63,094 nucleotides of DNA, filler included, from Craspedostauros australis (GCA_030167865.1; 9 parts of 9 records of this genome joined end to end with filler, not necessarily neighbours in it); one strand, 5' to 3'. Positions 1-63,094 are shown, counted from the first letter of the whole stretch. Notes: generated from the sequence alone by a model not told the origin. Made by a program: numbers and translations.

Positions 1-443
1 CCTACTGACGTCGACAGGATGTCAACATGTCGCCACGTCGACAGCTGTCTCCAAGTCAGAGCAGGAGGCGAAGATACGATGACCTATGAAGATCATGGAT
101 ACTGAAGGTGAACTTCAAATGGTAAGTACTCATGGAGTAGAAGCCAGTACTGAATGAACGGAGTGTCGAATGCGGAGCACGCATCGAACACGGAGTATCG
201 TGTAGCACGAGCGCACGATAGTGAGAGAGAGAATACAGAGAGGAGCGAGAGAGGATCTCGCGTACCGACTCATAGTCGGAGACNNNNNNNNNNNNNNNNN
301 NNNNNNNNNNNNNNNNNNNNNNNNNNNNNNNNNNNNNNNNNNNNNNNNNNNNNNNNNNNNNNGTAATGAAATAGCAAACAGACGACTATCAACCAACACC
401 ATCTTCCACGATCGTAGGTTACCGTGAGCGGAACTTGCCAACA
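1..443 (-). mobile_element. LTR-like repeat, partial and gapped; same family as 14319-14512
   Basis: The reverse complement begins TGTTGGCAAGTTCC at 443. 363-443 matches 14319-14399, and 255-281 matches 14486-14512 (CTCCGACTATGAGTCGGTACGCGAGAT). The far boundary was not determined. Confidence 0.7.
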
Positions 444-973
444 TATTCGATTGAGTGTCTACAACCTTAAGTCTGAGATCGGGAAACATGGATCCAAAAT
501 CTGTAACCAATTTTGGGGGTCTGGGTCTTTGAGGCACTAGCAACATTGTGAGGAGTTGCCCTCTACAACACGGCGCATCGCGGCGTTTGTTTTCCTGACT
601 TTCGGAATCTGAACTCACATAGCAACATGCACATTTGCCGTATTGTCTCCGTGTTCTATTCCATCTGCAAATGAATGAGACTTGCAAGTCCTTCCTCATG
701 CTCACAGTTCCAAGATCTCAATCTTTGGAGCTCGACAGCCTTCATACTCATATGAATAATGTACAATGGCAAACCATCTTCCTCACCCCAACAACGACTT
801 AATCACTCTACGTTTTGGTGCGGTTTCCATATCTCGACAATTCTGTTCTAACAGCATGTATGCAGTTTTGGGCCAGTAGGATGTATCAGCACAAAACCGA
901 ATAGTGCTAAGTACGTTACTCCCGTAGCCCCCACTATCTATAAATTTCACTTGTGTTCGGTTCAGCAATCGCA

Positions 974-1044
974 TCGCCTGTAGCTCAACGGTAGAGCACC
1001 AGTAATTCTCACTGAGGTTCCGGGTTCGAATCCCGGCATGGTAC
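974..1044 (+). pseudogene. tRNA-derived sequence (pseudo-tRNA or SINE head)
   Basis: A box/D arm TAGCTCAACGGTAGAGCA; perfect T arm CCGGG-TTCGAAT-CCCGG; CAGT/ACTG stem with non-canonical loop AATTCTC; acceptor stem pairs at only 4 of 7 positions. Confidence 0.7.
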
Positions 1045-1119
1045 TTTGCTTTTGCTCTCCCCTTGTGATTTTTCGATAGTGCTCTTTCAGGATGCAACAT
1101 CCACAAACGCAAGTTCTGG

Positions 1120-1815
1120 ACAACCAATAGTTGTCCAACATGCAATGGTACCAAGGAGACAACGGACCATGTGATGCAGTGCCAGCATCCAGTGGCAGTT
1201 GACAGTGCAAACAAAGGCGATGCACAAGTGGGAGACCCCCATGATGGCTACCCAAGGAAATGCAGCCATGATAACGGGAGTCGTGAGAGAAGCACAGGCA
1301 TGGAGCGACGGCGTAGAGGTGACCAGTGAGGCAGGCCTGCAGCTTCAGAAGGCAGTGCAGGAGCAATGGGAGATAGGGTGGGGCATGATGGTACAAGGGA
1401 GGTGGTCAGTGAGGTGATATTCAATACAGGAACAAACCATGGTGGCCAATGACCAACCGGGCACTCCATCCAACTGAATTGTGTGGGCAATGATGGGGCT
1501 GTGGGAAGTGCGATGGGAAGCGTGAGTAGCGCAGAACAAGGTACTGCACGAGAACGAAAAGGCAACGGCATTGGCATTGGCAAGGAAATCCGGCGAAGCA
1601 GCGACAGCAGCAAGCGCTGAGTGGAGAAAGGGAACGGAAGGGCTCAAGGCCAATGACGCCCAACTGATGACACGTACAATGGAGTCAGAAGTACGAAGGA
1701 AACCGGCTGACAACTGTATGCTGTGGGTGCGCCATGTGCGGGCGGCCAAGGCCCGAGGGGTAATTAGAGACTCAGTGGTAGACCAGGGAGTGCGAGACCT
1801 AGGTAGGTCGTTCGA
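1120..1815 (+). mobile_element. Degraded non-LTR retrotransposon ORF2 C-terminal fragment
   Basis: Zinc knuckle CPTCNGTKETTDHVMQC, then QEQWEIGWGMMVQGRWS and W..QNKVLH motifs typical of LINE C-termini; contains frameshifts and stops. Confidence 0.7.
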
Positions 1816-2347
1816 GCCCAGTCGGACCGTTTGTGCTCGATGTATTTTGGCGACGTTAAAGCTTTCAACGCAATCCTCTTTCGAGGGGATAATCAGTGCA
1901 TCACGATCATTCCTAGAGTGGAGTAAGAGCCGCAATGCGGATCCTCCATTTGCGTGAGCGTAGGCTGTTGGCGACTTGTATGCGCCACAGTTGGGACCAC
2001 GAGGACAGAAGTGAGTCGATTGATCCGATTCAAGGAAACGTGAACACAGGCAAAAGTGGACTGGAATTCGGATCGTGGTTGAACAAGAAGTGAGCTGTGA
2101 AACTGCATGAACAAATCGAGCTCAACTGTCGCTGTCAACACACAACCATCAATGCACCAACAGCTGCGATCTTCCTCCCCATCTCCTCTCCTCCCACTAC
2201 CGCAGTCTCCATCTCCCTGCTCACAATGCCTGGACCAAGCACAATATCAATGACCCCACCAGAGGAATCACGAACCAAGAGCATCCCAAAGCAATACTCC
2301 GACGGACGACGACTACAACAGCAGCAGCAACAGCAACAGGAGCAACA

Positions 2348-3520
2348 ATGACGGTCGATGAATCACTCGCATGCATGCAGGATGATGCTCTCATCAGCAA
2401 AGCTGAGGAGCACAGGAGCGAGGAGCGCCTCATCATCGCGGCGCGTCATCTCAAGCATGTCAAGGACAAGTCCAAGCTCACGGACAAGCACAGGAAGTGG
2501 ATCAAGTGGGCGGACATCGCACAAACCAACATGGAGGATCTGATCAGGGCACCGGATGCCGACGGCAGCGCGTGGATCAAGCAGTCGGAAAGCCACGGCG
2601 ATCGAGACTTCCTCGTGCATTACCAGGTCGACGAAAACAACCGGCTCATCTCCAGGATCGATTCCGCGGTGGAGAGCAGCATGCTCATTCCCATCATCAG
2701 TGTCTTCAACGAATCGGAACTCTACAAGACGTGGATGCCATCCTACACCATCCCCGTCAAGCTGGGCGTCCGCGAATCCAACAAGCTCAAGGAGTACGGG
2801 AGAGGCAATCAGATCATCCAGGTCAAGGTCGACATGCCATGGCCGTTGAAGAATCGCGATACCGTGCAGCATGCGTGGGCGATGGACATCATCGACGAAT
2901 GCAACTCCATCATCGTGCAAATCGAGTCACCGACGCACGAGGAGGATGCGGCCGTGCCGGAGGAAACGAGCCAGGTCGTGCGGACTCTGTTCCAAGGCAC
3001 GGTTCTCATCCAGCCGTGTCCCAAGGACCATCCCTGCCTGCGCGATTCGAAGCAGAAGTACCCCGAGGGTGAGCCCGTCTTCCTCTTCACTCTCAAGAAC
3101 ATGGTCGACAGCAAGGTCTCGATGGTGCCGATGGGAATGATCAACTTCGTCACGCGCAAGGTGATCGGCGGCATGTGGATCAACCTGCTCAAGATCGCGG
3201 AGGATATCCGGGAAGGCAAGCGATCGCAGCACATGGAAGCGATCATGGTCAAGGCGGAACTGTACGATTGGGTCAAGAACCGAATCGAGGTGATGAACGA
3301 CAAGGCTGTCGCCGAGGCCTCCAGGAACTCAGAAGAAGACGAAACGAAAGATGACGACGACGTGAACGATGCAGCTGGTGCCGCAGACGCAGACGCAGAC
3401 ACAACGAAAGGTGCAGGTATGGACACAGAACAAGGCGCAATGGGAGAAGTGACGGCAGAGGAACCTGGCACGATGGATGAGGCGAAGGAGGGCACTGCGA
3501 AAGATGACCAACAGCAATAA
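2348..3520 (+). CDS. START/SRPBCC-like lipid-binding domain protein with acidic tail (390 aa)
   Basis: Intact ORF with coding-type codon bias; NESELYKTWMP, DMPWPLKNRD and VPMGMINFVTRK motifs resemble algal START-like proteins. Confidence 0.75.
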   Translation: MTVDESLACMQDDALISKAEEHRSEERLIIAARHLKHVKDKSKLTDKHRKWIKWADIAQTNMEDLIRAPDADGSAWIKQSESHGDRDFLVHYQVDENNRLISRIDSAVESSMLIPIISVFNESELYKTWMPSYTIPVKLGVRESNKLKEYGRGNQIIQVKVDMPWPLKNRDTVQHAWAMDIIDECNSIIVQIESPTHEEDAAVPEETSQVVRTLFQGTVLIQPCPKDHPCLRDSKQKYPEGEPVFLFTLKNMVDSKVSMVPMGMINFVTRKVIGGMWINLLKIAEDIREGKRSQHMEAIMVKAELYDWVKNRIEVMNDKAVAEASRNSEEDETKDDDDVNDAAGAADADADTTKGAGMDTEQGAMGEVTAEEPGTMDEAKEGTAKDDQQQ

Positions 3521-3614
3521 TCATAAAGTAACACCGTACTGTAATGCATCCTGTTTGTTTCGTTGCATGCTACCGTATTAAAGAGGCTGTAGATTGTAGA
3601 AGTGTGCCACGAGC

Positions 3615-3696
3615 GACGCAGTGGCCGAGCGGTTAAGGCGATCGACTAGAAATCGATTGGGATTATCCCGCGTAGGTTCGAGTCCTGCCTGCGTCG
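3615..3696 (+). tRNA. trnS-AGA: tRNA-Ser (anticodon AGA)
   Basis: Full cloverleaf: acceptor GACGCAG/CTGCGTC, anticodon arm ATCGA-CTAGAAA-TCGAT, long variable arm, T arm GTAGG-TTCGAGT-CCTGC, G discriminator, downstream TTTT. Confidence 0.97.
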
Positions 3697-4122
3697 TGTA
3701 TTCTTTTGCTGCGATTGTCAACTGTCGGACGTTCTCTGTTGGAGGTCTGTAGTGTCCGTTTGTCTGTCTCTTAGCATGTGTGGTGTCCGTTTGTCTGTAT
3801 TCGAGATGACTGTCTCCGCGTCACAAATTGCATGTCTTTTTGTGTTCTCTCGCTGATTGTCTGTTTGATTGTTTTTTGTCTGTCAATCCTTTGTTCGTTG
3901 TTGTACACGACTAGAAATTGTTCTTGGCACGTTTGCAATAGTCGCTGATTGACCAGGACGAACTGTTGACACCTCGCTATGATGACGCCAGCATCAGCAA
4001 AGCGAATCAGCATTTCGCGCCAAAATCATCACAAACAAGAAAGCATCAAGGGATTTGCGACGCTGGAACACTTCGAAGATCGCGGAAGCACGGGTCTTGC
4101 GCAGTACAAAGCTTGATTTTCT

Positions 4123-6567
4123 GTGGAGGAATGGGGGACCGCATTTGAATCCAACCCAAGTCACCATTGCGTCATGATGACACGAACCTGCAACTCTCGT
4201 CTCGTTTGCCTGCTGCTGCTGCTCTCTTGCAGGCAAAGCGCAGCATGGGGATTCGAATCAGGCCTTGCTGCTGCCGGCAGACGATCATGCATCATCACGG
4301 GCAATAGAGGCGGCGCACACACTGAGGACAGGACCGTTCGAACCAACTGCCCCACCGCAACAACGCGTCTTGGAATGTCCACAGAGAGGGGCGAAGAATA
4401 CGGTAGGACGGATCGCGAGATATTGCGATCACTGCAAGAGGATCAGATCCAGAGATCGTTGATTGAAGCTCTATTCCAGGGTGAAGGTGACGACAATGGT
4501 GACAACGACGACATCGTCAAGCTCGCAGATGTGCAGTTGGTAGGCCAGACAAAACTCCCACTGCGACCGCCATCAAGATCAGCAAAGAAGAACAGGGCGA
4601 CCATCCCCACGCGACCAGTGCTGGTGCTGACGAGCCCCGAAAGCGCCAAAGCGGCCTCTGCGGAAGCCACTCCATCCATCTTGTTGCCGCTGGTGGATCA
4701 AGCGCAGTTGCAGATCGTGTCATTCGCCGTGGCCAGGCGACCATTGTCGAAATCGGTCATGCTGCAGCTGAATCTGCAGTTCATCAATCGCGACGGCGCG
4801 CTCTTTGACAACCTCCCGTGGAGTGCATGGAGCGTCGATCCTCAGATGCGCAATCGCGATGCCGCAGGCAACAGCATCTTGGCGAAGTTCCACCTTGGCA
4901 AACGTGATGCGTACAACCGCTTCGTGGGCAAGGACTGGCAAGGTCGCAGCTTGGCGATTGGGAATCTGGCCCTTCGCTTGAAGTACATGATGGAACCCGA
5001 CAATGATGCAGAGAGCCTTCTCGATGGCTTGGAAGAAACGCCTGACGCAGCGCAAGACCCTGCTTCCAATCGACTCGTCCTCGCGAAGCGCATTCTAGAG
5101 TTGCGCATTCGAGAGCTCAGGATGGACTTGGCAGGAGTGGAGTCTGAGATTGCACTGCAGTCTTCACCTGGCTCAGATGAGGCGCAGCAGCCTGACTCCC
5201 TTCGAAAGCAGAAGGATGGTCTGTTGCAAGAGCTGGCCGAGACGGAAGAGGATTTGCGAAGCATGAACGAACAGGCAACAACGCAAACCCCGCCATCGGT
5301 TGTTTCACAGATGCTTGAAAAGATCGCATCGTGGTCCACCGATGATGGGAAGAATGCCGCCCCGTACCGCGGTGCAACTGGGTACGCGCCCATGCTCGAT
5401 ACCGCAGATGATGTCGATGGCAGCCTGATGCCGTACACCAACCCGTACGATCTGCTCGTGGAGATATTGGAGGACCAGCTCAACGCGAAGGTCATAGGCT
5501 GCGTGCTGGAAAACACAAGCCTACTTCGAGGCAATGTTGCGCTCGGTGGCGCCGTCGTGCTGCAGCGCATTGTCGCAAAGCAGACGATCAAGGTTATGGG
5601 CGAGACCTTGCAGGTGGACGACCCGGACGAAGAGTACGGCAACCAAGGCATAAAGGGTGGCGAAGTGATGCTGGTGGAGTGCGACGCAGATGAAGCCGTT
5701 TCTGTATCCGCCGCACTGCAGATTCCGTTGCAGGTTGAAGCAAGCATAATGGATCGCTCATCATCGCTGTGCAGGCCCAGCATAGATGCGGCTGAACGTG
5801 CAGCAGCAGCGGCATCATCCGATCCCGTGCATATACTCAACACGCTTCCGTCTTGGACAGTCGTTGACCCCATCTCCTCGTTGCAAGTGGAAGGGTCCAA
5901 ACCTCCCAACGATGATTCGAACAGCGACGACAACGACAACGAAAGTGGCGATGATATGAAGATTGAAGCACGAGGTCAGAATGTATCGCCTATCGCCATC
6001 CCTCGAACAACCACTGGCATCGCAGACATCGTGTCTGCGGATACCAGCCCCAACGCAGCACCATTGTTCCCCTCCGACAACCCCATTAAAACGGTCGACG
6101 AGTTCGATGCGCTGTCCAACGCGGACAAGGCAAAGACGTTGCTGGAGATGAGCAACTTTCAGGGACGCCTGCCTCGCCCGCGCACGGTGCGAACGGCGAG
6201 TCCCAACCCCCTGGATACGCTGCTGCTGCCGCTGGTGGATGAATCCGTGCGCCGTTCCATCCAGATACGGCAAGCCAAGGAACAGGGCGACGTCGAACTT
6301 GCCGCTCGGTTGGAGGAAGAGAAGAGCCGCTATCAGAAGGCGAAGGATGCGGCCAGCAACGCGCGCGAGATGGGCACCGATGAAGCCGCGGACGGATGGG
6401 AGACTGAGGCGGAATTCCTGGGCGGTCTGCGAGCCGATGTCACGCAGGACGAAGGGGCGTACAGCCGCTTTCTCGACAAGGATGATTGGTACGAACGTGA
6501 TCGGCAGGCCAATGCGAGAAGGGCAAAGAAATCATCTTTCGGCTCACTTTTGGATGGCATCGAGTGA
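4123..6567 (+). CDS. Predicted plastid-targeted protein with split DUF151/BFN-like motifs and a UVR-like C-terminal helix (true start probably ~4174)
   Basis: 814-aa intact ORF; signal peptide LVCLLLLLSCRQSAAWG|F followed by an R/T-rich transit-like region; motifs RPVLVLT..ILLPL, YDLLVEILEDQLNAKVIGCVLE, ECDADEAVSVSAALQIPLQVE and AKEQGDVELAARLEEE. The CDS is firm; the domain call is tentative. Confidence 0.8.
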   Translation: MEEWGTAFESNPSHHCVMMTRTCNSRLVCLLLLLSCRQSAAWGFESGLAAAGRRSCIITGNRGGAHTEDRTVRTNCPTATTRLGMSTERGEEYGRTDREILRSLQEDQIQRSLIEALFQGEGDDNGDNDDIVKLADVQLVGQTKLPLRPPSRSAKKNRATIPTRPVLVLTSPESAKAASAEATPSILLPLVDQAQLQIVSFAVARRPLSKSVMLQLNLQFINRDGALFDNLPWSAWSVDPQMRNRDAAGNSILAKFHLGKRDAYNRFVGKDWQGRSLAIGNLALRLKYMMEPDNDAESLLDGLEETPDAAQDPASNRLVLAKRILELRIRELRMDLAGVESEIALQSSPGSDEAQQPDSLRKQKDGLLQELAETEEDLRSMNEQATTQTPPSVVSQMLEKIASWSTDDGKNAAPYRGATGYAPMLDTADDVDGSLMPYTNPYDLLVEILEDQLNAKVIGCVLENTSLLRGNVALGGAVVLQRIVAKQTIKVMGETLQVDDPDEEYGNQGIKGGEVMLVECDADEAVSVSAALQIPLQVEASIMDRSSSLCRPSIDAAERAAAAASSDPVHILNTLPSWTVVDPISSLQVEGSKPPNDDSNSDDNDNESGDDMKIEARGQNVSPIAIPRTTTGIADIVSADTSPNAAPLFPSDNPIKTVDEFDALSNADKAKTLLEMSNFQGRLPRPRTVRTASPNPLDTLLLPLVDESVRRSIQIRQAKEQGDVELAARLEEEKSRYQKAKDAASNAREMGTDEAADGWETEAEFLGGLRADVTQDEGAYSRFLDKDDWYERDRQANARRAKKSSFGSLLDGIE

Positions 6568-6966
6568 GTGCGATTGTGAACGCGAGCGTGGCGGCAACTG
6601 AGTGCAGATGGACGTATCGATGAGTCGCATGCTGGTGCCATGGGAAATTGCCATGGCCTTGCAATCATGGAATGCTCGTACGAGTGGACAAGAGGAACAT
6701 CCTCATCACATAAATATACAGAGCGGATTTGTCCGACTATAACTTTGTGAGTGTGTTGGTGCACGACCATGCACACTCGCGCTCTATTGGTCAGAGAAAG
6801 GAGATGCCGTGCCACCAGAGTGTGCAGAGTGTTGTTCTATTTGTAGATGTCCCCGTGCAATGTGATACGATATGATGTCATATGGTAGGTAGTGTTGTCA
6901 TATGGTACGCACTGCATCATATGTTTCTCTACCAGTATGAAATTACGACCCGATCTGTCCTGCCCA

Positions 6967-8874
6967 CTATAGCTTGAGCGATGCAAGTTCATCGCGGATC
7001 TCCTTCTCCATGGCGATCTTGCTGCGCTGATCGTCGTTGAGGCTGGCTGGATCCTTGGATTTGAGGTCCTCGATCTGGCGCAGGGTCTTGTTGAGCTTCT
7101 TGGCGCGCTTGGCGGGATCGACGGCAGGTTGCTGTTCCTGCTTCACCTTGGCCTCGAGGACCAGCCGCGCCGCTTCCTCCTCCTTCTTTTGCTTCTGCTT
7201 TTCTCGTCGCATCGCCGATTTGGACTTGGTCTGCGCTGGCACCAAACCAACGACCTTCTTGCCCGACGCGCCCACGGTGGCCTGCGGTTTGTCCTTGACC
7301 TTCTGCGCCCCGATCATCTTGCCCTCCTTCTCACGACGCATGCGGTCCGCCAGACTGCCCCCGCCTCGTGCAGCACCGCCACGCGCACCAGGCGGAACAT
7401 ATCGCCCAGCAGGTTTGGGCGCCGCGGTTGCACCCGATGCACCGTTGGCCCTGTCCTTCAAGGTGGGACTCTGCGGTCGGTCCGGGTAGATACCGGACAG
7501 TGCCGGCAGGAAGGCGACCTCGAGCAAGCGGTCGGGGCCATAATTGCTGTTGTCCCACGGCGCCGACATGACCTGATCCCCGTTGTAGCGATAGACCTTG
7601 GCGCCGTTGTCCACGTTCATGCGCGGCGACGTGGTGGACACTGCGAAGAGACGAGAATCCGGGGACCAGCCGTATCCCACCGTGCAGGACGCCGTGACGA
7701 CATCGCCGGGCGGTATCTGCTTCTCCTTGTTGCGATCCCAGAACGTCATGCCGCCCGCGAGGTTGCCAAAGCCCGCCACGCAAAGGAAGCGACCGTGCGG
7801 CGCCCAGCAGATGGTGTTGCGATGCGCGTTGCCAAAGAGGAAGGTTGCCTTGCCCGTGGCGCCGTTGTGCAGCGATGTCATGGACGGCATCTTCCCGGCC
7901 GTGACGACGAAGCACGGTGGCTTGTCGGGATTCGGCATCCATTCCACGGCCAGCACGGGCCCCTGCTGCTGCAGCGGCACTTCGAGGGTGTCGGCATTCA
8001 TCGGCGACATGAGAAACAGCGACGTCGATCCGTAGTACGATTGACCGGAGGTATCCACCGACGTTTGCAGCGACAGCAACGCCGTGTCGCCCTTGGGACT
8101 CCAATGCACGGCCATCTCGTCGGCCAGGAAGAGCGATTTGGAGGTGAGCGCGGGGTAGTTGGCATTGGCTTGCATGGGTGGTGCCTTGGGCGGGTACTCG
8201 TGCAGTCCGGCCCTTGCGGGCTTGTTGTTATCCTTGGGCACGAAGGAGGTGAAGAGGATCCTGCTGCCCGACGGTCCCAAGCTCATGCTGGCAATGCCCT
8301 GAATCCGCAACCGGTCGATGTACCGTACCTCGTCCCCGCTGTGGAAGGCCGCTCCGGGATAGACCTTGACCTCGTTGGTGCCCATGAGGAAGGCGAAGGA
8401 CTCGTCGTCTGTCCATTTCAAGTTGGGCCACGCGCTGCGCTTGAGCGCCTTCTGGCGAAAGCCCGTGACCATGGCCCCGGTGGACGTGCTCCACAGCTTG
8501 AGGTTGGGCTCTTCGCCCTCCTTGGCTCGTTCCCACGTGAGCAGGAAGCTGCCCTTGGGCGAGATGTCCATGATCTGCACCCTCGCCGTCTCCTTGAGGA
8601 AGGGCGCATCGGCGAGCACCGTGGCATTGCTCGACAAGGCCAGCTTGAAGATGCCCTTCTCCGGCTTGTGCACGAAGGCGCAGGATCCATCCGGATGCAG
8701 GGCCTGGAAGGAAGTCATGCCCTTCATGAGGAAGGTCCGCGTGGCTGCCTTTTGGATCTTGGCTTCCTCGGATCGCTCCGATGGCATCGAGAAGACCTCT
8801 ATTCCGTCCTTGGATCGGAACATCAGGCGGCAGTCGGGGGCGTCGCCGCTGCCTTCGGCCGTGGGTGCGCTCAT
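6967..8874 (-). CDS. eIF2A: Eukaryotic translation initiation factor 2A (635 aa)
   Basis: VDTSGQSYYG, AGFGNLAG, TTSPRMNVDNG, YVPPGAR and C-terminal KKLNKTLRQIEDLK..DQRSKI. Start set at MSAPT; the upstream in-frame extension is a microsatellite. Confidence 0.95.
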   Translation of the reverse strand: MSAPTAEGSGDAPDCRLMFRSKDGIEVFSMPSERSEEAKIQKAATRTFLMKGMTSFQALHPDGSCAFVHKPEKGIFKLALSSNATVLADAPFLKETARVQIMDISPKGSFLLTWERAKEGEEPNLKLWSTSTGAMVTGFRQKALKRSAWPNLKWTDDESFAFLMGTNEVKVYPGAAFHSGDEVRYIDRLRIQGIASMSLGPSGSRILFTSFVPKDNNKPARAGLHEYPPKAPPMQANANYPALTSKSLFLADEMAVHWSPKGDTALLSLQTSVDTSGQSYYGSTSLFLMSPMNADTLEVPLQQQGPVLAVEWMPNPDKPPCFVVTAGKMPSMTSLHNGATGKATFLFGNAHRNTICWAPHGRFLCVAGFGNLAGGMTFWDRNKEKQIPPGDVVTASCTVGYGWSPDSRLFAVSTTSPRMNVDNGAKVYRYNGDQVMSAPWDNSNYGPDRLLEVAFLPALSGIYPDRPQSPTLKDRANGASGATAAPKPAGRYVPPGARGGAARGGGSLADRMRREKEGKMIGAQKVKDKPQATVGASGKKVVGLVPAQTKSKSAMRREKQKQKKEEEAARLVLEAKVKQEQQPAVDPAKRAKKLNKTLRQIEDLKSKDPASLNDDQRSKIAMEKEIRDELASLKL

Positions 8875-8877
8875 CGT

Positions 8878-8924
8878 GTGGTATGTGGTATGTGGTATGT
8901 GGTATGTGGTATGTGGTATGTGGT
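8878..8924 (+). repeat. (GTGGTAT)n heptamer microsatellite just 5' of the eIF2A start
   Basis: About 6 tandem copies, read directly. Confidence 0.9.
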
Positions 8925-9522
8925 GGGTGGTGTGTGGGTTGGTGGACAACACGATCGTGGAGCAATGGCGGCTGTTCCCCTTGATCACAAATCACTTCCC
9001 ATCGACACACGAGAGATGTGCGGTGGTGGCAACACTTCGAGCCGTGGGGCGTAGCTTCTCTTCTATTTATTGTTCGTGAATACGGACCAAAAAGGAATCC
9101 ATATCAATCGACAATATTTTCTCTGTTTTTGAGCGTTTATTCGATTAGCTATTTTGCTTTCTCAGAGTGGGCATGACTCGCATCGCTGCAAGCAGATACG
9201 GACGTTATTACCGGTTATTTGAGCGTTAGACTGGGCACTTGCAGCTGAATCGTACGCAGCAGAGTAGAGACCACATGAGAGGTAANNNNNNNNNNNNNNN
9301 NNNNNNNNNNNNNNNNNNNNNNNNNNNNNNNNNNNNNNNNNCCAGTAGGAGAGTTTGGTTTATCACTGACTCGTCGCTCTTTCTGAGCAACATGAGAGGA
9401 ACAGCCTGAAGAGGCTACGATAATACTGGAGCTGCGAAATCGCGTAGTATCCGCCATGGCCGGCACAGCCTGCGTAGTNNNNNNNNNNNNNNNNNNNNNN
9501 NNNNNNNNNNNNNNNNNNNNNN

Positions 9523-9534
9523 TTAATTAATTAA
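9523..9534. other. Artificial contig-join spacer TTAATTAATTAA; also at 14557, 25239, 29599, 35379, 36590, 38985 and 40456
   Basis: Identical 12-mer with stops in all six frames, always flanked by N runs. Confidence 0.95.
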
Positions 9535-9909
9535 NNNNNNNNNNNNNNNNNNNNNNNNNNNNNNNNNNNNNNNNNNNNAGCCAATGTGGTGCGCAGATTG
9601 TGAAAATGCCAGGGATGATAATGATGATCATGGGTGCTGAAGGTAGGGCAGCATGGTGCCATTGAGAATTTTTTGCACCCACCACCTGACAGACAGCAAG
9701 CCAAAACGACATTAAAAATAAAGTTCATACAAATTTAACTGAGATATTCAGAATAAACGATAGCCAAGCGTCCGAATGAACTGCCTAGTTTTAATTTTAA
9801 ATGGTGCATTGTTGAGATATAACATCATAAGCAGTTGTTTGGATGGTTTTGGGTGTGCTCTAATTTAGTCTACTTTATCACGACTCATCACGAGTAAAAC
9901 TCAAAAAAC

Positions 9910-9963
9910 ACTCCACAACTAGTGTTATCGTGAGTGCATCAACTGCGATTTGCAGCTCGTATG
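9910..9963 (-). mobile_element. DNA transposon terminal repeat (Tc1/mariner-like, TA|CGAGCTGC...), element extending leftwards
   Basis: The reverse complement matches 37744-37797 at 53 of 54 positions; a TA dinucleotide sits at the outer end. Confidence 0.6.
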
Positions 9964-10421
9964 ACATGTCCAACAAAATGACCGGTTGTCAAGCTGTGAC
10001 AGTCATTGGTCATTCACGAAAACAGTCCCTGCCATTCTTGAATTCTCTTTCTATTTTACCACAGCTTACACATGGACTGAACGGGGTTGAAAACGAACTG
10101 CTAGCGGGCAAGGTGCCGAAATCCCTTCCGGACGGAGTAGTACATGGTTGAATTATAGCCTCCATAGGAGCCCATTTTTCAAAATCCTGCCGTGGTCGTA
10201 CGGTCATTGACTGACGTGGGTAATAACTTTATAAACAAGGCCTCCCTGGAGCTTCAATCTCGGATTATGAATCTAAGTATGTTAAAGTGTATATGAGCCA
10301 AGTTTCATCTGAATTGAAGGTCCAAAATCAAAGAATCCTGGAGGAACCGCACCGCTATTGACTCACACGAGTATATATACTTGTGCTCATATGGACTATC
10401 CTTGGCCTTGGTGGGATGGCA

Positions 10422-11943
10422 TCAACGAATAATGCACCCAGGCGGAGTTGGACAAATGGATGCTTCGCCTGCCGCCAACTTGAACACGTTGGCCTTGGCA
10501 AAGTCCACTGCTCCCTTTGCATTGACAGTATCTCCGTCCATGACAGCCATATTGAAACCAGCAATGTGAGCGCAGAGTTCTGCCACTGTGGACGTTGGAG
10601 GCACATTTTGGAAGTGTTCACAGGCACTGTCGAAGAACAGGTTCCCCTTCTTGTGACCGGCGTAGTATCCTTCCAGAATTGCACGGCACATCCCGAGTTC
10701 AAGGTCTCTCAATTCATTTTCCAATGGCGACGCAATGTCCAGTTCACAACGTGTCATTGGCGGAATTGGGTCCACCACAGAGACCACATATTCTCCGAAC
10801 AGGGCGACGATGATCTTCTGCATGCTGAATCTCTCCAGAGTGCCAAGATAAAGGGAATGGTCAACAAATCCATCCCCGATCATCATGCTCGCGGCAGGCA
10901 GTCGGATGAACTCTTGGGTCTGGTCCAAATTAACCAAAATCTCGCCGATGTTTCCCTCAGTGCTGAATCGTCCAAATGATTGCCCGACAGATGTGAGGAT
11001 AGGATTGGAGAAATTACCAGGGAAGAAGTTGGCGATCGCCCCTTGCACGTTTGCGATGGCTTGGTCATCGACGAGCGGCGAATTGCTGAAAAATGCTCTG
11101 ATCACATCTGTGTTCTGAAAGACCTGTCCCTTCGCGGCTCTGAGTTCAACCAGCTGCAGCTGGGCCTCGGTGATGGCTGGATCTTGCACCCAGAAAGCTC
11201 GGAGCTCATCGACAACGGCACATGCTGTTTCGGTGAACTCTCCGTTGGGCCCAATACCCGGGTTGCCTTCCACACAGGCATCTGATCCAGCAACAGACGT
11301 GATGACGTAAGCCGGAGTGTCGTCACGGCCACCAACTGGAACAACCCAAAATGTAGCGAGTTGTTGGGCGACCGGGATTGGGATTTGAGCAAGCTGGTCG
11401 TAGTACCACGTGTCGCTGGTGCGCCTCCAGGACTCGGTGTCGACTTGTGCATCATCTGATGTGGATTTTGCTTGCTCGGAACTCTTGGATTGCTTGGTCT
11501 TGAGCGTGCGAGTTGAGCCCTTGATGTTGTCATTCCTCTGAGCGACCGTCTTGGTTTCTGATGTGCAATTCATAATGAAAAGGAAGGAGCAAGCGTAGGC
11601 ATATCGGCAGAAGACAGGCGTGGGTGAGGTAAGCGAGATGAACCAAGCGGGTACATGCGTTTTGCGAGCGAATCATTCTGGATGGAGAGGTTGCAACTGG
11701 CGTCCTTGCATGGTGAAGATCTATCGCGGCGACTATTACTATTACTATTACTGTTGCTATTGCGCTTGTTCGACCCCTGGAACGTCATCACACGCAATCG
11801 GTAGATCACAGACGAATCAGCTGCCGATGGAGAAACTGATTGATTGGTTGTTCCTTGTTGTTGAACGTACCTTCGCCCGAAGTGCAGCCCATGAGCGCGC
11901 TCATGCACGAAAGTGCAAGTGCGGCTTTTCCAAACGAAACCAT
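10422..11943 (-). CDS. Secreted protein, 2 exons (11943-11871, 11557-10422; ~402 aa); probable inactive neutral zinc-metallopeptidase homologue
   Basis: Signal-peptide exon MVSFGKAALALSCMSALMGCTSG; GTACGT donor at 11870 and CAG acceptor at 11558 join in frame (G|AA); RTL-KTKQSKSS motif; NPILT, MIGDG and ELG..GYYAGHKKG motifs. Confidence 0.75.
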
Positions 11944-12939
11944 GGTGAGATGATGATGGTGGTGGTGGTGGTGGTGAAGGGATGTGTGATATCGTGTGGG
12001 TATGCTGCGTTGTGGGAGAGTGTGGTCGTCAAAACTTGTGTGTGCCTCTTGTGTTTTTTGTGAGCTGCTGACCGATCTATTCGCATGAACAACTCTGCCT
12101 ACAATGTTGCTGCTTTGCTGTTGAGGTGCAGGTGGCAACGAGAAGTGCAAGTGGCAACGGGAGATCTTGAAGATGGCCGCACACTCAGGGTGACATTCAC
12201 CTCGACAATAATGTCGGTTTGTGCTGGATAAAATGCGACGGCGAATCCGCCGTCGATGCGGAAAGACCGGAGCGATCACACTCGCGCGACACTTGGAGTA
12301 CTATATAAGAAGTACGTGTACGAGTCACTCGCTCGCACGCGCGCATCAGGTGTCATGGTGGGTGGTACTGGTGGCGAAGTAATAGATTGGTGTTGTCTCT
12401 GTGGCCGTTTGCTTCGATGTTGTGTGCCAGGGTTTCCTATCTTCATGCACGACCCGGTGGAAGAGTTATCCCAGCAGTTCATGTGGAAGAGTCAATCAAC
12501 GCCAATTTTGTGGAAGAACAACTTTGTCGTTTTGATGTCGCTCAAGACGATCCAGGTATGGACCAACCTCTTGCGACATGTTGTGAACGAAACTCCAATT
12601 TTCTGCTGGAACACACAACATTTTGTCGATTTCCACTTTTTTACTCGTGACTTACTATACCAGGACTTAAACACAGTGTTGAGACAGAAAAGTGAATCGG
12701 CCGAAATCCTGAAAAGCGTATCTAGTGGCTATTGGCTAATTTCCGCTTTTTTGGCACTTTTTGGTAATTATTGGTAACCATTGGCCTATCGCCGACGGCA
12801 CAAGCAACCATTTGATGAGTTGATGGCCGTTGACCGACATCTTTACATTATTAGAAAGAGGAGAGTGAGAGCTCTCTGTTGATGTGTTCATTGTTGGCAA
12901 ACGGTCTCCGCTTGCTGTTCATCTTGATGCCTGTTTTAA

Positions 12940-14318
12940 CCCTTTATCGGCCTTTTTTGTACGGACGACGGACGGACGTGATTTCGGAATTTTTTCGTTG
13001 GTAACCATTGGTAACCGCGTAGAGTCTACGACGTTCTGGTACAGAAATTTGGTGCTTCTTGGTCCAATCTCGGCCGACGGCCTTCCAAAGACCCGCATCC
13101 AATTCTGTTTCGTCTATTACTCAAGTGAATGACATGGCTGTATTCGTCACTTCATTCTGCTTCGGGTGGTGTGCTGGTCAGCGGTCCAGGATGCCTTTGT
13201 GTGTTGCTTTGGGTGTTTAAAGTTAGTCACTAATGCTCGTGACAGCCATGATCATCAATCCGTGAACATAAAAAAGTTCGCACCAAGAATTATCGCGTGT
13301 TTTTACGTGTTGTTGATTCGGACTGAGTTGCTCACATGAGTCTATCTACTTTATGCAAGGTTGTTGCACCGCCCTGACGTCGGATCATCGTGCGGTTGCC
13401 TTCAATCGACGCAGTATCCTCTCTTGCACCCGCCCATGTAGTGTTAGTCTTCGTCCTTCACTTGCTCCAAACATATACCAACTTTCCTCCATATCAGTGC
13501 TCCTCCAAGTATCACAATCAACTCGTCCACCACCAACACTCCTCTTCACCATGCCTCTCAAAGTTGGTTCCCACGTCCTCTCCAAGTTCAACCATCCCTC
13601 CCACGGATCTCATGGTGAGAAGGTCCCACTCCGCGGCATCGTCCTGAAGTCCCTCACTGATTGTGTCTGGCCGATCCACTGGACCTCGCTTGAGGTTGTG
13701 TGTGACCACCAAGCTGCGACGTTGAAGCTCAACAACAAACCCATCCACCATGCCCCTCCTGACAAGATTACCGACCTCATCCGCACCCGCTACATTGGGA
13801 AGGGTGTGTTGGCACTGCAACGCTTCCAGAAGAAGCGTGCATTCGTTGCTGCGCCCCATGCAGAGCTCTAGATTGGCTCAGCAGTCAGGAACCTGAAGGC
13901 CGGCGTCTCCATCGCCCACGCATCGACCGCAAACCACCCCAATCGCTCCCATCATGGCCACCCTGAATCGATGTCAAGAGTTCCTCCAGCTGGATCAGAC
14001 TCCGCCTCTCGCTCTTTTCGCGTCAAAGGAGCAATCTCCGATGGCGACGAGCTTCGTGCCGATCTTCGCAGCAGCAGCCGTGATGCCTCTGATGGAGCCA
14101 ATGATGCTGATGGTGGCGGCGACTTGCCAATGGGCGATGACGCCAGCGCCTTGTCAGTCCATGATGGACCACACCTCGACTACTCCTTTCGAGGCAACCG
14201 ACTGGCTGACGCAGTGTCGCACAGGGCAGCCAAGCTTGCCCTTATGGGGGCGAATGTGGTTGTGGGCAAGGGCCTTGATACTCAGACCTGGACTGTGGTT
14301 CCTGACGACCACATCCAG
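12940..14318 (+). mobile_element. Putative piggyBac-like element 5' portion with degraded transposase N-terminus
   Basis: TTAA|CCCTTT terminus at 12936-12945; interrupted ORF from 13551 (MPLKVGSHV...) to LMGANVVVGKGLDTQTWTVVPDDH; cut by an LTR at 14319. No DDD core is visible. Confidence 0.4.
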
Positions 14319-14512
14319 TGTTGGCAAGTTCCATGATTGGAAGCCTACAATCGTGGAAGACGGTGTTGTTGATAGTCGGTCTGTTTGCTATTTCATTACA
14401 TTGAGACTCCGATCCTCTCGGTGTCCGTTCTCTTGCCCGATGCTCTCGGCGCTTCAATCTGTTTCGTAGATTCGGTCTCCTCTACCTCCGACTATGAGTC
14501 GGTACGCGAGAT
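14319..14512 (+). mobile_element. LTR 5' part, truncated by a gap
   Basis: Starts TGTTGGCAAGTTCC; homologous to the reverse complement of 255-443, with homology starting exactly at TG. Confidence 0.7.
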
Positions 14513-14612
14513 NNNNNNNNNNNNNNNNNNNNNNNNNNNNNNNNNNNNNNNNNNNNTTAATTAATTAANNNNNNNNNNNNNNNNNNNNNNNNNNNNNNNN
14601 NNNNNNNNNNNN

Positions 14613-14710
14613 AGCACCACCAGCACCAGCACCACCACCAGCACCACCACCAGCACCACCACCAGCACCACCACCACCATCACCACCAGCACCACCATCA
14701 CCAGCACCAT
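14613..14710 (+). repeat. (CCACCAGCA/CCA)n low-complexity repeat
   Basis: Read directly. Confidence 0.85.
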
Positions 14711-15739
14711 TGCCACCATGACTCCCACCAGGTTATCTTGCAGCCATTGTGATGACTGCAAGAGCAGAAGCAAGAGCTCTGCTGGCTGCTGAAAACCAGG
14801 CAGAAGGCTTCTTGGCAGGCGCAGTTCCAGTGGCAACAGCAGCAGAACAAGCAGCAGAGGAAGCAGCAGAAGAAGCAGCAGCGGAGGTAGCAGTGGGTGA
14901 TGGGAAGCTCTCCCTCAACCACTTCATCCACCAATTCCCAGGCTGCGCTGGGATTGGTGGTGACAGTGAGGAGGAGAATACACATGCAACCAATTGCAGA
15001 AAAGGAATGTGAATCAAGTGAATGTGAAATGAAACAGTGCAGTAGACAATTTAAAGTAACAGTGATTCAGTACCCTCAACTCTCTCTGCAGTGTATTTGC
15101 AGTTACGCGCCATGAATGTGTTGCATTGGCTTGTTGATGCCAAGTTTGGGGGGCAACAGGTGTGTGTGCGCGTTGGTTGTTTGGATGCGGGAGTCAATAT
15201 AGTACCAGATATTGCCCGTTGGGAGTCACGTGAATTCTACATTTAGATCAGTAAATACAAAAAGGAGTCTTTCAAAACCGATGGATTACCGCACCTCCCA
15301 GGATGTTCAGATGATCGATCGTGCCTGTTTTGACACATTATTTCGTGCAATGCATTGCCCCACAAGTATGACTTTCCATGCCTGTCCACTCATGCCAAGA
15401 CTAGAGGTCTTGGGAGATCTCTGTTTGATGTTGCAGGCATACATTTGGTCTTGAATGAATGTGATGTTAGCATAGGCCAATGTTGGAATCCTGTGGCATA
15501 CATCAGCTATTATGGCTTGACAGCAGCACATTGCATAGATCCAGGAAGTGTATCTTGACCTTTCTGCATGGAAGTTGTAGATCACAATGGGCAGTCTTGG
15601 TTTGATGCTCACGCTAGTGCAATTGTGATGGTGATGCTCAGTTTTTGCCTGTACACAACAAAAGACTGAACAGAAGGTAACAAAGGTGACAAATTGGACC
15701 TCTTTGCTTGAAATCATTAGGGAGTCCCAACATTGTCCG

Positions 15740-17220
15740 TGGGAGGCCATCAACTCTAACTTGGGACTATATTCCGTCTTCACTGGTGGCCCCACACACG
15801 GACTCCTCACCGAGGACGGTATCCTATTCTGGAACGAGCTCCTCAACACCTATGACAACGACTGGATCAGAGGAATGGAGGTCGACTCTCTGATGAAGAG
15901 GGTGCACGATTTCAATCCCAGTAGACAGGACCTGGGATCCTACGTGAAAGAGATCCAGGACATATTCGCAAATGTGAATTTCCTGGCAACCAACCCAGAT
16001 CAACAAGTCTCCGACGCGCAACAACGTCGTACGCTCCTTAACCACCTCATCGGTTGCGACGACATCAACGTACGCACCATGGTCCGGAGCATCGAGCGAA
16101 GCCCGGACATGCAGTCGATGGGAGCCACCTGCATGTACCTCATCTCCGAGTCCGCCAGAGACACTGCGGCGGCCAACAACCAGCGGGGATCAAGATCCAG
16201 CAAACGCAGGATTTTCAAGGCAACCACCGAAGCCAGTCAAGATCACGGCGAATCCAATACCGAGATGGTCATCAATGCCATCTCGAAGAAACTACAGGAA
16301 GATCCCACCTTCATCTCGCAAGAGGTATTCGATGGACTACCCGAAAAGGTCCGCCGAGTGATCATGAAACTCCGCAGCTCCCTCCGTTGGGCCCGTCGCA
16401 ACAATGACCGGAACGGATCCGGGTTCACCCGCGTCGAGAACAAGAAGGAGCAGGATGACACCCAACCACCTGCCAGCGTGAAGCCCCCAGAGAAGGGGAG
16501 GAAGCCAAGCCACACAAGCAGTATGGAGGCGTAACCCATGCGAACCTGGCCAGGTACACCCCAGGATTCACCGAGGGAACCGATTCCCAGGACGAGAACG
16601 GCTCGGATCTATCCTCAATTGACGCTTCGGAACTTGCCAAGTTCCTGGTCGACTATGGAGGGTACGACGAAAATGGCAACGACTGGCTTGTGAAGATGAT
16701 CACGATGAGTGACTCATCCGACGCCACAAGCCCCATCGATCCACCAGCACCCAACCAACGTCAATCAGTACCCGAACAGCTGATCAACCTGGCGACCTTT
16801 TCCCCGCAAACATACGCAGTATGCGACGGCGGCGCACAATGCTGCGTCATCAGGAACAAGGAGCGAGTCTGGAAGATTGATTACATCTACCCACATCGAA
16901 CATACAACATTGTCGGCGCCGTGGCAAGCACAATGAGGAAGAACAACCTCGCGGTGGTAGATGCGAGCATCAAGGCTAGGCCCAAGGAAGGGAACAAAGT
17001 GATCCTTCGAGTCTACGAAGCCGCTTTGAACGTTGACAGCTGCGTGACATTGCTATCTGACCACCAAATTCGGGCCAGTGGAACCGTCCTCGATACGGTT
17101 TCGTCAGAGCACCGAGCGTCGTTCTCCACACCAGGTACAGGAAGACAATGCCTGATGCCTGACAAGGACACAACAATCAACTTGGAGATGCAGGACACAC
17201 TAATAACTTTCGACAGTTTG
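15740..17220 (+). mobile_element. Ty1/Copia (CoDi-type) gag-protease fragment, frameshifted and truncated
   Basis: Gag-like DGILFWNELLNTYDND; protease YAVCDGGAQCCVI; ILRVYEAALN..TLLSDHQIRASGTVLDTVS; frame break near 16530. Confidence 0.75.
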
Positions 17221-18517
17221 CGAGGGGGGAGTGCCTGGGGATGGAGTTGCATCAACAACCAGTGGAGTAGTGGCGTTTGTACTAATCTTGTCTTGTGCCA
17301 TTGCATTTGGATGCAAGGGGATTTTGACTTGATCAGTTGATGTAGATAGGATGAAGAAATGATGTTCGCACAGTTGGTGTGGCTCTGCACTGATCCTCAG
17401 GGGTTCAGTGTTGAGGACTGACAAGGCTCCTTGCTCTTGTTGATCTCTCCATCTGCAGTTGTCTTCCAGTAGTAAGTACTGGCACCTGACACCTTGTTGA
17501 GGGTGCAAATGAAGACACAGCAGATTGTTTTTTGGAATTCAGAGTTAGATTCTCTGCTTGTGTTGAACCAGGTTGGATTTCTTTGCTATCATTGCAGTGT
17601 GTGAGCGGATGTCCTAGCTGAGGAGGGAATTGGGGCGGGTTGCAGTACGCAGGTTCAGCAAGAATTTAGTTCCCAGGACAGCTTGGATCGAGTCAATCAT
17701 GCCTTTGAGTCAGTGATGGTCTGTGAATAAAATATGGGAAGAGAAAAGGGGTGACAGTTGTCAGGGTTAGAAGAGTTTGCGCAACAGTGAATGTCAGGAA
17801 ATGACATGGGACACACTAAACGGAAAATAGTCTGTCCTTAAGTGAACTTCAACTCTATTGTAAAATCACATTGTCAGTGGAAAAGCAAAGTAGCATGCTG
17901 GTATTCCAACCCGGAGCCTCAGGTAGAATTTCTGGTGCTCTGCTGTTGAGCTACAGGTGCTGCAGTTGCTGAAACGGACAAATGTGTAATTTATAGATAG
18001 TGGGAGCTACGGGAGTAACGGACTTAACACTAAACGGATATATGCTGATAAAGGCGATGCGGGGCATGTCAACGCTACGGAGAGTGTTGGTTGGCCGAAT
18101 CATCCAATGCAACCAACTTGTCATTGCCCCACTGCTGCATCTCAGCTTCAGTGAGTTGGAACAAAGCAAGTGGGCAATGCACATGCAGCTCTCAATTATT
18201 GCTCGTTGGCTTGAACAAGAGCGCCAAGGAGACGATCAGATATTCATCCATGGGCATGAGACCGTACTTGCTCTGTAGAAGACAAACTGTGCCAACAGAC
18301 ACCAGAATTTACTGGCAAATCATTTGTATTCTTGTCCTCGTGTTCGTACTGGAGTTGGCTATTGGCAAACAGCCATGCAGGTTGTGAAAACAACATGCCA
18401 AACTAGGACAAGCAGATCTTCTCATCATCAGCAGCAGAGCATCAAATCAGTTTGTATTGCAGTCACATGCAGTGCTGCATCAATTCCATCGGTTGAGGCT
18501 TGGCAGAGGTTGTTGGG

Positions 18518-18960
18518 TGTCAGGAATTGAGGGTACGGTTTAGTCGTATTAACCTGTGATTGCCGCTCCTCCCAGCATGCCAATGATAGACCAATTGGTC
18601 TATCAAAGATGGACACACTCTGACTATCTTGTCGCCTGTCCTCCCTGTATATCAAGAGTATGAGCACACCACATGATCCACCTGATCCATTTTCTGATGA
18701 GTCTGTGTCCTTGTGTGCTGAAACGATTCTTCCTTCGCTCACAGATCCAACCACACAGAGACACACTACGGAATAAATCCTGACTCACAATCCAAGTCAT
18801 CTCATCTGTATTGTGATGTGTCCAATGCAGTATCCTAGACAATGGACACCTGCAATTAGGTTGTGCATGGCGTATTGACATCTCAAATGAGGTTTAGGGC
18901 GGTCAGGAATCGAGGGTACGATTTAGTCGAATCATCCTTTGATTGCCGCACCTCCCAAAA
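18518..18960 (+). mobile_element. Two LTR 5'-end fragments (18518, 18901) of the TGTCAGGAATCG Copia LTR family
   Basis: TGTCAGGAATTGAGGGTACG...TGATTGCCGCTCCTCCCA and GGTCAGGAATCGAGGGTACG...TGATTGCCGCACCTCCCA match the LTR starts at 25946(+) and 26868(-). Confidence 0.7.
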
Positions 18961-18973
18961 CAACGTATTATTC

Positions 18974-19513
18974 TCAAGTGCCTTCGCTGGTCATTTCTGT
19001 GCCGTCGGAAAAGTATCCGATTGGGTCATCAAGAACGGATGCCTTGGCATATTGAGATTCAAATGGGGCCAGGTCCATCATCTTGGATGCCTCACTAACC
19101 TTAATGTATTCCAGTGGCATTTGGAGCTGAATGCAGTTCTTGCAGATGGTTCCGGTTGAAGCCACACTGCTGCGGGTGAGGCATGTATCCATTCTGGTGC
19201 TTCTTGCAGTGGCATCCATGATTTTTTCATCAAATGGTGCACTGAAGTAGCTCTCCTCATCCGAATCAATGCTGTCCTCAAGGTTCTCTGGTGGAGAGAA
19301 CCTTGCCTTCTTGGCAATGCGGCGATCCACCAAGGGCATCCCAAACTCGATGCCCCTCACGTCGTAGGTGCGCTTCAGCTTGATGCAACAAGCCTCGGTG
19401 CAGACACCAACAAGGTCTTCCTCCATGCCCAAACTATCTTCTCCATCAATGACAAGGACAGTGGCCTCCTCCGGCTCTGAGTGCTTCTGTGGGGACAGGT
19501 GGGAATGACTCAT
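18974..19513 (-). CDS. Hypothetical acidic protein divergent from the tyrosine-recombinase relic (possibly a relic itself)
   Basis: ~179-aa open frame with a CAAAATG start context and a KKARFS NLS-like motif; ends next to an LTR fragment. Confidence 0.35.
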   Translation of the reverse strand: MSHSHLSPQKHSEPEEATVLVIDGEDSLGMEEDLVGVCTEACCIKLKRTYDVRGIEFGMPLVDRRIAKKARFSPPENLEDSIDSDEESYFSAPFDEKIMDATARSTRMDTCLTRSSVASTGTICKNCIQLQMPLEYIKVSEASKMMDLAPFESQYAKASVLDDPIGYFSDGTEMTSEGT

Positions 19514-19550
19514 TTTGTTCAATTTTCTTCAGTGCGTCTTTATATTGTAA

Positions 19551-19695
19551 TACTGAGATGCAATGAGATGAAACGAGATGAAAAGAGATGCAAAGAGATA
19601 AAATGAGATACAGTGAGATAAAGTGAGATGCGCTGTGTTGTGATGGGCTGTGTTTGAGAGAGTGTTTCTGTTTGAGAGAGTGTTTCTGTTCGAGA
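19551..19695 (+). repeat. 8 x 10-bp NNNNGAGATR array followed by an 18-bp TGTTTGAGAGAGTGTTTC repeat
   Basis: Read directly. Confidence 0.85.
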
Positions 19696-20589
19696 CGACT
19701 TACTTGTTGTTGATGCTCGCTGTTGCTGTGTTTTTTCGTCGATTTTTGCCGTTTTTTGTTCTTGATGTTGTTGCCTGTCGCCTGTTGCCTGATGCTCGAT
19801 GCCTGGTGCCTGGTCCCTGATCAGTAGGTCAGAGAACGAGGGCTCGTTGCCATGTTATTGGTGATTTTTGCCGCGTGTTTGGTCTTGATGAAGTTGATTT
19901 TCTTTGTTTCCTTAGCGTCTTCGGTGTGTTTGGGAGTGTTTGATCGCACTTCGTGGGATGTGTGCTTGGGCTGTCAGAGCACAGTATGTATGCTGTGATT
20001 GGAGCAATGGTGCAAGTTGGTGAACTATGGAACTTCTGAGCATGAATATGAGTTGCAATGATGTCCAAAAGTGGATTTCTGTGGCAAGCAAGGGAACAGG
20101 GGAGGAATGTGGTAGATCTAGTGCTTCATTGTGTCGAATCCCATGAGTTCCATGAGTTCCATGAGCTCGTTGCCCTGCAAAAGCTGGCACTGTCGGCATG
20201 CTTTTGTGACATCCATCGATCCCAAATTGTGAGCGGACGCAACTGTGACTGACTCCCCATGGGACCCAGTCCTGAACAACAAAGACAGCCATCGACCAGC
20301 ATACGCCATTTCACTTTTCAGACCACCTTGTGTCCCACTACCAACAGGCCACCCAGCTAGTGTCCATCCTTCTACAGGCCACACCAGCACCACCAATCCA
20401 GATCATCCCTAGCTACCCACAAGCCAGCACCACCCATCCACCATGTCCCCACCCATCCACAAGTCATCCACAAGTCAATCACTTCCTCCCTACCAGCCTG
20501 AAACCAGCCAAGTTGTCTATAGCCAGTAGCAACTAACCAACACATCTCTAGCCATAATTCATCACAACACAACCAACACATTCAACTAA

Positions 20590-23500
20590 TGTAGATGCCC
20601 CTGATGTGCCAGCAGAGGAAAGGCTTCCAGGCACTGATGGGATGTTCAACTTTTCAACACTGTGAAGGACAATCGACAGATGTATCTCACACCCAAAGAG
20701 AAACAAGATTTGAACAGAATGGAGAAGCCAGTACATGATTTCTTCCTTCACAGCACTCATGAAGGTGAAAACCTACCAACTGACAGGCCAGACAAAGACC
20801 CACACAGAGACACCATGGACTTCAACCTACATGAGACCTGGGAGTCACTGCTCTCTGGAGATCAAATGGGATCTTGCCTGGCTCTGTACATCACATGGAC
20901 TGTGTTGTACAGAATCCCTACCATCAGCCTCCACACCATTGTGGCCAAGGATGCCAGAAGGCCATACAATGAAATCTCCAAGAGGTTCCCATACTGGTGC
21001 ACCATCAACAATACAGCTGCAGGGCTCAAGGCCCTCTCTCACAGCTCCCCAAACTTCTCCATTATCTACCACAACCTAGAAAGAATCAACATACAGCCAG
21101 CCCAGGCTGTACAGAGGTCAGAGCCACTCACACTCCCTGACATCAGAAGGCTGCAACAAGGTGCACCTTCCACACCCAATGGATACAGAGATATTGCTCT
21201 GCTCTTCATTCTCTTTGAAACTGGAGCAAGGGGCACAGCAGCCATTGACAAAGCAATGAAGTGGCTCACATACAACAAAGACACCAAACAGGATGTCATC
21301 TACTTCAAGTCACAGAAATGGAGCAGAGACTGATATGACACCAAGGGAGGCAGTGCTGAGTGTTGAGGCCTCTGTGGCTAATAGAGCTAAACTAGTACCC
21401 AACTTAGAGAGAGAGACTACGAATCACCCGACCTGTCAGCATTCCAGTAGATCGAACAGATACTTCACCGGCCCCCACGTTTGGGGACAGATCCAGACCA
21501 TTGAAGCAGATCTTTGGAACCCGTGTCAAGGAACCAGTAGGGTTCCGATAATCGAGATACTGACACCCACCATCGCCAAAACACCGACACAGGGAAACAG
21601 TACCCCAGCAACGCACATCATTGCACCTTGTCTCTCACGGAACACAGCCAAGGGATCTCGACCCACGGTACATGGGCTACACGACCCATACGCACTGTCA
21701 CTCAGGACATCACAGGAGATCCTCTCCGCAGGGAAGAACCATAGCACTAATCTCATAATCCGCACATTTCTTCACCATCTACCAGTATTCTCAATTGACT
21801 ACTTGTGGAACAGAAGACTCTCGTTCGGACCGCTTGCCAATCAAGCCTCTGCCCAAAGCTATCAACAGCCAACAAGACAACAGCCATTACGTTTGGGCTC
21901 TATTAGTGGCCATGAGATGATATCTGAGAACATACAGACTGCAGAAGTGGAAACACCCTGGCCATCTCTTTGGTATTGCCCAGACTGAACAGATTTGCAA
22001 CAACATCAGAGCTCTCTGCCACTATGCAGGATACCCTGAGAGATACTTCTCTACTCATTCGGCTGCAAAAGGAAAGATGAACGATATCATTTGCAATTGC
22101 AAGCTGAAGGGTGAGCCAATCTCTGTGGGACCTGCTGATGCCGGGATCATTGGAGATTACACCACTACATCAAATGCACTGAGGCTGTGCTTTAGAAGCT
22201 TCTCAGATCGAGCTGATATGCATGGTGAGCAAATTGATTCCATGGACCAGCTGAAAGTGGAATAGCTTCATCCAGAGTTGCAGGGCAAGCTGCTCCCTGT
22301 CGTCAGACCATATCACTTGGTCACAGCCAATACCTTGTCTGAAAACATGAGACAAGAACTGGTTGAAATGGTCAATTGCCTCAAGTCAGACTCACCCACC
22401 AATGTCACCATGGAGGGAATGACAGCCAAGGAGATTCCTTCTCATATCTGGTGAACTCTGGTAAAAAGAATGAGAGACTGTGACTACCTTGGCAACTCCA
22501 CCTATGAAATTGGAAGGGCCATCAAGATAGGCATGGCCACAGATCATTTCAGAAGTTTTGGCAGGTGCTTGAGGTTCACAATGGCAACTGGTGATCTCAC
22601 CATCAACAAGCTGATCAAGTTGCCAGAAGATGCCATGCTTGAGGCCAGTGAACACATGCTGATGTACTTCAGATTGCCCAAGCTCAACAAGGGAGACAAG
22701 AGACAACTCATGGAGAGACCCAAGACCAAGTTTGATGCCTTGGAGTCAACCAATATCAAGCTTTACATCAAGGGACTCAAGAACAGGCTCCAAATTTGTA
22801 CAGAGGGTATTGTCATGGTGGCATCCACACAGTACAATGCAACCAAGGTCACTGACAACCAGGTGGCCATGATAGAGCAAGCAAAGCACAGTGGCCAGAA
22901 TGTGGATGAGACTGCGTTCTATGAAGCAGAACCTGATACTAAGGTGGCAGATCAAGTCACTGCCCCAGTCTACAAATCATCTGATGAAGAAGAGGAAGAG
23001 GAGGTTGCCAAAGCCACAGCACCAATATATGAATCTTCTGATGAGGAAGATGAAGAGCCAGTCCGGGTCATGGGAGGAGGCCCCCAGTATGAGCCTTCTG
23101 ATGAGGAGGAACAAGAAGAGACATATCTTGCTGTTCCAAGGAGACCACCACAGAAGCCTGAATCTCCACAGAATGATGATATGAAGCCCTCCTCCTCTGA
23201 AGGAGATGAGTGCAAGGACAAAGACTCGACGGATCCTGTGAATTCCACTGGTGGCTCTGGTGAGTCATGGGTTCCTTCCTCATCTGAGGTGGAGAGTGAT
23301 GACAACAACCCTTCCCATTTTGCTTCATGCCTCTCCAAGATGATCCACATTCATGACACTGACAGTGGCATTGGTGCTGGAAAACCATCTGTCATCATCT
23401 CACCCTCCGCATCTCCTTTGAAGAGGCCACACAGGGCAACCAGGGCTTCAACTTGTGCCCAACACATTGCAACCATGTCAGTTGCTGCAACAATGAATGA

Positions 23501-23651
23501 GAACATGCAACATACCATACGGAAGCAGCGCAGAAAGATAGAGAAGCCTGAGCAGAAGTGCACTTTCCTTGAAACGGCCAGCACAGTGATGCAAGAGCAC
23601 ATGAAAGGATACGCTTCTCTTCTCCAACAGATCTGGGTTCTCAAGATGTAA
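20590..23651 (+). pseudogene. Large tyrosine recombinase gene relic (Crypton/DIRS/PLV-type YR), interrupted by the insertion at 21379-21905
   Basis: EPLTLPDIRRL, Box I RDIALLFILFETGAR, KSQK, PREAVLS. After removing the insertion: HLFG, IRALCHYAGYPERYFSTHSAAKG (Box II) and GDYTTTSNALRLC. The same frame continues through stops into ORF 22470-23651. Confidence 0.8.
21379..21905 (+). mobile_element. 527-bp solo-LTR-like/MITE insertion with TAAT...ATTA ends and 5-bp TSD GTGGC
   Basis: Starts TAATAGAGCTAAAC, ends GTTTGGGCTCTATTA; GTGGC at 21374-21378 and 21906-21910; removal restores the YR frame. Confidence 0.9.
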
Positions 23652-24122
23652 AAAGAGAAGTTGGAGAAAACCATTGCAGTGTTCCAAGGTGATGAAAGCA
23701 ATGAAACCAGTGGCAGCTAATTGCATAACCAACTAGCAGTACTTACCATCAATGTCTATCTGCATTCCACATTGTTTCCTTGTCTTAGCACCATCAGGTG
23801 ATAGTGCTAGTGCACCTTGTTTTCATAGAGCATGTGCATGGGCTGGGGGATATGTGAGTATCACTTGTTGTGGCAGTGCAAGTCCTTCCCCCTCCTCACC
23901 CTGCAGTCACTCATGTCATGGGACTGCAGCCATCCATACATGAGGGGTGGAATATGTGGGACTGGTCAGGCAACAAGGTAGTCCAAGTGGGATCAACATG
24001 AGTTGATTCTATTCAATCGTGATACTTTGATTGGAAGGTGTGGCAATAATGGATATCACGACAAAGTTGTACACCCGATTGCCAACAGACATTGAAGTTG
24101 TCGACTTCAGCCTGTTCGTGGA

Positions 24123-24253
24123 GACATTCTTCCATCACAACATGAATCTGTCATGTCTGATGCGACATTCTTCTGCCACAACATCAATCTGTCACACCTG
24201 CTGCGACATTCTTCTGCCACAACATCAATCTGTCACACCTGCTGCGACATTCT
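24123..24253 (+). repeat. 41-bp minisatellite, ~3.2 copies
   Basis: GACATTCTTCTGCCACAACATCAATCTGTCACACCTGCTGC units start at 24123 (diverged), 24164, 24205 and 24246 (partial). Confidence 0.9.
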
Positions 24254-25623
24254 CCACATCTTCGTTCAGTATATTGACTGCATTCGTTCGTTGGGGACCA
24301 AGATGACGTGTCTGTCTTGTGCGAAACTCCACGATCGGTTGGGAAGTTTGATTCCTCCCTCTTGGGAGTACTTCACATGTGTGGTTGGTGATGGACGAAT
24401 CCGCCATTGCATGTTTTCTCGTGTTGTGTGTTTGTGTGTGTTTGTTCAGAACATGCGCTCAACCATCAACAAACAAACATGAACACGGACGCGAGAAGCG
24501 GAAGTCAGCAACTCACTGCCGCGACGTCCGCATTGTGGCAGTAGTGATGACAAGCGTGTTTCATGCGTTGCCACAAGCCACCCAACACTCATCGCACCAC
24601 ACTCGTACCAGAAATCAACACGCATCCGTCACATCGCCAATCGCCGCTCACAACGAATCAACACCCATCACATTGATTGTCACAACTTGTACAAAATGCA
24701 GCGTTGTCTCGCAGCATTGTCATCATCACTGTGATTGACCACCAGCACATTCAACTCTTCCAGCACCATGGTAACCATATCAGAGGCCCGCAGCTTTGAA
24801 TTTGTGAGAATACCAGCCTGGGTCATACAATGTAGGCTCCATGATGCAGAAGTCTGTGCCATCTACAGATGTCATTGTTGTCGTTCCAGGTGGACAGCCT
24901 CTCTTTCGATCTTCGAAGCATATCTGGGATAGGATCAATACATATTAACATTGGCAAAGACAGAGGGTGTGTGAGATAATGCATGCAACTCATCCATTTC
25001 ATTGTGAGTGTTACAGTTCCGTTGTCAATGTTCCAAAGTTGTGCTACTTACAAGTTCACAGCTGAGGAGCCCCAATGCACGAAGAATAATCCATGTCCAC
25101 TTCTGTACAGTTTTGACATCCTTTCCGGTTTGTCCTGCCAGCACGCCCCATGTTGGATATTGTTTGAGGAACATGAGAGCGCACAACAGGTGATNNNNNN
25201 NNNNNNNNNNNNNNNNNNNNNNNNNNNNNNNNNNNNNNTTAATTAATTAANNNNNNNNNNNNNNNNNNNNNNNNNNNNNNNNNNNNNNNNNNNNTCTTCT
25301 CACGATGTTGCTAGTAGTACGATCACACGATTGATCGTATTCACTTGAGAAGGTCAGGACAAGATTCGCACGTGTCACACCCAAGATCCAAGTCTGTCCT
25401 GATTGGNNNNNNNNNNNNNNNNNNNNNNNNNNNNNNNNNNNNNNNNNNNNNNNNNNNNNNNNNNNNNNNNNNNNNNNNNNNNNNNNNNNNNNNNNNNNNN
25501 NNNNNNNNNNNNNNNNNNNNTCGACCAAAATTTCCGTTCGGAACGGAAAAGGTAAGAAAAGTGAAGATTTCTGATTGGTCGACGGGTGTCGCTATTGTTA
25601 GAGATTTAGCGTGCGCTAATACA

Positions 25624-26521
25624 ACTGATGGAGGACATCGGGTTGAAGATGGAGAAGCCTGCAGATATAATGGTCGACAACGTGGGGGCGATCTTCATTG
25701 CCTCCAATCCATTGACATCAGCGAGAACGAGACACATCGATATACGCAACCACTTCATCAGAGAGCTGATTGCTAACAAGGAGGCGAGAGCTCGATTCGT
25801 GAAGTCAGAGGACAACATCTCCGACGGGTTCACGAAGAACACAAAGAAGGAAATCTATGATCGACACAAGGGGAGCATGATTCAGCCCAGATCGGCTTTG
25901 GACTGAACATGGTGGATGATATGGTTGGAGCGGCAATTGGAAGGGTGTCAGGAATCGGGTGTTCTGAAACACCGAATTGCCGCACCTCCCAGGAGTAAGG
26001 AGCCGAATGTCATGATATGCTACATTACCGCATCTCCCACATTTGGATCTTTGTGACAGAAAAATGTGAGCTGCACGTGTTTTGGTGATGGAGAACGACA
26101 CGTGCCGAATGCGAACCGTACCTTGGCGTTCGTGACCTCAATGCAGGAATGCCAATCACACGTGAATGTCGCAGGGGGCAGGGATGTGTTGGAAATCCGA
26201 GGTTAGTGTTAGTAGGAACTAATAGGTTGTTAGATCTTACTGGTTCAGAACTGTGAGCTCATTTTCTTCAGCTCCTTTGCCTTTCGTTTCACATATAGCA
26301 TTTTCGGCAGCAGCATCGTGTTGTACTGTTGCGTTCATGCATCTCATTGTCATGAATCTTTGCTTGCGTACATGAGATCATATCCGCAGGCATCCTTGTC
26401 ATGCACATCGTCGTGCATATCCGTAGGCATTCTTGCCATGCACCTCGTCGTGCATATCCTTATTCTACATTCCCTGCGGTACGATTCCACAGTCTTGTGT
26501 TTCTCTCTTGATCTCCTGACA
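25624..26521 (+). mobile_element. Copia 3' end: RNase H C-terminus (to 25906), PPT and complete 576-bp 3' LTR (25946-26521)
   Basis: VDNVGAIFIASNP..ARTRHIDIRNHFIRE..SEDNISDGFTK; TTGGAAGGG PPT; LTR bounded by TGTCAGGA...TCCTGACA. Confidence 0.9.
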
Positions 26522-29500
26522 CCGAACTTTACGATTGGTGTCATGTTGGGTGTCATGGATGATGCCCTTTCTGAGTTGTTCTAGTCCCTGGGTGACATGT
26601 GCCATGATCTCCAGATGGGGTGATCACCAATGTGTCGGTCATCATCTTCCTTCACATGATTTAGATGTCGTGGTCTTTTCTTGATTCATTGAGGACAGGC
26701 TTGTTTGCTTGGTAAGACTGAGGTCATTCCCGTGTGATTCGTGTCGTGGGTGGAATGGGCAATATTCAAAGGTGTGACAAATAATATCCAAAGGTGTGAC
26801 AAATAATGTTGGGAGTTGCGGCAATCATGGGTATCTTTTCGACAGAGTCGTACCCTCGATTCCTGACACCCTTCCATTGTCGCATAGACAACACATCACT
26901 CACACTCTCACATCTTTCATAATTTCGCGTCCTCTCCTCTCCGTCACTGATCCATTGTGGAACGCAGTTGGATGTAGTGATCCTTGTGTTTTTCGTAGGT
27001 CTCCTTTTTGGTATTCTTTGTAAAGCCGTCTGCAATGTTGTCTTCAGAACGCACAAACTTGGTTCTGGCCTCTCCATTGGTAATCAGTTCTCGAATGAAA
27101 TGATGTTGGATGTCGATGTGCCGTGTCCTGGCGGATGTTGATGGGTTGGAGGCGATGAAGATTGCTCCGACATTGTCGACCATCACATCTGCTGGCTTGT
27201 GCATCCTCAGTCCAATGTCGCTCATCAATTGTGTCACGAAGCGAATTTCCTTTCCTGCTTCCGACAGGGCGACGTACTCTGCTTCTGTCAAGCTGAGTGT
27301 TACGCTCCGTTGTGCCTTTGATCTCCATATGATCGGCACTCCTTGTAGTAGGACGATGTGCCCTCCTACGCTGATGCGATTGTCTTTGTCACCTGCGAAT
27401 TCACTGTCGGTGTATATTGCAATCTTTCATGCATCGTTGGTCAGTGGACTTGGATTCATCTTCAGTCCATATTCCCTCATGTCCCACACAAACTTCATGA
27501 CTCGTAGCATTTCCTTGTATGCTGTGGCTGTCGGTCCATCCAACACCTTGGTCAGTTCTTGCACTGCATTGGCGATGTCGGCTCGAGAGTGTTTCACCAG
27601 GTACAGCAGCATACCTACTCCGCTTCGGTATCTGCTGTGTCGTTGCTTGTCCACCTTGGGTGCATCGCTTTGCCTTTGGATGCCTTGCCCTGGTGTCCCA
27701 GGTGTTCCGTATCGTTGTAGTTTCACCACATCACTTCCAAACGTATCGATGATGTTCTTGAGGATGTGTGGCTGGTTGACCCAACAGTTCGTCTTGTCGT
27801 GGTTGAAGATGATCTTGCAGCTCAGGTAGTCTTCGAGATCCTCCTCCACTTTGACACCGAACCGTTCTGCTCGAATGTCTTTCACGAGCTTTTTCAATTC
27901 CTGCTCCTCTCCAATGCAGAGGCAATCGTCCACATAGGTGCCGACCAGTAGCAGTCTCCCTTCCTGATTCCGAATCAGTAGGCATGGGTCCACCTCGCTC
28001 TGTCTGAACCCCAGCTTGAATAGGATGTCGACAAGCTTCTTGTTCCATTGTCTCGCGCTCTGCACGAGTCCGTAGATGGTTTTCTTGAGTAGCAGGCATT
28101 CGTCGGCTTTGTGCCTCATTCCCTTTGGGCATTGCATGTAGATCTCTTCATCGAGGTCTCCATGCAGGAATGCTGTCTCAAAGTCAATGATGATACTGTC
28201 CATGTGTAATATCATCTTCATCGTGAGCATGATTCGATATGTTGCATCATGTATCACTGGTGCGTGGTGTGCTGAGAAATCGACTCCTGCGATTTGCGAG
28301 TATCCGCATGCCACGAGTCTGGCGCGGAATACCCCATTTCTCTTTTCCTTGAAGACCCATTTGGTCTTCACACACCGCCGATCCTTCGGCATCTGGTCCT
28401 TCTTAATTTTCTCCCATACTTTCCTTCTGGCCATATCATAGAACTCTTTTTTGATAGCTTCGCGCCATTTCTTTCTTTTGTTGGGATCTGCATGGTCCCA
28501 GCAGTCTTCGAATGTGGTGGGGTCTAGGAGCATTGCAACATTCGCGTGTTCCGCTCCGCCCTCACTTTGTTCGTCCTTCAATGCCTGGTCCGCAGCGATG
28601 ATGTCATCTAGTCTCATCATTCCTTGAGGTGTGTCTATCATTGTACCTGCGATATCTCTGTTGAATATTGACCCGTCTGTGTGGAAGTCAGGTCCTCCTG
28701 TTTCCGGTGGAGTTGTGATGGTCTCTTCGGGCGTCCCGTATCCCTCGCTGTCATTAGGTTCTGACTCATCACTTGATCCGAGATCTCGCTCCTCCTCTGG
28801 GATTGGGTCGTTGTTATACCCGGCGAGAGNNNNNNNNNNNNNNNNNNNNNNNNNNNNNNNNNNNNNNNNNNNNNNNNNNNNNNNNNNNNNNNNNNNNNNN
28901 NNNNNNNNNNNNNNNNNNNNNNNNNNNNNNNNNNNNNNNNNNNTCTCTTCGTTCGATTCATTTTCCCCTTGGGCAGGGAGCAAGCTATCTTGCCCTCGCG
29001 CAGCGTCATCAGTATCTTCTATTTCTTCGGCTCTGCTGCTGCGATCCACGTCGTCGGCCTCCATGCTCTTCATGGTCTCCGATCGTCGTTCCCAAGTTGT
29101 TCTCGTAGCTCGGGTGTTCATTCCCGACGTAGAGTCGTCATCTTCTAGATCTATCAGTACAGATCTGTTGGCATTCTCGATACCTCTGAATTGCCCGTAT
29201 GACTGATTCATCCATGTCACGTCTCTCGTGATTAGGATCTTGNNNNNNNNNNNNNNNNNNNNNNNNNNNNNNNNNNNNNNNNNNNNNNNNNNNNNNNNNN
29301 NNNNNNNNNNNNNNNNNNNNNNNNNNNNNNNNNNNNNNNNNNNNNNNNNNNNNNNNNNNNNNNNNNNNNNNNNNNNNNNNAATTTTCGTAGTCCATCCAC
29401 GAATGTTGGGATGCGGTTGTTGAAGAGAACACATGCTGGTTCTCTTGTCTTTGTCTCGATAATATTTTCAAGCTGAGTCGCGGTTCGGGCTGCCTCCGCC

Positions 29501-29554
29501 CACAATTTTCCACGCACTGTTTTCGGTAGGTGCGTTTGGTTGAGCATGGAGCGG
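26522..29554 (-). mobile_element. Ty1/Copia element: integrase end, RT, RNase H (to 26944), PPT and truncated 3' LTR (26868-26522); premature stop at 27427
   Basis: LWAEAARTA, KWVFKEK..RARLVACGYSQ, DFETAFLHGDLDEEIYM, LKKTIYGLVQSARQW, YVDD, YTDSEFAGD, RTRHIDI; LTR starts TGTCAGGAATCG after ATGGAAGGG. Confidence 0.95.
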
Positions 29555-29654
29555 NNNNNNNNNNNNNNNNNNNNNNNNNNNNNNNNNNNNNNNNNNNNTT
29601 AATTAATTAANNNNNNNNNNNNNNNNNNNNNNNNNNNNNNNNNNNNNNNNNNNN

Positions 29655-31740
29655 CCCCAATCGCCGTACAATCGTGCACTGTGGTGGTTGGTCCAAGATG
29701 ATCCCGCCAAGCTGAACTTTCCAACCCTCCCCGCACAACAGTTGCTGGAGCGGTACATCGGTGCATCGGTACATCATGATCGCTCTATACTATCAGCACG
29801 ATGGACCAAATTGGGTCTTCAACAAGGATTGGTTGACTGGACTGGAGACCTTTGTTTGGTTGGGAATCAGTTGCACAAATGATAATGCCGCCAACTTGGA
29901 TCAAATCAACGCACGTGAGTGATCCATTGGTACATACTGTGAAAAAACAGCTTACGATTACACATATGTATGGTTTGTATGATGGCGCTGATTGCACAGA
30001 GCTACATACTTGATGATTTGCGCAACAGCCTACTCTGCCTCACCACATCGTCTCCCTCGTCTGGCAATTCGCTCCACCCTTGCTGCACATAACTCCCCAC
30101 CATCCCTTGATCGTGATTGCACCTGCGAACCATACTTCCACATGACTCTACTGCCTGTCTCTGTGTGTGTTGAACTTCGACCCTTCAGTCAATAATGGAC
30201 TGAAGAATAGGATGTTGACCGAGATCGGGGTGCTCATTGATATGGGACGTATTATAATATCAATTTTGTGAGTGCACTTGCATTCGTCGCGGCGTTGTGA
30301 TTCAGGGGAGACGAACAGCTTTGAAAGAAAGAAAGGAAGAAAACAACACTCACATGCCAACGAAGCGATCCAATCCAACGTGCCCGTACATATTGGCTTG
30401 TGCTCAGACTGCATCCTCACACGTTGTTCGCACATCCATTCGTTGTTGCATAGCCGGGAACAGCATCAAAGGACCGTTGATATCAGAAATAGGACAACTC
30501 ACAAAGTTGGGTCGACTAGATCTTGGTAAGTTGCAAAAATATGTACATTCGCTGGATTCCTACCAGGCTCTACTTGCGGCTGACTCAGTATTGAATAGTA
30601 GAGTGGAACTCGTGTGCGTGGTATGATAGCTTGCAACTCACAATAATGGAGCTAAACTAGAAGTTAGGCTAAGGAAGGATTTCCTGGAACACATGACTCG
30701 TTTTCCCATGAATCGGCCTGAACCACGTTTCGGACATAACCACGTTTGGAGCAGGCACAAGTCTTCGAAGAAACTCTTTGAAATCCAGGACCCATGGAAA
30801 AAGGGTCCCAATGACTGTGTCATCGGAACCCCTCCCCACTGAAAACTTGATGCCGGTACAAGACTGCTGGATCTACAGTACGGTTCCACGTGGGAGTACA
30901 TGCAAGATGACCTTCGCCCAGCTTCCGGCTCCATGAAGGAAACTCTCCCATGGTACTGGAGCTACGCAAACCCTACGCCCCTTTTCTGACAGCAACCCAA
31001 CAAAAGGGCCCCCTCCTGTGGTACTTGGGCTACACAAACCCTATGACCCTTTTCCAGGGCAACCCACACAGGGTGTCACACCAACAAGAATAATTGCACA
31101 AATCTCATAATCCGCACATTTCTTCACCCATCATTCGTATTCTCAATTGACTACTTGTGATCCTGAAGACTCATGTTCGGACCCGCTTGCCAATCAAGCC
31201 TCTGCCCACAGCTATCAACAGCCAACAAGACAACAGCCATTACGTTTGGGCTCTATTACACAAAGCACAACTTCTTCCTTCTATTTCGCATTCTTCAAAA
31301 TCATCGCCAAAACCAACACCAACACCACAGCTCTCCAGACCGTTGCAGAATTGGCTGTCATGACTGGGGAGATTCCTTTGGAACTTGGGAAGCTCAGCGG
31401 CCTCTGAAGGCTCCAACTGAGCCACAACGGCTTCGTTGGCACCATCCCAACTGAACTCAATCAACTCTCCGCAAATCTCGATCTGAAACTCGTCACCATG
31501 GTGAATGTCACTGTCACCAGCAATCTCAATTCGATCCTTTGCAATGCAACGGATCCAACGCAGAAACGGACTATCGGTGAATACTCAGCTCAATGTCTAC
31601 CTTAGCAAGGCAGTGAGCTGCCAGCTATTGCGTGTGATTGCTGCAACGTCTGCTACAACGTCTGTTGCAACACTGCGATCTGTTGCGACATGATTGGAGA
31701 CGAGGGATGTTTCAATGATCTTCGTGGTGACTTAGAGAAC
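29655..31740 (+). pseudogene. Diatom-type multi-exon LRR protein pseudogene
   Basis: RALWWLVQDD..LLERY, ALYYQHDGPNW..WL..WLGISC (frameshift near 29751-29775); LRR exons GPLISEIGQLTKLGRLDL and GEIPLELGKLSGL*RLQLSHNGFVGTIPTEL; C-terminal CDCCNVC; GTGAGT/GTAAG donors; in-frame stops. Confidence 0.8.
30644..31258 (+). mobile_element. 615-bp second member of the TAAT...ATTA family, TSD CACAA
   Basis: Starts TAATGGAGCTAAACTAG, ends GTTTGGGCTCTATTA; CACAA at 30639-30643 and 31259-31263; the last ~160 bp are highly similar to 21750-21905. Confidence 0.9.
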
Positions 31741-32670
31741 ATAAACTAACCTTCAGATTTGTATCGTTTAGATTCGCATCTCTTTGCAGCCACACGCACC
31801 AGCTTGACCGCAATACAGGAAAGTAGGTCGTGGTAAAGACGATCGCATTGGTCCAAAAGGTTGCCGACCTATTCGACGGCACCGGTGTCATCACTGTTGC
31901 TTTTCTCGTCGTCGTGGTCGTCGTCGTGGTCGTTATTGCCGTCTACGGATCCTCTCCGCTTGCGCTTGTCATGCGATTGTCCATGCCTTACCCAACAGGT
32001 GGAAGCAGATCGGGCTCCGTCCTGCTTGTGCAGCATCAAAGGATCAACCCCATCCCCATCCCCATCCCGTCGCATTGCTCAATCGTCATACCATACAAGT
32101 GAATGGAACAAATGGCAAATGGTGCATGGCGAATACGGTCCAACCGCCAGTAGATTGGACGGCAGCGACGACGATAGCAGCGATAGGACGGCGATGTCGC
32201 TCACAACCCCCTTCTGACCGTGCTTCGATTTTCTTGTTTTGTCCAACCGCACGCAAATGACGTTCCGTCCAGGACGCGAAAGGTGAAAGAGAAGGAGCAC
32301 AGGATCTGAACAACACCCTCCAGGTCCAAAGATGCTGCGCCACGGGCGAGAAGCACGCCATGGGTGAGAAGCACACCATGGACGGTGATGCCATCTCATC
32401 CTATGCACTGAATGGAGGGAGAAGCGGTTGAGAAGCAGCTTTAGTCGCAACAACCGCAATACACCGAGAGTAGCTCAAGCCAACCATGCTCTACTTTGTA
32501 CAACAGGCAAGCGAGTCAGCGTTGAACAGGACAACATACCAGTATTCGTACGTCCGACACTGTCCACGAGAATCAACGAGCTGGCCCTTACCGAGGACGA
32601 TCGGGGAAAGTCGACATGAACGAGTAACGAGATTGTACGACAAATGAAGTTGTGCGTATTCTGAGTAGAT

Positions 32671-35307
32671 TTACCTCACTTCGTTTAAGTTTTTCATGGC
32701 AAGCTGGAATACTTCAGATGAAAAATGGATGGAGGATGGGTTGGCATTGGAACAACCTGACTGCCTGGCATTGCAGGCCCCTTCGGTCACAAATATCAAA
32801 CCATCGCTTGGTGAGGTCGTACAATAACCTGGATATGTGCAGCATCTATCATTGCATGCTTCTCTCACCTCACTTGCGCTGCCTGAGAACAGGAGCCCAC
32901 CGTTGGCCACTGTTGCCAACGCTATAGCAGAAAAAAATGAGTTACTCGCGATTTCGATGAAGCCGTCCTGAGCAGACTCGAGATCAGTAGTCCCAGGAGA
33001 GGGACCACCATTGCACCCGAAGATGCTCCTGAGCATGAGGCTTGCTTTTGGATCCAAGGCCTCAACTGCAGCAACAAAGTCTGCGCACGGACCTTGAATA
33101 GTCGGACATGTGACCATTCCAGGAACTTCATGGAACGTTGAATCCGCATCTCCAGGAGTTGCAAGACAGCCAACCTTCAGTGCAGGTAGGGTTGTTGGCA
33201 TTGATGATGGTACGCCAGACGGAGAATTGGATGGTGACCTGGATGGTGAGATGGATGGTGGCTTGGACGGTATCTCGGATGGTGGATTGGATGGTGACCT
33301 GGATGGTGGGATGGATGGTAGACTGGATGGTGGATTGGACGGTATCTCGGATGGTGGATTGGATGGTGACCTGGATGGTAGACTGGACGGTGAATCGGAT
33401 GGTGGGCTGGATGGTAGACTGGACGGTATCTCGGACGGTGGGTTGGATGGTGACCTGGATGGTGGATTGGACGGCATCTCGGACGGTGTATCGGACGGTG
33501 GGATGGATGGTGGATTGGACGGCATCTCGGACGGTGGATTGGATGGTGGATTGGACGGTGTCTCAGATGGTCCATTTGACGGAATTCGTGACGGACCCTC
33601 TGACGGCGATGAGCTCGGGATATCCGATGGGATGGCAGAGGGAGTCTTTGAGGGCATCTCAGACGGTGAGTCTGAGGGATCTTGAGAGATGGTGGGAATA
33701 GGCGTTGGAAAGAAAGTTGGACAATCTGTGGGCAAGGTGTCCTTGGCAACGCAGTAATCTTCCATCTTATCACCGGTGGGATTGTAATTGCTTCCGCTTC
33801 CGCCATGTGGACAGGCCGCACCAGCATCACTGATGAAGTAGACTTCATCATAGCTGCACTCCTTCTTCGTCATGCATCCCCTGCAGCTGAGAGCGTCAGC
33901 ACATTCACCAGCAGGAACAATGATGTCTGTTTTCATCAGATCGTTGAAGCCCATCTTCTCGCAGGAGCGGTCAGCGGGACAACCACCATCCCCAATTGTC
34001 AAGCTTCCTCCAGTCTTTCCCGCAGTGCCATGATTCACCGTCGAGTGGGCGTCCTTGCAGGCGTTGCTGCCAACGCAGGCATTCGATCCGATGTTGATGT
34101 GGCTGCGGAAGCGAAATGATGGTGCCTTCTGCACAACTCGGCGTCCAGCTGCATTGCATGCTTCTGATCCAATGCATGCACCGGTCTGGATGATCACATC
34201 GCCATGAGAGCGACGCCCCACTCCCTCGCAAGATCTAGGGCTGGTGCATGCCATCTCACCAACGAAGGTGACTCCTGTGATGGATGGGTTGATTTCGTTT
34301 TCGTTCATCAACTCGCATGCGCTCGCGCCATTGCAAGAAGAGTCCATGATGAGAGCATTGGGTCCCATGTCCTTGCATGCGCTGTCGCCGACACATGCTG
34401 TGATGGCGACGGTCATGAATGGTGGAAAGTCGGATGCAGAACCAGTGACGGAGGTGCATCCCGAGGATCCTTGGCAGCATGGATTGGCGACGGAAGGTGA
34501 CTGCATTGTGGCGATGTCCATGCAGGCCGCTTTCATCGCACCCGGTCGCTCCGTGACGAGCACAGTCTTGGTGGCAGCAATGAGCGTCAATTGCTCAGCG
34601 AGCACGTCATCTGACGCGTACTTGCTGAATAGCTTGCGCGCCGCCCCTTCGCCGAGATCTCCTGCGCATGCGAAGAAGTTCTGCAATGCCATAGATCCCT
34701 TGACGGCGGCCACGGCCTCACGGCAGGATGGCTTGGCGGAGTTGCATATGATGGTTTTGGCGCTTTGCTCTTCTGTTGTGAGATAGGTAGTGCCATCCGG
34801 CTTGCAGACAACGGAGATGGTGGAATCGAAGGGGGCTGGAGCAACCGATGGCATGGAGGCGCGCAGAGGAGTTGGCTGGGAGGTTGGCTGCGAAGTCGGC
34901 TGCGAAGTCGGCGAAGAGGTTGGTTGGGTGACATGCGGCATTGAGGGCATCTCAGTTGGAGGACCCGTTGGCGGTCCGGTCACTTCATCTGTGGGAGATG
35001 AGGTAGGGGGACCGGTGGAGTCGGTGGTCGTCGGAGCGGCGGTTGGTGGCACAGTCGGTAATGCGGTTGGCGCAGAGGTTTCCATGTCATCTGGGTCGTT
35101 GATAGCAGGTACCTCGTTGAAACCCTTGTTGCTTTTGGCTGCCTTCGCGGCGTCGACGCCACCCTTGAGGATGCGGGTCTTCTTCATCATGCCGTGAAGT
35201 TCTTCGGATGGATCCAAGAGAGTCCTGCTGCCTCGGAGCACGGCGTTGGTCGTTGCCATATTGGCGAGGGCGAGGAAAGCCACGAATGCTGCCTTGGTGT
35301 TGAACAT
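32671..35307 (-). CDS. Secreted Pro/Ser/Thr-repeat, Cys-rich extracellular protein (878 aa)
   Basis: Signal peptide; RTL and RIL motifs; PTxx block; repeated (S/A)CxGxxAC units; long PSxx block; duplicated ~105-aa Cys domain. Confidence 0.9.
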   Translation of the reverse strand: MFNTKAAFVAFLALANMATTNAVLRGSRTLLDPSEELHGMMKKTRILKGGVDAAKAAKSNKGFNEVPAINDPDDMETSAPTALPTVPPTAAPTTTDSTGPPTSSPTDEVTGPPTGPPTEMPSMPHVTQPTSSPTSQPTSQPTSQPTPLRASMPSVAPAPFDSTISVVCKPDGTTYLTTEEQSAKTIICNSAKPSCREAVAAVKGSMALQNFFACAGDLGEGAARKLFSKYASDDVLAEQLTLIAATKTVLVTERPGAMKAACMDIATMQSPSVANPCCQGSSGCTSVTGSASDFPPFMTVAITACVGDSACKDMGPNALIMDSSCNGASACELMNENEINPSITGVTFVGEMACTSPRSCEGVGRRSHGDVIIQTGACIGSEACNAAGRRVVQKAPSFRFRSHINIGSNACVGSNACKDAHSTVNHGTAGKTGGSLTIGDGGCPADRSCEKMGFNDLMKTDIIVPAGECADALSCRGCMTKKECSYDEVYFISDAGAACPHGGSGSNYNPTGDKMEDYCVAKDTLPTDCPTFFPTPIPTISQDPSDSPSEMPSKTPSAIPSDIPSSSPSEGPSRIPSNGPSETPSNPPSNPPSEMPSNPPSIPPSDTPSEMPSNPPSRSPSNPPSEIPSSLPSSPPSDSPSSLPSRSPSNPPSEIPSNPPSSLPSIPPSRSPSNPPSEIPSKPPSISPSRSPSNSPSGVPSSMPTTLPALKVGCLATPGDADSTFHEVPGMVTCPTIQGPCADFVAAVEALDPKASLMLRSIFGCNGGPSPGTTDLESAQDGFIEIASNSFFSAIALATVANGGLLFSGSASEVREACNDRCCTYPGYCTTSPSDGLIFVTEGACNARQSGCSNANPSSIHFSSEVFQLAMKNLNEVR

Positions 35308-35434
35308 CTTTGCTGTTGTCGTTGTTGTCGTTGTNNNNNNNNNNNNNNNNNNNNNNNNNNNNNNNNNNNNNNNNNNNNTTAATTAATTAANNNNNNNNNN
35401 NNNNNNNNNNNNNNNNNNNNNNNNNNNNNNNNNN

Positions 35435-36545
35435 CTCGATGTTGATCTCTCCCTCTCTTCCTTGGACCTTCCACCTGCCATTCACATACTGCAGCTCGCC
35501 TGGATACATTCTTTCGAATACAGAGGTGCTGATGATCTTGGCGTTGCTTCTTGGCACATAGTATGCCGGGAATTTGAGACGGCGAATGTTTCCTCTCGTG
35601 TCTTGNATGCCCCATTCCACGGTTCCCACCAAGTGGTCAGATCGTCCTCCAAACAGCCCTGTCAGTTTCTTGGCTTGGTTTCCAATTGGCCTTCTGGGTT
35701 CGGAGACGAAGTTGGACTTGTCATGTGAGATACAGACGGTGGATCCGCTGTCCCAAATGACATCACATATCATCTTGGCTGGAAGGACGTTGGCGAGCTC
35801 GTCTGAGCTGTGACGGACAGCCGAGAAACTCGTGATAGAGGATGGTCCATCGTGTTTGCACACAGAATTTGACAGAGGCGCGTCCTCAGGCTTGAAGTAG
35901 GTGCTGAGGATCTGGGCCAGTCTGCTAGTTTGTTTCTCGGTGAGTCGCTGTCGCTGAGCATGAGCTTCAAATACCATCATTTGCTGATGCTGATTGCGAT
36001 GTTTCTTCTTGGATGGTCCTTGCACTTCATGTCGACGAATAGGGACGGCTCTGGTTCCGAACCTGGCACCATGGCTGATGGAATTGGCTCTTGGCCGTGG
36101 GTTGGAGAAATCCGTGCTTCTGAATCTGTGCTTGTTCGGGTTGTTCTCAAGACCGATCACACGATGACTGCGTCGCCTCAACCCAGCTGCTCTTGCTCTG
36201 GGATGCANGTTGGTTGATGCATGCATTGCAGATACTGGAGGGTCGAAGCGAGAGCGGTGGTGGCNGAGACGAATCGGAGCACGACGATGAAAGTTGATCC
36301 AATCCTTGGGTTGGGCTCGGTCACGACGGCGATCTTTCTTTTCCCAATAGGCTTCGCAGCGGCGTTGCCAACGAGGCTTGGGAACTGGACCATCAGGGTG
36401 GCGAGGCATGTCATGGTGCTTGCGTGCCAGGTATGTTGCAGTGACCATCCATGCTGCAATTGAGGCTGTCTCCCACCCATGCATGACTGCAAAGATGAGG
36501 ACCTGGATGAGCAGTGGAATGAAAAGAGGAAAGGCACCAAAGAGG
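35435..36545 (-). mobile_element. Copia (CoDi-type) pre-protease/protease fragment
   Basis: VIWDSGSTVCISHDKSNFV, GTVEW..QDTRG and PAYYVPRSNAKIIS; isolated small contig. Confidence 0.75.
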
Positions 36546-37504
36546 NNNNNNNNNNNNNNNNNNNNNNNNNNNNNNNNNNNNNNNNNNNNTTAATTAATTA
36601 ANNNNNNNNNNNNNNNNNNNNNNNNNNNNNNNNNNNNNNNNNNNNACACAGAGATCGTGCCTGCACAACACACAACAGCAGATGAGGAGGAAATCGCGCT
36701 GCAACAAGAAGAAAACGAAGCATCGGAGCAAATTGCGTGCGAGACACAAACAATGGAGGAGAATACGGAATCTCCGGAGTTGGTGGAACAAAATGTGAGA
36801 ACACAATTGTTGCGGCGAGTCAGAGCTGCAATGGAGGCAAGTTATTACACACATGAAACCCAATTAAGATGAAAAGGGGTAAAGATGCAGATTATGAGTC
36901 TTATCGATGTCGTACGAGTCTGTGCAACTGCTTCACTGCTGGATCGTCCTTGATTGGTGCACGTGTTCACAACGTAACGCCAATTCAACGGTTTCACACG
37001 TATCACGGATTGGAGGGACTAAGAAAATAAATTAGCACTGCAATTGACATCGACAATTCTTCTTTTGGCGATACGAATCAAGGCACCAAGACACCGAATC
37101 TGGCCGTAGTGCGCTAGTCGTGTCTAGATGAGGGCGAAATCGATGGGTCCATAAAACTTAAAATAAACCATTAAAGCAAAATCGGCGTCCACAACGATTC
37201 TTATATTTTTCTCTAGTTTATGAATATGTGGGTGGTTTGGTTGAAATCCCCGTAAGTTGCCACCCCTCCAGGACCGACTGCAGGTCCCGTCACACAACCG
37301 GGTCTTATGCTTCCCAAGCCACAGGTGTGTGGCTTGTGTTTTCTGTCGCCATGTTCTCCTGCCTTGTCTCGTTTTGCGCCATCCGTATCGGTTTCGGTTT
37401 GTGTTTCGTCCTCTCCCCGCGTTTCGTGTTTCCGCACGTGCACCACAGAACATGGCACCATGCAGCCCAATGCAACACAACACCACACAAAATCACACAC
37501 CCAC

Positions 37505-37745
37505 AAAATCGCACAACATCACACGACATCACATACCATCCATCACACACCATCACACGACATCACATACCATCCATCACACACCATCACACGACATCAC
37601 ATACCATCCATCACACACCATCACATACCGCAACTCGACGCAACGCACCATCACACACCGCAACTCGACGCAACGCAACGGAACGCAACTCCACTCAACA
37701 CACCATCACACACCGTCACATCACACTGCATCACACAACATCACA
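37505..37745 (+). repeat. CATCACA-based compound minisatellite including ~3 x 34-bp units
   Basis: CATCACACGACATCACATACCATCCATCACACAC repeated. Confidence 0.85.
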
Positions 37746-37797
37746 TACGAGCTGCAAATCGCAGTTGATGCACTCACGATAACACTAGTTGTAGAGT
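37744..37797 (+). mobile_element. DNA transposon terminal repeat, second copy, element extending rightwards
   Basis: CATACGAGCTGCAAATCGCAGTTGATGCACTCACGATAACACTAGTTGTAGAGT; matches the reverse complement of 9910-9963. Confidence 0.6.
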
Positions 37798-38424
37798 TTT
37801 GGCCCCTTTTTGCCACTGGTTTGCTTGCTTTTGGGAGAAACGGCGATTGGGTATTTAGAGCTATTGTGTGTTTGCTCTCGCTGATCCGTCTTCTACGTCA
37901 CAGGGAACGTATTCCACGTCATGAAAAACGAGTCACAACAGAGGAAGAGACATCGTGTGACTCTTCCTCCAAAAGACAAGATGATGACTGCGCGCGGCAA
38001 CAACAGAATGTGCCATGCCAGGACAGCCAACAACACTCCACGTTGACCAGTCTCACAATGGAAACCAGCAACAGCCAATCGTCTCGGAATACGACGAAGC
38101 GCATTGACGAGCTTTCCGATGCAGATGACAGTGCTTCGCCAATCACCACGACATCGTCTTCACCTTGGCTGCCAATCCTGTGAATGATACATGCACAGCT
38201 CACCCAATCCACATTCTTGCCACTGTTGCGGTTTCCATGTTTCTTCTCCTGTCTTGTGGTGCGCACATGATCAACGTGGTACGGTATGCATCCTGCGCAA
38301 CCGTGCAGCACGATCCTCCTGCAAGAACGCTGAAGCGAGAAGGACGAAATCAACACATCCAAAAGTACCGATAAAGTCACGAGTGAGAAGGAGTCTTGAA
38401 GCAAAGATCACACGGCAACCGAAG

Positions 38425-38940
38425 ATGCTCAAGTTCAAGGCAGCGACCATCACGGCGATCTTGCTCGCCGAATGCAAGACGATCGATGCCATCCTTCGCG
38501 GCCGTAGATTGGTTGACCCAACCGACGAACTTCATGTCGCGATGCAGGCAACCAGACTGCTGAAGGGCGACGGCGGTTTCACCCCAAAGAACTTCAAGGG
38601 CAACAAACAGACGGGAGCACCCTCCACCAATCCGAGCAGCAATCCCAGCGTGGCACCAACCAGTTCGCCTACCAGCTCTCCCACATCGGCACCAACTGCG
38701 TCGACCGGAATCCCGACGAGCACACCGACTTCTGCACCAACCTCGCCACCAACTGGGGCACCAACTTCGAGGCCAACCGGGCAGCCAGTTGCCTCGGCGA
38801 CCAGCAATCCAACCTCGTCACCGACCAACAAGCCAACAAGCAGACCAACCAGCAGACCAACTTCCATGCCGACCTCGGGGCCTACATCTGCACCAACGAC
38901 CATCTCGTTTGCATTTGATTCCAGCATCTCCGTGGCCTGC
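38425..38940 (+). CDS. Paralogue of the 878-aa secreted protein, 5' part truncated by a gap
   Basis: AILRGRRLVDPTDELH..TRLLKG vs AVLRGSRTLLDPSEELH..TRILKG; PTSx repeats; FDSSISVAC vs FDSTISVVC. Confidence 0.85.
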
Positions 38941-39040
38941 NNNNNNNNNNNNNNNNNNNNNNNNNNNNNNNNNNNNNNNNNNNNTTAATTAATTAANNNN
39001 NNNNNNNNNNNNNNNNNNNNNNNNNNNNNNNNNNNNNNNN

Positions 39041-40411
39041 GTTGCGCGGATCGGGCTTTGGATAAATGACGCTCTCCGTGATGTGTGTCTGCGGCGAGAC
39101 CAAAGCGTTGCGGACTGTCACACCCGGCGCGCAGGTCGTCAGCATCCCGATGCTGCTGTCCTCGATCGTGACTCTCTTGTATTCGTCGTTTTCCTCGATG
39201 TGGAAGGTGACGACGGATACGAACGATCGTCGGATGGTGATGAGGTCGACTCCGGACGGATCGAAGCTGTCCCTGAAGATCTTTGATCGCAGATCGATGT
39301 CCAATCCATGAGCCATGTGGATCAGGTTCCAAATGATCGAATTGGTGGTCAGTCCGTCGAGCATCATGCATGCTCGGTCGAAGTGATAATCGCATGCCCA
39401 GTCTGCAAATTCACTCCAGATACCGGTCCTCGCTTGGCCCGGTCTCTTCTTGCCGATCATCACCCACTTGAGTATGATGCTGGATATCACTAGCAGCACT
39501 GATGACAGACCAATGGATACAACCCAATATTGCAGTTTGGAGTATCTCCAGTCTCGGAGGTCATCGCGGACCAAGATATCGGAAATGAGGAAGCAGCAGA
39601 AGGTCATGTACAGCTCGACGAGCAGCCATGCTATCTTCATGCTACCCAGGATGGCCCATCTGGTATCGTTGTCGTTCGGCGTTACGCTTCCGGCAATGTC
39701 TGCAGCTGTGCTCTCATCTGCTTGTTGCGGATCGTCGATGTCATTGTCATTGTCGCCATCGTCGCTGTCGTCAGCGCTGATACTGATGCTGCTACGTGAC
39801 GCTGCCGTGCTTTCGACATATCCAGGATTGCCCCGGATACCGGTGTTGGGCGGTGCTTGGGCACCCTCCACCAGCACAGAAACGTGCTGCACGTAGCAGT
39901 TGGAACCGACCTTGACGCCTGGACTGATAATGCCCTTGATCGTCGCATTCGATCCCACCTGGATCTTGCGGAACCGCAAGCTGGGCCCTTCTTCGTCTTT
40001 CCATGGTCCAAACATTCGACAACGGATCGGTTTGCTCACCAAGGCATTGGCGTCAACCTTCGCCAGATCGAACTCCCGAATGAAGGAATCGATGTTGCAG
40101 GACCGGTGGACATCTGCACCCATGAAGAAGCAGAACGCTGTCATCAATGGTGTGCCCGCGATGAAGCGTCCGACGAAGCTTTCCCACATATCCACGAGTC
40201 GGTCCACGAACCACCATCGAAGATAGTAGGAGTACGCGAGGTTGGTGTATCCCTCTTGGTACCTGCCAATGATGATCCACTTCGACAGGATGACCTCCAG
40301 CGTGAGCGTGAACAGCCAGAATGGGACGACCAGCGGGTAGCACATCCAGATGAAAGGCGACGAATCGATGAAGAAGACAACGCGGGTGCGATTGTCGTTG
40401 GCCAGGACTTT
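39041..40411 (-). CDS. Partial NRPS-like membrane protein: Pls/PosA-type C-terminal TM plus beta-helix repeats
   Basis: Frame open from gap to gap; KWIIIGRYQEGYTNLAYSYYLRWWFVDRL, FMGADV, IQVGSNATI..PGVKVGSN hexapeptide repeats, then two TM helices and a second unit KWVMIGKKRPG. Confidence 0.8.
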
Positions 40412-40511
40412 NNNNNNNNNNNNNNNNNNNNNNNNNNNNNNNNNNNNNNNNNNNNTTAATTAATTAANNNNNNNNNNNNNNNNNNNNNNNNNNNNNNNNN
40501 NNNNNNNNNNN

Positions 40512-40671
40512 TAGGGCATCTTTTCAAAACGTGCTCTAAATAGGGCACCTTTTCAAAACGTGCTCTAAATAGGGCATCTTTTCAAAACGTGCCCTAAATA
40601 GGGCATCTTTTCAAAACGTGCTCTAAATAGGGCACCTTTTCAACACGTGCCCTAAATTAGGGCACGTTTTG
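40512..40671. repeat. 29-bp palindromic tandem repeat (at least 5 copies plus an inverted partial), running into a gap
   Basis: TAGGGCAYCTTTTCAAAACGTGCYCTAAA at 40512, 40541, 40570, 40599 and 40628, then TTAGGGCACGTTTTG. Confidence 0.95.
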
Positions 40672-43600
40672 TTTCGCTGCAGCTGAGAGACATTTCAATC
40701 ACGGATTGAAACTAAAAACTGTCGGAGACGACATCCAAACCGCGACTAAATAACTCGCATTCATGGCTGCAAATGTCCGTAAAAGCAATTGTGTTGTTGT
40801 CCGTTAGTCCGATAGTCCGTTTTACCGGAAGCCCCTGGTCCACAAACAACCATACCACGAACGACGTTGCTTCTGCGGTGGTCGTGATCTCGAACCAGCC
40901 ACCAAGTCGCTCCTCTCTTCCTGGTTCCTCTTGAACAAGTTCACCCAGCAACTCGGAGCGTGTTTGGCTCTGCTTTTGTGCTTTTCCTGATGTGTCGAAA
41001 GAATCACCGTGTTTCGGCGAAACGCAACCGGCAGATTCGTGATTCAGCACGTCATCTGCCGAATTCATGGACTGCGAAATAGTATCAACGGTTATCTCTT
41101 CCAGTCTGTGACGCAGAAAGCCTGTTCCATTCTATGTCCCGTACATACGTGAATCAAATTATGTCGTATGAGACACTCATTGTTCCTTCGACGAATCAGC
41201 CGATCCATTCACATCCAAGCGAATGGTTACCGTTGGACAACGATTATTGATGGAACGAAGGTTGGACGGCGAAAACTTCCGTGTTGTTGTCGGCAGAGGA
41301 CTGCAATGACGAGACAAATACTCCCTTGGCATCTTCTTCAAGGGATTCTTTCATGTGTTGCCGTGTCCATTCGGACACCAATCGCCAACAACAACTTCGC
41401 CAACCAAGTCGTGCAACATTTTCCATCGGGATCCAATTCGCCGAAGTTTGGTCGGCTTGCGTTCCATCGGATGACAAGGATGAAAACGCCGGCGCGGTGT
41501 CCACAAGAATTATTGCCGTTGGAATTGACACAACAGCACACAGACACGCGATGCTTCGTGTTGTGCAACGCGAACTCTTTGGTTCTGTGTGTCCATGTGA
41601 ACAATACGCGTGCGTACTTGTGATCTTGCAGGCGGCAGAATGACGTGAAGGTCACCCAACCTACACGATTTGCAACACGATTTGCCGCACTATTTTCTGT
41701 ATTGTTGAGTACTTCACTACACAGAACTGCATTGTACCGTTTGTACTTGAGAGGTTCGTCTCTGTTCTTTCAATCTGCAACGGAGAAGCAAAGAGGAACA
41801 CGACGGGGCCAATGCCTGGTCTTGATTTCTCGGTGGTCGGATTTGACCATGTTGTGAAGCGGTTGTTCGAACATGTGATCGGCACCGCAATTGTATCATC
41901 GCGGACTTCCAATGCAGATCGTCGCCTCCACCTTCGCTGCCACCAGCTACGAGTATCTGGAGAGCAGAGAGCGCTATTGTCTTCGCTCTGTGTCCTGGAG
42001 AGATGAACAGTTCTTGCGCAATACTACTATAATAGGCTGCTCTCTACTCGTTCATCGTAGTTTTAGTCCTCGATGGCAAGGCTGAGATTGAAAAGAGAGA
42101 GAGAGAGAGTGATGCTTTTCTGGCGATTGCTCTTGTTGGTGTTGTCCATTTGGGCTGACGGTGCCTTTGTTCATGTCACACGCATATTTGTTGGTGATGA
42201 CGATGATTCCAACAACAAAGGGCGAAGAGGCAGATCGTTGGTGTAACATCAAAGCTGCTGTCATGGTCGTTTCGACTCTTGTGTGTGCATCGGATCGTTT
42301 CTCGTCCAAGCATGCCGTAACATGTGGCATCGTTTAATATCTGATTTTGGTGATGCTTGGCGCATCGGCCTGTGCGCGAAATTGGCGAGGCCGCAAGCAG
42401 CGGTGGCTTTTCATTGGATGATGAGTGTCACGCATGGAGTCGCTCCACTCCGAACAGCTTTTCCCATCTCGGACGCCGCGGCAACAACGCGCAGTTTTCC
42501 AAACAACGGTGATCTCAACGAAAATCGTGCTCGAAACAACGACAACGACAACAACAACGTTGATGAACAACAATGAACGGCCACACAACGACAATCCGAT
42601 CGGAAAGCGCTGGTCGCCAGATGATTCGCCATGACTGCAACAAACGAAGGGCGTGCACAAACGCCAACAAAGCACTGCACGATGCCCACAGACCGCTTCC
42701 ATCTTTTTCCTCGTTGGTCTCGTCCGTCATTGTTGTGACCTCTGGTGTTGCACATCTCGACACCGATTTTCTCACAACAACAACCACCCAACACCGCACC
42801 TTGACGACAACAGGGACATCTGTGTGCTTCATCGTCAAAGACAGATGCATAATACAATACCAGAGGTAGAGAGAAACAACACAAAGTCGCAAAGAAAACA
42901 AAGTGCAAGCAATACATGCAATAGGTCGTACGAATACCATCACAGGTAGAATACACAATCAGCAACAGCATCGAGAGCATCAACAGCATCAAGAGCAGCA
43001 GTATCATCGTTCAGCAACACCGAAATCCCGCATTGAGGAACCTCTTCGCTCACTCGCCCACCCACGCGCCGATCCGTCACCGACGAATCAAATCCAAATC
43101 AAGTCATCCACCGAAAAGTCGAACTCTGCTCCTCTGCCATCCGAGATAAAAACGTAAGGCTGTTGCTGCCAACATCCCAACCCTCAGCGGAAGCGCCATT
43201 CCAACGCACGGTCTCTTGAACTTTCTTCATATCCCGCACGCCGTTCCATCGCACTCCGGAGACAGCACAAGACAGCTGATCGCATTTGTGCACGAGAGTG
43301 GATGCCCTGAAAGATACTCCTTCACAGTCCGCACCCCGCCACCGCCACCACAAATACGAGCCAAGAAAGGTAAGCAAACCAACAAACGTGCGACACTGTG
43401 CCTTTGACCGACATTGTGCGGGGCATGTGGCGCCTGTCCCATCAGTCGCAAAACTTCCACACGATCGGCGGTTCCTTCCAGTCCACTTTTATCATTTCCC
43501 GCGCAAAATTACATCAACATCATCAGCCAGACTATCATCCCATGACCTGAAAGCCAACATGAAGTGGATGCCACAAAGGCTATCGTGCGCGTCCATTCCA

Positions 43601-44182
43601 TACTTTCTCGTCTTGGTGGTGTCTCTTCTGCCATCAACCTCTGGCTTTGGCGGAAGCAAAAGAGGCTCAGTGAAGCAGAAAGTTCGCTCCCGAATCTTCC
43701 TCGGTCGTTCCCACAGCTTCACTCGATGCCTTCCTTGCATCTTGTCGGTGTCAAGAGAGAAAGAAAGCGAAGAGGCCTCGCGCGTGAGGAGGAACATCTT
43801 CCAGCCTCAACATTGACATCAACGCAGGCATCAACGTGCGACTCGCCCTGGGCGTCAGACTTATCGTGCCTGTGCGAGCAGCTCGTACCGCAGATGTGAA
43901 CATCATCACTGTGACCGAATGAGAAGGTGTGGCCTTTCTCCTTTACGATCAACACCACCATGATGTGCCGATGTTCTCACCCATTCTGCGCCCTCCCTTC
44001 TTTCTCACTTTCGCTTTCACGCTCACTTCCACGCTCACTTCCACGCTCACTTCCGCTGCGTGTCTGTCGTTTCTTGATCGCATCAGAGAAAGACAACAGC
44101 ACATAAATCAAGCAATCGAGCAATCAGTCAACATACAACAAGTACACCAACCTATCAATATCATATCATAACACTCGATATC

Positions 44183-44360
44183 ATGACGGCACCACAGCGA
44201 AGCAACTCCACGCGAGCGCTCGTGCTCGGGCTCTGCGCCATGAGCATCCTCAGCATTCCAGCCGCCGCAGTCTCTTCTGCACGGCAACGCAGACTCCGCG
44301 GTAACAGCGTAAGCCGACAAAGCAACAACAATGAAGCCTCCATGAACGAGCAGCAGCAGC

Positions 44361-44427
<67 letters not shown>

Positions 44428-46438
44428 CGAGAGTCGGACACTTTACGGAATGGAGGATGGCGAGGATTCGTTGCCACAAATCATGGAACTGGCATCGATG
44501 GCTGCTGGAGATACCCTCGGCGACAGCAAACACAACGGAAAGGCCATCCTGGAGATGTTTGATCCCAACCATAGCTACGGCGGTGGTTCGGGAGACATCA
44601 TCGGACCCTACATCCCCATCACCGACGATGAGGTGAAGACAGCGATGAAGGATATTGATCCCCAAGCGCGTGTTGTGAACGGCAACGACGCCGACCGACC
44701 GTACCCAGCCTACACGCTCCATCTGACCAACAGCGGTGGCTGGGGATACAACGGATGCGCCGGCACCATGATCTCCGCCTGCCACATGCTGACTGCGGCC
44801 CACTGCGTGATGGGTGGTAGGGCCGGCCTTCCAGACGGCGCCTACGTGCAAGCCTACGCGCCGTACAATGGCAACGACGGCCATTCTTTCCACTTCTCGA
44901 CCGTGAACGACGCCTCCGTCACAATCCACGGCCAGGCGAGTCTGCGCGGTCTCAACAGACACGACGTCGCCATCGTCCGGCTGAACAGATGCACCAACAT
45001 CGATGCTTATCCACCGATGGATGTCGCCGACCCCGCGTACTTCGATGAGATCCTTCAGGACCCCGAACGCAAGAAGTCGACCTTCGTCATTGGCTTGGGA
45101 AGGCTTTGGGAGCATGGGCCCTTCGCATCTCGCCTCCAAAAAGCCGTCCTCCCGCTCATCACAGTCGAGGAATGCAAGCAATACCTCGGATACCAGGTCG
45201 TCGCTGGTGACCACGTGTGCGCAGGCAACCCGGATGAGCCGGACGCCACGAAGCGACTGGACGCCTGCGAAGGCGACAGCGGCGGTCCTCTCTTGTCCAA
45301 GGATCCCAAGACTGGCGAGGATATCATCGTCGGGATCGTGAGCTCGGGGTATGGCTGCGCCGACCAATTCTCTCCTGGTCTTTACGCAACGACCGCCGAC
45401 CACTTCCAATTCATCTACGACAATGTCTGCGAGGATCCCGACATCGACGCGTCCGTCACGCCCGTGTGCGTCAGGTACGAAGCCATCACGGCACGGTCTG
45501 CCGAGACAGTGGAAGTCTCGCCCGGCAACGTCACACTCGGAGTGAATGACACCGTCGATGAGTCATTCGAAGCTAACACAACAGCAACAACAACAGCAAC
45601 AACAGCTGTTCCGACCACCACAGCTCCTGCCACAACGACGACGACGACGACGACAACCACACCAGCCGCAACAACAACTGCTGCGCCTCCGGCGACCACC
45701 ACTACTAGTAGTAGTACTACAAGTGCAACTCCAGCGCCCACCACAACGGTTCCAACCACCACGACTACCACAACAGCTGCCACTACCACAACCACTGCGA
45801 CTCCAGCAGCCACCACGACGGTTCCAACAACCACAACCACAACCACAACAGCAGCTCCTACAACTACAACCCAAGCAGCCACAACAACAACGACGACAGC
45901 AACTCCGGTCGCCACAACCACCACTGTGACTCCGACCACCAACACAACAACCAACACGACAACGACTCCAGCGACGACAGCAGTCCCAACCAACACAACC
46001 ACAACAACAGTTCCAACTACCACAACGACTCCAACGACGACGACGACAACACCAGTTCCAACCACCACCACAACGACAACGACTCCAGCGACGACAACAG
46101 CAGTCCCAACCACCACAACCACAACAACAATTCCAACTACCACAACGACTCCAACGACGACGACAACAACACCAGTTCCAACCACCACCACAACAACAAC
46201 GACGACCACCACGACGACCACGACGACCACCACAACAACAACACCCCCCACCACAACCCAGCGTGTCTGTAATGCCCAGAAGCATGATTACTGCTCTGCT
46301 ACAGGCCCATGCTGCGAGGAGGGCTTGGGGTGCGATAAGAACAAGTGCAAGAAGGCGAAGGCACCGAAGAACCGTGCACTCCGTGCAGACGACTCCGACG
46401 AGGCTGAATTCGAATCCGAGTTCGAAGAGTTCATGTGA
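44183..46438 (+). CDS. Secreted trypsin-like S1A serine protease with polyQ propeptide, Thr-rich mucin stalk and Cys-rich tail (751 aa)
   Basis: Signal peptide; R|VVNG activation site; TAAHC, HDVAIVRL, DACEGDSGGP; ~230-aa T/P/A region; 6-Cys terminal motif. Confidence 0.95.
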
Positions 46439-47565
46439 AGCTAATCAGAGCTAGACACATCCAATCCGTTTCCTCGATATCGCAGGGCCGCGAGCGTGAA
46501 GCCACATTCGGCATGCTGATCGACAACGCACAAGACCAAGAAGCGCGATCCCCCCGCCTTCGTTGTAAACATGTACAAACCGCAAAAAGAGGAGCAACAG
46601 GAGCTCCACAAACACAAACAACACACGGGTTTGGGTTATCACCCGGAATCACCTGTATCAGACGAATGTAGAATAGAAAAACAGCAATTCATATTAACAC
46701 CGAAATGTAACATTAGAACCATGAATCATCCATCCGTGCCAATCCCATGCCGACGCTACTGAGGACTCTACACTGTTGTGTCTCGACCACATTCTCTCAA
46801 TGTACCTGTATGTGCACGTTCACAAAACGAGCCCCAGCATGGGGCCGGGCGACATGTACCAGCGACATCATGTCTGCGATTGCATTGGAGTCAATTTCAT
46901 CATGCAATTGGGGTTAGGGTCTTCCGCACACATAGCTACAAGTTGCATTCTTTTATATTGACTTGCTACATGGAGGAGGCAGACTTGTTGAGGATCGATG
47001 TGCGTGCGTGCGTGTGTGCGTCTGTATGTGCGTTTGCCTAAGCCCATGACTGCATGTGTCCACAACTGTACGTAATCATCTTGCATGCAACTCCCATCGT
47101 CTCAATTCTTCATGTATGCGGGTGTCGCACTGGAAGATGCCGATGTTCCTTCGTCTGCTTGCCTGGAACCAACGCACGTACTGATGCTGTTTGCGTCAGA
47201 AGGATGCAATACATGAGCGTGTGCGCCCACGAAGACCAAGATGTTCGAGGAATACATGCCGTGCTCGTGTTTGCGTCTGGATGCTTCAACAACCGAGTTT
47301 CGGTTCAGGCGAAGTTGTACACATTTGGAGCAATGTGGATTCGCAGAGTGCAAGGTACATATGTACGAGCACAATTGTGCCATGCTCCTGTTGCATCCCA
47401 GATTGCCCTGCACCACCATGCATCTGCCTGGCCATTTCATCGACAGCTGTTTGAATCAAGTCCGTCCCACAGCACTCTTTTGTGTTTTCCTCTCCCCTAC
47501 ATCCATGCACGCACGCCAAGTCATATGATGACGCAATTCCCAGCAGCAAACTGTTGCTACCGCCG

Positions 47566-48174
47566 CTACCGCTTCTTGAAATCGTATTTCTTGCGCTCGT
47601 AGAATAGATCAGTCTTTGTGGAACCTAGATTGACGATCTTCGGACAGCCATCTCGATCCTTCTCCTGCAGCACGCATTCCTGGCAGAAGTACGCATCCGT
47701 GACGCCCTGGTTGCCGCAGACAATGCAGCGCGACTCGTGGCTGCCGTAGTTGCATTCATCGCAGATGGTCACCAAGGTGTGCGGGTTGACGAGGGAGTCG
47801 CAGATGACGCATTTGCCATCACCTGGGTTGTTGCAGTTTGTTGCGTTTGTTGCATTTGTCGAAATGTGTTACGATTTGGACAGCATACATTCAATGGCAT
47901 TGCATTTCATTATTCAATGCATGCGTCCAGAGAGAAAGGTACGGAATCGATTGAATAGGGCAATCGTGAGTGGTGATCATTCATTCATTCGTCCATCTAT
48001 CCATCTATCCACGCATGCAAGCGTTCACTTCGCAGAGATCCAGGCCACGAGCGTACAAACGGTGACACACAGAAGGGGAATCACCCCGCCCCACTCACAC
48101 TTCTCACACAGGCGGCCGATCGCAACGCCAGGCTGCTTGCGGCACATCACGAGATCTGGATGATGCTTGGCCAT
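47566..48174 (-). CDS. PHF5A: PHD finger-like domain protein 5A (SF3b14b/Rds3), exons 48174-48099 and 47822-47566, 110 aa
   Basis: [35 protein letters not shown]...[32 protein letters not shown] donor and CAG acceptor join in frame. Confidence 0.97.
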
Positions 48175-50416
48175 TGTCTTTCTTTCCTGAAGTCTTCTCC
48201 GTTGTCTTTTTGTCTAAGGACAGCTCTTCCTTTCTGATACGAGTACAGTGCTTGTTCGTTGGATGCCGTCGTCTTATTGATGATCTCTCGCAGGCGTATC
48301 TCTTGTCGTTGTTCTTGGTGTGAAGTGTTGGCGCGTGGGAGCGCTGGAGTGTGGGATTCCGTGTCCGGGTTGGGAAGTGTTGGTGTGCGCTCACATTTCA
48401 TGCTGTTCTCGAAACCTTGAAAAAGTGATGGTTGGTTTTGGTTGGCTTTCGTTAACCCAGCCGAATCGTCTGATTACACAACAGAATTGTCGGACTATTG
48501 TGGTCGGTGGAGTCCATATCTGAGTCATGTTCGATTCTATCCACGGCCTGGGCACAGACGAAAATAATGATGGTTTATTTCACACGACTCGAGAAACCCT
48601 GAACAAATCGTCTGTTTTGCTTTCAATTGGTCATAGTGTGTCCCAGACAGGGACAACACATCTCCGAACTGCAAGGGTGCGGATGTGACCACACGGCAGA
48701 AGAGGCACCAACGAGACAGAGAGCAAGACAACTTGATAGGAACACGCAAGCCTCCAGTGATTGGGCCTCGATATGTTTCCTCGCTCGCAGCTGCTCCTGC
48801 AGTTGTGGATTCACAGGAGTTTGGAAGACAGAATCTGATGTTCCAACACGCATTTCGATCCTGTGGGATGCTCCGGAAACTCAGACATGCTTCCTGTCAA
48901 CCATCCTCTGTGAAGCGGTGTTCCATTCTTTGCGTTTCGCACCAAGGGCCATCCTCCTTCTTCAACCTATTTCATTGCCAGAGCATGCACGTCACGGTAC
49001 GGCACGGTGCGACTACCCTTCGTTGCTATCTCCCAAAGAATGCCCAAAGCCAGCATTGTGAGAAATGACGAGGCCCTCCTTTTTCTGTTTGCTTCTCTCA
49101 CATCGGACTGACCCTCCCTCCATGGATGGATGTTGCGGTCGTAGCAGCCAAAGCGACAACAATGCTCGTGCTGTGCGGGATGCGTTCACTTTGGAACTTT
49201 CCCAGCAACTTGCCGCGGGTCGCATGATTCACTAGTGGATTCAAGTCTCATGGCACAAGGAGTCCCCACCTCTTGTCTCGAGGGGATGCGTTTGGCTGTT
49301 GACCAGGACAACGGAAGAAGCGGGAAGGGTGGCGAGGACGAAACCTGCAGTCTTGCGACGTCACGCACAGACACATGAAAGGATCAGCGACGCTGTTGAA
49401 TGAACAGACGAATGCTCTCCTCGCGCTCCATTCCGCGCGGCACTCTTCATTCCTTTTATGCTCCCGACGCGTACACGCACGCAAATCTGACAACTGAGGC
49501 GGGAACGGAGGTGGTAACGACGTCGAAAAGAGAGGCGGGCAACGCGGAACCATGCGGAGCAAACATGCTGGCTCTTGACGGGAGCCGCAGCGGCGCTTCT
49601 GTTTCAATTTGCTCCATCATTGCGTGAAGCAGCTGGATGCCACATCCTCGCTTTGCACTATTCGCCCAAAGGTGTAACATGACACATTTGCGCGAATTGG
49701 CGAACTTCCAGACATATTAGAGGCAGAATGACGTCAAAGCACATACTTCACCATGCGCATTTGCAACGCACATGGGCGAGACTGTCGATCCCCTTCGCAA
49801 CAGTTCGGAATGCGACAAGATCTGATGGAGCAGCAGTCGACAATAGATCGAATCGCCCGGTTGCATCCAATAAGCCTGGACAATGATCGGTCTTACTTTG
49901 ACCACATAACTCGTGCTCTCTAGAGTACGGATGATGCTTGTGCTGTGATCGTCCTCATCATGTGTGACAGATGGTCTCATTTGGATCAAAATGTCCGCCG
50001 TTGACATAGAAATGGTGAACAGTCGCGCCCCGAGCAAACACAGCGCTCGCGCCGAGGGTATTGCACCCGGCGGTATCGCATTCATCGCGAACATTATCAT
50101 CAATGTCCGTCCCTCAGCCTCCCAACTCCTGTCCCCTTCCGCTCACCATTCGCTCATCTCCTCGACATTGGAGGGGATTATCTTCACCAGTGCTGCGATT
50201 GCTCCGTTAGACGACTCTAGCGTATAATAGGTATGGTAGAAATACCTATGACGATACGAAAGTAAGCATGTTTTATATCATGCTATACAATATTCATTGG
50301 CAAGCAGATCGCTGATGTAATAGTTGGACTCTAGTCTCTATTGTATATTATATACTCGCAACTCGCAGGGTAGTTTATGCATAGTAGTATTGGCGAGCAA
50401 TACAGAACAGGCAGGC

Positions 50417-51811
50417 TCATGCAAGCGATCGTGGATTCCAGCAAAAGCCCAGTTCGTTCAATCGGTCCACGCGCTGCTGCGTGATGTTCGATCGGCGGCC
50501 CTGCTTCATGAGCTTGTACTGGCGTCGCTGGCATTTGACCCAGACCGCAAGTGATGGGTTGTCCTTGAATCTGGTGGGGACGGTGCAGTGGCCGTGCTCC
50601 TTCTCGAACCTCAGCAACTCTTGGTACTTTTGCTCCCAAAGGCCGTGATGCGAGTCCCAAACGAAGCCGACATCGTCCAGCCGCTGCTGCCGGTTCCTCG
50701 TGAGGGTGGAATGCCTTCCCTCCATCTTGAGCTTGAACTGGTACCGTTGCCGCTTGACCCACTGCGCCAGCTGTGGGAAATCCTTGAAGGTGTGCGGCAC
50801 GCTGCAGTGACCGGACCGTTCCTTGAAGATCTGCAACTCCTTGAATCGGTGCTCCCACTGCGCCTCCTGGTGGTTGCGGATTCTGGAAGACGACTCGGCG
50901 TCCTCGTCGATCGGTGCTGTGCGCAGGTGAACGAAGTACGAGTACTCTGTCTTCGTCTTGGACTCGGCTCGTTTGCAGCGCTTGTGCTGCCGCAGGTACT
51001 CATCGGCAGATGGGGCGCGTTTCTTCGGTTTCGATTCTTGCGATTCTTGCTGTTGCTGCTGGCTGCACTCAACGAGCGGTCGCAAAAACGCGAGCATGGA
51101 TTCGTTGGTGAGTTCTTGCGAGGTGCTGATCATGTCGATGATGTCCACTTTGGGTACCACGGTCACGCGGCTTGGCTCGATGGGGACGGGTTCCAGCATG
51201 CGAGCGTCGATGCCGACCTCGCCGGTGGCGTTGCGTGGGTTTGCGCCGTGCACATCATCCGAACGACGAATGGTGAACGAGTCGGGAGGATTCGCGGCCG
51301 TCGACAAAATCGCTGCCGCCCTTCCTCCTTCAACTCCGTTCAAGTCGAGCGGGACCGATGTTGTCGACGTTGGCCACGGGAAGCAACGCGATGAGGCTAC
51401 GCACCCATCATCCAACTTGAACGTTGCGGGTTGTATCCAAGCTGCAGCGGTCGCACTGGACACAGATGCGACCGTGCTGTTCAGAGTAGATGGTCGCGCT
51501 GCGAACACCGTGGAGACGGATGGCCCAGAGGCGGTACGCAGGGCCGGGGGAGACGGCAGCGAGAGCATCTGATTCGAAGAGAGGGAGAGTGGGCACTTCA
51601 GGCCGTTCATGGGGAAAGGCGCAAGCTGTTGCTGCTGCTGGTGGTGGTCGTATGTCGTCTTCATGGTGTCGTTGGTTGCATCAAATGATTTGTGAGATGA
51701 TCGTCCACAATTGCCAATTTGCCCTGGGGTGGTTTGTTGTGTCATGAGCAACAAGGGAGGATTCATCGCCATCCGGATCGTGGTTTTGACAATAATGTCC
51801 CCTTTATTCAT
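50417..51811 (-). CDS. Helicase-associated (HA) domain protein with two C-terminal HA repeats; start uncertain
   Basis: WEHRFKELQIFKERSGHCSVP..LAQWVKRQR..LDDVGFVW and WEQKYQELLRFEKEHGHCTVP..LNELGFCW. Confidence 0.9.
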   Translation of the reverse strand: MNKGDIIVKTTIRMAMNPPLLLMTQQTTPGQIGNCGRSSHKSFDATNDTMKTTYDHHQQQQQLAPFPMNGLKCPLSLSSNQMLSLPSPPALRTASGPSVSTVFAARPSTLNSTVASVSSATAAAWIQPATFKLDDGCVASSRCFPWPTSTTSVPLDLNGVEGGRAAAILSTAANPPDSFTIRRSDDVHGANPRNATGEVGIDARMLEPVPIEPSRVTVVPKVDIIDMISTSQELTNESMLAFLRPLVECSQQQQQESQESKPKKRAPSADEYLRQHKRCKRAESKTKTEYSYFVHLRTAPIDEDAESSSRIRNHQEAQWEHRFKELQIFKERSGHCSVPHTFKDFPQLAQWVKRQRYQFKLKMEGRHSTLTRNRQQRLDDVGFVWDSHHGLWEQKYQELLRFEKEHGHCTVPTRFKDNPSLAVWVKCQRRQYKLMKQGRRSNITQQRVDRLNELGFCWNPRSLA

Positions 51812-54800
51812 CGAGAGACTGCGAGTCGCTCAAACCGGGCGTTGGTTGTGACTGTTGTGAAGGATTCCGAAGGGGGAGCTGCTCTCCAGGAATGTCCGGC
51901 CCTCGGCTTAGCTCTTGGTGTCTTGGACCGTGCGGTTCAGCCTGGCCACGCAGAGCTTTGGAGCCTCTTGGTCTGTCTCTCTCTCTCTCTTCGCTCCTGT
52001 TCCGCGCAGTTCGTGAAATGGATTGACCGAAGAGCGGCGAGGAATGTCAATGGCACCAAGATGTGAGCGATGGGTACAATATCTATGTGGAGGAGTACGA
52101 GTATGTATGCCATGACAGTTTGGTGTGGCGTGGTGTGGGACCGAAGTGCGCGGATGCGGCGCTCCGTTGGTATCAGGATGCACTGTCCGAAAGAGAACCG
52201 GATCGGTCGAAACGCAGCAATAACGATGCGGATGACGCTGTTGCTGGTGGCACTTGCGGCTCGTTGCCTTGTGATTCGGTACAGGTCTGCGAAATGATGT
52301 CGAGTATGGCAATGAAGACGCAGAGGACAAGCCCGGTGAGGAGTTTTTGGCGCTTCCGCGCTGGCAACCACCTTGTCTGGTGTTATCCAAGTGTGGGTTT
52401 TCGTGTGCTGTTGGTGTTGGTGTTGGTGTTGTTGGTAAAGTTCGCAACAAGCTGGAGAATTCTGGAAATTGTGACCACGATCAACCTGCGAAGCACCGTT
52501 TATGCACGAGGATGATGCCAGGAAGAGGAATCGCAGAGAACGAGGTGGACATGTGGGTGAGCAAAAGACCCATGACCACCCAAAACATCACTGGTGATTT
52601 CATGACACACGCGAAGTGCTTTTAGTCCCCCAATGGTGGCGGTATTCTGAGATGGACGTTCCATCACCTGTGAGCGTGAACAGCGCCCCTCCAGCTTGTC
52701 CAAAGTACTCATAGAACCTGCGAATATCTCCACTCGTATGTCCCCTGGCTGTTCTCGCCTTGGTCTGCTCAATTTCTCGACGGCAGCGGCGCTTCATTCT
52801 TCACTGGGTTGACCCTTGGGAAGGTTTGGCTCGACACACCGGCAGCCGCAAAATGGAGGCGGCGAGACGACATGCATGATGTCGTGCCGCACATTGTATG
52901 AGTATAAGTACTTCGAGTGTGCTGTGCAGGAGTGTTAGCAGAGAGTGCTCCATTGTCTTCTTCACGCCCTCGCAGACGAAGACATTGATTGTATGGGGTG
53001 AGGCGAGAAGTTTGGTGCGATATTCATTTCAGGTTTTGTGGCATTTGTTCATCTGCACCGTCCCCTTCCGTAATCTTGCTTCACGTACGCGTAATGACAA
53101 ATCCTGCTCATTTCGCAGTGGACATTCTGGGCATATTTGTGATGGACTGACGCGATATCTTCGTTTTTGGGGTTTCCAGAATGTCCTATCTTCTGCGACA
53201 TGAGGCATGTGAATCGCACGGAATAAGCAAGACACCTACATATGGTAGATTGTGAAACAGGGGAGTTAACGTCTGCATGGAGCTCCAAACACTCACATTC
53301 ATGGCGCTTGTGCAATATCCGGTAGCGCCACTGCGACATTTGCAACCTCGCGAGACTTTTTTCGTTTCCGCAGTTGTGGGCTTCATAAGTATGAGCAATG
53401 CGTCTTGATGTGTCTCACGTCGCTTTTCTTTTCGGCCAACGCGTCCCCCTGCTCAACTCGACTTGCACCCATCACACAAAGACCAATGACCACATTGCCG
53501 CCCTTGTCCTTCCGTCACCGTCTGTGCACGGTCATGCTTGTGCAGCGGAGTAGATGAGAGTAGAACAGAGTAGAGTAGAGCCAGGTCGTTGATGCCGAAT
53601 GAGAGGACTCCCTTCTCTTATTTCACCCAGGTTGTTGTACGAACATGACCGCAAGCCGAGCGAGGGAGGAAGGAACTGCTGCCTCCCGTGCCCTGCCATC
53701 CTCGTGCATTTCCCTGGACGCGGTGCGATCGATCTTCCTCACCTGCGTGGTAATAACTTTCACATGTTCGCGCCCATCGTCGTAGCCCGTACATGCAGAA
53801 CCGGCCTGGTCCACGCCAACATCTTTCGTTGCCGCCGATCTGTCGCGATTGACGGCGAATGTCCATGCACAAGTGTTGGAGTGGCATGTATAGTATACGA
53901 CCAGTTCGTCTGTGTCAACGACTTTCTTGTCCCTTTGCTTTGATGAGTGCGGAACTCGCGTTCTTTACGTAAAGCCGCACATCATGCATATGTGTTAGCC
54001 TAGTTTATCCGATCAACTGCACAACGGCCATCAACTTGTTCGCGAAGGTGGAGCTAGAAGCGCACAGTTCACGTTGTGACAGAATCAACCCATTTCCACA
54101 AGTAGTCATTTGTCTTCCTGTGCATAAATACATCTCAAATACTTCTTGTCCCCCTTCTCCATTGTTCCCTGTGCGTGTTCCGCCTGGCCCCACAACTCAC
54201 GTGCACCGACAAAACAACGAACGAACGACAAAAGCGACACGGTCAGATCCAACCAAGGATGTTCGAGAGGCTACTTCCATCCACGAGCACATCAACGTGA
54301 ACGCGCATGCACATGCACACATTCTCCGCAATGCTGAATGATGTACGAGCTGCTCGCACATCTGAGCACAGTTATCAGTATTCGTGGTTCGTCCAGTAAA
54401 TCCCTGTGGCTACGCATTTGGCTTGCTGCTCATGCAGGAGCTGCGGGAATTCTTGTGGCGACGGAAAATGGCCCGAATGTCCCAGGAGACCTGCTCATCT
54501 CTCAAATAGCGACCCGCTCGCCCATCGCCTCCCAGCGCGACAACAGGGGAAGTAATGCCACCAGGACACACGGCTATAACATGACAGTATCCGCAAGGAC
54601 GGTTGCATGTGCATTCATCTCTTTGGCATACTCACTGGCCATTTTCGGATGGCAGGGCCCACAGGGGGCTGTCTTGATGCTCTCATTGGCATTTCGCGAG
54701 TGGATGGAATGGTCGTGTCATGCGATGGCGCCATGATGTCGGTAGCTATTGCCATCGATTCAACATGGTTTCATTCAGTCAAAATACAGTAGAGCCTCAC

Positions 54801-55760
54801 TGCTCCACTACACTCCATGCGATTGCGGGATCCCGAAGTGCTCCGGCAAGATTGGCAACGATTGAGTACTGCTTTGGTTGGAGTCCAAAGTCGTGTCAAT
54901 TAGTCTGTGTGTCTGTCAGTCAGTCTGTATGTGTGAGCAACATTCCCTTTCCGTCTGTCTGTTGGACTTCTTGTGAAAACGTGCTTTAGATAAATCACGC
55001 TGCCAAACACGTTCCTGCATTGTATTCGTGATTCAATTGGCTCATCCCAGTCGATCCCCAGCGAAAAAAGAAGCTAACGAAGCAGAACAGCTGCTGGCAT
55101 TTTGACACACAACCACGAATTCGCCAAGGTCTCGCCGAGAGAAGGACTTCAGGACGAATGTCGCACCAAACGGATACTCTTTCACCAACTCTAACCTATT
55201 CGTCGTATTTTAAATCATTTCCATGACCGACCAATCTTGTCTTTTAACTTCCTCATTTCACATCATTCGTTCTCGCGCCAAAGGCATTCTTGAAGATGCC
55301 AACTCCAAGTCACTTCTATCGCGCTCGATGGGCAACCTCCTTTCCGTCTCTTTGCATCGCTCTGATATCACGGATACTATGTCACCAGTTTCATTGCCTA
55401 CTCGCAGGCACGTCAGACATGAGAATTGGATGTACCTCTAGCGGATGCCGTAAGATTGCTGGAGGCATCCCACCCGTGCAGGCTGCTCATACACGATACC
55501 CACTGTAATTATGTTCATATCGTTGCTTTCTTTTCCTGCCCTGCACGCTACGGTGTGCGGACTCCGGTGTGACCAAATGTTCTCTGCTGCAATCTGTGAC
55601 CTATCGATCATGGTGTTCCGGACCGACGAAAAAGTCGCCTATCTTCCATTTGACTCGCCCATAGCTCGTACCTGTCTGTCTTGTAATATATAATAGAATA
55701 CTTTATTATATGCATTGCGTGCCGAACTCACTTCGTGATAACCCTCACATCGTGGGATGA

Positions 55761-57560
55761 TCAACCTTTCCGTGGGCTCCAGCAAAATCCGATGTCATTG
55801 AGGCGATCGATGCGTTGCTGGGTGATGTTGCTTGGGCGATTCTGCTGTAGTAGTCGGTACTGCCGCCTCTGGCACTTGATCCAAACAGCAAGACGTTTGT
55901 GGATGGAATCCTTGCACGGAACAAGGCAGTGGCCGTGCTCCTCTCGGTACGCAGCCAATTCTTGGAACCTGGATTCCCACAGAGCGTGGTGGGAGTCCCA
56001 CACGAAGCCAACATCGTCCAAGATCTGTTGCCTGCGATCTGTCAACGTGCAATGGCGGCCCTCCGTCTTGAGCTTGAACTGGTACCGCTGTCGTTTGGTC
56101 CACTGGGCGAGCTGTGGATGCACTTTGTAGGTGTAGGGAACGGCGCAGTGTCCAAACTGCCTCTTGAATATACAGAGCTCGTTGAATCTGGCCTCCCACT
56201 GTGTTTCTTGGTGTTGTCGAATCTGGTTGGAGTTTGGTGTTGTGGCATCATTACCTGGTTGAAATGATTGATTTGCTGTGTGCATCGAGGGTGTCGACTG
56301 CGCTGACGAAAGAGATGTGTGTGATTGTGTCGATGAGAGTATGCCAGCCGCGAGGGATGCCCCGGCAGCGTGAGGAGTACTGTTGCTGTGACTGTCGCTG
56401 GTTTTGGCGTTGGTGCTGACGCTGGTGGCGCTGTTGCTCCGACCAATGCTGCGGTCTTGGTTTCCCGCACACGATGATCTCCGCCTATCAGCTTGAGGGA
56501 GGGCTGTCTTGTTCTCCTTCTTGAACCGCTTGTGGCGTTTCAAATTCTCGTCGCTGGAGGGGACAAGCATCAGGGGACGAGTGTATCCGGTGGTAGGTTC
56601 AGTTGTGGCAGGTGGGCGTGTTGCGCTCCTGCTTCGTTTGCTCTTCTGTGAGTTGAGGGACGAGAACGACGCAGGCTTACCTGCAACTGCAACTGCACCT
56701 ACACTTGCAGATTTGTGTGGAAGAGCATGCGTAGTTGAAACCTTAGCTGTAGTTGTGGTTGCAGGTAGAGATGCAGATGCAGATGCAGCTGCAGGTAGAG
56801 GAAACGTTGAAGTGGAGGGCGCTTGTTTCCGAGCAAATGTTGCTGGAAATGAAACAGTCGTGTGATCAATTCTGGGCACAACCACCATTCGATAGGGATC
56901 GATCGGAACTGGTTCCATGTCAACCATGGCTGGATTCCATGATGTCGATAATGCCGATGGCAATGCTGTTGCTGTTGCTGATGCGGATCCCCTTGCTTCT
57001 GTCAGTTCTGAATGCGATGTATACGGTGCCGCAACTTCTGGGGCTCCCACTACTTTCGTTGACCCCAGCGGCTGCGACGTTCTTGGTGTTCGCAGTGGAG
57101 ATGAAGGCAATGATGCGAAAGGCAATGACGAGTCTGAGGAATCGAAGAGCCATGTCATGGATGCCAGCGGGAGTGGACTTTCCATACAGGACGAATGGTT
57201 CGCGTGTAGAGTTCCCCCACCAGGGATGCTTTCCGTATCAACGCATGAATCTTGATCGATGTCAAGCTGATCGAGCTTCGTGACATCCGTCGGTTGATGA
57301 TGTGCCATGCCAGCTCGGCTGCCTCTGAGGCGCAAAAAGTCGACGAGATTCCCGTTGCTCCTGGCGGTTGAGGATGGAGCAGACCGCGACGACATCAGAT
57401 CCGATGAGAGCGTCGCAGTCCTCGGCGAAGATGAGGCTGGATTCGAGAGCATGATGCGATCGATGTCCGCTGTGTCCCAACAATCGTCGCCAGGTTTCAA
57501 TCGATTATTCATCGTTGCATTCGTATGGAATGTATGGAATGTAAGTTGCTTGAGGGACAT
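55761..57560 (-). CDS. HA domain protein paralogue with two HA repeats (start may be 57512)
   Basis: WEARFNELCIFKRQFGHCAVP..LAQWTKRQR and WESRFQELAAYREEHGHCLVP..LNDIGFCW. Confidence 0.9.
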   Translation of the reverse strand: MSLKQLTFHTFHTNATMNNRLKPGDDCWDTADIDRIMLSNPASSSPRTATLSSDLMSSRSAPSSTARSNGNLVDFLRLRGSRAGMAHHQPTDVTKLDQLDIDQDSCVDTESIPGGGTLHANHSSCMESPLPLASMTWLFDSSDSSLPFASLPSSPLRTPRTSQPLGSTKVVGAPEVAAPYTSHSELTEARGSASATATALPSALSTSWNPAMVDMEPVPIDPYRMVVVPRIDHTTVSFPATFARKQAPSTSTFPLPAAASASASLPATTTTAKVSTTHALPHKSASVGAVAVAGKPASFSSLNSQKSKRSRSATRPPATTEPTTGYTRPLMLVPSSDENLKRHKRFKKENKTALPQADRRRSSCAGNQDRSIGRSNSATSVSTNAKTSDSHSNSTPHAAGASLAAGILSSTQSHTSLSSAQSTPSMHTANQSFQPGNDATTPNSNQIRQHQETQWEARFNELCIFKRQFGHCAVPYTYKVHPQLAQWTKRQRYQFKLKTEGRHCTLTDRRQQILDDVGFVWDSHHALWESRFQELAAYREEHGHCLVPCKDSIHKRLAVWIKCQRRQYRLLQQNRPSNITQQRIDRLNDIGFCWSPRKG

Positions 57561-59012
57561 TGATTGAATCGATCGGCGTCCTGTGGCTAGAAAAGCGACT
57601 GGTCGGTCGGATGATGGCTGATGAATCGCAGCGTTATCGTATTAGTACAACTGTGGTGCATATACTTGTGCACACTCCGCGATGGATCAAGCTCGAATAC
57701 GGGGTAGTATCGGGCAGAGTTGTTGACACGAAGCACACCGTTTGATGTGTGAACGGTTGCGGTTGCTGTTTTCGTGGGAGAGGAGGAGGCCGAGGACGAA
57801 CAGATGATAGATGCCGCTTCAGAAACAACGCATCGCGCTTGGTTCGTCGCGGTCGTTTTGTTGGAATCGATGATGTGGCTGTTGTTGTCTCTCTCGACAC
57901 CACCGCTTGGCAACTGCGCACTTTCTGGTCTGTGAATCGGCTTTGGTGGATGTGTGGTACGAGCATGGCTTGTCCTCCAGCAGCTCCATTTCCCAAGCCT
58001 GTGTGCGTATCGTGCGAGCAGCTCGTGCATGTTGCGCCAAACGCGCCCACGAATCCGGCCTGCATTGGAAGTTCCGTGGACTTTTCCGAGTGGCCACCAC
58101 GAGAATACATTTGTCTCGCGCGGGTTTTGGCCGTTCTCTCCCGTGCCAGTTCGGCTGTGTCCCACACATGTGTCCGCGAATGGCGCGATCGTGGTCAATC
58201 CAGGTCGGTCGAATGGCAGTTGGTCCGGAGGAATGGCGGACAGAATTACAGAACTCCTTTTGTACCGTGTTCGTCAAATCGGCTAATCCTGAGCACTTAA
58301 GCGTGATTCTATTTTGCGGTTGAAGAGGCCACATGAACGATGGCGAACGTCGCTGCGAATGGTCGACAAATATGCCTTGGACCCGTGGTAGTGCTAAGTG
58401 TTGCCTAGGCAACGACGCTTGCCGCGATGGGCAAGGGATTGGACAGAATGGGCCTCCGCACACACACGAAATTCAGCCTCCGGTCGTTGTTCCTCTGTTC
58501 GTCTCCATTTGTGAGTCTGATTAAGGCAACCGCTCACACCAAGGAAGCTTTTTTCCATCGCCTCGATGCCACCACAAAACCGACCAGTGTAGAGTACAGC
58601 ATGGCATGTTGGAGCACAACACGGTATGACACCGTACTCGAGATAACTCGGAAAGGACTTCACCTGTTTCGTGTTCAACATGAAGCATGTCGAGCACCGC
58701 AGCTCTCACCCCAGAGAGCGCTCCATTGCGCAGCAAAGTAGACTATTCGACATGGTGCATGTACACAAACAATGCCCCTCCGCTACTTGCAAAGCTCCCA
58801 CCGGCAATACACGCTCTCAAGTGTGTGTTATTGCCAAACTTTGTCCATACAATACGACTAGAGTGCAAGTATTGGTATCCAACGCATGCAACGCTCCAGT
58901 GGCCGTGGATGCGTGGATGGATTCAATGGAGAATAGAAATGAGATTTCGCATCTGAACGCACGACGTGTTTTACAACAAGTGCAGAACAGAGCAGATGTT
59001 TCCTTCATCTGG

Positions 59013-59014
59013 TG

Positions 59015-59071
<57 letters not shown>
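59013..59071 (+). repeat. (TGC)n microsatellite
   Basis: About 19 triplets, read directly. Confidence 0.95.
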
Positions 59072-60782
59072 ACAATGGCGGTAATGGCGATGATGGATGA
59101 AGAGGGGATGGATTTCTCTCGATTAAGTCCATGTTGCTACTGCAATAAGGTAAGGGCAGGTTACGAGCATCTTGCTCGTGCGCTAGCAGACCAGTCGCCT
59201 ATAGAGACCCACGCGTTGCATCGTACTCTCCTTGTATTGCATTCTGCGCATTTCCGGGGAAGTGGAAACGTGCGAGTTCCTCGTATCAGCTGCTCGTATA
59301 ATACATGTGATATGGCGCGATTTGTTTCCAGAATTCAAGCTCTATACAAATATGCGCGATCAACATGGCGTTGTCTTGGCACACGATCGACGTTGACAAG
59401 GCAGGCGACTATGCACGAGGTAGATCAATCCCGGAGGATATTCCAACGCGCAGCAGATACCGTCTTGCGCTCTGAAACATACTCTAAACTTAACCCATCA
59501 ACGACAATGTGGCGACCAAAAGTGGCTTCATGTTGTGAATTGTTAAGGCGCTGCAACACTGGTGATCCTGAGGCGCATGTTCCCCATTCTCTCAACTCCT
59601 CCACATGTGGTGTTTGTGTACCTCGTCAATATTTCTGGAGAGACGAAAAAGTTACTTTGCGATTCATACCTGCTCCTCGTAGCACACTAAAGCACACTTG
59701 TTGATACCACGATCTATGCTACGCGCCATGACCCGACTCAGCCATGACCATGTTGCGTAGAGTGGGTCATGACACGAGGCTCAACCATGGTACAAGTATC
59801 GGTAAGGGTGGTGCAAATATTGCCCCTTGTTGAATGATGTGAAAGGAGCGTGATTAGTTGGCGATACGACGAACGAGACTGGTTCATCCGTCTCTTGAGA
59901 GGTGAAAGAACGTCTACATGCGTGTCCCATACTTCGATACCCGCACACCCACAGCAGCAGATCGAAAAACGTGGCGCACAGAACTATGAAACCAACAACA
60001 AAGAAATGTGCGTGGTGGACGATGACGAATGACAATCTGATCGATCCGCTCCAACGCCTTTCTTATTCTTAGCAGACGTGCTCCTGTGCACATGAAGGCC
60101 ATGCACCATACTAGAGCACTCTCTGCAGAATAATCTCTCTGTCTCTTCTCTCCCAAGAGACAGACAGACAGAGAGAGAGAGAGAGAGACAGTATCGTGCG
60201 AGCTAGAGTACGCGAGTCCTCAGACATATTATACGAGCATGTTGTGGAACCAAGCCAAATGCTCGCACACCTTGATGATCGGGCAGCCAACAGCCCCATC
60301 ACAACGAGGATTGAACACCAAGGAAAACCCTCACATGCTCTCCAGAATACACTACGTTGGATTGCGTACCACAAACTGTAGAGAATAATCTGTAGCACCA
60401 TTCTCCAGGGCAACCGGCTCTCTCAAGCTAGGTCGAACCAACATACGATCGTGGTGGCATGAGAAGACTTGATGGGGGACTTCAGCACGGCATGTCGATT
60501 AGTATCAAATCATGAATTCGTTTTGGATACATTTGCGTCGACACCGTGGATGACGCAGAGCGCTATTTCCTGTTTGCTCCTCTCCATTGTCGATGTCGCA
60601 GGTGAGTCACGTCAAAGGAACCGCGTTGTTAACCACATGTGCGATGATGATCCTGGTGCATTGACCAGCCGATCCCGCCAGCGGAAGGGCAAGCTCCGTG
60701 AGGGTCAAGACGCAGGAGCTTATTTGCTCATACATCAAAGTTGTGCTCCACATTTCTGATGTTGGCGCTACTTCTTGATCTG

Positions 60783-60826
60783 TTCGAATTGGCTTGATTC
60801 GAATTGGCTTGATTCGAATTGGCTTG
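60783..60826 (+). repeat. 15-bp tandem repeat TTCGAATTGGCTTGA x3
   Basis: Read directly. Confidence 0.9.
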
Positions 60827-62113
60827 GTTTGCGATCTGAGTTTGGCGAAGCGAGGCCCTTGGCGAAACGGACCTCTCGTTCCCGCGTCATTCCTCATCTC
60901 GCATGCTATTCCAGTCGAGCAGTGTTATCCATTGTCGCCACCGATAGATGAAGGTGGCGGATTCTGAAAGATGCAAGAGCACGAGGAGGGTAGATGTTCG
61001 TAGAGCAGGGTGGAGCAGAGTAGAGTAGATACTCTGACGATATTCTGCGGTACCTCCAATTCTTTGCAGCGGTGATACTAATGAGTTGTTGGAAAGCCCA
61101 ATCCTCGACATTCCACATTGCGTCTGCCGTTTCGTCCTACCGCGTGGCACGGAAGAGAACGCACGAGCAACAGAGAACACGGGCAGGATCAGAACAGTCA
61201 GGCGGCAGCACATCCGGAACCTTTCTGATGTCATTACCGTGTACTCGACTCGACTCGACTCTAATCTACTCGTACGTGTACCACAGGACGTATCCATGCG
61301 CCGGTTGCGGCACGACGAATACGCACGAACAATGCGAACGGCTCCGATGATCCACACGCACTCTGCGACCTTCTGCGCTCGCTAGACATGCACGTGCGTG
61401 TTCTGCGAGGCGGCTCCGTGCCGACCCCTGTGTTGGTGTGACGTCCCCGCGTAGAATTGCATTTATCAGGGCAAGAGCGGGGTGGAATGAGCATTGCAGA
61501 GTAACTGTAGAGTGCGTTATACAATGCTGACCATGCGAGAGCAGCTCGCAAGAGTTGGAACCAGAATCGTGCACTGTCCTGTAGCCTCCGTATGAAATCT
61601 AGAGAGGGAAAGACCGATTGATCATCGCATCCAAGAGTCCGTATGTCTGCCTGTCCGTACGATTGTTGTTGCTTTCCTCCCAGCCTACCGCTTACTATTC
61701 CGATTGATCCCAAACGTGAATTGGTTTCTCCACGACTGAGCTTGCCACACCAACAACGCGCAGCAGCGCGACAACCGTGGTTGGAAACGACCATGGCGCG
61801 TTGCGTGTGTGGCCACGGTGTTTGTGCGTTGATTGGCGACCAACCGCCAACAACAACAAATGCAGACCCCAACATTTCGACCCACCTCGCATCCCAGACC
61901 AAATCACAAAACCGGAAGGTCGAATGCCATCCTGAAGAAACAAGCCAAGCCAAGGTTAAACTGTTGCATCCGTTGTTGTCTAGACTTCGAACCGCAGCGT
62001 CCAAAGCTTCTCCCTCCGCAATACCTCCTAAACATTCTCTTGTGTTGTTTACTTGACCAGCACGCGTACCACTAAGCAAGCAAAGCAAGGCAAAGCAACT
62101 GACAACTGACAAC

Positions 62114-63085
62114 ATGCCTCTCTCTCCAGAACGCAAGGCCGAGTACTTCGAGAAGTTCAAGGCCCTCCTGTCCACCTACTCCAAGTGCTTCATCGTGGAG
62201 ATCGACAATGTCGGATCCATGCAGCTGCAGATGACCCGCAAGGGCCTCCGCGGCAAGGGCGAGGTGCTGATGGGAAAGAACACCATGATGCGCAAGTGCA
62301 TCCGCGAGTTCATGGAGGAAAACCCAGGCCACCCGGCCGAGCAGCTCATCTCCACCTGCCGCGGCAACGTGGGCTTCGTCTTCACCAACGGAGACCTCGG
62401 AGAGGTGCGCGAGGTCCTCGAGAGCAACACGCGTCCAGCCCCAGCGCGCGTGGGATCCCTGGCCCCCATCAACGTCATCGTCCCCAAGGGACCAACCGGC
62501 TGCGATCCAGGCCAGACCGCCTTCTTCCAGACCCTGCAGATCGCCACCAAGATCACCCGCGGACAGATTGAGATGGTCAACGACACGCCGCTCATCCAGG
62601 CCGGGGAGAAGGTCACCGCCTCGCAGGCCGCCCTCCTGCAGAAGCTCTCCATCGAGCCCTTCACCTACGGTCTCGTCCTCAAGTCCGTCTACGACAACGG
62701 CAGCCTCTTCGACGCCAAGGTCCTCGACATCACGGATGACGTCCTGGCCGCCAAGTTCTCCGACGCCCTCAAGATGCTGGCGTCGCTGTCCCTGGCCATC
62801 GGCATCCCGACCCAGGCCTCCGTGCCGCACTCCATCGCCAACGCCTTCAAGGCCGTGCTCGCTGTCACCATCCAGCTCGAGGGATACTCTTTCGACAAGG
62901 CCGACCAGTACGAGGACTACCTCAAGGACCCATCCAAGTTCGCCGGATCCGGTGGCGGAGGTGACGGCGGCGCCGGTGGTGAGGCCGCAGCCGAGGAGGA
63001 GAAGGAAGAAGAAGAGGAGGAAGAGATGGACCTCGGAGGTGGCATGGACATGTTCGGAGGAGACGAAGGCGGCGGTGACTACTAA
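62114..63085 (+). CDS. RPLP0: 60S acidic ribosomal protein P0 (uL10)
   Basis: DNVGSMQLQ, LMGKNTMMRK, GNVGFVFT, PAPARVG, GPTGCDPGQTAFFQ, KITRGQIE and an acidic tail. Confidence 0.98.
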   Translation: MPLSPERKAEYFEKFKALLSTYSKCFIVEIDNVGSMQLQMTRKGLRGKGEVLMGKNTMMRKCIREFMEENPGHPAEQLISTCRGNVGFVFTNGDLGEVREVLESNTRPAPARVGSLAPINVIVPKGPTGCDPGQTAFFQTLQIATKITRGQIEMVNDTPLIQAGEKVTASQAALLQKLSIEPFTYGLVLKSVYDNGSLFDAKVLDITDDVLAAKFSDALKMLASLSLAIGIPTQASVPHSIANAFKAVLAVTIQLEGYSFDKADQYEDYLKDPSKFAGSGGGGDGGAGGEAAAEEEKEEEEEEEMDLGGGMDMFGGDEGGGDY

Positions 63086-63094
63086 GCCCTATCC

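Follow-up and report, generated by a model that had tools for sequence, protein, structure and literature searches.

Eukaryotic transposons that carry a tyrosine recombinase (YR) and no other enzyme are rare and poorly sampled beyond fungi, oomycetes and animals, and they are hard to recognise because they have few structural hallmarks. CryptonS elements, as described in the consulted sections of Kojima and Jurka (2011, PMC3212892), are YR-only units of 2.9-4.7 kb found in oomycetes and in the diatom Phaeodactylum tricornutum, which have a conserved C-terminal region and terminal direct repeats of 5-7 bp. According to the same sections, the YRs of CryptonA elements match DUF3504 at E≤8e-12. 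CryptonA (DUF3504) and CryptonF are likewise eukaryotic YR-only elements and have inactive, domesticated derivatives that lack catalytic residues. DIRS, Ngaro and VIPER elements encode a eukaryotic YR too, but in these a reverse transcriptase (RT) and an RNase H adjoin the recombinase.

The locus described here is in a window of 63,094 nucleotides, which is the whole stretch of DNA that was analysed, and on balance it is best explained as a YR pseudogene that belongs to a small eukaryotic family without a name and was most likely left behind by a Crypton-like DNA element lacking an RT. The remnant occupies positions 20680-23651 of the plus strand as one colinear unit, which is defined by a family hidden Markov model (HMM) and by the joins between its frames. 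By translation, five stop-to-stop frames of 231, 242, 114, 62 and 398 codons cover 20638-23651 on this strand, and before it was interrupted the gene had a length of about 2.4 kb. A sequence-only reading of this DNA had proposed that the pieces are one hidden gene, split by a 527-bp insertion and by one frameshift near 21315. This reconstruction is confirmed because independent sequences, the relatives from outside the window from which the HMM was built, match the window pieces in order; every motif string quoted in that reading is also present in the translations.

The frame-1 part of the gene (20680-21318, plus strand), which is assigned by the family HMM and the sequence, begins at a putative ATG at 20680, placed as the start by alignment with the relatives. 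It includes a helical N-terminal region, the box I Arg and the catalytic-loop Lys, and the window copy keeps both residues, the Arg as AGG at 21229-31, in FETGARG, and the Lys as AAA at 21316-18. Directly after this Lys codon, three-frame translations place the proposed frameshift at 21319 (plus strand), as a single extra base before the Gly codon 21320-22. The relatives read QKRRGT..VLSVEAS; in the window, frame 1 gives SQK and frame 2 goes on with GAETDMTPREAVLSVEAS. The frame-2 segment (21320-21378, plus strand), GAETDMTPREAVLSVEASV, is supported by the translations and the relatives and ends at the insertion. Its VLSVEAS is identical in the relatives P0002 and P0005, and it bridges the gap in the HMM between the frame-1 and frame-0 matches.

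The insertion (21379-21905, unstranded) is exactly 527 bp long and foreign to the gene. It is a non-autonomous, MITE-like element, recognised by its terminal inverted repeats, TAATAGAGC / GCTCTATTA, and by a 5-bp target duplication, GTGGC, on either side (21374-78, 21906-10). Its element family has another copy at 30644-31258, which is bordered by a 5-bp duplication of its own, CACAA; the two copies have in common a stretch of 17 nt at the 5' end and one of about 172 nt (90% identity) at the 3' end. When the insertion and one copy of the duplication are excised, frame 2 joins frame 0 directly, at VLSVEAS.

The second half of the catalytic domain is in frame 0 (21911-22262, plus strand), as assigned by the family HMM, the sequence and the relatives, and has an in-frame TGA at 21918-20. 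Its box II is HSAAK at 22056-70, in which Ala (22065-67) is at the position of the Arg, so that HSAAKG stands against HSxRAG in the relatives. GDY follows at 22152-60, and a Cys (TGC, 22188-90) takes the place of the nucleophile Tyr of the relatives (LRLC vs LRSY); both the lost box II Arg and this Cys had been read correctly. An in-frame TAG (22263-22265, plus strand), identified by translation and from the relatives, stands where the family motif (E)QLHPEL has its Gln, a residue conserved in the relatives. This stop is followed by a conserved C-terminal domain (22266-22922, plus strand; LHPEL..., GDLT...), which is delimited by the family HMM, has no assigned function and contains an in-frame TGA at 22452-54. 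The last part of the gene (22923-23651, plus strand), defined by its sequence, is an acidic, Ser-rich tail specific to the window copy, which ends at a TAA stop (23649-51). The three P.Y..SDEE repeats reported earlier are located in this tail, at about 22959-23124, and have the form hydrophobic-Y-x-S-(S/D)-D/E-E-E. The continuation of about 480 codons that the sequence-only reading had placed behind the catalytic domain is colinear but not open, because of the TGA, TAG and TGA codons given above, which that reading had missed; the long C-terminal extension that it remarked on is conserved in the family, up to HMM position 619. Judged from its sequence, the window copy is dead and incapable of giving an active enzyme, because of the frameshift, the three stops and the insertion within the catalytic domain, and taken alone it is ordinary genomic debris.

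The remnant nevertheless led to an unannotated protein family, which resembles an active recombinase extended by a conserved domain. A phmmer search with the first gene piece against 1.84 billion protein representatives (E≤1e-3) gave ten matches, seven of which are colinear relatives of 245-1003 amino acids (E 6e-30 to 1.6e-10, 30-42% identity). P0007, P0010 and P0011 were dropped as repeat proteins that match through 9-17 repeated stretches; P0011 is a bacterial GA-repeat LPXTG surface protein and not a relative. A profile search added three further members, giving ten clusters in total among about 15 billion proteins, none of which is named or matches at the Pfam threshold. Their sources are solely environmental assemblies, from ENA, JGI or Logan, with contigs of 2-11 kb, and no NCBI or UniRef record was found for the ten clusters. 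Small peptides of 55-56 aa that are counted as "members" in the P0008 cluster are unrelated.

The family HMM, which has 634 positions and was built solely from the ten outside proteins, was searched against the six-frame translated window with hmmsearch. HMM positions 53-261 match 20647-21318 (E 4.5e-56), 292-398 match 21942-22262 (E 2e-30), 400-446 match 22266-22406 (E 2e-4) and 467-619 match 22458-22922 (E 4.2e-20). No other match in the window is below E 0.29, and the signal greatly exceeds chance. The 63 kb hold one copy of the family. The motifs conserved in the family are HE[ST]GARG, AQKRRG, SSHSxRAG and GDFGxNSDAxRSY, and the conserved C-terminal domain spans about 220 HMM positions. 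In the relatives the catalytic order is R...K...HxxR...[F/W]...Y. The box I Arg and the Lys are invariant (10/10 members), His and Tyr are present in all nine members that cover those positions, and the second Arg is found in seven of the nine, being replaced by Cys in P0008 and by Lys in P0009. The window copy itself, with Ala for the second Arg and Cys for the Tyr, lacks the full catalytic set.

Other searches for the family were negative within their scope. Word-indexed protein searches, with piece 1 against longer proteins and with the frame-0 read-through containing X, returned nothing. No relatives were found by profile scans of viral contigs (one alignment and three single proteins), by an alignment profile scan of JGI metagenome contigs or by a profile scan of prokaryote genomes. 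L020, a match of a second metagenome scan, is spurious and corresponds to a bacterial polysaccharide locus. Pfam models applied to the five raw gene pieces gave no recombinase, and the sole match was DUF7862 (E 0.076), on the last piece. No description of this protein family appeared among the results of literature searches or in the consulted parts of PMC3212892 and PMC12130899.

As far as the consulted sections of PMC3212892 describe them, CryptonS elements and the window family are alike in that the YR is the sole enzyme, in that they have a conserved C-terminal region and neither RT nor GCR1_C, and in their low copy number. Their scale is also similar, with approximately 2.9-4.7 kb in CryptonS against about 2.4 kb for the window gene and 3.3 kb for a contig, L019, that carries a relative. 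The CryptonS YR motifs given in those sections, WYxFGRxSD, RVKTxxxQG, SHSFRRGGAQHAN and RGxW...FxY, differ from those of the window family in a comparison made by eye only, by which Lys and His are also separated by a much shorter spacer in the window family. The interpretation of the sequence-only reading is supported in part; it had suggested an undescribed YR-only element, but that paper already records from a diatom YR-only elements in which a C-terminal region is conserved. None of the ten members has a Pfam match at E≤10 to DUF3504 (CryptonA) or to GCR1_C (CryptonF), and DUF3435, the Starship captain domain, has no Pfam match among them.

The window copy could also be the pseudogene of a YR-derived host gene, domesticated and possibly non-catalytic like the DUF3504 genes, and not a transposon remnant, which we consider unlikely. 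Such an origin would agree with the loss of the second Arg and the Tyr from a gene that has kept long frames (398 codons open), with the similar absence of the second Arg from P0008 and P0009, with the single copy in 63 kb and with the domestication of Crypton YRs, which is documented in the consulted sections of PMC3212892. About 27 of the 35 family-conserved columns are retained in the window copy and about 8 of the 35 are changed, yet only three stops are present; therefore part of the divergence, active-site changes included, may be older than the decay, as would suit a derivative without catalysis. A host gene is, however, at odds with the full catalytic set kept by seven of nine relatives and with the lack of any named genome annotation with a member, an unexpected gap if the host gene were conserved, and also with the MITE insertion, the frameshift and the three stops, all of which have been tolerated.

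The surroundings of the gene bear on a second alternative, in which it is a fragment of a larger element with a YR integrase, such as a polinton-like or giant-virus insert, a Starship-like or a DIRS-like element, whose other genes have decayed or are outside the window. Eukaryotic YRs are known in such units, and the flanking ORFs without a Pfam match leave room for decayed cargo. Pfam models were applied to 20 large ORFs and to 52 ORFs of at least 90 aa between 11.5 and 32 kb; the 52 were drawn from 68, of which the 16 left aside overlap with the gene or were covered by an earlier scan. These ORFs contain no RT, RNase H, capsid, ATPase or polymerase domain, except for a Copia-type RVT_2 (27430-28827, minus strand, Pfam), which is separate from the gene and 3.7 kb away. 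The statement that no RT, RNase H or capsid genes are nearby thus stands for about 8 kb upstream and 3.7 kb downstream. The outside DNA context of the family rests on one contig, L019, which is 3308 nt long; the intact, intronless P0008 gene occupies 1152-2813, and all other ORFs are at most 82 aa in length. The gene stands alone there, and the YR-like gene is the sole enzyme of a unit without RT or RNase H both at the window locus and on L019. The DIRS-type arrangement is excluded at these two loci. The solitary gene on L019, the lack of further element genes between 11.5 and 32 kb, the absence of relatives from the four scans of viral contigs and the absence of DUF3435 from the Pfam results make a larger element improbable.

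Short tandem repeats are found about 400-470 bp beyond the stop codon both in L019 and in the window. Repeats of 69 nt, located at 18506, 18889 and 26806-71, were considered as element ends and rejected, as they are dispersed and not specific to the gene. A 19-nt direct repeat at 20569/24738 (17/19 identical) is at chance level in CA-rich DNA, and because of this no ends are claimed from it. The window is eukaryotic nuclear DNA, in which eIF2A, ribosomal protein P0, trypsin-like and HA-domain genes and the Copia-type RT are found.

The family is very probably of YR nature. The catalytic pattern noticed by the sequence-only reading is present in the family, and profile-profile comparison aligns the family with the YR catalytic domain. 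The family core was compared by hhalign with an alignment of 15 bacterial and phage YR sequences (lambda Int, Cre, XerC, XerD, FimB, FimE and nine K-12 prophage integrases), which gave an E of 1.8e-4, a probability of 48% and a score of 38.9 over 177 columns. In this alignment R155, H253, R256, D286 and Y297 of P0013 pair with R212, H308, R311, H333 and Y342 of lambda Int, which together with K235 we take to be its catalytic residues, while K184 of P0013 is three residues off K235, in a gapped loop. Among 31 controls, the reversed profile scored 13.6, 15 column shuffles at most 22.7 and 15 block shuffles at most 25.6. The family C-terminus scored 16.1 against the YR alignment, three subsets of the alignment gave 29.9-37.5, and Cre, used as a positive control in the same set-up, reached 59.9. 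Comparisons with single sequences were not significant (Cre, E 0.28; lambda Int, E 0.63). Phage_integrase of Pfam gave a weak match in one of the ten members (E 0.054, 13.7 bits against a cut-off of 27.1), as did a PHROG integrase (E 0.038, one of ten), and PDB sequence searches with two pieces and the family profile found no recombinase. The language-model neighbours of P0013 are clusters with Phage_integrase and ALOG (score 0.96), which serve as a lead only; its ten best named neighbours all belong to one family or clan.

Lambda Int, Cre and XerC/D, which are members of Phage_integrase (PF00589), share with the family the order and alignment of R, (K), HxxR, the H/W position and Y. At the H/W position the family has Asp-Phe, or Glu-Trp in P0008, whereas bacterial YRs have His or Trp, and the family also differs from these recombinases by its extra C-terminal domain (~220 HMM positions) and its eukaryotic host. 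The helical N-terminal region of the family is in register with the N-terminal domain of Cre, in a match that is not significant (E 0.28). A eukaryotic family that is not a recombinase, and whose conserved R, K, H, R and Y mimic the YR pattern by chance, would agree with the lack of a curated-threshold match in Pfam, PHROGs and PDB and with an hhalign probability under 50%, but it is very unlikely in view of the exact match in position of five conserved residues with catalytic residues of lambda Int, in an ungapped-order alignment of 177 columns, of a score above all 31 shuffled or reversed controls that holds in three subsets, and of language-model neighbours that are YR families.

For the preferred reading, the remnant of an RT-less, Crypton-like element, the absence of NCBI and UniRef records and of relatives in prokaryote genomes was counted as a sign of selfish or patchy distribution, and the hhalign probability, the Pfam score below the cut-off, the PDB searches without a recombinase, the one copy in the window and the one outside contig were counted against it. 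An intact protein of the family would have a helical N-terminal domain, a YR catalytic domain and the conserved C-terminal domain. The Arg, the Lys, the His-x-x-Arg and the aromatic residue would activate the scissile phosphate, and the Tyr would form a 3'-phosphotyrosyl link. The C-terminal domain, for which Pfam, PDB and Atlas gave no lead, may have a role in DNA or chromatin targeting or in assembly. By analogy with Cryptons, the short end repeats of an active element would recombine, so that a circle would be excised and inserted at a similar short site. In the window copy the MITE entered the catalytic domain later, and neither the second catalytic Arg nor the nucleophilic Tyr is left.

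Should intact copies prove mobile, the range over which Crypton-type elements are known in algae would become wider, and the copies would provide a profile for annotating repeats in the genomes of diatoms and other protists and supply a new recombinase/site pair. A more tentative proposal, which we regard as possible but doubtful, is that marine protists harbour, in this family, a deep and new lineage of eukaryotic YR-only (Crypton-like) elements that stands apart from CryptonF, S, A and I. The marks of such a lineage, proposed with the same reserve, would be the Phe/Trp pocket variant, its own C-terminal domain of ~220 positions and movable acidic modules. These modules, of the form hydrophobic-Y-x-S-S-D-E-E, may anchor the recombinase on chromatin, for instance by binding SUMO or histones in a phospho-dependent manner. 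They are C-terminal in the window copy and N-terminal in P0003, in which, as in its cluster members, a motif like the tail repeat is found three times in the N-terminal extension.

The two insertions with terminal inverted repeats (TIRs), which lie at 21379-21905, inside the catalytic domain of the recombinase gene, and at 30644-31258, are members of one non-autonomous element family. They are flanked by 5-bp target duplications, GTGGC and CACAA, respectively, and both have ends of the form TAAT[A/G]GAGC...GCTCTATTA. The members have 17 nt in common at the 5' end and ~172 nt at the 3' end; their interiors are unrelated to each other.

In the window copy, three hydrophobic-Y-x-S-(S/D)-D/E-E-E motifs lie in the C-terminal tail (22959-23124). 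P0003, a relative from an environmental assembly, and the members of its cluster carry three such motifs as well, but in their N-terminal extension (residues ~190-400 of P0003). The motif appears to be an acidic module that can change position.

Tandem repeats are found near two of the recombinase genes. Contig L019, which carries the gene of the relative P0008, closes with five 21-bp tandem units (TGGTAAGGATTGGTTTATCCT; 3190-3308), each containing a 6-bp inverted repeat that flanks a 6-bp spacer, and has GGTAAG twice close to its 5' end (3-10 and 69-77). In the window, three 41-bp tandem units (24123-24253) lie at a similar distance past the stop codon of the gene. These repeats may be recombinase sites or may have arisen by chance. 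Copies of a dispersed ~69-nt repeat, 76-83% identical to one another, flank the recombinase gene on both sides (18506-18574, 18889-18957, 25943-26039, and 26806-26871 on the minus strand); rather than marking the ends of the recombinase element, they probably belong to a further small family of repeats.

A Copia-type retrotransposon pol (27427-29598, minus strand; RVT_2, E 2.9e-41), broken up by N runs, is separate from the recombinase gene. Two genes with helicase-associated (HA) domain repeats (50420-51829 and 55764-57641, both on the minus strand; E ~1e-35 each) are neighbours.
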